NCBI RefSeq assembly: GCF_018350175.1
Contig: NC_058368.1
Span: 18,974,001-19,038,000, forward strand
Length of the DNA stretch: 64,000 nucleotides
From: Felis catus
Lineage: Eukaryota
Direction: 5' to 3'
Part shown: positions 1 through 64,000 of the stretch, one piece after another
Layout: each line of letters opens with the position of its first letter
Numbering within the stretch: position 1 is the first letter of the stretch
The notes under the pieces: model-generated
Seen by the model: the letters and a program-made list of their open reading frames with translations, nothing else
What the model was told of the DNA's origin: nothing
Database searches by the model: none
Made by a program: the position numbers and the translations under genes

Positions 1-1556
1 AAAACCTAAAATGTATGGAGGAGGTTTGGGTATTGGGCAGTGGGTAGAAACTGGAAAGACCTTGAGGCAAGTATTGATGAGAACTTAGGGCCTCAAAGAG
101 ACTTAGAGCCTGAAGGCTCTCAAAGCCACTGTGAGGGAGAGCTTTAGGAAAATCAACATTACTGGAAGCTACAGAAAAGGGGACTTCTGTTCAGCAGCAT
201 TGTTGCTTCTAGTAAGGTGGGAAACAGGAAACACACTCAATGAACTGGATGAGCCAGTCTAAGGAGACTTCCAGTGTTGAACCTTAGTTGCAGATGGTAA
301 AATGTGGGAAGAGATAAGGAAGAACCGTTCCATATAAAGGAGCCAAGACTTGCAGGTATCCAAAAGAAAACATTTCTCATTCTCAGCCCCTCCAGACAGC
401 AAACAATGCTAAAATTTAAAATGGTTTCTGAACAGGGGCGCCTGGGTGGCTCAGTTGGTTGAGCATCTGACTCGATTTCGGCTCCGGTCATGAGATGGAG
501 TGCCGTGCTGGGCTACGTACGTATGTAGAGCCTGCTTAAGAGTCTCTCTCCCTCTGCCCCTCCCCCACTGGCTCAAGCTCCTGCACTCTTTCTCTCTGAA
601 AAAAAAAAAAAAAAAATGGTTTCTGAACAGAAATCAAATTCAGTGCAGTGTCAGGAAAACTATAGGCATGACTGCAAAACCCTCTGTTAAGATCTTACAA
701 AGATTATTTTTTTGAAGATTTTATTTTTAAGTAACCTCTACACCCAACCTGGGGCTTGAGCTCACAACCCCAAGATCAAGAGTTTCATGCTCCACCGAAT
801 GAGTCAGCCAGGCACCCCAAGATTTAAAATGCTGCCTCAGAGAGTCTTTCAAACAAACAGGAATTCTAAGAAACTTATGGGTTTGGTCCCACAGCCTTGC
901 ACAGGGAGCTAGCTCAATGTAGAATACGATCTTGGTTCCCAAACTATGCCCTAAGGAACCCTGGAGCACTACAAGGAAATACAGCAATCTGTCAGTGACT
1001 GAACTACTAAGGCAAGGTAGTCCTGGTTTTAACACCAGACTACCGCATGTCTTTTGTTGACATCATCTTTGTGAAGATGGGTTTTCTGGCAGTTGCTATG
1101 ATAAAAAGCAAGTACCCTTCAAAAGTCAATATGAAACAGGAAATGAGAGTGGCAGTGTCCAATCTGATTCCAAGGCTACATCATAAAAACAATACAAATT
1201 CCTCCTGGCTCCCTTTCTCTTGGGACACTCGCCCTAGGAACCCAGCCGCCATGCAGTGAGGAAGCCCAGGCCACACAGAGAGGCCACAGGTAGGTGTTTC
1301 CGGTAACAGTCCTGGCTTAGGTCTCAGCTAACAGCCAGCTTCAACTGTCAGAGCAATGAATGAGCAAACCTTCAGATGATTCCAGCCTCTGGACTTGCAA
1401 GTCTTCTGAGTAAGGACAGCACGGAACAGAGATTACCCTTCTCCACTGTGCTCTGCCCACACTGCTGACCCACAGAATCCATCAGCATAAAAAAATGGTT
1501 GTTTTATGCCACTAAATTTTGGGGCAACTGTTATGCAGCCACACTAACTCTATCAA
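1..1556 (+). mobile_element. Ancient MaLR (MLT1) internal and LTR fragments, interrupted by SINEs and a Charlie-like remnant
   Basis: MLT1-like LTR motifs at ~1200-1556 (GCCATGCAGTGAGGAAGCCCAGGCCAC...GTTGTTTTATGCCACTAAATTTTGGGG). Family recognised by eye. Confidence 0.55.
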
Positions 1557-2259
1557 TGGGGGTTCAGTATATAATACAAATAAAAAAACTAAAAAACAGG
1601 CCATGCATAGAGCAATGACAGTCATCATGAATCAAAGATGATTTACCCAATTCTGTGCAACTGGGATCCCTTAAAAAAAAAAAAAAAGAGTGGTGAACAA
1701 AATCATTAAAAGATACATTAAAATTTTTTTATTAAGTAAACTCTATATCCAATGTGGGGCTTGAACTCATGACTCTGAGATCAAGAGTCGCATGCTCTAC
1801 CAACTGGGCCAGCCAGGCACCCTAAAAGATTCATTTTTAAAAACTCAAAACAAATAGGTCTCATTCACCAATCTTTTGATGTAGGACCAAAGCCTCTTTG
1901 AATAGAAGTTTCAACATATATCTTTTATATATACACTGCACCCATAGTACATCCTCCAAGAGTTCCAATTCTGATTTCTTTAAAGCAGAAACATGCAGCA
2001 AGAACTTAAAAATGCTTACAAAGCAGTCTGAATGCAGAATTTTCTTACATTTTTCTACTTGTCTCATTCATACCTAATTGGAAAGGAATTTTTAAAATTT
2101 CCTTTCCTGAGTCTTTGCAAAACATTCAGCTCATTTTAACCATTTCCATAACAGATAATTAAATTGTATAATTATAAAAAAAGCAAAATGGGTCACAAAC
2201 AGGTCTGCAAGCTTAAAAAAAACTCTTGGTAAGTATTTTTATATATGTGTGTCTGTATT

Positions 2260-2463
2260 TTTTTTTTTTTTTTTTTTTGGGACAGAGAGAGACAGAGCAT
2301 GAACGGGGGAGGGGCAGAGAGAGAAGGAGACACAGAATCGGAAACAGGCTCCAGGTTCCGAGCCATCAGCCCAGAGCCTGACGCGGGGCTCGAACTCACG
2401 GACCGCGAGATCGTGACCTGGCTGAAGTCGGATGCTTAACTGACTGTGCCACCCAGGCGCCCC
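2260..2463 (-). mobile_element. Young felid SINE
   Basis: Consensus-like body, pure T tract, flanking direct repeat TGTGTGTCTGTATT. Part of a SINE cluster running to ~3160. Confidence 0.88.
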
Positions 2464-4013
2464 TGTGTGTGTCTGTATTGTCTAATTCTATGTACTTAAA
2501 AAAAATTTGGGGGGGGGAGGGGCACCTGGGTGGCTCAGTTAACCATCTGACTTTGGCTCAGGTCCTGATTTCGCAGTTTGAGTTCAAGCCCTGTGTCGGG
2601 CTCTGTGCTGACAGCTCAGAGCCTGAAGCCTGCCTCGGATTCTGTGTCTCCCCCACTCTCTACCCCTCCCCTGCTCACACTCTGTCTCTGTCTCTCTCTC
2701 TCAAAAATAAACATTAAACAAAATTTAATAACAAAAAAAATTTTTTTTGATTTTTATTTGAGAAGGAGAGAGTGTGTGTGTGTGCACGTGCAGGGCAGAG
2801 GAGTGGAGGGAGAGGGGGAGCGGTGGGGGGGAAGAGGGGAAGAGAGACAGAAAGGGAGAGAGGGAGAGAGAGAGAATGTATCTTAAGCAGCCTCCAAGCT
2901 CAGCACAGAGCCTGATGTGGAGCTCAATCCCATGACCCTGGGATCCTGACCTGAGCCGAAATCAAGAGTTGGATGCTCAACCGAGTCACCCAGGCACCCC
3001 TAATTCCATATACTTTTATGTAGTGTTTTTGTTTTATTTTGTTTCTAAAAGGGAGGAAGAGGATGGGGTACCTGGCTGGCTCGGTAGAGCATCTGACTCT
3101 TGACCTCAGGGTTATGGGTTCAAGTCCCATGTTAGGTGTAGAGATTACTTAAAAAAAGTAAAGAGAAGGAGGTAGCTTTGATGGCCACTCATTTTTTGAA
3201 CTAGCTTTTCTCCTACCACCCAATTATGCTTTCCAGAGGTAGTTTTGATACAATATGATACAATATAGAGACAAGAAGTTTCATGAAAGTATTAAGTCGT
3301 TCTGGAAGATAGGAATCTACATTATCTGTTGATTCTGCTAAGAGAAGTCAGAGATGGGGATCTTCAAGCCACATACCTTATTACTTGATTGATGTAAGAA
3401 ACACCATTATTTGTCTATCATTAAAACAAAACACTGTCATTGAAACCACAACACAATGCTAAGATATTACTGATTGCACTTAGAATCAATGAAGTATAAT
3501 ACTCTTTTGACAAGCACAAATAATTACATGTTAAGGAAATCATGTAAGTAGAGAACACTGATAATTACTGGTCAAAGGAAATCATATACAACAGTTGTAA
3601 TCAACATGCTTACATTCTATCCTAGCTGGAATTTTTTAAATGGAAATTTCAAAGAAACAAGTCCTTTAGAGACACGAAGCTACTTCCAAATCAGGATATA
3701 AACAATTTGGTAATTAACAGTTTAAAGAGGCAATTAAGTGACAGTTAATAACACTGATGAATATGTAAAAGAATATGTGGAATTCTCAATTAGATCTCTA
3801 CTTTTTCCTCTCTAGATTGTATGCACATGTCCCCTTCCTATTTAAATACAGAAGGGTAATAGTATCTTTCAAGTAAGTATTAAAGTCTCCATGTTTACAA
3901 ACTGATAATCTTCATGCAGTATCTCCCAGATCCTCTAATTTAAAATTCCTTTCTAAAAGAAAAAGGAGTTTCAAAAAGTACTTTCAACACAGTTGAAATT
4001 CCATTCAATTTAC

Positions 4014-4298
4014 CTCTTTTTTGGGGCATCTTCCGGAACTTTGTGAAGCCTGCCAGTTGTAGCCTCTATACTCTTAAGTTGTCTTCTATTGGGTGGCCTT
4101 GTTGTTTGTACTTTGGCTGTGCTTAATTCAACTCGCATGCCCTTAATAATACCTAACAAGTCTTTTTTTGTGTTCTCCTTCACACTCTCTTGGGTCTCTG
4201 TTTCCTTGGAAATATCACGTGTTGGAGCAGACTGCTCATCTTTCTTGTTACAGATCACGTTGTTCGTGCCAAAATATCGGTGGACTTCATTTTTTGTT
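4014..4298 (-). CDS. MRPS31: Mitochondrial ribosomal protein S31, coding exon 2 (285 nt)
   Basis: Acceptor TTTCTAG|A and donor AG|GTAAAT. Encodes [20 protein letters not shown]...[24 protein letters not shown]...APKKR, matching recalled MRPS31. Exon 3 was not found in 1-4013. Confidence 0.95.
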
Positions 4299-4817
4299 CT
4301 AGAAAGATGTATTAAAGAAAAAAATGAAAAATACAATGAAAAATAATAAAGTGACTCAAAAGCACTGCTTCTGTTTTAAAATTTTCCAATTCGAACCCTT
4401 CCCTTTTGCTTTTTATTATTATTGTCAGCAACCATAATGAAGCAATTTTAACATTTATTGAATACAGAATATGTGCCTAGTCTGGTGCAACATATTTTAT
4501 GTGCATTTTCTCATACCCACATCAACTCCATAAGGCAAGTATTATCCCCATTCTGCAGATAAGGAAACTGGAAACCAGAGAAGTGAAGCGATTTACCCAA
4601 GGTCATGTAGCTTAAAGCTCACTAAGACCTAAGACATGCTGGTGAGTCACAAATGGGTCACAGATGTGCTGAGACACTGATTGATCAACTTGTCCTTGGG
4701 ATAGCTGAGGGAGGCCTGGGCTGCTGGTGCACTTAACTGTTGCCTCCCTCCATTTACCTCAGGGTTTGATACAAAGATCATTTTCTATTTGCTCCATGAC
4801 ATTAAAAAAGGTCGCAA

Positions 4818-5360
4818 CTTTCTGATCCGCTCTTGGCAGCGGAACGACCGCCGAGCTGCAGATTTTTGTGAAAACCCTTACGGGGAAGACCATCACTCTC
4901 CAGGCTGATCCCTCAAAAAGAAGACAAAACAGAACGGCCAAGATCCAGGATAAGGGAGGAATTCCTCTTGATCAGTGGAGACCGATCTCCACTGGCGGGC
5001 AACTGGAAGATGGATATACCGGGCCTGTCACAACATTCCAAAGGAGTCTACCCTTGATCTTGTGTTAAGACTTCATGGCGGTGTTAAGAAAAGAAGTCTT
5101 CTACCACTCCCAGAAGAATAAGTATAAGAGAAAGAAGGTTAAGGCAGCTGTCCTGAAATACTATTAAGTGGACGAAAATGGCAAATCAGTTGCCTTTGTC
5201 AGGAATGCCCTTCAGATGAATGTGGTGCTGGAGTTTTAATGGCTAGCCACTTTGACAGATATTGTGACATATGCTGTCTGACCTATTGCTTCAACAAATC
5301 AAAAACAAGTAATTGTTTACAGGTTAACAAAAGACAGGAACTAACATTTAAAAAAAAAAA
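4818..5360 (+). pseudogene. RPS27A: Processed pseudogene of the ubiquitin-S27a fusion gene, antisense in MRPS31 intron 1
   Basis: Degenerate ubiquitin ([14 protein letters not shown]...[12 protein letters not shown]) is followed by S27a remnants ([40 protein letters not shown]). Start codon ATG>CTG at 4856, frameshifts, no introns, poly(A) 5350-5360. TSD AAAAAAGGT(C/T)GCAA at 4804-4817 and 5355-5368. Confidence 0.95.
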
Positions 5361-7103
5361 GGTTGCAAAACACTGACAGGGTTAGTAAATTTCAATTTAT
5401 TATTCTCAAACCCCAAACTGACTGACTGCCATGTCCTTAACATGATATAATAATACCTCTTTGAAAGCTATAAACATTTCTATTAACAAAGAAAGGTTAC
5501 TTTCTTTAAAAAACATGTCTGGATAGGGGCTCCTGGGTGGCTCAGTTGGTTAAGCAGTCCACCTCTGGATTTCAGCTGAGGTTATGATCTCCCTTGCATT
5601 GGGCTCCACAATGCAGAAGTGTGCTTGGGATTCTCTCGTTCCCTGTCTGCACCCCTCCCCCTCTCCACTCCCTTCCCACATGTGTGTTCTCTCTCTCTCT
5701 CTCAAGAATAAATAATTGTTTAAAAATAAAATAAAAAAATAAAAGGGGCGCCTGGGTGGCTCAGTCAATTAAGTGGCCGAGTATTGATTTTGGCTCAGGT
5801 CATGATCTCATGGTTGTTGAGTTCGAGCCCCACATCAGGCTCCACACTGCAGTGTGAAGCCTACTTGGGATTCTCTGTCCCTCCCATTTTCTCTCTGTCT
5901 CTCTCTCTCTCAAAATAAGTAAAATAAACTTAAAAAATAAAAAAACAAAAGCCATGTCTGGGTATTATTCTAATCTGATTAACTTTCTCCCTGAGCTACG
6001 TGTCAATTAAACAATCACCATTTGTAAACTAAGCTAAAATGGAACAAAAAAAGGATATTCAGTGGCTACTTTCTGCTTTCTTCATTAGATACATTTGTGA
6101 AAAAGAACAACACAAATGATTACATCTATTTCAAATTCATGCAAAAGATTTGCCAAATCTAAGTAACCCAAATAGCTAATTTTATTTTGTGATGTTAAAA
6201 ACCTTTTGATACTTGATACTGAAGAACTTTAAAAACTAATCAATGTGTTAGATTAAGAGAGTATAACGTATGAAAAGTCATTCATTAAACACAATGAGCA
6301 TCTACTTTGTGTCGAGCGCTACCCTACACACTGGTGATACATTAGTAAATAAGAATTTCATGGTCCCTATCTTTATGAAGATAACAGGTTAGAACACTGT
6401 TTCTCAAACTTCAATATGCTTAAGAGTTACCTAAGTGACTTTTAAAAAACAGGTTCTGTGGTCCAACCAAGGAATTGATTCAGTAGCTTTGAAGAGGGAC
6501 TCAGAGTTTGCATTTCTAACAAGTTTCAAGTAACGCTGATGCTGCCCATCAGAGGACCACGTTGAAGGAGCTATGCTACGTATGTCATTTAATCCTTACA
6601 ATCTTATAGGACCAGTTTTACTATTTGTATTATAGAAGAAGAAACTGTATTATAGAAGAAGAACTTAACATTCAAAGATGTTAAATCAGTGGCTCTTAAC
6701 CTTTAGGGATCATATGAATTACACAGGGAGCTTATTTAAAACATATTCCTGAGATTCTTAGTTGCTAAGTTTGGAATGGGGCCCAAGGACATGCCTGCAT
6801 TTAACCAAGATGCCAGGCGATTCTGATATAACTCATCTCAAGACCCTACATCAGACCCTGGGTTACTTATTATACCAAGTTCTCAAAGCTAGCAAACGCG
6901 AGTACCAGGCTAGGGACCTTTTAATGAAAGACAAAATGGCTACTTCCAAAAATGCGGAACCAAATTATCTGATCTGCTTATAAAAATTTCAGAGGTGGGC
7001 GCCTGGCTGGCTCAGCTGGTGAAGCATGCAACTCTTGATCTCAGAGTCGTGAGTTCAAGCCCCACGTTGGGCACAAAGCCTCTTTTATATATGTGTGTGT
7101 GTG

Positions 7104-7139
<36 letters not shown>

Positions 7140-8999
7140 TACATGCATGTATGCCAGAGGCTCAGGTGCGTGGGTGGCTCAGTCAGTTAAGCGTCCGACT
7201 CTTGATTTTGGCTTAGGTCATGATCTCAGGAGTTCATGAGATCGAGCCCCACGTCAGCTCAGAGCTGACAGCACAGAGCCTGCTTGGGATTCTCTCTCTC
7301 CCTCTCTCTCTCTGCCCCTTTCCCGCTCCCATGATGCTCTCTCTCTCTCAAAATAAATAAATTAAAAAAAAATGACAGAGGCTATCAAATCAGGCACTTA
7401 ACAACTAGAATGCAAAACCAGGCACATAACTAGCATCCTCATAATCAGTACACAGGACCTTCATCATAATATCATTCACCATGTGGTACAATTCAATTTA
7501 GGAAAATGCTCTATTATTTTGTATGTACAAGTTAAATTAACATTAAAGGTGTTATAACAGAAAGGTGTCAATCAGGAGAATGAATTTCACATATAACCTC
7601 CCTCCTTCAATGTTTCCTTCCAAGGCTGTTACAAGGCTACAGAAAGTAATCTGTGTTTATTGCAGGAAACTCAGGTACAGGCAGTTAACTTCATAACACT
7701 AAAATAATAAAACTCCAGTCGTAACCTCCCACTTGGGCTTGTTTCTGCTGAGAGCCTCCATCTCCTCAGCACTTCATTTAAGAAACAAAAAAGTTTTTTA
7801 AGTTTATTTGTTTATTTTGAGAGAGACAGAGACAGCGCAAGTGGGGGAGGGCAGAGACAGAGGGAGAGAGAGAATCCCGAGCAGGCTTCGTGCTGCCAGC
7901 ACAGAGCCCAATGCGGGCGAAGCGTGAGATCATGACCCGAGCTGAAACCAAGAGTCAGTCGCTTAACCGACTGTGCCACGTGGGCACCCCTCCATAGCAC
8001 TTCAAATCCAACACATCCAAATCCACGTTCAAGAGTCCCCTCTCCTACTGACTTTCCATTTTTCACCCTTCTGTACCGAAGGGGCTCCTTCCCATAATAG
8101 ATATTTTGTATTTTCAAAACCGTGACGTATTTTAAAAAGCCTTCTCAAAGCTGCTCCTCATTCTTCTGTTAACATTAATGGTACCCTACTCCTCCAAGGC
8201 AGCCAGCTGAAATCTTTTCACTACCTTACCCTTATTTCCTCATATGTCACATCATATCAATTCTACCTGTGCAATTTTTCTCCTCCATCCAGCTGTTACT
8301 TCCCATCCCCGCTGCTACCAACTTGCTTAGAGCTGCACTTAACCAGACTGGCCCCAAATCGTTCTGCAGGGACTATAATGCAGTAAAATTAAGTTTTCAT
8401 AATGATGTGAGTTCTCAGAGAAGAAATACCAACATAAAGTATGCATAACTACCCTTTGTTGCCTGGCTAGCTCCAACCCTTAGCTCCCCTCCACAGTTTA
8501 TCAGATTTCTTTTCCAGAAAGGATATTCTGAACCTTTCTTTCCTACAATGGTTAGCTGTCCCGACTTGCTCACCCAGCGATTACTTTATTAAAGCAGTCT
8601 GTGTTACCTACACCATCTCAGCTTTACTCCACTGTACTTGAATTGCCTGCCTGGTGGAATCATAAGCTCCGTGATGGCAGGATCGTTTTTATTCGGGACT
8701 TAACAACAGTATTGGTACATTGTGAATACTTTCAATAATGAACCACAGGATAAATGGAGGCTGGAATGAGACCATTATACTCTTGGCAAGTAATAAAATA
8801 AAATAAGACAACTTTACTTCTGGAGGCTGGATTGAATGAGGGGAGAAGTGGCAAGAGGTACGAGGCGCGGTACGTAGTAGAGAGCACAGGACAGACCATG
8901 CACGTATCCGTAGCTCTGTTTCTCACTCACATATGACCTTGGGCAAGTCATTTTACCTTTCTGGGATTTCCCTTTCCTCAGATGTAAAGCAACGGCTTT

Positions 9000-9430
9000 T
9001 AGGACCTCGCGGGTAGTAACATCGACCCCAGGAGAAAGGTCACTGAATACACCGGCGGGAGGCCAGGGGTTGCCTGAAGACCTGCGGGGCCCACAGCGCC
9101 GAAATGCGGTACCTGACCGTTCCGTGCGGAGCACCGAGTCGCACAATCGCAGCCGCCGGTGCCTCTGAGCCTCCAGGGCACAAAGGGAAGGGGGAGAGGA
9201 GGCGAAGAGGTATGATCGCGGAGACTCTTGGAAACATCGCCAAGAAGCAAACACAATCGCACACACAACGGAGTGGCGGGTCCCTCTGCTAAACACATCC
9301 CTCGCCCTCTCTTCCGTTCCCCAGCCTGGCCCGTTCCTTCTCTTCCGGTTCCGGTGGGCAACAGGGGCGGGTAACTGCGTTCCGGACTCGCCCGCGGGCG
9401 GCCACGTTGCGTGCGCTGCTTCCAGGCGAT
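9000..9430 (-). promoter_or_regulatory. MRPS31 CpG-rich promoter/exon 1 region
   Basis: CpG-rich. Tandem ETS/GABP motifs CTTCCGGTTCCGG (9342-9354), GC box GGGGCGGG (9364-9371) and NRF1-like TGCGTGCGC (~9408). No clear TATA box. Confidence 0.75.
9113..9237 (-). CDS. MRPS31: Mitochondrial ribosomal protein S31, coding exon 1
   Basis: ATG at 9237 gives [41 protein letters not shown], like the recalled human N-terminus MFPRVSTFLPLRPLSRHPL. The canonical phase-2 donor CAG|GTACCG (GT at 9112-9111) fits the exon 2 phase. The donor choice is inferred. Confidence 0.88.
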
Positions 9431-10540
9431 TCTAGTCGAGGAGGTAAAATCGATGCCTGAGTTCAGCTAAGATACGCTGGTTGAGGCAGGACCCAGATGG
9501 AGGAGGGAGGGTGGGGGGGGGGGAGGGAGTTACTGTGCAAATGCTACTTTGGGGGCCAGTAAAAGGAGGCGGAGAACTAACCTTACTGGGCGGTTTTGGG
9601 GGAGAGGATCCACAGCGTTCATCACATTCTCTAGATGATCTGTAGCCACCAAGGTTAAAAAAGAAAAATTACCATAGGACACGCTGCCCGATAAATTAGT
9701 ATTTCTTTTCAGGCACTGTTCTTGATGTAGAGTCAAGCACGTGAGACATACATGTTTCGTCTTTTCAAAAATGGTTTTACGTATAGAAATCTGCAAGAGA
9801 AAGGCTTGACTTTTTCCTGCCCTTCGTGAAGGCAGTGAACAGTGGATGAGCGGTGATCAAACTTGGAAGTGCGTGAGCATAAACCCTCTGGGAAGATGCC
9901 AGCTAATAGGTCACATGGGAACTTCTGGCTTAATGTTTATCATTTTTTTCAATTAAAAAATTTTTAATGTTTATATTTGAGAGAGAGAGAGAGAGCATAA
10001 GCAGGGGAGGGGAGAGAGAGAGGGAGACACAGAATCTGAAGCAGGCTCCAGGTTCTGAGCTGTCAGCACAGAGCCAGATGCGGGGCTCCAGCTGTGAGAT
10101 TGTGACTTAAGCCGAAGTTGGAGGCTTAACCGACTGAGCCACCCACGTGTCCATATTTTTTTAATTAAAAATTTATATTTTATTTTACTTTTGAGAGGGA
10201 GGATCAGGGAGAGAATCTTAAGGAGGCTCTGCACCGTCAACGCAGACCCGCAACCAGGGTCTTAAATTCACAAGCCCGTGAGATCATGACCTGAGCTGAA
10301 ACCAAGAGTCGGTGGCTCAACTGGCTGAACCATCTAGGTGCCCCTATTTATTTATGTTGAGAAAGATAGAGAGAGAGCAAGCTTGTGCACACACTTGAGG
10401 GGCATGGAGAGAGAGAGAGGGAGGGAGAATCCTAAGCAGGCTTTGGGCTGCCAGTGCTATGGGTGCTGAGCCCAACTCAGAGCTGGAACCCAGGAACCTG
10501 TGAGATCATGACCTGAGCTGAAATTAAGAATCAGAAGCTT

Positions 10541-10775
10541 GGGGCGCCTGGGTGGCGCAGTCGGTTAAGCATCCGACTTCAGCCAGGTCACGATCTCGCG
10601 GTCCGTGAGTTCGAGCCCCGCGTCAGGCTCTGGGCTGATGGCCCAGAGCCTGGAACCTGTTCCCGATTCTGTGTCTCCCTGTCTCCCTCTCTCTCTGCCC
10701 CTCCCCCGTTCATGCTGTGTCTCTCTCTGTCCCAAAAATAAATAAACATTGAAAAAAAAATTAAAAAAAAAAAAA
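10541..10775 (+). mobile_element. Young felid SINE (SINEC_Fc-like) nested in an older antisense SINE
   Basis: Intact CpGs and a long A tail. Perfect TSD AAGAATCAGAAGCTT at 10526-10540 and 10776-10790. Confidence 0.92.
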
Positions 10776-12847
10776 AAGAATCAGAAGCTTAACCAGCTGG
10801 GCCACCCAGGCACCCAGGAACCTCTAGCTTAGAGTTACACATGGGCAGTTGAATGCTGACACTATCTTTTCCCCCACAACTTCAAAAAAAAATCAAGATT
10901 GGTGGCAAATTTTTTTGTAATCTGAAATACAGAAGAGTGCACAAGTCATAAACATGTTGAGGAAAATGTGCTTAATGAATTATCTCAGAATGAATTTGCC
11001 CGTGTGAACCACCACCCAGATCAAGACATAGAATATTACCAAGAGAGTATACTTAATTTGATATCACTTGATATCTGGTTGAAAATCCATTCATGAGTGT
11101 AATAGTCCATTAAAATCACATTAAACTTTTTTTAAGTGTTTATTTATTTTTGAGAGGCGGGGGAGGGGCAGAAAGAGGGAGACAGAATCCAAAGCAGGCT
11201 TCAGGCTCTGAGCTGTCAGCACAGAGTCTGATTCGGGGCTCCAACTCATGAATCGGGAGATCATGGCCTAAGCCAAAGTTGGGCGTTTAACCGACTGAGC
11301 CACCCAGCGACCCCCAAATCACATTAAATAGTTACTTTATCCTTTTTCCAATTTCTTATAATAACCCTAGCTTTTTTTTTTTTTTTCTTTTAAGGTTGAC
11401 AAAGGGGACTGAAACCGCCATCTCAGATTCACAGCTTCTCTGGAGGTATATCCTGTCCCAATTATCCTGATCCTAGTCAACTCTACTGCACTATCCGTCC
11501 TGTACATTCCTTAACCTCCTTCATTGGGGCAGATAGGCTGTGACCTATATGAGAGTACCGGGCTGAAGGTCACAAGCAGGGATTGAAATTCAGCCTTGCT
11601 CAACTCTGACTCCTTCAACTGTCACTTTCCAAAAGAGGCCTTCTTTGACTTCTGTAGCCTCCTGTGCCATCCAGTCACACTCTCTGGCAGGGATTACTGC
11701 TGTCTACCAGTCCCCATTTGCTTCTTCCTCTGGAGCTTTAGCTCAACACATGGCCACAGCAGAGACTACATTTCCCAGACTCCCTTGCAGGCAGGTATGT
11801 CTGCATCTAATCAATAGAATGTGGGTAGAGGTGATGTGCCCTTAAAAATGGGCACAAATTCCCCACAACCTTTTTCTCCTTCCTCCTACTTGGAATATAG
11901 GCCAGATGATAGGAGCTGAAGCAGCTAGGGGATGGAGAGATGAAGGATTTCGGAGATGAGGATGACAGCCATCCTACCTCTGTCCTTACCCACCTCCTCC
12001 AGACATTCACAAACAAAGGGGAGGGGGGAACCACTTCCATGTTATTCAAATGTATTTTTGAGTTTCTTTGTGGCAAGTAGTCTAGATTGTACCTTATCTA
12101 AGGTACCCTCTATGTCAAAACCTTGTTTCATTTTCTACAGAGTATCAGTAAGTGAAATTTATCCCATATTTATATGCTTAAATGCTTATTATCTCACTCT
12201 GACAGAATGTGTGTTCCATGAAGGAATGGACTTTGTCTTATTCACTGCTGCATTCCCAGTTTCTAGAACCATGCCTGTCATATAATAGATGCTCATATTC
12301 GGTGAATAAATAATTTCCAAGTGCAAAGGGAAAAAAAAATGGTGCAGAGAGTTTAAGTAATTTGCCCAACTTTCTGCAGCTAGTCAATGGCAGAGCTAGA
12401 TTCAAATTCAGAGCCAATTAACTCTGATATTCTTGTTCATTTTGGAATACTTGACAGTTTAGGATTTTACTCACGCATAAAAGTCACGGGGAGGCACTTA
12501 CTGATACACATTACTGAGTAGCTCAGAAGATCTGAATCTGAGATTCAGCACCCCAGGTGATTCTGGTGCTGGTCTTCAGACAAAACTTTGAGATATGCTG
12601 CAATGACCCTATGGCGTATTTAGCTGTTCATAGCTCTGTATACACTTAAAATGCACATAAAGAAAAAGTGTTGTAATTGGTGCAGCATTAAAGCAACAGC
12701 CAGATTATTACTTTGCAGGAACATCAGAGTCATTATGCTATGTGAACAGAGTGAGATCAAAGAGACAGCACTATATGATTCCACTTATATAACAATGTGA
12801 AGAAGACAAAGTTCTAGGGACAGAAATCAGATCAAAAGTTACCAGGA

Positions 12848-13552
12848 GTTGCAGCCACTCTGGAGAACAGGATGGAAGTTTCTCAAAAAACCAAAAATAG
12901 AACTACCCTGTGATCCAGCAATTGCGCTATTAGGTATTTACTCAAAGGATACAAAAATACAGATTCGAAGGGGTGCGTGCACCCCACTGTTGATAGCAGC
13001 AGTATCAGCAGTAGCCCATCTATGTAGAGAGCCCAAATATCCATCGACCGATGAATAGATAAAGAAGATGCAGTGTGTACAATGATAAATAAAGAAGATG
13101 CAGTGTGTACAATGATATATTACTCAGCTATCAAAAAGAGTGAAATTGTGTCATTTGCAACGATGTGGATGGAGCTAGAATGTATTATGCTAAGCAAAAT
13201 AAGTCAATCAGAGAAAGACAAATGCGGTGTGAGTTCACTCCTATGTAGAATTTAAGAAAGAAAACAGATGAACGCACGGGAAGCGGGGGGGGGGGGGGGG
13301 AGGAAGAGAAGAGAGAAACAAACCACAAGAGACTCTTAACAGTAGAGAACAAATTAAGGGTTGATGGAGAGAGGTGGTTGGGGGATGGGCTAGATGGGTG
13401 ATGGGTACTAAGGAAGGCACTTGTGATGAGCACTGAGTGTTGTATGTAAGTGGTGAATCACTGAATTCTACTCCTGAAACCAATACTGCACTGTATGTCA
13501 ACTAAAATTTAAATCACAAAGAAAAAAATAAAGTAACAATGGTAAAAAAAAA
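12848..13552 (+). mobile_element. L1 3' fragment
   Basis: ORF2 C-terminal peptides ([30 protein letters not shown]), L1 3'UTR and A-rich tail. Confidence 0.88.
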
Positions 13553-14224
13553 ATTACCTCGAGGTGGAGCTGGGAGGAGATGACTGAGTATGACAGAATA
13601 TGACGGAACCTTTTGAACTTATTGAAATATTATATATCTTGACTCTGGTGGAGGTTGTAGCTTTTCACAGTTACCAAAACTTAAAAACTTGTACACCTAA
13701 AATGTGTGAATCTTGCTGTATATAAATGACACCTCAACAAACCTGACTGTAACAAAAAAGGTAATTAAAGCAGTTCTAATTGGCCACAAATTAAGCCACA
13801 GGAGAATTTGAGTACGTCCTAAGAAAAAGAAAAATAAACCTATCCTTTGAAGAAAAATATCCTTTGAAGAAAAATAACTTGTGCAAGTGTCCAGAGCAGT
13901 CATTTATGAGAGCAACAGAAATGTAGCCTGAAAGTAGAGAATGTTTTCCCTCCTTCTTCTATTCTGGCATTGACTCACCATTTTCTTCTCAGTGCCTCCT
14001 TGAAATGCACTTTCTAGAACACTGTACCTTTGGCAAGAGAGAGCAAATCAACTGAAATAGGTCCTGATATACACCAGTGACTTCTTCCTAAATGCCTCAT
14101 GAAATTCCACACTAATTAACTCAATAAGCCTTCCATGAAAAGAAAAAACAAAATTATTCAATATTTCAATTATCAATTGCTGCATAACAGATCGCCCCAA
14201 AAAAGTGGCTTAAAACAACAGTTT

Positions 14225-14445
14225 AGGGGCGCCTGGGTGGCGCAGTCGGTTAAGCGTCCGACTTCAGCCGGGTCACGATCTCGCGGTCCGTGAGTTCGAG
14301 CCCCGCGTCAGGCTCTGGGCTGATGGCTCGGAGCCTGGAGCCTGTTTTCGATTCTGTGTCTCCCTCTCTCTCTGCCCCTCCCCCGTTCATGCTCTGTCTC
14401 TCTCTGTCCCAAAAATAAAAAAAAATAAAAAAAATAAAAAAACAA
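14225..14445 (+). mobile_element. Young felid SINE
   Basis: Head GGGGCGCCTGGGTGGCGCAGTCGG, (CT)n, A tail, flanking CAACAGTTTA repeat. Confidence 0.88.
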
Positions 14446-14912
14446 CACAACAGTTTATTCTCTCTCACGGTTCTGTGGCTCCCTGGGCTCAGCCGGTGGT
14501 TTCTACTTGGGGTCTGTCATGTGGTTGCAGTCAGAGAGCAGCTAGTTTGGATTGGATGTCCCAGATGTTTTTTTTTTTTTTTTAATTTAAATGTTTGTTT
14601 GTTTGTTTATTTATTTAGAGAGAGAGCGAGAGAGAGAGTGCAAGGGGGGAGGGGCAGAGAGAGAGGGAGACACAGACTCTGAGCTGTCAGCACAGAGCCA
14701 ATGCAGGGCTTGAGCTCACAAATCATGAGATTATGACCTGAATTGAAGTCGGATGCTTAACTGAGCCACCCAGGCATCCTTGCCCCAGATGGTTTTTTTT
14801 TTTTTTTATTCACATAGCTGATGGTGCAGCTGGGATGGCTGGAAGAAACAGGGCCTGGCTGAGTAATATTCTCTCTGTTTCTCTCTCGCTTGCTCTCTCT
14901 CCCCATGGCCTC

Positions 14913-15495
14913 TGAAGTGTAGCAGAATATGCTACCCTAAAATATGCCACTTCAGTATAAAGATTATCTTGAGCTGTGGACACTTAAGAAGCAAATCCAA
15001 GTGGAGCTCTCTACCTTCCCCCTATTTGCCTAAAAACAGGGCATAAATTTGTGAAGGTGTTCCCCCTTCCTTCTCTCCTGGGAAGGACAAAAGTTAATCA
15101 CTGAATACAACCCTAGACCCTGTCAGCCCAGAGGTGACGCTGAAGAAATCCACATAACTGACTGTACTCACTAGCCCTTATCTTACGTTAGCTCCCTCAT
15201 GTATTTGCCTTTTTATGATTTGCTGGCCTAGAAAGGCCTAGTCCTTTGCCTTGGTGTTGTCACTTCTCTGAAAGCGTACTGCTGTTTTGTTAACATGCTA
15301 CCTAAGCCCAAATTCTAACCACACCTTTGAGTTACTCACCTCTGAGGGCTCCCATGTGTATGTGTAGTATACACATTAATAAACTTCTATTTGTTTTTGT
15401 CTTCTTAACCTGTCTGTTATCACTCTAATTTACAGGGTCCCAGCCATTGAACCTAAGATGAGTAGAGGGAGAAGAGATCTTTTTCCTCCCCTACC
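14913..15495 (+). mobile_element. ERV1-type solo LTR nested in an older MaLR-like element
   Basis: Starts TG, ends CTAC(C), 4-bp TSD CCTC, AATAAA near 15378. Confidence 0.65.
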
Positions 15496-18400
15496 CCTCT
15501 CTACCTGGCTAGCTTGGTCTTCCTTGCAGCATGGCATCTTAGAGTATTTGAGTTTTTCACAGAGAAACATGCTTGCCTTACAGTGTGTGTTCCAAGAGAC
15601 CCAGGCTAACTCTGCACAACTTTTTAGTACCTAGCATTGGAAATTACATAGTATCACTTCTGTGACATTCTGTTGGTAAGAAAAGAGTTGCAGGGCCACC
15701 CGATTCTAAGGAAGGGAACTATACTTACCTTTGAATACCAGGAGTGGCTCATTGGGATCACCTTTGGGGACTTGCTTCCACCTCCTGACAAACTTTTAAT
15801 TAAGTCCATTCATTTTATCAGCCTACTCTGCTGTCCTGTTTAGTCTTTTTTTTTTTTTAATTTCCAACCATCTTGATTTTTTTTAAGTTTTATTTATTTA
15901 TTTTGAGAGAGAGAGGGACAGACAGTGCGAGCAGGGGAGGAGCAGAGAGAGGAAGAGAGAGAGAATCCCAAGCATGCTCTATGCTGTCAGTGCAGAGCCC
16001 GATGTGGGGCTTGAACCCACAAACCATGAGATCACGACCTGAGCCGAAGTCAACAGGCAGAGGCTCAACCGACTGAGCCACCCAGGTGCCCCCTGATGGT
16101 CTTCTAAGAACTTCATATTTCAGTTTATATAAAATTTTACAATGAACGATCACATACATTATTTAATTTGATTACTGTGGTAATAATTGAGGCAGGCAGG
16201 GCAAGGGTTTTATGCCCAGTGTTCTAATGGGAAAAATGAGCCTCAGAGAAGTTAGGGGACTCACCCGAAGTCACATGACTAGTAACTGCCAGCCCGGAGC
16301 CTGCTGACTAACCAGGGCTCTTGGCTGGCTCTCATGCCTGCTTAATGGCATGTTTGTGTTCCTTTGGTATCTTTCCAGCCTGAATGTCAAAGTCCACTTG
16401 ACAACATCCAGGTGCTGGTGTCAGCAAAGCCATGCTTCTGAGATTAGTGTGGTAAGACAAATTTTATTTTTTTTTAATTGTTAAAAAATTTTTAATGTTT
16501 ATTTATTTTTGAGAGAGAGACACAGAGCAAGAGCGGGGGAGGGGCAGAGAGAGAGAGGGAGACACAGAATCGGAAGCAGGCTCCAGGCTCTGAGCTGTCA
16601 GCCCAGAGCCTGATGCGGGACTTGAACCCACGAATCACGAGATCATGACCTGAGCCGAAGTCGCTCAACCAGCTGGGCCACCCAGGTGCCCCTGTGTGGT
16701 AAGACAAATTTTAAAAAAGCAAAGGAAATTTTAGGGACCTATCCACTAGAGACTATCCATTTTAATGAAAATGTACTTCAGATGAAGATTGTAGGTGTTG
16801 ATTGTGCTATTTAAAAGAAAAGGCTTCTTGATTTTGATTTTGTAAAATATGAGATAACCCTTTTGAAAAAAGTAGCAGTAAGTTTGCCATTATGCACTAA
16901 TGTTAGAGCTGATGCCAAAGTAACCTAAAATAATACATAGACAAGTCATGAGTGCTCAAAGGGTAGTAAAGAAAATATTCTGCCTTTTGAGGTTTCAAAT
17001 ATTTGTATTGGTGATATTGTTTAGTGTTGGTGGTTGACAAGGCCAAGCAAATGTCAAAGTCAACAAAAAAAGGATATCCTGTTACATGTTACAGAGTTAA
17101 CTTCATTACCTCCTTAATACCTGGAGACAGGCTGAGACAGGGCCCGGTACTATAATCAGATAAAACTATTTGAAATGTGCCATGAGACATAGACCACTCA
17201 CAAAATTCTCATAATTAGAGAAAAATAAACTCTAATACACATATTTATACTCTTCATAATTTTCCCAAGAAATTGAAAGTATAGAAATGGAGAATAAAGC
17301 AGTCACACTTAAAACTCTATAGCTCAGGGTATGCCTGGCTGGCTTAGTCGTAGAGCATACGACTCTTGATCTTGGGGTGTAAATTCAAGCCCCATGTTGA
17401 ATGTAGAGATTAGTTAAAAATAAAATCTTAAAAAAGCAACAACTCTGTAGCTCAGGTATAATAGATGCAGCGGAATATAACGGTTCTGGGATGGGCAGAG
17501 TGAGGGATTAGGCTCTGCCCCTTTCTTTGGGACCTTGGGCAAGTTTTCTTACCCTCTTTGGGCCTCAGGTGCCTTATCTGTGGAAAGGGAATAATAATAG
17601 CATCTACCTTCAAGGTGGCTGTGAGGATCAAGTGGGTTAAAATGTGTATAAGTGCTTATAACAGTGCCTAGCACACAGTAAGCACTCCAGAAGTATTTGC
17701 TACTCTCACAGTAAAATTTGAAAAGTAATATCCTTTGAAAACTTAAAAAGCAAAGAAGCTGTGCAGAAGACAAGTCTTGAAGGCGTTTTGTTTTGTGTTT
17801 GTTTTGTTTTTTTGTTTTTTTTTAAAGTAATTTATGCCCAATGTGGGCCTCAAACTCACCACCCCAAGATCAAGAGTTGCAGGCTCTACCAACTGAGCCA
17901 GCCAGGCACCCTGACAATTTTTTAAATGAACTTTCTATGTTTAAATAATTGTAGACATAGTGAAAAAATTGTAAGAACACTACAAATATTTCCCTTATGT
18001 CATTAACCCAGACTACCCAAATGTTAACAATTTATCACATTTGTTTTTATCATTCTCGTTCTGTCACTTACTATTTTTTCACAAAACACTTGAAAATCTA
18101 TTACAGAGACACTTTGCTTTACGTCTACATAATTTGGGGGTATATTTCCTTAAAAAGACATTCTCTTTACATAAGGACAGTACAATTTTGAAGTTAGGAA
18201 ATTAACATCAATACAATACCATAATTCAATCTACAGACCTTATTTAAATTCTATCAACTGTCACAGTGATGTCCTTTATAACAAAAGAGAAAGAAACTCT
18301 TTCTGGCCCAGGACCTGATCAGAAGTCACAGGTGGCATTTAATTCCATGCCTCTTCGTCTACTTTGATGCAGTTAAGTTCTTCAGTCCATCTTTGTCCTT

Positions 18401-21400
18401 CATGACGCTGACTTTTTTAAAATTGTAGTTGATACACAATGTTAGAGTAGTTTCTGGTGTTTGACCTTGACAGTTTTGAAGAGTTCAGGCCAGTTATTTT
18501 GTAGCGCACCTCAATTTTTTTTTGTTTCCTAATGATCAGATATAAGTTATTAGTTTCTTAGCGGGAGAACCGCAGAAGTGAAGTTGTAGTGTTCACTGTG
18601 CGTTATATCAAGAGGCATCAGTGTTTATCTGTCCCATTACTAGTTCTGTTAAAAATGAACAGCTGGATGGGATGCCTGGGTGTCTCAGTCGATTTAGTGG
18701 CCGACTTCAGCTCAGGTCATGATCTCGTGGTTCCTGAGTTCAAGCGTCAGGCTCTGTGCTGACAGCTCGGAACCTGGAGTCTGCTTTGGATTCTGTGTCT
18801 CCCTCTCTCTCTGTTCCTCCCCTGCACACGCTCTGTCTCTCTTGCTCAAAAATAAAAAAAGTTACAAAATTTTTTTAAAAAAATGAACAGCTGGATTAAG
18901 AGGTACATAGGGAAAGGTCTAGAAGGGTCCTGAGCACAGGAACTTTTGTCCCATTGGCTTGGAGTGTGCCACCCTCCTGGCACATAGATGTGTTTGCCAA
19001 GTCTGAAGCTCCTGCAGAAAACCATTTTGATTGAAGATGTTAAACTATCTAGAAGTCTAATTAGCACTGTTCTTTATAAGGATGTCTTCTGATTTCAAAT
19101 GTAGCACTCCTAGAGAACACCAAAGGCATTTTTTGAGCAATTACCACTTCTGGACTTAACAGTGAACTCTCATGAGTCAACTCATACCAGAGAGTCCAGG
19201 GAGAATATATGGTTATTGTTGTTAAGAATTTTAATACATTAACACATACAGGTGATGAAGAAAAGGGAATGAAATAATTTTAAGGAATAAGGAGAATATT
19301 CTTTCCAGCCAACATATGGTGCTGCAGATCTCTGGAATCTATGATTCAAAGGCAGAAATCTAAGTAAAAATATTACTAATGTTGTGTTTTATTTTTTATT
19401 TTTATTTTTTAAAGTTTATTTGAGAGAGGGACGGAGCAGTGGGGAGCGTGTGAGTGGGGGAGGGGCAGAGAGAGAGAGGCACTGTCAGCACAGAGCCTGA
19501 TGTGGGGCTTGCTCTGTCTCAAGAACCATGAGATTATGACCCGAACCAAACCAAGAGTTGGACACTCAACTGACTGTGGCACCCAGGCACCCTGCATTCA
19601 GCTGTATTTTAAAGCAGTATGTACACTTAGCATTGGATGTTGAGAAGACCTCTTAAAATATTCTGAATTACAGCACATCCTTGGACAAGGCCAGCCTGAG
19701 AGTTTAGGAAGGGTCATATCCTGAGACATAGATAGATATTCTTGGTTCTCAGCAATACGAGGGCAGACAGGAAGGTCCAGGGAGGAGAATTAGACCTTCC
19801 TCAGGTGTCATAGAGGTACAGAAGGGAAAGGATTGACCCAGCTACCAAATGCAGTATTTGAGGCCTATGCTTACAGCTAACTAGAGTACAGAATGGTAAT
19901 TATATTTATTGTCATAACACACACACACACACTCCTCCCAAATTTTATATATCTAAAGTGCTCTGATTCCAAAGCACTCTGAATAAATGATCATTGAGGT
20001 TTTTTAGCTAATGAGTTGGAAGTGGAATTCAATGACTAGTGGTTCAGTAAGCTGAAAAACAATGTTGGACATAATATTAGTTATACCAAGATATTAAAAG
20101 CAGGTGGAATTACCCAAAGTTACAAAATAGCAGCAAAGATATTTAAATAGCAGGTCAGCTTCATGGTAAAGGCGATTTCACCCCCTCATAATGCACTTAC
20201 TTCCCATGCTATCAAATGTACCCCAGATTCATTTCATACATTATTTAACTACTGTGATAATTCTAAGGAACACCTTAGATCTAAGTAAATAATACATCGT
20301 TGAAAAACTTAGAAATACTCTGCCAGTCTGCTCTTTGCTACGGATCTGTTCATGCTGGTGGACCACAACCGGGCAAATAGAGAAGCCACTTGTCTCCGGC
20401 GGGACAGGGAAACACAAAGGTCAGGTCACAGCTTCTGTGGCTGCTTGCCTGTGCCTTCATCAAAGTGTTTGCTGCTAGTTTTATTCCATTCTCCATCACA
20501 CTTGCTCTGTCTGTATACACTTCATATGCAATCAAGTTTCATTTATTTATTAAAAAAATGTGTTAATGTTTATTCATCTTTGAGAGAGAGACAAAGTGCG
20601 AGGAGGGGAGGGGCGGACAGAGAGGAAGACACAGAACCTAAAGCAGGGTCCAGGCTCTGAGCTGTCAGCACAGAGCCAGACGTGGGCCTCGAACTCACGA
20701 AACATGAGATCATGACCTGAGCCGAAGTCAGATGCTCAACCGACTGAGCCACCGAGGTGCCCCTCAAGTTTCATTTATATTGTGAATTACTTTTCAGTCA
20801 CTAGCATTACCTGTATATGTGATTCGTTTTCCAATAAATATGTTGCTTTGTTGTCCATTATATACCAGTATTTGCTGATACCAATGTATTTATTTTTTAG
20901 CGATAGATTTTATATTTTATCTTCAGCGTTGGTAGATGTTACTAAATATCCAGAATTTATGATTCCATCTATCAATAAAAGAGGGTTATTTTACGTGCAA
21001 TGCTTCAGTGTAAAAGAGTGCATAAGCCTTTTTCCAACAAAACTAGGAGGTACCATATGTATCTGCAATATGGTAACTGGTGATAATAACAACACTAACT
21101 GCCATCACTGAGCACCAAACAATCTATAGGTCTCATTTAATTTTCTGAGTGACATCAGGATTATCCAACACAAGGTAATTATGTGCCACGGCAGAGGGAT
21201 GGCACCATGTAAGAAGGAGTCCAGGAAGAGTCGATCAATATTTGGAACTCCAACCAGCCAGGCTGGCAGTGGTATTGGTTGGTACATTAGGATTGTTCCT
21301 TGTGAAATATGCCTGCAGAATAAATCCACTTATCCAGCACTTTTAGCCAGTCATTTCCACTTACTTGTGATCCCACCAGCAAAAGTAGCAAATTATTATG

Positions 21401-22390
21401 AACACCTTTGCCAAGACGATGTACTGGCTGAAAGTTCAGAGGAGAAATGAGCCTAGCTCATTTGGGGCATAGCTTGTCATGACGTTCCCCGATTTGGGTG
21501 CAGGATGGGTGGGTGTGTATGGCAGAATGTCAGATGTAATATTTCCCTTCTTTTTTCATAGTTGAGGGAAGAGCTCTTTTGTTACCACACCTTCCTCAAT
21601 AGGAAATTTTTATTTTTCCCTACTATATAAGTGTATTTCCAGCTAATCTAGGCTATAAACCTAGTCAAATAACAGTATCAAACACAGCCTAAAATAGATG
21701 AATGTAAGTGTTTATATAAAATAAATGTAGATATGTGGTATTAGTATAAACATGTAATACTTAACTATGTGAAAATCAAGTTTTGGTCTTAGAATACAAA
21801 GATGAGTAAGACTTCATCCATGCGTCCAGGGGCTGGTGACCTGGTCAGACTCACAGATAGGTTAACAGATAGTGCAACGGTATTTACAAGGCATTACGTT
21901 CAAAGCTGCACAGTCACGGGTGGGGGGGTGTGCGGGGGGGGGGGCTGTGGGGGCGCAGGTGGAGGAGCTCCTGGGTCACGGTCGCCTCTTCACTAGGTCT
22001 TTAGTGCCCAAAGCTGAAGGACAGTGTAAGGTGGGAGGGGCAGGGAGGCACCTGCAGCAGGACACGTATGGGAAACGGGACAGAAGAGGAAGTGGTTTTG
22101 TGCCCTTCGGCTCAGACTGTCTAGATGCTTTGCTTTTCCCTCTCTCTGTAAAGTGATTCATTCTCAATAGATTTATGTGTAAAATTGCTTTGGATCTTAA
22201 GTTTATGAAAGAGCAGGATCATGTCATTCTAACATGGATTGTGCGGCATAAGACATAGAACCACAATGAAACGGTGCTTAGCAAATAATTTCTGGAGATG
22301 ACAGAAATGTTTCCAGGCAGAACTGTCCTCAGCCCAAATTCTGAAGCATCTGAAAATTCCTTGGTTGCCCCACTCCCACCCCTTGCCTTT

Positions 22391-22395
<5 letters not shown>

Positions 22396-22439
<44 letters not shown>

Positions 22440-22451
22440 CACACACACACA
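22396..22451. repeat. (TA)n/(CA)n microsatellite
   Basis: Directly visible at a SINE tail. Confidence 0.95.
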
Positions 22452-23093
22452 TGTATTTATTTTTGATAGAGACAAGTGGGGGAGGGGCAGAGATAGAAGG
22501 AGACCCAGAATCCGAAGCAGGCTCCAGGCTCCGAGCTGTCAGCTCAGAGCCCGACCTGGGGCTCAAACTCACAAACCCTGAGATCATGACCTGAGCTGAA
22601 GTCGGATGCTTAACCGACTGAGCCACCCAGGTGCCCCCCCACCCCTTGCATTCTGTCCCTGGGGCTGTGTCTATGCTGCCTTCCGCTCCTCAGAGCCTCC
22701 CTGCTCTGGGCTTCACCCAGGCCTGGCACTCTGGCTAAGCCTCTCAAAATTAGGCTTCTTCTCTCCTCACCTACCTGTCAAACTGCCTCTCTCTCATTTA
22801 TGCCCCAGAAGGACAGCTATATAATTCGACTAACTTACACCAATGGATGAAAGCCCAAATTGCGGTTTATTATAAAGCCGTTGCAAGGAAATTTAATTTT
22901 TAAAAGAAGAGCTTTTACATCCCAATAAACAAAGACTGTAGCTCCAGATGAGATGGCCTTTGTTTTTGCTTTCCTGGCCCTCTCAAATTCTGTCCTAGGG
23001 AAAGGGCCTCGCTGCCCTTGGGATGTATTTGTAAGGCTCAAGTGCCCTCTGGAGGCAGAAATAATCTCATGCTACATAAAACATTTATGCCCT

Positions 23094-23262
23094 GGTGTGG
23101 GTGTGGGTGTGTATGTGGTGCTGTGTGTGTGGAGGTGTATTTGTGTGGTGTGTGGTATTGTGGGGGGGGGGGTGTATGTGAGTATGTGGTCAGTGTGCGT
23201 TGGTGGGCATCTATATTTGGTATGTGGTGTATGTGTGGTATGGTGTGTGGTGTGTGAATGTA
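23094..23262. repeat. Degenerate TG/TGG-rich low-complexity tract
   Basis: Directly visible. Confidence 0.85.
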
Positions 23263-26175
23263 CATCCCCACCCAAGACTTACAACTGATTGGCATATGAT
23301 CTGGGGGGTTCCCTCCTACCTCCACCTCCCGTTCTAGGCCCCCAGTCCAAGCCACCATCGTCCTGGGCTTTGACCATTTTAAGTCACCTAACGGGCCCCC
23401 TTCCTGTCACTCTCACTCTCCCGCAATTTCTTCCCTACCCAGCCACCAAAGCGATCATTAATAACTTAATTCAGACCATCTTTTTCACCTGTTTCAAATC
23501 CTGAACTGGCTTCCCATTGCACTTTGACTATTTTTCCCCCAGAGGGTAAGATTTCCCTTCATTGTCACATCAGTCTGACAAATAAACCTAACACAGCCCG
23601 GAACACTGAGCAGGTCGAGCGCCAACGCAGAGGCCTGCCAACAGCAGGAGAGAGGAATCCAGTCTGTCTCCACGTCCCCAGCCTGGAAAGATAATTCTAT
23701 TGGACAAGAGCGAGGGCAGCTGACAAACACAGTAATGCGCTCTGTAGACATTTCGAGCGGAGGAATAGAAAAGCTTCCCAGGCGGATTCTGTGCAGGGCA
23801 AGGAAATGGGTCTAAGTGCCCTGAATGCCCAGCTCTTGCCTATGGCTCCCACCTCCTGCCCCAACTCTCTCCTCCCCTCACTCACTGCATGCCAGCAACT
23901 TGGGCCTGTTCTTCACAGGCACAACACAGCTTTGCTCTAGGATGTTTAGCTTTGGCACGGAATATCCTTTTACCCGGAACATTCTTCTCGAAGGTTGTCC
24001 CATGATTGCCTCCTTCACCTCTTTCCAACTTCACTCCACAGCCACCTTGTCAGTAGCGCCACATCGACTGAAGCCAGCCTTCCCACTCCAGCATGTTCCC
24101 ACTCCATCGTGTTGCCCGGTTTCACTGCCTTCCTAGTGCTCATCACCTTCTGAAACGATCTCCTTTCATCCACTCGACACATTCACTGAGTGCCTACAGT
24201 AGGCTCTGCCTCATGCGGTGGGGCTACATCAGGGCCAAACAGAGAAGCCCTGCCTCGTGGAATATACACATCTTGTAACCCTTTTGTTTACTTATTTATT
24301 GTCAGCCTCCCCAACTAGAATATAAGCTGAGAGCAGAGACCCTGGGATTTATTCTTAGAGTCTAAAACTGCCTAGCACATCATTCATGGTCAATCAATAT
24401 GGGTTGAAGGAATAAAATGTTTAGATTTTTATTAGGGTACACGGACAACATTTTAAATTCCTATCATTGTGGCAAATTTAATTCATTCAATTAGTATTTA
24501 ACTATAAAAATAAGGCAGGGACACCTCGGTTAAGTGTCTGTTGATTTTGGCTCAGGTCATGATCTCACAGTTCATGAGTTTGAGCCCCGCACCGGATTCT
24601 GTGCTGACAGCACAGAGTCTGGGATTCTCTCCGTCTCCCTCTGCCTCTCCCCTTGCTTGTGCATGCCCTAACTTGCACTCTCTCTAAATAAATAAACATT
24701 AAAAAAATAAGGCAAACAAGAAACCTAAGAAACCAACGACCTATAATAATTGTTAGCACTTACTGACCACTTACTATGTGTCGGGCACTGTAGCAAGTGC
24801 TTTATATTTTTTGCCTCATCTTACCTTAACAAAATTCCACGACACAGCTAGGATTGTTCTCCCCTTTTGTAAGATGAGGAATTTGGGGCTTAAAGAAGCT
24901 GTCCACCATCACAAAGCCATCGAATGAGAGCCAGTCTTCAAGGACAGAACAGTCTGGCTCCATAGTCCATGCCTTCAACCTCCTCTCTGCTCTACACCGT
25001 CCACATTTGCATCACAAAGAATGTCTATTCACTGGCTCCCCCTACCACCCTCTGAATAAACTCAACACTCTTAGCAGGGCGTATGGGACCCTCGGAGATC
25101 AGCCCTGCTCCTTGCTAGCCTCTTCTGTTACCCTCACCTCCTATCCTGCACTGAACCATCGGGGCTCCTAGACTGCCATGCTCTTTCTCCTTTCTTTTCT
25201 TATAATTGTATGGTTTGTTCCCTCCTTTGAAACTCCTACTCATAACTCCTTCTCATACTTTAAGACTCAGCCATTACCTCCTCCAAATATGGCCTTCCTG
25301 GTTCCCTGGGCTTGGTTATGTGCCCTTTCCCTGTTGCTCCCTGGCATTCTGAACATGCCTCTACAACACTCAGCCTTCCCTCGCTGCAGTCCCAGCTGTT
25401 TGGGAGATGAAGCTTCCCTCTTCGCCTCTAAATTTTCAGTGCTTAGCACAAAGCTTGGAACAGAGATGTTGGCTAAATGCTTTGAATGATGGTTATTCAT
25501 TTGGGGATTGGCTGAATGCCATGTTTTAGTATTTTACACACGGCAGGGAAAGAATCCCATTATAAAGAGAGGGTTGGGGCGCCTGGGTGGCTCAGTTGGT
25601 TGAGCGTCCGACTTCAGCTTAGGTCACGATCTCATGATTCGTGAGTTCGAGCCCCACGTCGGGCTCTGCGCTGACAGCTCAGGGCCTGGAGCCTGCTTCG
25701 GATTCTGTGTCTCCGTCTCTCTCTCTGCCCCTCCCCCACTCACATTCTGTCTCTCTTTGTCTCTCAAAAATAAATAAATGCTAAAAAAAAGTTTTTTTAA
25801 AGAGAGGGTTAGAACGTGACATGTGGAAGTCTTCATTGGTGAGATCACATGGGCATTGGGGATAGTGGGGATGGGGTAGTACACAGAGCATCAGTGGTAG
25901 AACCATATCTCTCCCTCATTCTCACCCCAGAAGATTTATTCTAATCATCCAGCTGGAAAAATAGATGCTGGGATTTTCCCCTCAGGCCATCTGACTCCAG
26001 AGCCTCCAATAATCTCTAGGCTATGTTGCCTCAAATATACTGGGCCTTCCAAAGAATGGGTGCATCCCTTGATTTATCCTTTCAGTGGTTGTATCTGTTT
26101 TTCCAGAACAATTTTCTAAAAGCACTTTTTATTTTTGCTTTTTAAATTAAGTTTAAAAAAAATTGAACCCAGGCA

Positions 26176-26317
26176 TCTTTTTCTCCTCCTCCTTGTCCTC
26201 ATCGTCCTCCTCTTCCTTCTTTCTCCTTCTCTTTCTCCTCCTTGTCCTCATCATCCTCTTCTTCCTTCTTTCTCCTCCTCCTCGCCCTCCTCCTCCTCCC
26301 TCTCCCTCTCCTCTTTG
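26176..26317. repeat. Degenerate (CCT)n polypyrimidine tract
   Basis: Directly visible. Confidence 0.85.
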
Positions 26318-27893
26318 TGATGCAAATGTGAAACTTCCTTAAAGTTTATTTATTTATTTTGAGCGAGAAAGAGAGCCCACGCACATATGAGTGGGGGAGG
26401 GGAAGAGAGAGAGAATCCCAAGCAGGCTCCACACCACCAGCACGGAGCTGGGATGGGCCTGGAACCCACAATCTCTGAGGTCATGACCTGAGCCGAAGTC
26501 AGATGCTTCACCAGCTGAGCCACCCAGGTGCCCCTAAAAGCACTTTTTAAATGTTTACAAATGACTAAGTGTCTAGTGATGGGTGCACAGAAAGATGAAA
26601 TGATGTACCCGAGTGTATACACTACTGATAATAGAGCAATTTGCCTCTAGACTCTTAGACTATCTTGTCTTAAAAACAACTCAGCCATTCATTCAATTAC
26701 TCGTTCTACAAATATTTATCGAGTGCCACAGCATGCCGGCTATTGTTCGAGACCAGCAATGTTCAATAAAACTGTCAGTGATATTGAAATGTTCCTTATC
26801 TATCTTGCCCAATATAGAGGCCACTAGGCACATGTGGGTATTAAGTACTTCAATGTGGCGGGTGCGACTGAGGCCATGAATTTACTTTATTTCATTGTGA
26901 GTTCAAGTTAAGTAGCCACATGTAGCGACAGGGTGCCGAAAGGGACAGTATCATTCTAGATGCTAGAGAAATCAGTTAAAAGCAAAGATCCTCGATCTTG
27001 CCGAGTTTACATTTTGGGGTGAGGGTAGAGGTGAGGAGGGAAAGAGAAAGACAGTGAACAAGAGACATAATAAATCAGTATATGGTATAGCATATACAGT
27101 GCAGTATAGAGGAGCTGGCTTGCATTTTAAAGCAGAGTGGTCACATCAGTCTTAGAACTTCCTGATCCTTTGGTTAGGATAATTAGGTCTGATCCAATTT
27201 CAGCTCCCATCTCTCTCCTTCTCTCCTCCCCTTCCTCTTCAGAGTTCAGCTCCCCAGAGATGAGGCAGGAAGGCGACAGAAAAGGCAGGCTTGTCTTTTG
27301 AACTGGCCTTGCTCTGGGTCCAGCTGATGCTGCTGATCTCTGCCCGGGGGAGGGCCCTTCAGGGAAAGTGGGGTGGGGTTCTCTAGGGGATAGTGTGCAG
27401 GTTTCGTCTGGCCCCCTCCAAGGTGGAGCACCCCCTCAGACAAGGGCGGCCATACTTCCCTTCTGCTGCCGTTAGCCTACCCCCAACGCCTCCTTCAGGT
27501 GATGTGTTACCCCCTTTGGCTCCCTGGGCAGCCTTTCTGTAACCATATTCTCCTTCATATGCGGCCAGGGGGATGGCTGAGAACCCCGATGTCCTTCACC
27601 AGGCCACTATCCCTGCAAACCAGCTGGCCAAGCCTCCCTACCTTCAGAAATCTCTCTATGAGAAATAGGCATCAGTCCTTATGTCTGTGAGACTTGTACA
27701 CTCCTGCTGCCCCAGGACACACAGCAAGCCCTTCCGAGACTCCCTCGTCATGCTCACCTCTGCTTGGACAGTAACTGCACCATGGAGGGTACAGACTTGA
27801 CAGCTCACAAGCCACCAGCTGGGGGAGAACTAAATATATTCCCTTCCGTTTTTTAAAATGTTATTTACTGTTTTTTAAATCTATCTATCTATC

Positions 27894-27931
<38 letters not shown>

Positions 27932-29857
27932 ATAGGAGAGGGGCAGGGAGAAAGAGGGAGACAGGGAATCCCAAGCAGGCTCTGCACTATCAGCATAGTG
28001 CCTGACCCAGGGCTTGATCTCACAAACCATGAGATCAAGACCTGAGCAGAAAGCAAGCGTCGGATGCTTAACCAGCTGAGCCACCCAGGTGCCCCAATTC
28101 CCTTCAAACTAACTGGCTGGCTCAGTTGTTTAAGCATGTGACTCTTGATTTAGGCTCAGGTCATGATCTCATGGCTCATGAGTTTGAGCCCTGCATCGGG
28201 CTCTGCGTCGACTGTGCAGAACCTGCTCGGGATTCTCTCTCTCCCCTTCCTCCCCTGCTTGTGCACTCCATCTCTCAAAATAAATAAATAAACTTAAAAC
28301 AACTTAAAAAAATTACTATTGAAGTGTAGTTGACATACGGTGTTATACTAGTTTCAGAGGTACAACACAGTGATTTGACAATGCTATGCCTCACACAACA
28401 CTCAAGTGTTGTCACCGTCTGTCACCATACAACGTTATTACAACATTATTGACTCTATTCCCTATGCTGTACTTTTCATCTCTGTGGCTTATTTACCTGA
28501 TAACTGGAAGTTTGCACTTCTCAATCTATTCCTCCCACCCCTCCCTGCAATCTTTTGGCGACCCACATGATTTTGTGAGGGGAAGGACAGGCATCTCGAC
28601 AAGCACCCTGCACTCTCCCTGCACCTCTCAGTTTGTCTAGGACTAATGACAAACATGTCCCTGCCACCCAATCCATTTCTCCCCTGGTTCAGACTGTGAC
28701 AGTGGAGCCTGGACAAGGACAGCTGGGCTGATGTGTGAGAAGGCAGTGGGTCGTGCCACCTCTCGGTCAACTCTATGAGGAGTGGTGCTATTCACTCATC
28801 ATGGCTCTGTCTAGAAGGCACGAGGTTTAGCACCTCTTCTTAGAGTCTTAGCAGCAGTTTAGGACAAGAGGAATCAGCCTTCTCTTACACTTCCTGACGT
28901 TAAATCACAAGTGTAATTTGTAACAATATATTAAGTGATCAGTTGATACAACATCCCTGGCACTATAATATAAAGACTTCTTTTTTTTTTTTTTAATTTT
29001 TTTTAAAGACTTCTTTTTTTTAAAAAAAGTTTATTTACTTGTTTTTGAGACAGAGAGAGAGAAAGGCAGAGAGAATCCCAAGCTGGCTCCGCACTAAACC
29101 ACCCAGGTGCTCCTAAAGATTTCCTTTTTTAAGGGGCACCTGGGTGGTTCAGTCGGTTAAGCATCTGACTCCTGATTTCGGCTCAGGTCATGATCTAACT
29201 GGGAGATCGAGCCCCACGTTGGGCTCTTTGCTGACAGCACAGAACCTGCTTGGCATTCTCTCTCTCCCTCTCTCTCCCACTCTCTCTCTTTTTCTCAAAA
29301 GTAAATAAGTAAACATTAAAAAAAGATTATTGTTCATTCTGGCTCTCGAGCCATATTTTATTATTACTATTTTCAAAAATGGTTATGATCTGACATCTAA
29401 ATGAAAGTATCAGTGAAGAATGTGTAGGTGCCTCTAAGAGTTAGTAACTACATACTTCCCATGTCTAAAACAAATTAGCCTATAGAAAAGTATCCATTGC
29501 AGATAGGCCCATTTGTGGGGAAAGAAGATCCCAGATACTTACAATGTTCATAGTATGGTAAATTGTATGACAGTGATGCAATCCAACAAATTTATTGCAA
29601 CGATTCATTTTGACGAGAGTGCCTTAAAACCCACCATGGGCAAAGCCCAGGCCAAGTGAGGAATAAGTCAGTTCTTGTGCCTTAGCAGGGGACACTAAGT
29701 AGATTCCACTACAGGGGGCCTCAGGGCTCAGCAGGTGGCTCCTCCCACCCATCCGGCTGAATCTTCCAGCACCTCTCAGAGCCAGACTGCTGCAATTCTC
29801 CAAATGAGTTGTGTTGCTTCCTGCTTTGCTGCCTTTGCACACGCAGTCTCCTCTGTT

Positions 29858-29859
<2 letters not shown>

Positions 29860-29904
<45 letters not shown>
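29860..29904. repeat. (CA)n microsatellite
   Basis: Directly visible. Similar tracts at ~7106-7137, 42866-42934, 47349-47391, 52174-52228 and 57069-57121. Confidence 0.95.
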
Positions 29905-29905
<1 letters not shown>

Positions 29906-29929
29906 CCAACAAGCCCCAACTGGAATCAT

Positions 29930-30281
29930 TTGCCCCCCAGGACAGCAAACTCAGACTTAATCACAGTCTCAGCTTATCCCAGGAATGTGACCTTTCAACG
30001 GTCAATATGAAATTTCCTAATCAGCACTAGCAAGGTGATGTCTCCATGTTAAACCCTACTGTTCCATTTCCCCATAGAAGAAGATTACCTGGGCTGAAAC
30101 AATCCTTTCTTTTCTTTTGCAAGTAACTTCTTGCGACACCTTTCTTCCTATAGAAACCTTCCATTTTGCACAATTCCTCGGAACTCTCCTCTGCTTGCCA
30201 GATGGAATGCTGCCTGATTCGTGAATTACTTAAAGCCAATTAGATCTTCAGATTCACTTGGTTGAATTTCGTTTTGTAACA
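29930..30281 (+). mobile_element. LTR fragment (ERV1-like)
   Basis: LTR-like 3' end GCTGCCTGATTCGTGAAT...TTTTGTAACA. Confidence 0.45.
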
Positions 30282-30352
30282 CCTCTGATGGGAATGCTCA
30301 GCCTGTCTGAAGTGGACATGTGTCATGTTCTCTGGCTGCTTGGCATTGTTTA

Positions 30353-30766
30353 TTTTTATTTTTTAATATAATTTATCGTCAAATTGGCTAACATGCAGTG
30401 TGTACAGTGTGCTCTTGGCTTTGGGAGTAGATTCCCATGATTCATTGCTTACAACACCCAGTGCTCATCCCAACAAGTGTCCTCCTCAATGCCCATCACC
30501 CATTTTCCCCTGTGCCCCACCCCCCCATCCACCCTCAGTTGGTTCTCTGTATTTAAGAGTCTCTTATGGTTTGCCTCTCTTCCTCTCTTGTTTGCAACTA
30601 TTTTTTTCCCCTTCCCTTCCCCCCATGGTCTTCTGTTAAGTTTCTCAAGATCCACATGAGTGAAAACATATGATATCTGCCCTTCTCTGACTCATTTCAC
30701 TCAGCATAATACCCTCCAGTTCCATCCACGTTGCTGCAAATGGCAGGATTTCATTCTTTCTCATTT
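30353..30766 (-). mobile_element. L1 3' fragment
   Basis: Carnivore L1 3'UTR flanked by the direct repeat GCTTGGCATTG. Confidence 0.85.
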
Positions 30767-32302
30767 GCTTGGCATTGCTTTAAAGCCCTGCCTACATTCA
30801 GGGAGTTTCCTACCAAGTGACTCCTTCCTCTTCAAGACAAGCCAGAAGTCTCGCGTTCCCGGCCCCCTTTGCAGATCCGGGTACAGGCACGGGACTCAGG
30901 TTCCATCCATCAGCTGCATCTACGTGGTTTATCAATTTGGAAATGAGCTAGACAAGGCGATGGACATGGTCTGGCAGTGACCTGTCAGGCAAAGCTGGCG
31001 GCAAAGGTGCCCAGCAATAGTTCCCACGCAGAGGCCCTGGCACAAAAGGGACAGTGGTACAGACTACAACATCTAGAAGCTCTGAAGGAGGTGCACCGTG
31101 GTTTCCACGGCGGAACACTTCTGCAGTGTGTTCTGGGATTTGTTTCAAGAAGTTCTTCAGGGTACTCCATCTTCTCATCCAGCGATGGTGAAAGTCACCC
31201 AGCATCCTTTTTTTTCGTTTTTGTCTTTTTTTTTTTTTTTTTGAGAGAGAGTACATGTGCATACGTGTGCAAGTGGGGGAAGGGCAGAGAGAGAGGGAGA
31301 CAGGATCCGAAGTACGCTGACAGCAGAGAGCTCAATGTGGGGCTCAAACTCACCCAACTGTGAGATCATGACCTGAGCCAAAGTCCCACGCTCACCCAGG
31401 CGCCCCCACCCAGTATCCTTTTAATAAATTGTTCCTGTGCTCCAGAGCTGGCTTCTGTTGATGGCAACTAAGAGTTCCGAGTGACATATCAACAGGCTTT
31501 CCTCCTAAGGGGCCATTTGTCTTTCAAAACCCACCCTGACATGGGGGGCTCCTGGGGGCCTCCCCGGAAACCCTCTTTTCCATCATTTATTCCCTTCTCT
31601 GGGATGCCGTGCTACCCACACCCCTCTCGCTGCATATCCTCCCCAAATTCTAATTATTTGTTCCTTCCTCCTCTCCTCGGATGGAGGTTTCTCTGAGGCT
31701 AGCAATTGTCTCTTTAATTTCTGTATTTCCAGCACTTAGTGTGGGTTGACACAGAGCCAATCAGTGCTAAATGAACATTTGTTACTGATAGGAAGCAGTG
31801 AACGGATTTGTTTGGGAGAACTAGGGATCGTGAAAAGGCTTTTGAGGTGCCTGTGTCTAGTACAGGTCTTGGTAAATAGCAGAGGGGTTTCAACAGGTAG
31901 ACATTGTTGGGACTCTCCAGCTGCAGCCCATGGGAACATACAGTGTGCTCTTTAAAAATTATTATATCCCTAAGCAGTTCCCCATATGCTTACTATACTT
32001 TGGGGGACATTCCTGATTACCTAACAGAAATCTGCCCCCCCTTCCCACCTGGGTCTGCAGTGATGATGTTTTAGGCAAGGTGGGCCTCTCACACAGTCCC
32101 AAGTGGGTAAGTCATCATTGGTCAAAAAAAGGGGTCGACAAACCAAAGCCTGCTAGCCAGATCTGGCCTGCCATTTCTTTTTGTATGGCCCGAACCATAC
32201 AAAATGTTTTTTAAAGTTTTAAAGTTGAAAAAAATCAAAATAAAATAATATTTTGTGACAGGTAAAATTACATGAAATTCAAATTTCAATGCTCATAAAG
32301 TT

Positions 32303-32714
32303 CTTCTCTGACTTATTTGGCTTAGCATGGTATACTGTAGCTGTATCCACATCATCGCAAATGGCAAGATCTCATTCTTTTCGATGGCTGAGTAATATTC
32401 CATTGTATAGATATACCACTTCTTTATCCATTCATCAGTCGATGGACATTTAGGCTCTTTCCATAGTTTGCCTATTGATAGTGCCGCTATAAACACCAAG
32501 GTGCCTGTAGCCCCTTCGAATCTCTCTTTTTGTATCCTTCGGGTAAATAACGAGTGGTGCAATTGCTGAGTATTAGGAGGTCACTTGTTGTGATGAGCAC
32601 TGGATGTTGTACGTAAGTGATGAACCACTAAATTCTGCTCCTGAAGCCAATAGTGCACTGTATGTTAACTAGAATTTAAATAAAGATTGGAAAAGAAAAA
32701 TAAAAACTTAAAAA
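32303..32714. mobile_element. 5'-inverted L1 fragment inside a hAT/MER58-like DNA transposon remnant (~32130-32885)
   Basis: 32303-32575 is antisense L1 and 32576-32714 is a sense L1 3' end with an A tail. Short AAAGTT repeat at the ends. Confidence 0.75.
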
Positions 32715-35700
32715 AAGTTTTATTGGAACACAACCTACTTACCTCTTTACCATGTCTATGGCTGCTTTTGTTTACAACAGCAGAGTTGAATAGATGTGAC
32801 AGGGATTGCATGCCCTGCAAAATACTTACTGAAATATTTACCAGCTGGTTGGTCCTTTTCAGAAGTTTGCTTGCTGACCCCTGTTCTAAACCAAATATGG
32901 TAACTCCATTCTCTTCCCAGTGTTTATGTTTGGGCAAGCATGAGACTCAGTTCTGGGCTAATACAAGGGGAAGCTTAACAGGGGAACTCCGGGAAGGATT
33001 TTTTTGTGTGATAAAAAGGATATGGAGAAGGCTTCCTTCCTGCCCTTGTGTGTTGCATGTGAAGGTGTAATAGAGCTATGGCAGCCACTTTGTGATCATG
33101 AGGGAAAAGTCAAGAGAATCACAGAGAAGCTGACCGAGATACTTTTGAGCTATTAAATTAACCAACTCTGGAACTTCCTATTTCTAGACTTCTTTTTATA
33201 TGCAAAATAAATATATTAATAGTAGTTGGGCGTCTTTTACTTGTGGCCAAATATACCCTAAAACATATGATTTAAGAAAATTATTGTTTAAATTATGTCA
33301 TAGTATTTCCTCTTATTGATGATCCATTGAATCGTATCCATTTATGGGCATTTATCCTAAGTCTTTGCTATTATAAATTATGTTTTTAAAAATATTTATG
33401 TGACAAATTCAAATCTAAGACTCGTGAAATATACATCTCAGGTGATTTTCTTCCTTCCTTTCTTTCTTTCTTTGCTTGCTTATACCCTTAAAAGCTGTCA
33501 AGGAAAAGACAAAAGAAATTCCCCCACCCTTAAAATATTGTCTTAACAAAATCTTTCATGGGATACAAAATACCCTCTTATTCCACATAGATGAAAAAAT
33601 CCAAATCTATGTTTTTTGCAAATACAAACTCTACTTGATTCCAAAAAAGATTTGAGAGAGTCTTCAGTAAATGTTACATCAGCAGCCAACAATATTCAAT
33701 GGGATTTGTGTAATGGGAGTTGTGTAATCAAAGCATTTTTTCTTCATTCTCATTAATTAAAAGTACCCTTGAATCAGAGATGATTTACATTTTTGAATTA
33801 TTTGCAACTGCAATTAACACTTTGCTCAAACACATCTACATGGTATTAGGGCCAAAACGCTTTAAATAATCAAATTATTTCTCCTTTTGGTATCATTAAC
33901 TAGTGCATTGTGAAATACTGTTGAAATAGCAAAGTCTCCCTTCTCCACGTTAGCCACTCTGTCCCCTCACCTCTGGCCTGCGTTACACCTGCCCCCTCAG
34001 CACACTGTCAGCTGCACTAATGCCCCTGGATTACACAATCCCAAGTGCAGCAAACAACCACCGGAGCAAAGGGGTCAGTGCACCGACTTGCTTGTTGTTT
34101 GGAACCCAGATCTGAGATGCCACTGGGTGAACCTACCTGTATTGACAGCAGGGATGCAAGAATCTAAAGTCCTTGTTCTCAAGAGGCCATCGGATTCCTG
34201 GGGAATTACCCTCAGAACAAAGTTCGCGCGGTCACTTTCATGATTTAATGCCAAGCAGGTGATTTTTTTCCAATCAGTTCTCTCTTAGCTTCTGTGAGCT
34301 GTTAAGCTTTTCAACACCTTGTAATTGTGCCTCTAGTCCTAAAGCAAAGATAACAGAAGGAGCCACTCCTGTGAGGGATTTTCAGCTGCGGAGGTGATTT
34401 TATACACTATCATGCAGGGAGACTTATTTCAGGAGAAACAACTGGTTCCTGAAACCCTCTGGCTTTTAAGAGGAAGCCTTCTGGGAGGTATTACTGTGGA
34501 GGGTCACAGTTACGAACATCAACTTCAGATTGGACAGAACTTTGTGGAGTCCCAGCGCTTTCATTAGTGCCTATATAAATTTGGGCAAGTGTTGAGCCTC
34601 AGTTTCCTTCACGAGCATCCTTGGTGCCAGCCACGGGGTAAGGCACCAGGATACAGCAAGGAAGACAACAGGGCAGAGGCTATCGGATGAGAGTTTGTGC
34701 AAAAAAGGTAACTTCGTAAGTTAGGGGTTAAAATGCGGCACAAATGTTTCCTGGTTATTTCTCTTAAATTCACGGGAATAAGTGGAAGCTAAGGTTGTTG
34801 AGGAGAGGTGAGGGAGAGAAGAAATGTAGCAGGAGTGAGGAGAGCCTGGAATAGCCTTTGAGAGACTAGAAGAAGGGGCTCAAGGGAGACAGGACAAAGC
34901 ATGAGACTGGCTGGGCGCTCAGCAAGGGTGCATGCGGTGAGCCGGAGAAGCCTCTGCCCTCGCGGTGGATTGCCCCAGCAGGCTCCCAAAGCAGCAGTGG
35001 CCCACGTGGTGGACTGTTCCTCCAGGATCACAGAGATCAGAGGCCGTGACGCCGTCCCGTGAAGGCTGGGGTCTGAAAAGGTTAAATGGCTCATTAAAAG
35101 TCATACAGATTTTTACCCAAGTATGCTGGCTCCAAGTTCAGTGCTTTTTCCAATCTGTAACTGCGGATCTGGATCTGCCCTTAATTAGGGTTCCTTTGGA
35201 CCTCATTCTAGTTTGCAAAAGCCACTGGACCAGGGGATACTGAAAGTCCCTTAGTCCTATGGGGCGTTCTAACTGTAGGTTCTGCTCCTTAGTCTGCTTC
35301 CCACCAGTTACGTCACAAGCCACTTTGGACAAGTATTTCAAACTCCCTGGCTTGTTTCTATAATTGCATTCTGTTTCAGAAGTTTGACTTCTAAAGTGCT
35401 GATTCTGTGAAAAGTCAGTTTTGTGCTGTTTTGAGGAGTGCCCCCATTGATCAGGGGTCTGGTACCTTCATGGCACCACCTACCAAAGGAAGGTCTAGTC
35501 CCTCCTGCATTCACCTTAAGCACTAACACAAGTCACGTGGAATATTTGAGTCCCTGCCTCCTGCCTCCATCACTTTAACTTACATTGGCATTAGCCACAT
35601 GCCGCATCCAAACAGGGCAAACATAGATTGTAAAAGAAAAAGATAGCATGGTTTAAGGAAGAAAACAGTGTAGAAAATGAGAATAAACGCATGAAGGCTG

Positions 35701-36395
35701 AACCAAAGGAATCAGAAGGCTATGACCGAGTTACACTGAGCAGCTGGAAGCAACGCTAGACCAAGCTGTTTCCAATTGAGTAGGTGTTGGCTCTTTGGTT
35801 TAGGACACTAGGGAAAATTCCTTTACTCCCAGTATAAAAGATTCCTTGAATAGTGCTTTTTCATAAAATGTCGGAGAGCCATAGAAATAGCCTATAATTC
35901 ATTAGAACTAAAAGATCAGAGAGGCCGACTGACAGCTAGCTTTCATCGGTGGGTGTACTTTCTCCAATGTCATTGGTGAAAATGGAATTCCGTGCGGTAG
36001 GCAGAATGGGAAAAATTGTGTGTGTGTGTGTTTATGGCAGTAAACGAATGTGTTTTTATCACTACAGTTTCCAGTACTTTTGTACTCAATTATAGTTTTT
36101 TTTTTTATTTATTTTTCAATTATAGTTTAAAATTGAGGCCTTGAGTCCCACCAAGGTAACCCAGCCTAAAGACTCAGTGGGTCCTCCTAACTCCTGACAC
36201 CCCCAGCCCCCGCCCCGAGGTCTAACTGGGGTCTTGCCTCTCACGAGGGCCCCGGGAACCTGGAAGAAGAAAGGCAACCGGGACTCCGGGACCTCTGCCC
36301 GCCCGCCCGCTCCCGCGCTCCCGGCGCCGGAGACCCGCGAGCTGCGCGGCCCGAGCGCGCCCGCCTCCGCCGCGGACTTCCGCTTCCCCCGCCCC

Positions 36396-36431
<36 letters not shown>
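36396..36431 (+). repeat. (CCG)12 trinucleotide repeat
   Basis: Twelve uninterrupted CCG units counted. Confidence 0.95.
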
Positions 36432-36432
<1 letters not shown>

Positions 36433-36519
36433 GGCGCTCCTGGGCCCGCGGGGTCGCCGCCCCGTGTGCTCCCGCGCGGGAGGGCGGGGCGGAGGGCCGG
36501 CCTGTGGCCGCCGCGAGTG

Positions 36520-36601
36520 TTAAGCGGCCGCCCCGAGCCGCGGAGGCAGAGCCGGGAGCCAGCGGCGGAGCCCGAGCACAACGCGGCCAGCCGGCGCGGC
36601 G
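36520..36601 (+). other. SLC25A15: Probable non-coding exon 1 of SLC25A15 (start approximate)
   Basis: Strong donor GCG|GTGAGC at 36602 inside the CpG island. Exon 2 starts with a splice acceptor upstream of the ATG, so an upstream exon is required. Confidence 0.65.
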
Positions 36602-39592
36602 GTGAGCGCAGCCCCGGCCGGCGCTCCGGGCTGCAGGGAGCCCGCGGGGAGGAGGGAGCGGGACGCGGGCGGGCCTCCACGCCCGGGCGGCGTGACCTTC
36701 CCCGGCAGCCGGGCAGGGCTCAGGGGTCCGCGGCCCGGCGCGCCGCACACGTGCCCAGGGACCCGGGCTCGCCGGAGACTCGCGGGCTCCGCGGCCTCCT
36801 CTCCGCGGTGCTCACCTGCTGGGAACGTTGCCCTCTTTGCTCCCTCCGAGTGCCATCAGGCCTCCGGGCGCCGCGCCGCCGGTGCTCCAGCCCGGGGTGG
36901 GGGTTGGGGTGGGGGACGGAGGCGCTTATGAATGGGAGACTCCTGCAGGTTGTTGGGGGCAGAGTCAGCGAACGCTGAAGCTGGGAAGAGAAAGTTGGGA
37001 GCGGTCTCCCTGAGCTGCCCCTGTGCCCGCCAGGACCCCGAGCCCCGGAGCAGGAGCGCCTGCCTGGCCGGCGTCCCAGCGGCCAGACGGGTGGGCATCG
37101 CAGCGCCTGGTGCCCCGGCTCTAGTGACCTGGCGGGCGGGCGGCCTCCTCCCGCGCCAGCTTTGGCCTGAGGCTGGAGTCTTTCGTCAGTGCGCGGAGTT
37201 ACCTGGCGGAGAACGCGACCTCAGAGGATTCTCCCGACCGAGAAATTAATTTCCCCAGGGAACGAGAGAAGGCCTGTTTGGCTCTGTGGTTTGTCTCTCT
37301 TGGAGTCGGACACGCGTGTCCTTTGCAGGAGGGGTAAAGGGACGCTGAAAGGATTCAGCTTTTCAACAGGCTCAGGAATGAGTTTTAACTCCTGCTGACC
37401 AGTCTTGCCTCCCTCGGGGCGAGCCGTATGTCCTCTTCAAGACTTCTTGAAGCCTTCTTAAATTACACAATAATTTAAGTCCGTTGCCCACGCGTTCTGA
37501 GTTGGTCTGTTCCCACCACTGTTTAGTGTCCTAATCTAGAAGTCGTTATTTGTAGGATTCAATGTGTTTAAGTTTGGCTTACCTGCAGGGGTTGAATTCA
37601 CACTGACGACACAGTACGGTCTATGCCTGCCTTTCTTTGTGAATTAAGAAATGTCCACACCCAAATAATTGACCACTCTGAGAAGCCACATTGGTTGGGC
37701 CCTGTGTGACTCTTCTCTCTGTGTGCTGCCATTTTTCCTCCAAAACGCAAGGTTCAGTGTTTATTTTTTTCCTTTTTGGTCAGGTTGGAATACTGTGGAA
37801 TTAAATACTGGTTGGTAAGCACAGACCCAAAAGGCAAGACTTGAGTCCACTGACTACTTATAAAACCTTGGAAAAGCCCTTGCTTACTGGCCTCAGTTTT
37901 CCATCTGGAAAAGGGGGAGATTGGATTAGGACCCTGATATCCTTCTCGAGGTACCGGATGGCCACCACCTTATCAGCTTTATTTTTTCCTTAACTAATCC
38001 CTATGCCTAATGTGGGGCTTGAACTCAAGACCCTGAGATCAAGAGTCCCCTGCTCCAGAGACTGAGCCAGCCAGGCTCCTCCCACCTCATAAGCTTTAGT
38101 TATTGATCCTGCCTCTCCAGTCCTATCAACACAAAACCCAGGTCTTGTCTAACTTAGTTGCTTTTTCAAGTCCAGTACTGTGCTTTTGTGGTTGCAGTTT
38201 TTGGTAAAGAAATCGAGATTCTTAGTGTCTGGTCATTGGCAACATGCTTCAAGTGGCTAAACTTGTGAGTGGATAAAATTCTTTTCTGCTGATGTTTAGG
38301 CTGACATTGGCCTTCATTAATGATCCAGCCGGCCCACCACCCTCTGAGAGGTGGCCTGATGAGCACAAAGGTCTTTAGTGTGATGAATAAAAATTGTTCT
38401 TTGTTATTCACAGATAAGTCACTTACATAGCTTGAAAACCACACAGAATTGGTTGCTGAATTGGTTATCTTAATATTCTGTCAATGAGCCACCTTTCCTT
38501 TTTTTAATCCATATTTATAAAGTCCCTCCCTCTGCAATAGGTCATTTTTGTGTAAAGGCAGAGGAGTAAACTCGAGTCCTCCCAAACTTCTTGGGATCTA
38601 GCACAAGCCTGCTGAATCATGATCATTAGCACAGAGGCCTGGGTAACTGAATATTAAGTGCCCCAGTGATTCTTATCAAGCAAATTGAGCACACAATTGA
38701 CCAGGTGTTACTTTTCAAAATGTGGTTGGGGGCTCAGTCATTATCAGCCTCATCTCGCAGCTCATCATGACTGGTAAGGTTTCTGGTCCCACGTGAGGCC
38801 TATCTCATCAGAATCTAGTTTCACGAGGTCCCCAGGTGATTTGTGTATACATTTATGGTTGAGAAACTCTGGAAGGGACTATGATGATCATGTTTGGTGC
38901 TATGCTTCATAGCTCTAAGAACACCTGTCCCATGTCACTATTTGTGATTGCCTTTGTATTATAATACTTCTATTACTCACTTTTTATATGTGGGGACCCC
39001 TAGCTTTAGGGGCCCAAGGGGCCACACTGCTGGTGGCAGAGCAGGCGTTCAGACCCAGGCATGTGTCACCCTGCGGTGCTCCTAACCCATTCCTTTACAG
39101 ACCTACCGTTTCGTGACTTCCTTTTAGGGACCCAAAACAGGCTGCTGTCTGAATTTAGAGCTGAGCCTAGTGGACTGACGGCTCCACTTAGGGCTCTGAA
39201 AAACTAGTTCGATGTGGCTTGGGTGTCTGTGGTATTTGGCATTAATTTGTAGGCTTTTCAGAAAGGTCAGTTGAAATGCCCCTCCCCCCACCCCTCCCAC
39301 CAGTGGCTATAGCATTGATACTCCATTTTTTGACTTGTGAGTTTTTTATGAGGAGGTGGTGGGTGGGGAGAACGGGAGGCCAATTTCTAAGCTGCACTGA
39401 CACTTTTGGCTGCCTTTCTTTGGAGAAATGTAGAGCCAATCTCCTGGCTCCCAGAAGTTGAGGTCCCAGTAGATGGTGAGCTGCGGAGGCCCCACTGATG
39501 GAGAGTTCTTGTCTCCTCTCAGGGATATGAGACATCCATCATAAGCTCCAGAGAGTTGCCTTCTACGGAGCCCAGCAGAGGAGTGGGCAAAC

Positions 39593-39647
39593 ATGAAGAC
39601 CAGTCCTGCCATCCAAGCTGCCATTGACCTTACAGCGGGGGCCGCAG
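39593..39647 (+). CDS. SLC25A15: Mitochondrial ornithine transporter 1, first coding exon (exon spans 39523-39647)
   Basis: ATG..GCAG|GTAATT encodes MKTSPAIQAAIDLTAGAA (recalled human MKSNPAIQAAIDLTAGAA), 55 coding nt. Acceptor CTCCTCTCAG|G at 39522/39523. Confidence 0.95.
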
Positions 39648-42600
39648 GTAATTCCAGGGGAAACCTCATCCTCTATTCCTCAAGTACCTGCTACAAGTGA
39701 GCTCCAGTGAAAGGGCGAAGAAAAGATTACCTTTGTCACTCCAGAAGCAACATGCTTTCGCCTTGGAGTGGATCCATTTAACGGATGTGTAATACTGTGT
39801 TCCAAGAACGGCCGAAGGTAGAGTAGTTCCCTTACAGTAAAACTTTGAGTCAGGGTGCAGAGTGGGAATGTCCTCAGTTTACAGCCAGAAACCCTCACAG
39901 CTCAAAGCTGAAGTCACTTGTCCATTGTCACACGGCTGGGATATGCGGGTGATAAGGGATTTTACTCCAAGCCTGGCAATCAATCTGCAGAGCCCTTGTA
40001 GTCCCGGATCACACTGTGCCACCTCTCCAGGGAAATCCCAGTTACTGCCCTTATTACTGCCAACGACAGGAAGGAGGACACCCTTTAGAAATGTCTTTGG
40101 TAAATGAGACTGATATTTGATGGTTTCTGCAGCCCTAAAAGGAAAGGAGAGGTCCTAGGATTTGCCAGGGAATGGTGGGCTGGACTGGGGCCGAGCCCCA
40201 GAGTTGACTGCAGCCCCATAGGGCACAAGTACTCTTGGGCTGTGCTTGTAACACACAAGCCACTCTCTAGAAAGATTACCTTTGCTCAGCCTGAGGTCAG
40301 TAATTGGAAGTGCATGCGTAGTAACTTGGTTCTCTAGGTTCCTGTGTTATTTTAGGGGCAGAGAAGTGCTGGGATGCTATTTCCCAGAGGAGAACCCTGG
40401 TTTACCCTTGCCTCTTCTACTGATTCTTCTAATGGGTCGCAGCTCCTGGGAGTGGAGAGGCCAAGAGAGGTGGGTTGCCCATTGTCCTCTTATCCAGTGG
40501 GACCTCCTGAGTCAACACACCAAGTGGGCTGCCACCTGTCATCCTGTCATTCCCTTAATTGTGAAGAAAGTCACAGTTCTGATGAACCAAGGGTCGACCA
40601 AGGTAGGCTAATGAGGAAGGCTATAGACCGTGCATTGTAGACACTAGTAAGTGCAGGCACCAGCTTCCAGGTTGAGACCCCAGGAGGGTCCTGGTCCAGG
40701 AGTAGGGGAAACTAAGGGCTGCCTAGGTTTTGCCTCACTGGCCTCTTGGCTGCTGAGTGCCTTTGGGTCGGTCCCTTACCCGACTGCAACCCTTGACCAC
40801 ATGTTCCATTCCCCACCCCACTCCCCATGCCACATTGGGAAGGCACCATGGGAACGGTGGACCCATTTGCCTACCTCTGGCACCTTCTTAACAGTCCTGT
40901 GAATGCTCTGGGCTCAGTTTTTGTCTCTGTCACAGGAGGGTATTTAACCACATGAAAAATTCTCAGCTTTTGGAATTAAATGTCCCTCAGTCAGTCTATC
41001 AAAGATGTAGAATCTGCTGTGATAGGATTTTCTTTTTCCTATGAAGGCTTTTCTGTGTGGACAGGTGTTTGGGTGCCACATTTATAATTTACAGTACATT
41101 TAAAAAAAATTTTTTTTTAAGTATATTTTTGAGATAGAGACATAGCATGAATGGGGAGGGTCAGAGAGAGAGGGAGACACAGAATCTGAAACAGGCTCCA
41201 GGCTCTGAGCAGCCAGCACAGAGCCCGATGTGGGGCTCAAACTCATGGACAGTGAGATCGTGACCTGAGCCGAAGTCAGACGCTCAATCGACTGAGACAC
41301 CCAGGTGCCCCCCCCCCTTTTTTTTTTTTATTTTTTTTTAAAGTTTATTTTTGAGACAGAGACAGAGCATGAACGGGGGAGGGTCAGAGAGAGAGGACAG
41401 TATATTTTAAAGATCTAAGTTGCAAGGGTATTGTTGGGAGTCTAGCGTGTAAGGCACTTGCTGGTGGACATGCTTTGTTTTTAATCATAGTATTAACATG
41501 TTTTGGGCCCTTACGTGTATAGCATTTAATTATCCTGATGACTATGTAGGATTTCTTCCTGCACTGGTAACACAGGGTCAGCCCTCACTGATGTAGATTG
41601 CCCTGTATTTACTTTGGAGGACAACAGGCTCCTTTGCAGGGGTCTGTGCTCTAAGCCAGCAGTGCTGGCAGAGGAGGCTCCTGTTAGTGATCTGGGAACT
41701 CCCTCTGCTGGGAGGTGTGTGCAGTGCCAACAGGAGGCCACAGCCCCACTTTGGAGGGGTCTCAGTCTCCCAATGATGGAGCTAGAAGGGCCTTTAGAAG
41801 AGACCATTGGTTCTAACGCTCACTGTATATGTAGAAAAGAGACCCAGAGAGGGACAGTGGATTTGGTCATGATTGCACAGCTAGATGGTGTCAAGACAGT
41901 GCTAGGACCTTGGATGCTTGGTTCCTTGACAGCCCTATTGCCTTTGTTTTAATACTATGTAATGGGCCAACAGCACTCCTGAGGGTGGAGGTTAGTCTGG
42001 AGCCTTTGCCGCCCGGCTCTCTGGATCAGGACATCGGGCCATCGTGGTCTGAGGTGATCTAGGTGTAGCATACCTGTGTTCTTCTCTGTGTGCCTCCTTT
42101 TCTCTGAAACAGACCTCTCCCATCTGGCAGGTTTTGGGTCCAGCTCATCTACTGTAAAGTGCTGGGAAGCTGTCACTGCCTGTCAGAAGCTAGTGTAGGA
42201 GAAATTCCAGGAAGGAACCAAGAACTCTAAGCAGCTAGGGTGGGAGAGGGTCTGGAGAAGATAGTTAAGTAATTGGATGATGTTGAAATGAGGCAGTGTG
42301 GAGCTCAAAAGTTAAATTGCCTTAAAGGGTAACCTTGGTCTTCCTTGACTGCTCTGTTGCTGTATGCCTTAACTAGTGTAGTTTGGGAATGTGACATTTT
42401 CGATCATTGGCATTTATCCTCTCAAATGCCAAAATTAAAAATAAGCCAAAAGCCTTTTTTCCTTATTGAAATATGGTTAACATCTATTAATTTCAGGGGT
42501 GCAGCATAGTGATTTGACAGTTGTATAGTGTGCACCATACGTGTGGTCAGCTTCTGTCCCCATACAAAGTTGTTAAAATATTATAGACTGTAATTTTCAT

Positions 42601-42893
42601 CTCCATGACTTATTTTATACATGGAAGTTTGTATCTCTCAGTCCCCTTACCTGTTTTGTCCACCCACCTCCCCTCTGGCAACCACCAGTTTGTTCTCTGT
42701 ATTTAAGAGTGTTTGTATGTTCTTTAGATTCCACATATAAGTGAAATGGTATTTGTCTTTTTCTGACTACAATTTCACTTAACATAATACCCTCTAGGTC
42801 TATCCATGTTGTCGCAAATGGGAAGATCTCCTTCTCTTTTATGGCTGAGTAATATTCCATTGCATGTGTGTATATATATATGTGTGTGTGTGT

Positions 42894-42934
<41 letters not shown>

Positions 42935-42935
<1 letters not shown>

Positions 42936-44742
42936 GACAACCCATTTTTACTGTAGAAAGAAACATAGGTAAAAGGATTACTTCACCTAGTCCTGCCATT
43001 CATAATTAGTTCACACCGAGTATGTATCTTTCCATATTTCTGTGGACATACACATGTATAAGTACTTGTACAAAGATAGGAACATACTATGAATATCTTG
43101 GTGTCAGTTTAAACCTGTATTTTATTGTATGTGCACATAGGTCTGTACGATTAAGACTGCATTCCTTCTGCTGTAGGGATACACCAAAATTTATTTAATT
43201 ACTTGTCACTGGACATTTTTGTTTCACGAATATTTACACATTGTAAACTCCCCTAAAACAATATCTTTGTGGTATAATTATTTCCTTAGGACAAAGTCCT
43301 AGAAATGGAATTGCAGGGTTTAAGAGATTATGAGCATTTGTAAGGCTTTATAACCTCTTTGGTGTGTATCTGTTTTCTCTCTTCCAAACAATTTCCTCTC
43401 TGCGGTGAATCCCCAGTCTATAGCTTTCAGCACAGGTGAAGACAGCCCGAACACCCCACTGACACTTGTGTTCAGTCCGTCAGCCTTCAGGTAGTTGAGC
43501 AGCCGACACATGACCTGGAATGCAGAGATGTTGTTCTCTTGACACCACAGGGGCAATATGGAATATCCTTCTCTTGAGGGATATTTTCACCGAAGATCCA
43601 GATGGGTGCAATCCCTCTGCCATATCTGAGAATCTGTTCTGGCTCATGGGCTATTTTACTTATTTATTTTTAATTTTTTTTAATCTTTATTTTTGAGAGA
43701 GAGAAAGAGAGAGACAGCACAAGCGGGGGGAGGGGCAGAGAGAGAGGGAGACACAGAACTGGAAACAGGCTCCAGCCTCCAAGCTGTCAGCACAGAGCCT
43801 GATGTGGGGCTGGAACTCACAGGCCGCGAGATCATGACTGGAGCCAAAGTCTGACGCTTAATTGACTGAGCCACCCAGGCGCCCCTCAAGGGCTATTTTA
43901 TTTTTAAACTTCTGGAAAATTTTATCTTCCTTGGATTTTTGTTTTGCCAGGGAATCCAATTCTTCAGGTACTTATGGTTCCCATAATTTCTGATTCATTT
44001 GCTTTTTCAACAACTTCAGGTGTAATCTCATCTTGTTTCTATTATGATTCCAAATTCTGGAAAAAAGTTGTGGTCTGGTATTGTTCTGTCCAAATAATCT
44101 GATTGTGTGCAAGCGTGCTTATGTCCCAGTCTCCAGTCTAAGGGCCTGACGCTCCTTGTGCAATAAGGTGCCTTGGGACGCCTGGAGCATGTTTGGGGGC
44201 CTACACAGCCACAAACCCTGCAGAGATGAGCATCAGACTTGAGCTGGAGGCACACAGACTCACCTGTCTCTGGACGAGGTATCCTCAGAAGGTGGCCCAT
44301 ATGTGTAAAAGTCATTTTTCCAAGGTAGCTGATTTCTAAAAACAATTGATTAACTCAAAAGCTGGGGCCCAGAATGCGCAAGGGAGCGGGGTGGGAGTGG
44401 GGACCGGGCGCTGCGCGGGACCACGCCCCCTTCGCCTTGGCCGGCCCCTACCTTGCGAGACCAGCCGCCTTCCCGGTCCTGGCCCGGGAACAGCGGCTGT
44501 CTGCCGCGTGGGCCTGCGCATCATGGTGGCGCCCGGCAGCAGAAGAGGAAGAGGCCGCGGCGGAAGGCGTCGGCGCGGTCGGCAGCTGCGGTGGAGCTGT
44601 AGCGAGGGGGCCAGCTCTTCTGGCCCTGGCAGCCCCGCCTCCCACCTTGCTTGGGAACTGCCGGCTGCCACGTGGGCCCTGCCTCCGCGAAGCCTAACTC
44701 AGGCGGCCGCCACTGGCCGCCACCATGGAGCCTGAGGGGCCC
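42935..44742 (-). pseudogene. PDCD2: Processed pseudogene of PDCD2, interrupted by a SINE; 3' boundary uncertain
   Basis: ATG at 44726. Remnants [41 protein letters not shown] (MYND finger), [24 protein letters not shown] and [12 protein letters not shown]. Downstream exons are joined without introns, with many frameshifts and stops. Coding homology ends ~43355; sequence below that is presumed 3'UTR. Confidence 0.92.
43659..43885 (-). mobile_element. CanSINE inserted in the PDCD2 pseudogene
   Basis: tRNA-derived head, (CT)n and A-rich tail. TSD TCA(T/A)GGGCTATTTTA at 43644-43658 and 43886-43900. Confidence 0.92.
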
Positions 44743-46999
44743 CTTTATCGCCTCCTCTTTGCCTCTTCATCCGCCAGTGGGCGCTTGGGTTATCCATATC
44801 TTGGCTATTCTAATGCAGGGAACCTAGGGGTGTATGTATCTTTTTGAATTAGTGTTTTTGGTTTTCCTGGGTAAATAGCCAGTAATGGAACGAATCGATC
44901 ACGTGGTATTTCTGTTTTTAACTTTTTGAGGAACCCGCCAACATGCTTTTTTCCCTTGTGGCTGCACTGATGTACATTCCCACTACTAGTGTTTAAGAGT
45001 TTCTTCTTCTCTGCATCCTTGCCAACGCTGGTTATTTCTTGTCTTTTTGATTCTACCCATTCTGATAGGTATTAGGTCATATCTCGTTGTGGTTTGGATT
45101 TGCTTTTCCCTGATTAGTGATGCTGAGCATCTTCATGGATCTGTTGGCCATTTAGATATGTTTAGAAAAATGTATATTCAGGTCCACTGCCCTTTTTTGT
45201 TTTTAATGTTCCAGAGAGAGAGAGCGTGAGTAGGGGAGGGCCAGAGAGAGAGGAAGACACAGAACCTGAAGCAGGCTCTAGGCTCTGAGCTATCAGCACA
45301 GAGCCAGATGCAGGGCTCAACCCCAAGAACCCTGGAGGTCATGACCTGAGCCGCTTAACAGACTGAGCCACCCAGATGCCCCCCCCCCCCGCCATTTTTT
45401 AAATTTGATTGGGTTTTTTTTGATGTTGAGTTATAGAAGTTCTTTATGTATTTTGAATATCAACTCCCTATCAATATCATTTGCAAATATTCTCTTCCAT
45501 TTAGTAGGTTTTTTGTTTTATTGATGGTTTCCTTCACTGTGCAGAAGCTTTTTTATTGTAGTGTGGTCCCAATAGTTTATTTTTACTTTTGTTTCCCTTG
45601 CCTTAGGAGACCTATCTTGAAAAATGTTGCTATGACCAATGTCAAAGGACTTACTGCCTATGTTTTCTTCTAGAAGTTTTATGTTCTCAGGTCTCACATT
45701 TAGGTCTTTAATCCGTTTTGAGTTTATGGTGGAAGAGTTTATTTTTGTGTATGGTGGAAGAAAGTAGTCCATTTTCATTCTTTTGCATATAGCCATCCCT
45801 TTCCCAGCACCGTTTATAGAAGAGTCTTTCTTTTCCCTATTGTATATTCTTCCCTTCTTTGTCACTGAGTAATTGACTCTATAAGTGTGGGTTTGTTTCT
45901 GGGCTCTCTGTTCTGTTCCATTAATCTATGTGTCTACTTTTGTGCCAGTACCATACTGTTTTGATTATTACGGCTTTGTAGTATATCTTTTTTTAAAAGA
46001 AAAGGTTTAATATAAAGATTCAAGATTCACATTAATACATATGATAAAATTAAATACCTTCTTGATAAGAGTTCAGGTTTCGCATTTTTTTCTATTTACC
46101 CTGCCATATTTTTCCTGTGCTTTTTTTTTTTATTACTTTAACCCCACCTCTGTCTATAGTTCAGAAAGTCTACTTCTACAGAAGCTATGATGATTAATAT
46201 TAATTTTAATATACTCTTTAACTTTCCCAACATCTGGGTAGTATCTATAACATGCTTTTCCCCTGCTTCCCAACTACTTTAGCTGTCCATCCTCCTAGGT
46301 AGAAATGTGACATTTTATTTTCCAGTTTCCTTGTTTACTTTTGGTGTGGGAAGAAGATAATGTATATTGTGTGTATTTATAGTCACCCTAGATTGAAAGA
46401 ATTGTTGGAGTATATACTTTAGCAAAGGGGCGGGGGATGCAAGAAATAAACTTTGTGGATGCTTTGGTATCAAAACATGTTCTTGTTTTACCTTCGACGT
46501 CAAATGCCAGTTTGGCTGGGTATGGCATTCTAGGTTTAAAGCCTTTTGCCTGAAGAACTTTTATGATATTGCTCCGTTTACTTCTAGCATCCAGAGTATC
46601 CAATAAGCCTGCCATCAGTCTGATTCTTGTTCCTCTGTACGTTCTCTCTTCTCTTTCTGTAAGCCTTTATGATTTTTTTCTTTATCATTGGAATTCCAAG
46701 ATTTCACCAAGATGTGTCTAGGAGCAAGTCTGTTTTCGTCACTCTTACTAGCTACTTGGTAAGCACTGATCCTCTCAAAACTTGAATCTGTCTTTACCTC
46801 TGGAAAGTTTTCTTCAATTATTTCCTTAATTATTTCCTCTGCTCCATGCTCTTCATTATCTTTTTTCTGGAATTCCTGTCAAAATGGATGTTGGAGCTTC
46901 TGGGTCTACCCTCTGTGTCTCGTGATCTTTTTTTTTTTTTTTTAATGTTTATTTGTTTTTTGCAGCATGATCTCATTTTTATTTTCATTTTTAACATTA

Positions 47000-47345
47000 A
47001 ACTTTTTTAAAATAATTTATTTTTAAATTTACATCCAAGTTAGCCTATAGTCAACAGTGATTTCAGGAGTAGATTCCTTAATGCCCCCTCCACATTCCCT
47101 CCAGCAACCCTCTGTTTGTTCTCTATATTTAAGAGTCTCTTATGTTTTGTTCCCCTCCCTGTTTTTATTTTTGGTTCCCTTCCCTTATGGTCATCTGTTT
47201 TGTATCTTAAGTCCTTATATTAGTGAAGTCATATTTGTCTTTCTCTGACTAATTTCACTTAGCATAATACCCTCTAGTTCCATCCACGTAGTTGCAAATG
47301 GCAAGATTTCATTCTTTTTGATTGCTGAGTAATACTCCATTTTGC

Positions 47346-47393
<48 letters not shown>

Positions 47394-50300
47394 ACCACAT
47401 CTTCTTTATCCATTCATCCATTGATGGATATTTGGGCTCTTTCCATACTTTGGCTATTGTTGATAGTGCTGCTATAAACATTGGGGTGCATGTGCCCCTT
47501 CAAAACAGCATACCTGTAGTGCTGATGCATAGGGGCACTTGTACCCCAATGTTTATAGCAGCACTTTCAACAATAGCCAAAATATGGAAAGAGCCTAAAT
47601 GTCCATCAACTGATGAATGGATAAAGAAATTATGGTTTATATACACAATGGAACACTACGTGGCAATGAGAAAGAATGAAATATGACCTTTTGTAGCAAT
47701 GTGGATGGAACTGGAGAGTGTTATGCCAAGTGAAATAAGTCATACAGAGAAAGACAGATACCATATGTTTTCACTCTTATGTGGATCCTGAGAAACTTAA
47801 CAGAAGATCGTGGGGGAGGGGAAGGAAAAAAAAGGGGGAGGGAGCCAAACCATAAGAGACTCTTAAAAACTGAGAACAATCTGAGGGTTGATGGGGGGTG
47901 AGAGGGAGGGAAGGTTGGGTGATGGGTATTGAGGAGGGCACCTGTTGGGATGAGCACTGGGTGTTGTATGGAAACCAATTTGACAATAAATTTCATATTA
48001 AAACAGCATACCTGTATCCCTTGGATAAATACCTAATAGTGCAATTGCTGGGTTGTAGGGTAGTTCTATTTTTAATTTTTTGAGGAAGTTTCATACTGTT
48101 TTCCAGAGTGGCTGCACTAGTTTGCATTCCCACTAGCAGCGCAAAAGAGATCCTTTCTCCGCATCCTCGCCAACATCTGTTATTGCCTGAGTTGTTAATG
48201 TTAGCCATTCTGACGAGTGTGAGGTAGTATCTCCTTGTGGTTTTGATTTGCATTTCCCTGATGAGGAGTGATGTTGAGCATTTTTTCGTGTGTCAGTTGG
48301 CCATCTGGATGTCTTCTTTGGAGATGTGTCTATTCATGTCTTTTGCCCATTTCTTCACTGGATTATTTGTTTTTTGGGTGTTGAGTTTCAGAAGTTCTTT
48401 ATAGATTTTGGATACTAACCCTTTATCTGATATGTCATTTGCAAACATCTTCTCCCATTCCATCAATTGCCTTTGAGTTTTGCTGATTGTTTCCTTTGCT
48501 GTGCAGAAGCTTTTTGTTTTGATGAGGTCCCAATAGTTCATTTTTGCATTTGTTTTCCTTGCCTCCGGAGATGTGTTGAGTAAGAAGTTACTGCAGCCGA
48601 GGTCAAAGAGGTTTTTGCCTGCTTTCTCCTCGAGGATTTTGATGGCTTCCTGTCTTACGTTTAGGTCTTTCATCCATGTTGAGTTTATTTTTGTGTGTGG
48701 TGTAAAAAAGTGGTCCCGGTTCATTTTTCTGCATGTTGCTGTCTGGTTTTCCCAGCACCACTTGCTGAAGAGACTGTCTTTATTCCATTGCTTGTCAAAG
48801 ACTAGTTGGCTATATGTTTGTGGGTCCACTTCTGGGTTCTTTATTCTGTTCCATTGATCTGAGTGTCTGTTTTTGTGCCAGTACCATATTTTCTTGATTA
48901 CAGTTTTGTAATACAGCTTGAAGTCCAGGATTGTGAGGTCTCCATCTTTGTTTTTCTTTTTCAAGATTGCTTTGGCTATTCGGGATCTTTTCTGGTTCCA
49001 TACAAATTTTAGGATTGTTTGTTCTAGCTCTGTGGAGAATGCTGGTGCTATTTTGATAGATATTGCATTGGATATGTAGGTTGCTTTGGGTAATGACATC
49101 TTAACACCATTCTTCCTATCTAGGAGCATGGAATATTTTTCCTTTTGTGTGTGTGTGTCTTCTTCAGTTTCTTTCATAACCTTTCTATAGTTTTCAGTAT
49201 ATAGATTTTTCACCTCTTTGGTTAGATTTATTCCTGGGTATTTTATGGGTTTTGGTGCAGTTGTAAATGGGCTTGTTTCCTTGATTTCTCTTTCTGTTGC
49301 TTCATTGTTGTGTACAGAAATGTAACTGATTCCTGTGCATTGATTTTATATCCTGTGACCTTGCTGAATTCATGGATCAGTTCTAGCAGTTTTTTGGTGG
49401 AATCTTTTCGGTGTTCCATATAGAGTATCATGTCATCTGGAAAGAGTGAAAGTTCGACCTCCTCCTGGCCAATTTGGATGCCTTTTATTTCTTTATGTTG
49501 TCTGATTGCTGAGGCTAAGACTTCCAATACTACGTTGAATAATAGTGGTGAGGGTGGACATCCCTGTCTTGTTCCTGACCTTAGGGGGAAAGCTCTCAGT
49601 TTTTCCCCACTGAAGATGGTAGTTAACATTGGGTCTTTCGTATATGGCTTTTATGATCTCGAGGTATGCTCCTTCTATCCCTACTTTCTTGAGGGTTTTT
49701 ATCAAGAAAGGATGCTGTGTTTTGTCAAATGCTTCCTCTGCATGTATTGAAAAGATCATGTGGTTCTTTTCCTTTCTTTTATTGATGTGATGTATCACAT
49801 TGATTGTTTTGCAGATATTGAACCAGCCCTGCATCCCGGGTATAAATCCCACTTGGTCATAGTGAATAATATTTTTAATGTATTGTTGGATCCTGTTGGC
49901 TTGTATCTTGTTGGGGACTTTTGCATCTATGTTCATCAGAGAAATTGGTCTATACTTCTGTTTTTTAATGGGGTCTTTGTCTGGTTTTGGAATCAAGGTA
50001 TTGCTGGCTTCATAGAAAGAGTTTTCCTTCCGTTTCTATTTTTTGGAACAGCTTTAAGAGAATAGGTGTTAACTTCTTCAAATGTTTAGTAGAATTCCCC
50101 TGGAAAGTCATCTGGCCCTGGACTCTTGTTTTTTGGGAGAATTTTGATTACTAATCTGATTTCTTTACTGGTTGTGGGTCTGTTCAAATTTTCTATTTCT
50201 TCCTGTTTCAGTTTTGGTAGTGTATATGCTTCTAGGAATTTGTCCGTTTCTTCCAGATTGCACGTTTTATTGGCATATAATTGCTTATAATATTCTCTTA

Positions 50301-50465
50301 TTATTGTTTATATTCTGTGTTGGTTGTGATCTCTCCTCTTTCATTCTTGATTTTATTTATTTGGGTCCTTTTTCTTTTTGATCAAACTGGCTAGGGGTTT
50401 GTCAATTTTGTTAATTCTTTCAAAGAACCAGCTTCATTGATCTGTTTTAGTGTTTTGTTTTTTTG
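47000..50465 (-). mobile_element. 5'-truncated L1 (RT and C-terminal ORF2 plus 3'UTR) inside the L1TD1 retrocopy
   Basis: ORF2 fragments [35 protein letters not shown] and the 306-aa ORF at 48293-49213, all frameshifted. Confidence 0.92.
47519..47999 (+). mobile_element. Younger L1 3' fragment inserted antiparallel into the L1 above
   Basis: L1 3' end ending AATAAATTTCATATT, flanked by a perfect 17-bp TSD AAAACAGCATACCTGTA (47502-47518 and 48000-48016). Confidence 0.92.
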
Positions 50466-51095
50466 TTTGTTTGACTTCCTCCCTAGCTCCATGCTTTGAA
50501 TCTGGTAGAGTTTTATCCATTTTTTCTTAAGTCCGATATCGTCCTCTTTTTTTTCATTTTGTGGGCATGTATCTTTCAGTAATTCTTTTATAAATGATTT
50601 TTGGCTGGTAAATTTGCTGAGCCTTTGCAAAATGTCCTTACTTCACCATGCTTAATGCTTAAATGCTAATTTAACTTGGCCTAGAAAGTTAGGTTCAAAA
50701 TCATTTTCCATTAGGATGTTGAAGACATTGTTTCATTGCTTACTAATGTCCATCGTTGCTGATAAAAAGTCTGCTGCCATGAGTATTGCTCCTTTATCTT
50801 TACCAGAGGTTTTTTAGAATTTTCTGTTTGTTCTTTAAATTCTGAGGGATTTTTTTCCTGTTATTCTTTGACCACTTCATCCTCTTCAATCTCTCTTTCT
50901 CTCCTGTTACTTCTGCAAGGTGCTGCAATCTCTGCATCCATCACTATATTGCTGATGGCTTCTTCCACACTTCTCATGACTTTGTGAGTTTGTGATTCAT
51001 CATGGGACAGTTCCTTACCTTGGTTTGTATCGTACACTTTAGCTTCATCTAACTTGCTACTCAGATCACTAATTTCTTTGAAAGTCAAATTTTCA

Positions 51096-51293
51096 GGGCA
51101 CCTGGGTGCTCAGTTGGTTAAGTGGCTGACTTGATTTCAGTTCAGGTCATGATCTCATGGTACATGGGTTCAAGCCCCACGTTGGGCTCTGCGCTGACAT
51201 CATGGAGCCTGCTTAGGATTCTCACTTTCTCCCTCTTTCTGCCCCTTCCTTGCCCATGTTCTTTCTATCAAAAATAAACAAACATTTTTTTTT
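51096..51293 (+). mobile_element. CanSINE in the L1TD1 retrocopy
   Basis: TSD AAAGTCAAATTTTCA at 51081-51095 and 51294-51308. Confidence 0.9.
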
Positions 51294-51468
51294 AAAGTCA
51301 AATTTTCAATATCCTCAACTACTTTAGAGTTTGCTCTTTCTATTTTCTTTATCTTATTTTTCGTGTGGCTAAATCTTTGTTGCCACTCCTTTTTGGTACT
51401 GGAGTTCTTTGGATTTTTCATTTCAGATATGTACTTTTTATTCCTAAAATTTCCTTTAGGTCATTTTT

Positions 51469-51674
51469 AAAAAAATTTTTTTAACGTTTATTTATTTTTG
51501 AGACAGAGAGCATGAATGGGGGAGGGTCAGAGAGAGGGAGACACAGAATCCGAAACAGGCTCCAGGCTCTGAGCTGTCAGCACAGAGCCCTACGCGGGGC
51601 TCGAACTCACAGACGGTGAGATCGTGACCTGAGCTGAAACCGGTGCTCAACCGACTGAGCCACCCAGGCGCCCC
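51469..51674 (-). mobile_element. CanSINE in the L1TD1 retrocopy
   Basis: TSD CCTTTAGGTCATTTTT at 51453-51468 and 51675-51690. Confidence 0.9.
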
Positions 51675-51790
51675 CCTTTAGGTCATTTTTAAGAGATTCC
51701 CTTATCTCTTTAACCAGCAAGGCAGATTTTCCATCAAGCCTTTAAATTTCATATTTATTGATATGTCTTTGCATTTTTAATTAATTTTTT

Positions 51791-52171
51791 ATTTTTTGCA
51801 TGCATGAGTACTTTATTCATTTTTTAATTTTAATTTACATCCAAATTAGCATATAGTGCAACAATGATTTCGAGTATATTCCTTAATGCCCCTTACCCAT
51901 TTAGCCCATCCCCCCTCCCACAACCCCTCCAGTAACCCTCTGTTTCTTCTCCATATTTAAGAGTCTCTTCTGTTTTGTCCTCCTCCCTGTTTTTATTATT
52001 TTTGCTTCCCTTCCTTATGTTCATCTGTTTTGTGTCTTAAAGTTCTCATATGAGTGAAGTCATATGATTGTTTTTCTCTGACTAATTTCACTTAACATAA
52101 TATCCTTCAGTTCCATCCACGTAGTTGCAAATGGCAAGATTTTATTCTTTTTGATTGCTGACTAATACTCC

Positions 52172-52231
<60 letters not shown>

Positions 52232-52473
52232 AAATCACATCTTCTTTATCCATTCATCCATTGATGGACATTTGGGCTCTTTCCATACTTTGGCTATTGT
52301 TGATAGTGCTCCTATAAACATTGGGGTGCATGTGTCCCTTCGAAACAGCACACCTGTATCCCTTGGATAAATACCTGGTAGTGCAATTGCTGGGTCCTAG
52401 GGTAGTTCTAGTTTTAGTTTTTGGAGGAACCTCCATACTGTTTTCCAGAGTGGCTGCACCAGCTTGCATTCCC
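51791..52473 (-). mobile_element. L1 3' fragment inserted in the tail of a SINE within the L1TD1 retrocopy
   Basis: L1 ORF2-end/3'UTR homology. TSD AATTAATTTTTT at 51779-51790 and 52474-52485. Confidence 0.8.
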
Positions 52474-52485
52474 AATTAATTTTTT

Positions 52486-52694
52486 AAATGTTTTATTTAT
52501 TTTTGAGAGAGATAGTTTGTGGGTGGGAGGGGGGCAGAGAGAGAGAGAGAGAGGGAGACAAAGAATCCGAAGCAGGCTTCAGGCTCTGAGCTGTCAGCAC
52601 AGAGCCCAATGCGGGACTCAAACTCATGAACTTCGAGATTGTGACCTGAGCCAAAGTCAGACACCTAACCAACAGAGCCACCAGGCGCTCCTTC
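52486..52694 (-). mobile_element. CanSINE in the L1TD1 retrocopy, tail split by an L1
   Basis: TSD ATGTCTTT(G/A)CATTTT at ~51763-51777 and ~52695-52709 encloses both this SINE and the L1 fragment. Confidence 0.85.
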
Positions 52695-53111
52695 ATGTCT
52701 TTACATTTTAAATCTAATACCTAAACCATCTCCTGGTCATTTTCATCAACTGAATTCTTTCCCTATAGGTGACATTTTCCTATTTCTTTGCAAATCTAGA
52801 AATTTATGACAGTACATAAGACATCGTGGCTATGTTGTCAAAACTGGATAGTTTTATTTTCCTGAAGAGTAATTTTTGTTTTTGCAGACTTGCTAGACCT
52901 TCCCAAACTCAGGAAATTAAAAAAAATATATATCATCCAGGGAGGATCATTCACCTGGGAGGAAGTACTCTGCAGAGTAGGATTTGGTCTTCTGTACAGC
53001 TGTGTCTTAGTGCCTGGAGAAGGAATCCCGCCTGAGGATGCACACATGGACCAAAGGCTTTGTAGTGTATCTTGAAATCTGGGATCATGATGCCTCAAGC
53101 TTTGTTGTTCT

Positions 53112-53338
53112 TTTTCTTTAAAAAAATTTTTTTTTTCAACGTTTATTTATTTTTGGGACAGAGAGAGACAGAGCATGAATGGGGGAGGGGCAGAGAGAGA
53201 GGGAGACACAGAATTGGAAACAGGCTCCAGGCTCCGAGCCATCAGCCCAGAGCCCGACGCGGGGCTCGAACTCCCGGACCGCGAGATCGTGACCTGGCTG
53301 AAGTCGGACGCTTAACCGACTGCGCCACCCAGGCGCCC
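53112..53338 (-). mobile_element. Young felid SINE in the host L1
   Basis: Consensus-like body with flanking TGTTGTTCTTTTTC repeat. Confidence 0.88.
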
Positions 53339-54964
53339 CATGTTGTTCTTTTTCAAAACTGGTTTGGTTATTCAGGGATGTCTGTGGTTCCTTACAAATT
53401 TTAGGATTATTCTTGTTCTGTGAAAAATGTTGTTGGTATTTTGGTGGAGATTGCTTTGAATCTATTGATTTGCTTTGGGTAGTATTGACCTTTAGTTAAT
53501 ATAGTATTGACAATATTTGTTCTTCCAATCCACGGGCATGGTGTGTCTTTCCATTTGTGTCATCTTCAATTTCTTTCTCAATGCTTTATAGTTTTCAGGA
53601 GTACAGGTCTTTCACCTCCTTGATTTATTTCTAGGTATTTTATTCTTTTTGGAGTGATTATAAATGGGATTGTTTTCTTTTTCTTTTTTTTAAATTTTAA
53701 AATTAAAAAAAATTCTCTAATACTTTGTTATTAGGGCACAGACACGCAATGGATTTCTGTATGTTAATATTGTATCCTAAAAACTTACTGAATTCATGTA
53801 TCAGTTAAACTAGTTTTTTGGTGAAGTCTTTAAGGTTTTCTATGTGCAGTATCATGTCATCTGCAAATTAGTGACAGTGTAACTTTTTCCTTACCAGTTT
53901 GGATGCCTTTTATTTCTTGTATGATTGCTGTAGCTAGGACTTCTAGTACTATGTTGAGTAAGTAATAAGAGTATACATCCTTGTCTTGTTCTTGATCATA
54001 AAGGAAAAGCTCACAGTTTTTCACCATTGAGTATGATATTAGCTGTGGGTTTTTCGTACATGGCCTTTATTATGTTGAGGTGTATTCCCTCTAAACCTAC
54101 TTTGTTGAGTGTTTTCTTCATCAATGGATGTTGTATTTTGTCATACTTTTTTCTGAATTTATTGAGACGATCATGTGGTTTTTATCCTCTTGTTAATGTG
54201 ATGTATCCCACTGATTTGAGAATATTGAGCCATCCTTGAATCCCTGGAATAAATCCTACTTGATGGTGCTGAAGGATTTTTTTATTGTTCTGTTGAATGT
54301 AATTTGCTAATATTTTGCTGAGGGGGATTTTTGCATCTCTGTTGATCAGAGATATTGGCTTGTAGTTTTTCATAGTGTCTTTTTTTTAGTGTTTATTTTT
54401 GAGAGAGAGTATGAGTGGAGGTGGGGCAGAGACAGAGGGAGACACAGAATCTGAATTAGGCTCCAGGTTCTGAGCTGTGAGTACAGAGCCCAATGTGGGG
54501 CTTGATCTTGTGAACTGAGAAATCATGACCTGAGCTGAAGTTGGATACTTAATTGACTAAGCCACCTAGGCACCCCTACATGGTGTCTGTCTTTGTTGTT
54601 GATATCAGCATAGTGCTGGCCTCATGGAATGAATTTGGAAGTTTTCCTTCCTCTTCTATTTTTTAGAATAGTTTGAGAAGAATAGGTATTTCTCTAAATG
54701 TTTGGTAGAATTCACCTGTGAATCCATCTGGTCCTAGAATTTTGTTTGTTGGGAATTTTTTGTTTCTGTTTTTTTTTTTTTAATTCAATGTCATTACCAG
54801 TAATTGGTCTGTTGGTCTGTTCAATTTTTTTCTGTCTCTGATTCAGATTTATAAGATTACAGGTTTCTAGGAATTTATCCATTTCTTTTAAGTTGTCTAA
54901 TTTGTTGGCATATAATTTTTCATAATGTTATAATCCTTTGTATTTCTCTGGTGTCCATTTAAAA

Positions 54965-55504
54965 ATTTTTTTTTGGTTTTTAGCCTTTTAAAAAAAATTT
55001 TTAACTTTACATCCAAATTAGCATATAGTGCAACAATGATTTCTGGAGTAGGTTCCTTAATTCCCCTTACCCATTTAGCCAATCCCCCCCCTCACAACCC
55101 CTCCAGTAACCCTCTGTTTCTTCTCCATATTTGAGTCTCTTCTGTTTTGCCCCCCTCCCTGTTTTTATATTATTTTTGTTTCCCTTCCCTTAAATTCATC
55201 TGTTCTGTCTCTTAAAGTCCTCATATGAGTGAAGTCATATGATATTTGTCTTTCTCGAATTTTGCTTAGCATAATATCCTCTAGTTCTATCCACGTAGTT
55301 GCAAATGGCAAGATTTCATTCTTTTTGAATGCTGAGTAATACTCCATTATGTATGGGTGGTGTGTGTATGTATAGACATGTATATACATACACACACACA
55401 CTCACCACATCTTCTTTATCCATTCATCGATGGACATTTGGGCTCTTTCCATACTTTGGCTATTGTTGATAGTGCTGCTATAAACATTGGGGTGCATGTG
55501 CCCC
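54965..55504 (-). mobile_element. L1 3' fragment nested in the host L1
   Basis: Closely resembles the 3' ends at 47030-47500 and 51830-52340 ([19 protein letters not shown]). Confidence 0.8.
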
Positions 55505-57067
55505 TAAATTTTTTTTAAAGTAGGCTCCATGTGCAATGTAGGGCTTGAACTCACAACCTTAAGATCAAGAGTCATATGCTTTACAGGCTGAGCCAGCCAG
55601 GCATCCTAGTGGTTTTAGTTCTTATTTATTCCTTCTCATTTTTGATTTTGAGTTCTTTTTTTTTTTCTTTAAAGTTTATTTATTTTGAGGGCGAGAGAGA
55701 GTACAAGCAGGGGCGGGGGGCAGAGAGAGAGGGAGAGATAGAATCCCAATGTGGGGCTTGAACTCACAAACCAAGAAATCGTGACCTGAGCTGAAATCAA
55801 GTGTCAGATGCTCAATGGACTGAGCTACCCAGGTGTCCCAGAGGCCTCTTTTTTTTTTGTTTTTGTTTTTGTTTTTAATGAATCTGGCAATAGGCTTATA
55901 AATCTTGTTTATCTTTTCAAAGAACTAGCTCTTCATTTTATGTATCTTTTATTTTTTAGTCTTTCATATTTCTGCTCTGATCTTTCCTTTTACTGTCTTT
56001 GGGTTTCATTCTTTTTCTAGCTCTTTTAGAGTGTAAGCTTAGATTGTTTGAGATTTTTCTTGTTTCTTTAGGTAGGCCTGTATTGCTATAAATTTCCCTC
56101 TTAGAGTTACTTTTGCTGCATCCCAAAGATTTTGGATCATTTTGTTTTCATTTTCATTTGTCTCCATGCTTTTTTAAATTTCTCCTTTGATTTCTTGGTC
56201 AACCCAGTCATTGTTTAGTAGCTTATGTTTAGCTTCCCTGCATTCGTTTCTTCTTTGTCTTGTTTTTGTGATTGGTTTCAAGTTTCATACTGTTGTGGTC
56301 AAAAAGATGCTTGATATGATTTCAGTCTTTTTAAATTTTATTTTGAGAGAGCGTGCACACACATGAGCGAGTGGGGGAGGGGCAGAGAGAGAGGGAGAGA
56401 GAGAATGCCCAAGTAGGCTTCCTGCTCAGTGTGGAGTCAATGTGGGGCTCGATCTCACAACTGCAAGATCATGACCTGAGCTGCTATTTAGAGTTGGACG
56501 CTTAACCTACTGAGCCACCCAGGTGCCCTGATTTCAGTCTTCTTAAAATGTATTGAGATTTGTTTTGTGGCCTAACATAAGATCTATTCTGGAGAATGTT
56601 CTATGTGTACTTGAAAAGGATGTGTATTCTTCTTTTTTTGGATGGAACGTTCTGTGTGTATAGGTTATGTTCAACTGGTCTAATGTTTTATTCAGAATCA
56701 CTGTTTCCTTGTTTTCTGCTGGGTGATCTGTTGATGGAATTGGGGTATTAAAGCCCTCTACTATTATATTACTGTCAGTTTTTCCCTTTATGACAATTGC
56801 TTTATGTATTTAGGTGTTCCTGTGTTGGGTGCATAGCTCTTTATAAATGTTACATCCTTTTGTTGGATTGATCCCTTTATCGTGATCTAGTGCCCTTCTT
56901 TGTTTCTTGCTACAGTGTTTGTTTTACAGTATTTTGTGTAAGTATTGACACTCCAGCTTTTTTTTTTTTTGGCCTTATTTTGTATGTTAAATGTTTTTCC
57001 ACCCCTTTATTTTCAGTGTATGTGTGTTTAGGTCTGAAGTGAGTCTCTTGTAGGCAGCATATAGATG

Positions 57068-57125
<58 letters not shown>

Positions 57126-58733
57126 GATTCAGTCACCCAGTGTCTTTTTTTCTTTTTTTAATGTTTATTTATTTTTAAGACCGAGAGAGAGACAGAGCAC
57201 TAGCAGGGGAATGTCAGAGAAAGAGAGAAGCACAGAATCTGAAGCAGGATCCAGGCTCCGAGCTGTCAGTGCAGAGACTGATGCAGGGCCCAAACTCACG
57301 AACTGTGTGATCATGACCTGAGTTGAAGTCGGGACGCTTTACTGATTGAACCACCCAGGCGCCCCCTCTTTTTTTCTTTAAGTAAACTCTGCACCCGGCA
57401 TGGGAGTTGAACTCACAACCTTGAGATCAAGCATTACATGCTCTACCAACTAAGCCAGCCAGGCCTCCTTACCCTCTGTCTTTTGATTGGAGGATTTAGT
57501 CCATCAAGAGCATTTTTCATTAGAATATTTTAAAAATGCTATGCTTCCAGTGCTGTTAAACAGAACATTTATTGACTGCTTCCACTGAGTTTGAGATTCT
57601 CTGTTTTGCATAGGTGGACAGGGTGGTCAAGGGTCTGCTTTTTGGTCTTTAGCTCTATCTTCCCTACTTTCACCACTGACACCATCCCTGCCCTGCCAGT
57701 CATTGCTGACTCAGTTGTGTAGAGCAGAGAAAACCCACAACACTGACCTTTGTGAAATGTAGAGTGTACCATAGTCTGAGTGCCTGTCTTGCAGAATAAA
57801 ATGCAGGGCCTGTTGGGATACCTACAAAAAAATGCAGATGCTGTTTCCACTTGTCTCTCAAGGAGAATGAGATGATCAGAGGTCTGTGCTCTAAGTAAGT
57901 GGAGAAATATTCCTGTAAATTATTCATAGCTTCGTGGATACTTGATGGGTATCTAAGCACCTACTAGGTCTCAGTGACTGGTGCTGGTGTTCAGAGTAGT
58001 CCTCATCCACATGAGTGGGGCTCGGCAGTGCCTCGACAGTGTCATTTGTGGTAAATTACAGGAGAGTCAACTAACCTCCATAGATGAGAGGAGACAATTG
58101 TTGTAAGCATTTGAAAATGTGCTAGCTTCCTACCTTCTCTCTGTTGGAAATGTAACTGTTACAGATATGCAACAAATGTGTCTATTAGCAACCTGTGATG
58201 TGGAACTGTTTGGGATGACTGGGTTAAAATATGGAAACTTCCAGTTAAAATTGTGATGCTCTGAATTGAATGCTTTATTCAGTGTATCTGCATCTAGGTT
58301 ACCTAGATTATGTATCCTCTTTAAACATGCTGACATTCACTTCCTCTTTTCAAGTGATTAAATTATTTTTTGATTTAGGGTCTTATTTTATTCTTCTCAA
58401 TACCTGGCAAAGAATAACCCTAATAGTAGCAACCTCTTATTGAATTATATTCTAATTCAGAACTACTAATTCAGTGGGAATGTATCCTTACTCTCCTAGA
58501 AGAAATGAACAGTAGGGAGAGGATCCCAGAGATCACACTTGTGATTGCTTAAGAGAAGAGTTCAGTTTTCAGAACTCCTTGAAAATGTCTTTTTATCTGC
58601 CAGTAATTACTTGGGGTTATTTGAGACAGGACCTCTCCTATCTTTGCTTTGCACAGTTCAGTTGGGGTAACTATGTGTAATGTCAGATTATGAAGTTGCA
58701 TTCCTTAAATATCTAATGCAAGACTTCAGTTTT

Positions 58734-58954
58734 TTTTTTTAATTTTTTTTTCAACGTTTATTTATTTTTGGGACAGAGAGAGACAGAGCATGAACGGGCG
58801 AGAGGCAGAGAGGGAGGGAGACACAGAATCGGAAACAGGCTCCAGGCTCTGAGCCATCAGCCCAGAGCCTGACGCGGGGCTCGAACTCACAGACCGTGAG
58901 ATCGTGACCTGGCTGAAGTCGGACGCTTAACCGACTGCGCCACCCAGGGGCCCC
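58734..58954 (-). mobile_element. Young felid SINE
   Basis: TSD AAGACTTCAGTTTT at 58720-58733 and 58955-58968. Confidence 0.9.
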
Positions 58955-59884
58955 AAGACTTCAGTTTTGATGAAGCTTTAAAAACTTCATCCGATGGTTA
59001 TGTTTCCTGACACAAGCAGGGAATGTCTGAGCTACGGTGGCCTCTTGGGCCCAGAAAGATGGAAGTCTTGTGGCGTTTCACAAATGCTGACCCAGTCCGG
59101 GGTCTGGGATATCACAGGGTGGTTATAGTTCGTTATTTCCCTTATGTTCAGAATTTTTATTGAAGTCCTCTAACGCAGTTTTGATCTTGCTGTTTTCTAA
59201 AGTCTTACAGTATAAAAGTGCAAAAATATGTGATTTGTACTAAGCAGAGTCAAAGTTTAGCTCTTTAGTGATTGGCCAGACTCTTGTCATCTTTACCTAT
59301 TGCTTCTTCCTCTGTTTTTCGGATAATCATCAGTACGGCTGGGCATTAGGCAAAGGGGAGTGATTAGCTCCTGCGAGACTTTCTTTCCCCTCCTTTTATA
59401 TGGTTGCATGTACACAGAGACTAAGTGCTATTTATTAACCACTTGTGCAGCAGCCGTTATGTTAAGTCTTTCCTTCCATTTTTATTTAATCCTCGTGCTG
59501 ATTGAGGAACCAGGGTTCAGAACTGGTATTGCTTGTCTGGGATGTCACAGCAGAGCCAGGCCTCAAGCCCAGGTCCCTCTGACCCCACTGCTGACACCTG
59601 AGAACACACTCCACTCTTTTGCATCCTCTGGTTTTGACTGTTGAACACACATCAGTCTCCTACCGAGGGTGAGCTCTTTGAGGGCTGTAGCTGGGTGCCG
59701 GGCACATTGGGAACCCTGTGTTGTTTATTGGACTGGGCTCGAAGGTTTGGGGGAGGAAGAAGTCGAATGAACACAAGTGTAAGTAAGCCCTGGGGTAGGC
59801 TGCTCCCCTCTCGTTTCTGTGGGTATTTGAGGCTGCACTCTAACACACGTAGACTCGTGCTGGAGATTTCTGTCCTGGTTGTAG

Positions 59885-60143
59885 GGGGCACGGCATGTGT
59901 ACTGACCGGGCAGCCCTTTGACACCGTGAAAGTGAAGATGCAGACGTTCCCCGACCTGTACAGGGGCCTCACCGACTGCTGCCTGAAAACCTACTCCCAA
60001 GTGGGCTTCCGCGGCTTCTACAAGGGGACCAGCCCGGCGCTGATTGCCAACATCGCCGAGAACTCTGTCCTCTTCATGTGCTACGGCTTCTGCCAACAGG
60101 TGGTGCGGAAAGTGGTTGGATTGGAAAAGCAGGCCAAGCTAAG
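59885..60143 (+). CDS. SLC25A15: Mitochondrial ornithine transporter 1, second coding exon (259 nt)
   Basis: Acceptor GGTTGTAG|G and donor AG|GTGAGT. Encodes [77 protein letters not shown], with the SLC25 signature PxDxxKxK. Phase matches the previous exon. Confidence 0.97.
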
Positions 60144-63100
60144 GTGAGTCGTGGGCACTAATACCTGCTCAGTTTGTTTCAAAAGACAACATTGTTGGGG
60201 GCGCCCGGTGGCTCAGTCGGTTGAGCGTCCGACTTCAGCTCAGGTCATGATCTCACGGTTCGTGGGTTCAAGCCCTGCATCGGGCTCTGTGCTGACAGCT
60301 CAGAGCCTGGAGCCTGCTTCGGATTCTGTGTCTCCCTCTCTCTCTGCCCCTCCCCTGCTAATGCTCTGTCTTTCTCTTTCTCACTGTCTTAAAAATAAAA
60401 TAAATATTAAAAAAAAAATTTAAAAGACAACGTTGTTGTATAGTCAAGATTTTTGTGATACCTTATGGGAAGGATGTTTCCTTTTTTAAAATAACCCACT
60501 TTCTCTCTGGTTATGGAGGAATACATTGTCATCCTATAAAACTTGCAAACCACGAATTCTGCAGGACGAGGATTGCCTGTAATGTACCATGGAGAAGGAG
60601 ACACCCTTACGTATTGGTGTCCTTCACGAAGATGCTTTTCAGATGCTGCAGGTGGTACTACTTCTCTTGTGGGCACAGGTGCTGAACCAGAGCCACAGAT
60701 GCAGCCTGGGAGCCACGTTTGGGATTCCACTTCATCGGCAAAATGCGGAGGATTGGAAGAAGCTGCCTGAGCCAGTCTGAGAGACCCTTGGAATTTTAGG
60801 AAGAGTCGGCAGCATCTCAGAAGATGGAGATGAACCTGTTTGGCCATGTCTGCCCCAAACGTCAGACTCTGCCATGTGCTTGGCCATCCCTTGGATATTT
60901 ACGTACACAGCAACTAGGAAGAACTCGGGAAACACTGGGATGTGTAGCCATCCCTTTTCTGAACGTTGAATTTTTTAAAATCACTTAAATGTATCAGCTG
61001 GATGGTTCTTACGGGTTGTGTTGGTAGGAATTGGAAACCCTATTGCAACTCGGGTCCCACTTGACTAAAAGTAGGTCCCTTTTGTCCAGAAGTTCCCTGG
61101 AGGTGCCTAGTGGTCTTTAAGACGTGCCCTTTTGCAGGCGGGAATTTTGTCTTGATGGATGGAACTTGTTTTTTAAGGGGACTGGATGAAATCACCCAGG
61201 GAGATAGCTTCTGTAGGGGGCTGCGCACTGATTCTAGGACCTTCCAGCACAGAGGGGTCAGAAAAAAGAGATGAAGTAAAGAAATACGCAAGAAACAAAC
61301 GAGGAGAAGGTGGGATCTCATGATAGACCAATGGGAAGAACACTGTAGTGAGTGTCGCCCTCCCTGCTCAAGAGGGGAGACTTTCTACATGAGGAGACCT
61401 GGGGTTTAGGTCCCCTGCAGCATCCCCAGAGGAGAACGCCTTGCAGAGAAGACAGCAGCCACATGAGGTCCCGGAGGAAGTCCTGCAACAAAGAAGCCGG
61501 CCTATTTCACTTGGCCTAACCCAGCACCCTCCTCTTTTTTTGGTCTTGGCGTGGGAAAGGGCTGCTTTTTCCTCATTCAGAACAGTGTGTAGTTATTGCC
61601 TGTTGGGAAGACGCTACCTTAGATGCTACCTTCGAGTTGACAGAGCTGTGACTCCCACGGCTATCGTGGTTTTTTGGTTCGTTTTTGTTTTTCTTGTGTT
61701 TTTTGTTTTTGTTTTTAGCCCTCACTGATGTCCTGCGAGAGCAGCAAAGCCGGTGGATGGTGTTAATTGTGTTACAGATGGGGAGAATTTCATGCAGATC
61801 CTGACAGGCTTAGGATCATATTATCTGAGCTCCTAACAGAGAGCAGGACTCAAACCCATGCCTTCTGGGCCCCCATCTGGTGTTCTTTCCCTAAGACCAG
61901 AGTCGGGGCTCTGGACCGTGGGTAGGGGTCAGGTCTAGAGAAAAGATAAGTCAGCAGAAGCAGTGAAAGGAAGGCACTGCTTGGAAGAAACTACTGTGAA
62001 TTTCAGCAAATTCGTCAATATTTGTCCGTCCATGGTTTAAATTCCACCCTGAGTCAAGTTCTCCTTTGACCTTTGGCTGCATGGGGTCTAAACACAGCAG
62101 GCGTGTCCAGGTACTTGTTTGTTGAAGGGGTGACAAACAGCGGATTCTTACAAAACCCCATCTAGGCCTACTGAAGCTTCAGTTCCAGTTCTGAACGCCT
62201 TTACGGCAGGTGCAGCCTTGGGCCGGCCTACCTTATTTAGTGCCCTGGAAGATGAGAGTATTTATCAGAGAGCCAAAGTCTATTGCACACCTGATTTGCC
62301 TTGTTGTTGCGCTGGAACAGCATGCTCGGTATTCCTTCGGGTGGCTGAGCCATTATTGTGTCTTAGATTGATAGATGTCCCCATTTATTGATGCCACCTC
62401 TGTTCCGGCAAACTTGGCAACTCTGGTTAATGACCCTAATTGACTGTCACCTGTCGCAAGTTGACAGAGAGTCCCCGAGGGAGACCAGGTATGGATCTGC
62501 AGGCTGGCTGAAAGACCGCAGAAACCCCCTGAAGCTTTGGCGTTGACAACCAGCTAAGCAGGAGTGAAAGGCAGGGAAGGAACAGTGTGAGTGGTGTTGG
62601 GCACTTTCCACACACTAGAAGCTGAGAGCAAGGATAGTCGTGTGTCTGGCTCTCACCAGGTGATGGGCTGATATTTAATTCTCTGAAATAAAAAGCAAGT
62701 CTCTACTCAAAGCAGCGTCTTGCTCCTGGAAGAAGCCTCCCTCCAGGCCAGCTATTCTGAGACCTGGGTGTGCAGCCGACCGGCTGGACCCGGGGCACCC
62801 TCCTTCTGTCTGCCCGCAGCACCGAGGCCAGGTCACCTGGGGATAGGAGAGGGGGCTGAGATTGGAGGAAGCCCTTGATTTTATACTAACGTCTGACGTC
62901 AGTTTATGTAACTGTTGGACATAACTTGAGGATGAGTGAACATGTTAGGTCTATTAGGCTCTTGCTCATGGTTTGGAGGAAAATTGTTGGGATCTCTACC
63001 CAGGGCAGTCACCTGGGGGGCTTACCCCCCGGGGGGGGTGTCATCCCAGTTGTCCAGTGACAGTGGTATGCTGGCATTTAATGGGGGAGTGTCAGGGAGC

Positions 63101-63814
63101 CCACTGTCCTGCTGTGAGCCTCTTGCTGCTTCCTTGCCCAACCCCATGTGCCAGCTGAGCTCCTGTGGCAGAACACTGCCCAGGTTGGAAAGGGTCTTAT
63201 TTTCTGGCCCCCATGAACACTCACAGATTTCTCAGGCTTTCCCCCATATTTTTGGACTCATCGGACCTTAATTTCACAGCCCTGCTGGTGACTGTGGCCA
63301 GTGGTACCAAACCCTTTTGAGGTGAGGTGAATACTTCCGGTTTCTGTGCGTTCCTCCATTTAGATTTCCGACTTAGCCTTTTTGCCTCCAACTGTCGAGC
63401 TTGCTGACTGGCACTGGCTTCACCCCCTCCTTCAGTACTATTGCAGCCTCCTGGTGCCCTCTGTTGCTGAGGTCAGGAGGTCAGCGGAACTGGGAAGACA
63501 CTTTGCGATGAGCAGCTTTATGGTTAAAAATTCATCCCGGGCTTTCATCTGGGCAGTTACGTTACATATCTGGTTGCTCCAGGTTGGATTTTTGGGCATG
63601 TGGGGATAGCCTTGGAACCTAGTTTTATAAAGCTTAGTGGCAGATACTCTGAAGTATTAATAATGGGTGCCTTTGGGGTGGTGGTGGGAGTATGGGTGAT
63701 TTTTTCCTCTCTCCTCCCCCCCACCCCCTCTTCTCTTCCTCCCCCCCCTTCCTCCCCTTTTGATTTTGTTTTATATGTCATTGTGTCTTCTGGATGCTGT
63801 AACAAAATACCATC

Positions 63815-64000
63815 AATTGGGTGGTTTTTTTTTTTATACATAATTTATCGTCAAATTGGTTTCCATACAACACCCAGTGCTCATCCCAATAGGTGCCTTC
63901 CTCAATGCCCATCATCCACTTTTCCCTCTCCTCTACCCCCCATAAACCCTCAGTTTGTTCTCAGTATTTAAGAGTCTCTTATGGTTTGCCTCCTTCCCTC
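63815..64000 (-). mobile_element. L1 3' end, cut by the window edge
   Basis: T tract followed by the reverse complement of the 3' terminus seen at 47880-47999. Confidence 0.85.

Follow-up and report, generated by a model that had tools for sequence, protein, structure and literature searches.

Sequence evidence for a processed pseudogene of L1TD1 inside an older L1 element of the cat genome

Is the 7.07-kb insert that interrupts an old L1 ORF2 in the cat genome ordinary L1 debris, or is it a copy of a host-gene transcript? The question is raised by a window of 64,000 nucleotides of Felis catus DNA (the whole stretch that was analyzed), in which an earlier note had proposed a hidden retrocopy of L1TD1. 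Sequence comparison makes it very highly probable that the insert arose from a transcript of the host gene L1TD1 as an L1-mediated processed pseudogene (retrocopy). The retrocopy is real, and it is an ordinary processed pseudogene.

Target site and source of the insert

The insert lies on the minus strand between two copies of an 18-bp target-site duplication (TSD), GGCTTTGTAGT[A/G]TATCTT, which agree at 17 of 18 positions. The pattern matches the window exactly twice (45972-45989 and 53056-53073), and two or more matches were obtained in 0 of 100 shuffles. Once the insert and one TSD copy are removed, the target is continuous: when the two host-L1 flanks and a single TSD copy are put together, the resulting sequence has a gapless alignment to the corresponding ORF2 region of a nested younger L1 (48748-48963), and the 18-bp repeat is therefore considered a true target duplication. 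The earlier description of an 18-bp TSD that interrupts a host L1 ORF2 and encloses about 7 kb was correct.

With the four nested repeat insertions removed, the insert is collinear with one locus of the same genome, C17:50962019-50979643. The gene at this locus (50962009-50979643) has four exons and an intact spliced ORF of 868 codons with no internal stop. The product of its coding exon 1 is 98% identical to L1TD1 of Herpailurus (jaguarundi) and Puma (puma), and the named carnivoran matches are all L1TD1 or 'hypothetical protein' gene models, the name L1TD1 being carried in felids (98%), hyaena, seals, bears and dogs. On the basis of these matches, the C17 locus is identified as the L1TD1 (ECAT11) gene and the parent of the retrocopy. 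The syntenic position of L1TD1 is given in PMC4161310 as between INADL/PATJ and KANK4, and a Callithrix gene model that fuses PATJ with L1TD1 agrees with this synteny. The retrocopy sits on contig C1 and not at this position; the intron-bearing gene is on C17.

Whole-genome searches were performed with parental coding exon 1, the C-terminal part of exon 2 and one retrocopy piece as queries. At 78-86% identity they returned the parent and the retrocopy only; all other matches were at most 240 nt long or had protein identity below 38%. Besides the retrocopy, one locus, the L1TD1 gene, exceeded 75% identity across a stretch longer than 300 nt.

Structure of the copied transcript and later insertions

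The features of the insert and its borders are as follows, with window coordinates and strand.

45972-45989, unstranded: TSD copy adjoining the 3' end of the retrocopy (pattern search of the window and shuffles)
45990-45994, minus: remnant of the poly(A) tail, 5 A (7 counting the first two A of the TSD), where homology to the parent ends
45995-46396, minus: L1TD1 3' UTR, aligned to parent 50979215-50979643; its poly(A) signal, ATTAAA, occupies 46006-46011
46397-46955, minus: C-terminal coding part, the second ORF1-like unit (RRM-like and CTD; PF02994 and PF17490), roughly parental codons 687-868
46956-50473, minus: nested younger, 5'-truncated L1 with a 16-A tail (RVT_1, E = 3e-19, at 49493-50035)
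about 47520-48002, plus: further L1 3' fragment inside the nested L1, flanked by the repeat AAAACAGCATACCTGTA (sequence comparison)
50474-50517, minus: first 44 nt of parental coding exon 2 (parent 50977595 corresponds to window 50517)
50518-51095, minus: 3' part of coding exon 1 (first ORF1-like CTD), with the exon 1/exon 2 join at 50518/50517
51096-51293, unstranded: nested element taken to be a SINE, with the direct repeat AAAGTCAAATTTTCA at 51081-51095 and 51294-51308 (repeat and dispersed copies)
51309-51470, minus: coding exon 1 piece, 85% identical to parent 50974374-50974569
51471-51674, unstranded: nested younger SINE flanked by the direct repeat CCTTTAGGTCATTTTTAA, up to 91% identical to dispersed copies
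51675-51785, minus: coding exon 1 piece, 82% identical to parent 50974273-50974391
51786-52693, minus: nested composite in which an L1 3'-end fragment (about 51786-52474) adjoins a SINE (about 52475-52693), with flanks ATGTCTTT[G/A]CATTTT
52694-52824, minus: N-terminal coding part of exon 1, with the start codon ATG (52824-52822) retained (alignment to the parent)
52825-53055, minus: 5' UTR of 231 nt, made up of exon A (53055-53014), exon B (53013-52937) and, at 52936-52825, the part of coding exon 1 that precedes the ATG, delimited by the exon joins
53056-53073, unstranded: TSD copy adjoining the 5' end of the retrocopy (pattern search of the window and shuffles)
53074-53120, minus: host L1 ORF2, directly continuing from 45971/45989 (gapless alignment across the join)

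Alignment to the parent yielded five retrocopy pieces, 45993-46955, 50474-51095, 51285-51470, 51675-51785 and 52694-53055; the five pieces proposed from the first reading agree with these boundaries to about 16 nt. The 5'-most 10 nt of the retrocopy (53055-53046) lie outside the scored local alignment, though they are apparently alignable. The leader of about 230 nt followed by an ATG, as read earlier, is the 231-nt 5' UTR and its start codon. Both flanking segments, which the note had expected to align to the L1TD1 UTRs, match the parental UTR exons, with 83.8% identity over 376 aligned bases for the 3' UTR; the adjoining segment 46397-46955 is 84% identical to parent 50978657-50979214.

The retrocopy lacks three introns of 1140, 10809 and 2442 bp, each gone exactly at the parental GT-AG borders. 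Parental positions 50962050 and 50963191 are the adjacent window bases 53014/53013 (border CAG/GTAAGG...TAG/GC), 50963265 and 50974075 are 52937/52936 (TGG/GTAAGC...CAG/AT), and 50975152 and 50977595 are 50518/50517 (GTG/GTAAGT...TTCAG/GG). The join between the coding exons is thus intronless as the note had stated, but the missing introns number three rather than one, and two of them lie in the 5' UTR.

At its 3' end the retrocopy has the ATTAAA common with the parent, then about 17 nt, 5-7 A and the TSD; past this point the parental locus runs on into unrelated genomic sequence. The poly(A) signal reported earlier is present, but the reported tail is only 5-7 A long. Mammalian L1 processed pseudogenes lack introns, stop at the poly(A) site, where an A tail follows, are flanked by a TSD of 7-20 bp at a T-rich/A-rich nick, and decay neutrally. 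The very short tail counts against an L1-mediated retrocopy, and the nick site may do so too: on the plus strand it reads TATCTT/GAAATC, a pyrimidine run followed by a purine run, and TCTT/GAAA fits the L1 endonuclease consensus, TTTT/AA, only loosely.

At least four nested repeat insertion events have broken up the retrocopy (two SINEs, the L1-plus-SINE composite and the 3.5-kb L1). Dispersed copies across the 50-kb parental region gave dozens of matches of 68-77% to the element at 51096-51293, which we take to be a SINE. The nested L1 at 46956-50473 showed no TSD. This L1 stands in place of about 1.02 kb of the retrocopy: parent 50977639-50978656, the part of coding exon 2 that encodes the Glu-rich linker and second coiled coil, has no counterpart in the window, and 343 contiguous codons are lost at this site. 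The 1-kb loss presumably came with the nested L1 insertion.

Origin, decay and age

The reading as ordinary L1 or HAL1 (ORF1-only) debris, which would resemble L1TD1 since L1TD1 derives from L1 ORF1, gains from the abundance of L1 pieces in the region and from the Pfam search. Two of eight translated fragments, both from the second ORF1-like unit, scored above the cut-offs (PF17490, 35.5 bits; PF02994, 22.5 bits), these being L1 ORF1 families; the remaining six gave nothing significant in Pfam. However, the best non-self match of every piece is single-copy L1TD1, at 76-86% nucleotide identity, with collinearity that extends through 3.3 kb of mRNA and takes in both UTRs, and the exon joins agree with the three parental introns. 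Among L1 ORF1 copies of this genome, protein identity to the parent does not exceed 38% (118 scored of 14,630 candidates), compared with 55-72% for the retrocopy. The same figures bear out the earlier assignment of the insert to L1TD1, and the best match, for which the note had set L1/HAL1 against L1TD1, proved to be the L1TD1 gene when compared in the same genome. Membership in an L1/HAL1 repeat family is refuted by the genome-wide searches, which returned no dispersed copies at this similarity, and L1 or HAL1 debris is an extremely improbable explanation. A DNA-level (segmental) duplicate of the L1TD1 gene whose introns were deleted later is harder still to believe. Collinearity with the parent agrees with it, which is nothing specific, and against it stand the three introns gone to the base at splice borders, an end in the poly(A) cleavage region with an A run, and an 18-bp TSD at the transcript ends. 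No intronic or promoter-flanking parental DNA was found inside the TSD in the alignment to the parental region.

The earlier proposal that L1 mobilised an L1TD1 mRNA is supported by the missing introns, the termination at the parental poly(A) site, the TSD with its continuous target and the identity of the parent. In the mechanism we propose for the processed pseudogene, a fully spliced, polyadenylated, near-full-length L1TD1 mRNA would have served as template, and L1 ORF2p, the probable enzyme of the insertion, would have reverse-transcribed it at the plus-strand nick inside the older L1 ORF2. A second-strand break staggered by 18 bp would have produced the TSD. The setting was presumably the germline or the early embryo of a stem carnivoran whose lineage had already separated from horses and bats, before the divergence of cat-like and dog-like carnivores. 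The copy, without a promoter of its own, would then have decayed neutrally and received the later repeats, among which the 3.5-kb L1 may have displaced the 1 kb and afterwards taken in the further L1 fragment. The data do not support any significance of the landing in an L1.

In the parental frame the retrocopy has 5 stops and 25 frameshifting indels, and it represents 519 of the 868 parental codons, of which 352 are identical. The K2P distance to the parent is 0.18 for codon position 1, 0.14 for position 2 and 0.21 for position 3; the 3' UTR gives 0.18. Judged by this decay, the retrocopy is dead, without protein-coding function now. A past or present function, as a retrogene or as a regulatory RNA acting on L1TD1 or L1, is very unlikely. 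The start codon is kept, and the 5' junction occurs in contigs of some runs recorded or guessed as RNA, which may be DNA or intronic read-through. Against such a function stand the stops and frameshifts, the absence of 40% of codons, the repeat insertions, the nearly equal divergence of the three codon positions, and a 5' flank of L1 ORF2 in which nothing promoter-like was found on reading of the sequence.

The age was estimated from an IQ-TREE protein tree (27 rows, proteins only), in which the retrocopy, evolving neutrally, has a long branch (0.27) that can be drawn baseward. Feliformia and Caniformia together exclude the retrocopy (support 100/98), and the retrocopy and Carnivora together exclude horse and bats (100/99). 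An AU test, whose constraint was chosen after the tree had been seen, rejected a position of the retrocopy either with or inside Feliformia (p = 0.003). At eight carnivoran-specific sites the retrocopy has five derived, two ancestral and one other state. The retrocopy is thus predicted to have been made in a stem carnivoran, outside crown Carnivora and before the cat-dog divergence, in line with the origin in a carnivore ancestor proposed earlier. For a stem-carnivoran copy we assume an age of approximately 55-75 million years. A younger origin, within Feliformia or Felidae, with the basal position as a long-branch artefact, is considered unlikely. The long end branch, the top pairwise identity with a felid (72%, Herpailurus) and the felid-specific sites (two of five derived, three ancestral, a small signal against stem-carnivoran age) speak for it. 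The AU test speaks against it, as do the seven feliform-specific sites (none derived, five ancestral, two other) and a K to the parent of about 0.18-0.25 in the UTR and third codon positions, which suits tens of millions of years. The retrocopy also keeps 16 nt of 5' UTR that are gone from the cat parent gene and present in a published primate L1TD1 primer, whose 22-nt core matches 52828-52849 with two mismatches.

Relation to known L1TD1 copies

The class is already known, and the cat copy is a further member of it: processed L1TD1 pseudogenes were reported by McLaughlin et al. 2014 (PLoS Genet 10:e1004531; PMC4161310), which describes at least four L1TD1 retrocopies in bushbaby. Cat is absent from Table S2 of that paper, and 'felis' occurs 0 times in eight supplementary files. 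Compared with the pseudogenes described there, the cat copy has the same parent gene and mechanism, is likewise an intron-less transcript copy outside the INADL-KANK4 locus, and can also be used as a fossil of transcript structure. It differs as another event in another species, much older if the tree placement on stem Carnivora is right, broken up by nested repeats and bearing two 5' UTR exons.

The mechanism is identical to that of generic L1-mediated processed pseudogenes; the one oddity is that an mRNA for an L1 ORF1-derived protein was copied, and into an L1. The retrocopy is 79-85% identical in nucleotides to the functional L1TD1 gene and agrees with it in ATG, exon order and poly(A) signal, with parts of both ORF1-like units present, but it is at another locus, has neither introns nor an open frame, and is missing the second coiled coil and the Glu-rich linker. 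HAL1 and L1 ORF1 are distant homologues whose RRM-like and CTD domains match PF02994 and PF17490; they are multi-copy, whereas the retrocopy has a single intron-bearing source gene.

No new mechanism or functional element is revealed, and the value of the retrocopy is mainly archival, as it would preserve a stem-carnivoran L1TD1 transcript. By then the transcript would already have had its four exons (two in the 5' UTR, two coding), with the start codon and the poly(A) site in use, L1TD1 would have been expressed in cells contributing to the germline, and the 16 nt since lost from the cat gene survive here. For annotation, ORF1-like peptides within L1-rich DNA may belong to a host-gene retrocopy.

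L1TD1 protein is reported in PMC11925450 to bind its own mRNA and to sit with L1 ORF1p in L1 RNPs, and the transcript could therefore reach ORF2p more often than similarly abundant ones. That L1TD1 mRNA is a preferred trans-template for L1 nevertheless seems doubtful; if it were, an excess of L1TD1 retrocopies across mammals would be expected, and the window copy would be a stem-carnivoran record of L1TD1-L1 coupling. This genome holds at least two independent L1TD1 retrocopies; the second, at C22:56016573-56016958, consists of 3' UTR alone and has an A tail and a TSD of its own.

Parental gene and the match of the insert

The minus-strand insert at 45990-53055 is a dead processed pseudogene of L1TD1. 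When a 491-nt piece of this retrocopy was searched against the cat's own 2.43-Gb assembly, it returned itself, contig C17:50978737-50979181 at 86% identity, and four trivial matches of 43-61 nt. The C17 locus contains two long exons open from stop to stop (369 and 555 codons), and splicing at GTG/GTAAGT...TTCAG/GG joins them into a frame of 868 codons that no stop interrupts. In the parent-protein comparisons (22 and 73 proteins among the matches listed), the product of coding exon 1 showed 98% identity to the Herpailurus and Puma 'LINE-1 type transposase domain-containing protein 1' and 73-82% to L1TD1 of hyaena, meerkat, seals, bears, canids and mustelids. The gene structure agrees with that given for dog L1TD1 by McLaughlin et al. 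2014 (PMC4161310; Table S2), where exon 1 (975 bp) and exon 2 (1620 bp) are separated by an intron of ~2.6 kb. Based on these protein identities and the dog-like structure, the C17 locus is the intact L1TD1 of the cat genome. The same study places intact L1TD1 solely at the INADL-KANK4 locus; the cat is absent from its tables, and 'felis' occurs 0 times in eight of its supplementary files. Judged by title and abstract opening, none of the papers on L1TD1 pseudogenes among the matches listed deals with L1TD1 retrocopies of carnivorans.

The whole insert was compared by blastn with 50 kb around the C17 locus, giving five collinear matches on one strand, and all sequence separating the five pieces matched dispersed SINEs or L1s.

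Table. Pieces of the insert matched to the parental gene by blastn (window, minus strand; parent, contig C17)
Piece 1: window 52911-52694; parent 50974095-50974297
Piece 2: window 51785-51675; parent 50974273-50974391
Piece 3: window 51470-51285; parent 50974374-50974569
Piece 4: window 51095-50474; parent 50974546-50977638
Piece 5: window 46955-45993; parent 50978657-50979643

The rest of the 5' leader aligned to two small upstream parental exons (~50962019-50962050 and 50963191-50963265) in sensitive local blastn only, and a whole-genome search with 161 nt of leader found nothing beyond the leader itself.

The insert could also be read as ordinary L1 or HAL1 debris, which was ruled out by genome-wide protein and DNA searches. 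A six-frame genome search with the parental exon 1 protein ranked the parent at 100% and the retrocopy at 55% (over residues 220-334, its longest uninterrupted stretch), followed by L1 ORF1 copies at 38% or less; 118 of 14,630 candidates were scored, so the counts are lower bounds. DNA searches with coding exon 1 of the parent and with the C-terminal portion of its exon 2 matched the retrocopy at 78-85% identity, and the other matches were only fragments of at most 240 nt in the conserved ORF1-like core. Aligned to the parental codons, with X marking each break, the retrocopy shows 65-72% identity to the cat protein, and its two ORF1-like halves show just 26-28% identity to one another. Pfam cut-offs were reached by two of eight translated retrocopy fragments. 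The earlier note, made from sequence alone, had recognized collinear pieces with two ORF1-like domains and N-terminal peptides resembling L1TD1, not ordinary ORF1p, and had proposed a BLAST comparison against L1TD1 and L1/HAL1; this comparison upholds its reading, as the pieces match the L1TD1 gene and both UTRs align to the parent.

Hallmarks of retroposition and the target site

Exon joins were read from a single local alignment of the insert to the spliced parental mRNA.

Table. Exon joins in the retrocopy (parent, contig C17; window bases adjacent at every join)
Join 1: parent 50962050 / 50963191; window 53014 / 53013
Join 2: parent 50963265 / 50974075; window 52937 / 52936
Join 3: parent 50975152 / 50977595; window 50518 / 50517

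The parental borders carry GT at every donor and AG at every acceptor and the exon ends lie on adjacent window bases, so that three introns of 1,140, 10,809 and 2,442 bp have been removed from the retrocopy, exact to the base. The join of the two coding exons had already appeared intronless in the earlier note; two further introns are now seen to be absent.

At the 3' end, AATCTTGAATCTTTATATTAAA is common to the retrocopy and the parent. Their similarity stops ~17 nt past ATTAAA; beyond this point the parent continues into unrelated DNA, and the retrocopy has 5-7 A followed by the target-site duplication (TSD). At the other end, the ATG is kept at 52824-52822 after a 231-nt leader. On the minus strand, 52828-52849 differs at 2 positions from the 22-nt core of an L1TD1 exon-1 primer published for primates (PMC4161310), a match seen in 0 of 100 shuffles. 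Just upstream of the ATG, 16 nt of 5' UTR (window 52837-52852) are absent from the cat parent at C17:50974154. The primate primer covers this stretch, so the deletion arose in the parental lineage, later than the retrocopy.

Across the 64-kb window, the motif GGCTTTGTAGT[A/G]TATCTT has exactly two matches (45972-45989 and 53056-53073), an outcome seen in 0 of 100 dinucleotide-preserving shuffles, and 7,066 bp (45990-53055) lie between them. The sequence outside both copies is one continuous L1 ORF2 stretch on the minus strand. For an empty-site test, 45800-45989 was joined to 53074-53125 and aligned to 48748-48963, part of an L1 that is younger and lies inside the retrocopy; the alignment is gapless at the join, and therefore the 18-mer around the insert is a true TSD. 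The structure described in the earlier note, an 18-bp TSD interrupting a host L1 ORF2 around ~7 kb, with a poly(A) signal and tail at one end and a ~230-nt leader plus ATG at the other, is thus confirmed. Nine translated fragments were scanned with Pfam, and none of four host-L1 fragments or three from a neighbouring pseudogene matched; one of two nested-L1 fragments did (RVT_1, E = 3e-19, just upstream of 48748-48963). Because the host-L1 fragments were blank, the host L1 was identified by its alignment to the nested L1.

The L1 endonuclease consensus has pyrimidines, then purines, at the nick. The plus-strand nick site, TATCTT/GAAATC, follows this pyrimidine-then-purine order and is not identical to that consensus. 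L1 makes up a large share of mammalian DNA, and as no test supports targeting, we do not take the landing inside an L1 as meaningful.

The standard mechanism of retroposition applies. Its sequence hallmarks are shown here; for enzyme and tissue we infer from what is established about processed pseudogenes. An L1TD1 mRNA, spliced and polyadenylated, would have been present in germline or early-embryonic cells, and L1 ORF2p would have taken it in trans for target-primed reverse transcription at a nick within the older L1, a second break staggered by 18 bp producing the TSD. The earlier proposal that L1 mobilised an L1TD1 mRNA of a carnivore ancestor is supported: the tree below supports the age and the hallmarks support the retroposition, with enzyme and tissue taken from the general model. 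According to eLife 2025 (PMC11925450), L1TD1 binds the transcript of its own gene and interacts with L1 ORF1p and with L1 RNPs, and L1TD1 mRNA ranks among the top RNAs of L1TD1 RNPs; because of these findings, it is thinkable that L1TD1 mRNA is a candidate preferred L1 template.

Decay and age of the retrocopy

The retrocopy represents 519 of the 868 parental codons, 352 of them identical; read in the parental frame, it contains 5 stops and 25 indels that shift the frame. Kimura two-parameter (K2P) distances to the parent are 0.25 in the 5' UTR, 0.18 in the 3' UTR and 0.18/0.14/0.21 at codon positions 1/2/3, a flat pattern as expected for neutral decay of one partner. Parental positions 50977639-50978656 (Glu-rich linker and second coiled coil, 343 codons) have no counterpart, and their site is occupied by the nested L1, a 3.5-kb 5'-truncated element (46956-50473) that has a tail of 16 A and for which no TSD is visible. 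A genome search with the linker (1021 nt) found only the parent and low-complexity matches, and therefore the missing kilobase is nowhere else in the window or genome; we infer a deletion tied to the nested L1 insertion. Coding exon 1 is split by two SINEs and one L1-plus-SINE composite, all three flanked by direct repeats of their own, and the nested L1 itself contains another L1 fragment. Two different 3'-end fragments of nested L1s each carry a long (GT)n/(TG)n microsatellite at the same position (47345-47392 and 52176-52228), apparently a family trait of these carnivore L1 3' ends.

An IQ-TREE analysis comprised 27 rows. Besides the retrocopy and the parent, these were 25 L1TD1 proteins hand-picked from 73 among the matches listed: 15 further carnivoran sequences and 10 representing horses, bats, primates and xenarthrans, with no pangolin among them. 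Feliformia and Caniformia formed a clade excluding the retrocopy (support 100/98), and the retrocopy joined this Carnivora clade with horses and bats outside (100/99). Constraining the retrocopy to Feliformia, a group named after the tree was seen, cost 21 log-likelihood units (AU p = 0.003).

Table. State of the retrocopy at lineage-specific sites
Feliform-specific (n = 7): derived 0, ancestral 5, other 2
Carnivoran-specific (n = 8): derived 5, ancestral 2, other 1
Felid-specific (n = 5): derived 2, ancestral 3, other 0

The lineage-specific counts agree with the tree placement, and the felid-specific counts give a small contrary signal on age. From these data, which are proteins only and include a long pseudogene branch (0.27), a stem-carnivoran origin is quite probable; if true, a filled site is predicted in dogs, bears and seals. 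All 20 public sequencing runs with the insertion (10 studies) bear one organism label or are gut samples, and 19 contain at least half of the sampled words, which indicates no more than a common or fixed insertion in the organism of those runs.

Three Mirounga leonina 'hypothetical proteins' (P0015, P0021 and P0022) were considered as caniform orthologues of the retrocopy and rejected, since they are nearer to seal L1TD1 (79-99% identity over parts) than to the retrocopy (just 55-62%). They are gene models on three different elephant-seal contigs, two of them jumping from mid coding exon 1 directly to exon 2, and may be retrocopies of L1TD1 made in the seal lineage, or copies that were wrongly modelled.

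Other retrocopies nearby and in the genome

A second, independent L1TD1 retro-fragment lies on the minus strand of contig C22 (56016573-56016958; loci L026/L027). It is limited to the final 368 nt of the 3' UTR, at 76% identity to the parent, with the same ATTAAA end, an A7 tail and a direct repeat of its own, ATAAATTTATGT, and is a typical 5'-truncated retrocopy.

Another processed pseudogene lies ~1.2 kb from the L1TD1 copy (43300-44780, minus strand). This copy of a MYND zinc-finger gene lacks introns and is frameshifted, with a very high atlas score to zf-MYND clusters, no Pfam match at E <= 0.01 in three translated fragments, and peptides that we take to resemble PDCD2. Its apparent source gene, C13:151883016-151884571, matches exon by exon, with 89-90% identity in the two downstream exons, 65% in the first, and adjacent query ends at ~438 and ~680. 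A further contiguous copy lies at C2:2129460-2130220, and a SINE is nested in the window copy at ~880-1130 of the query.
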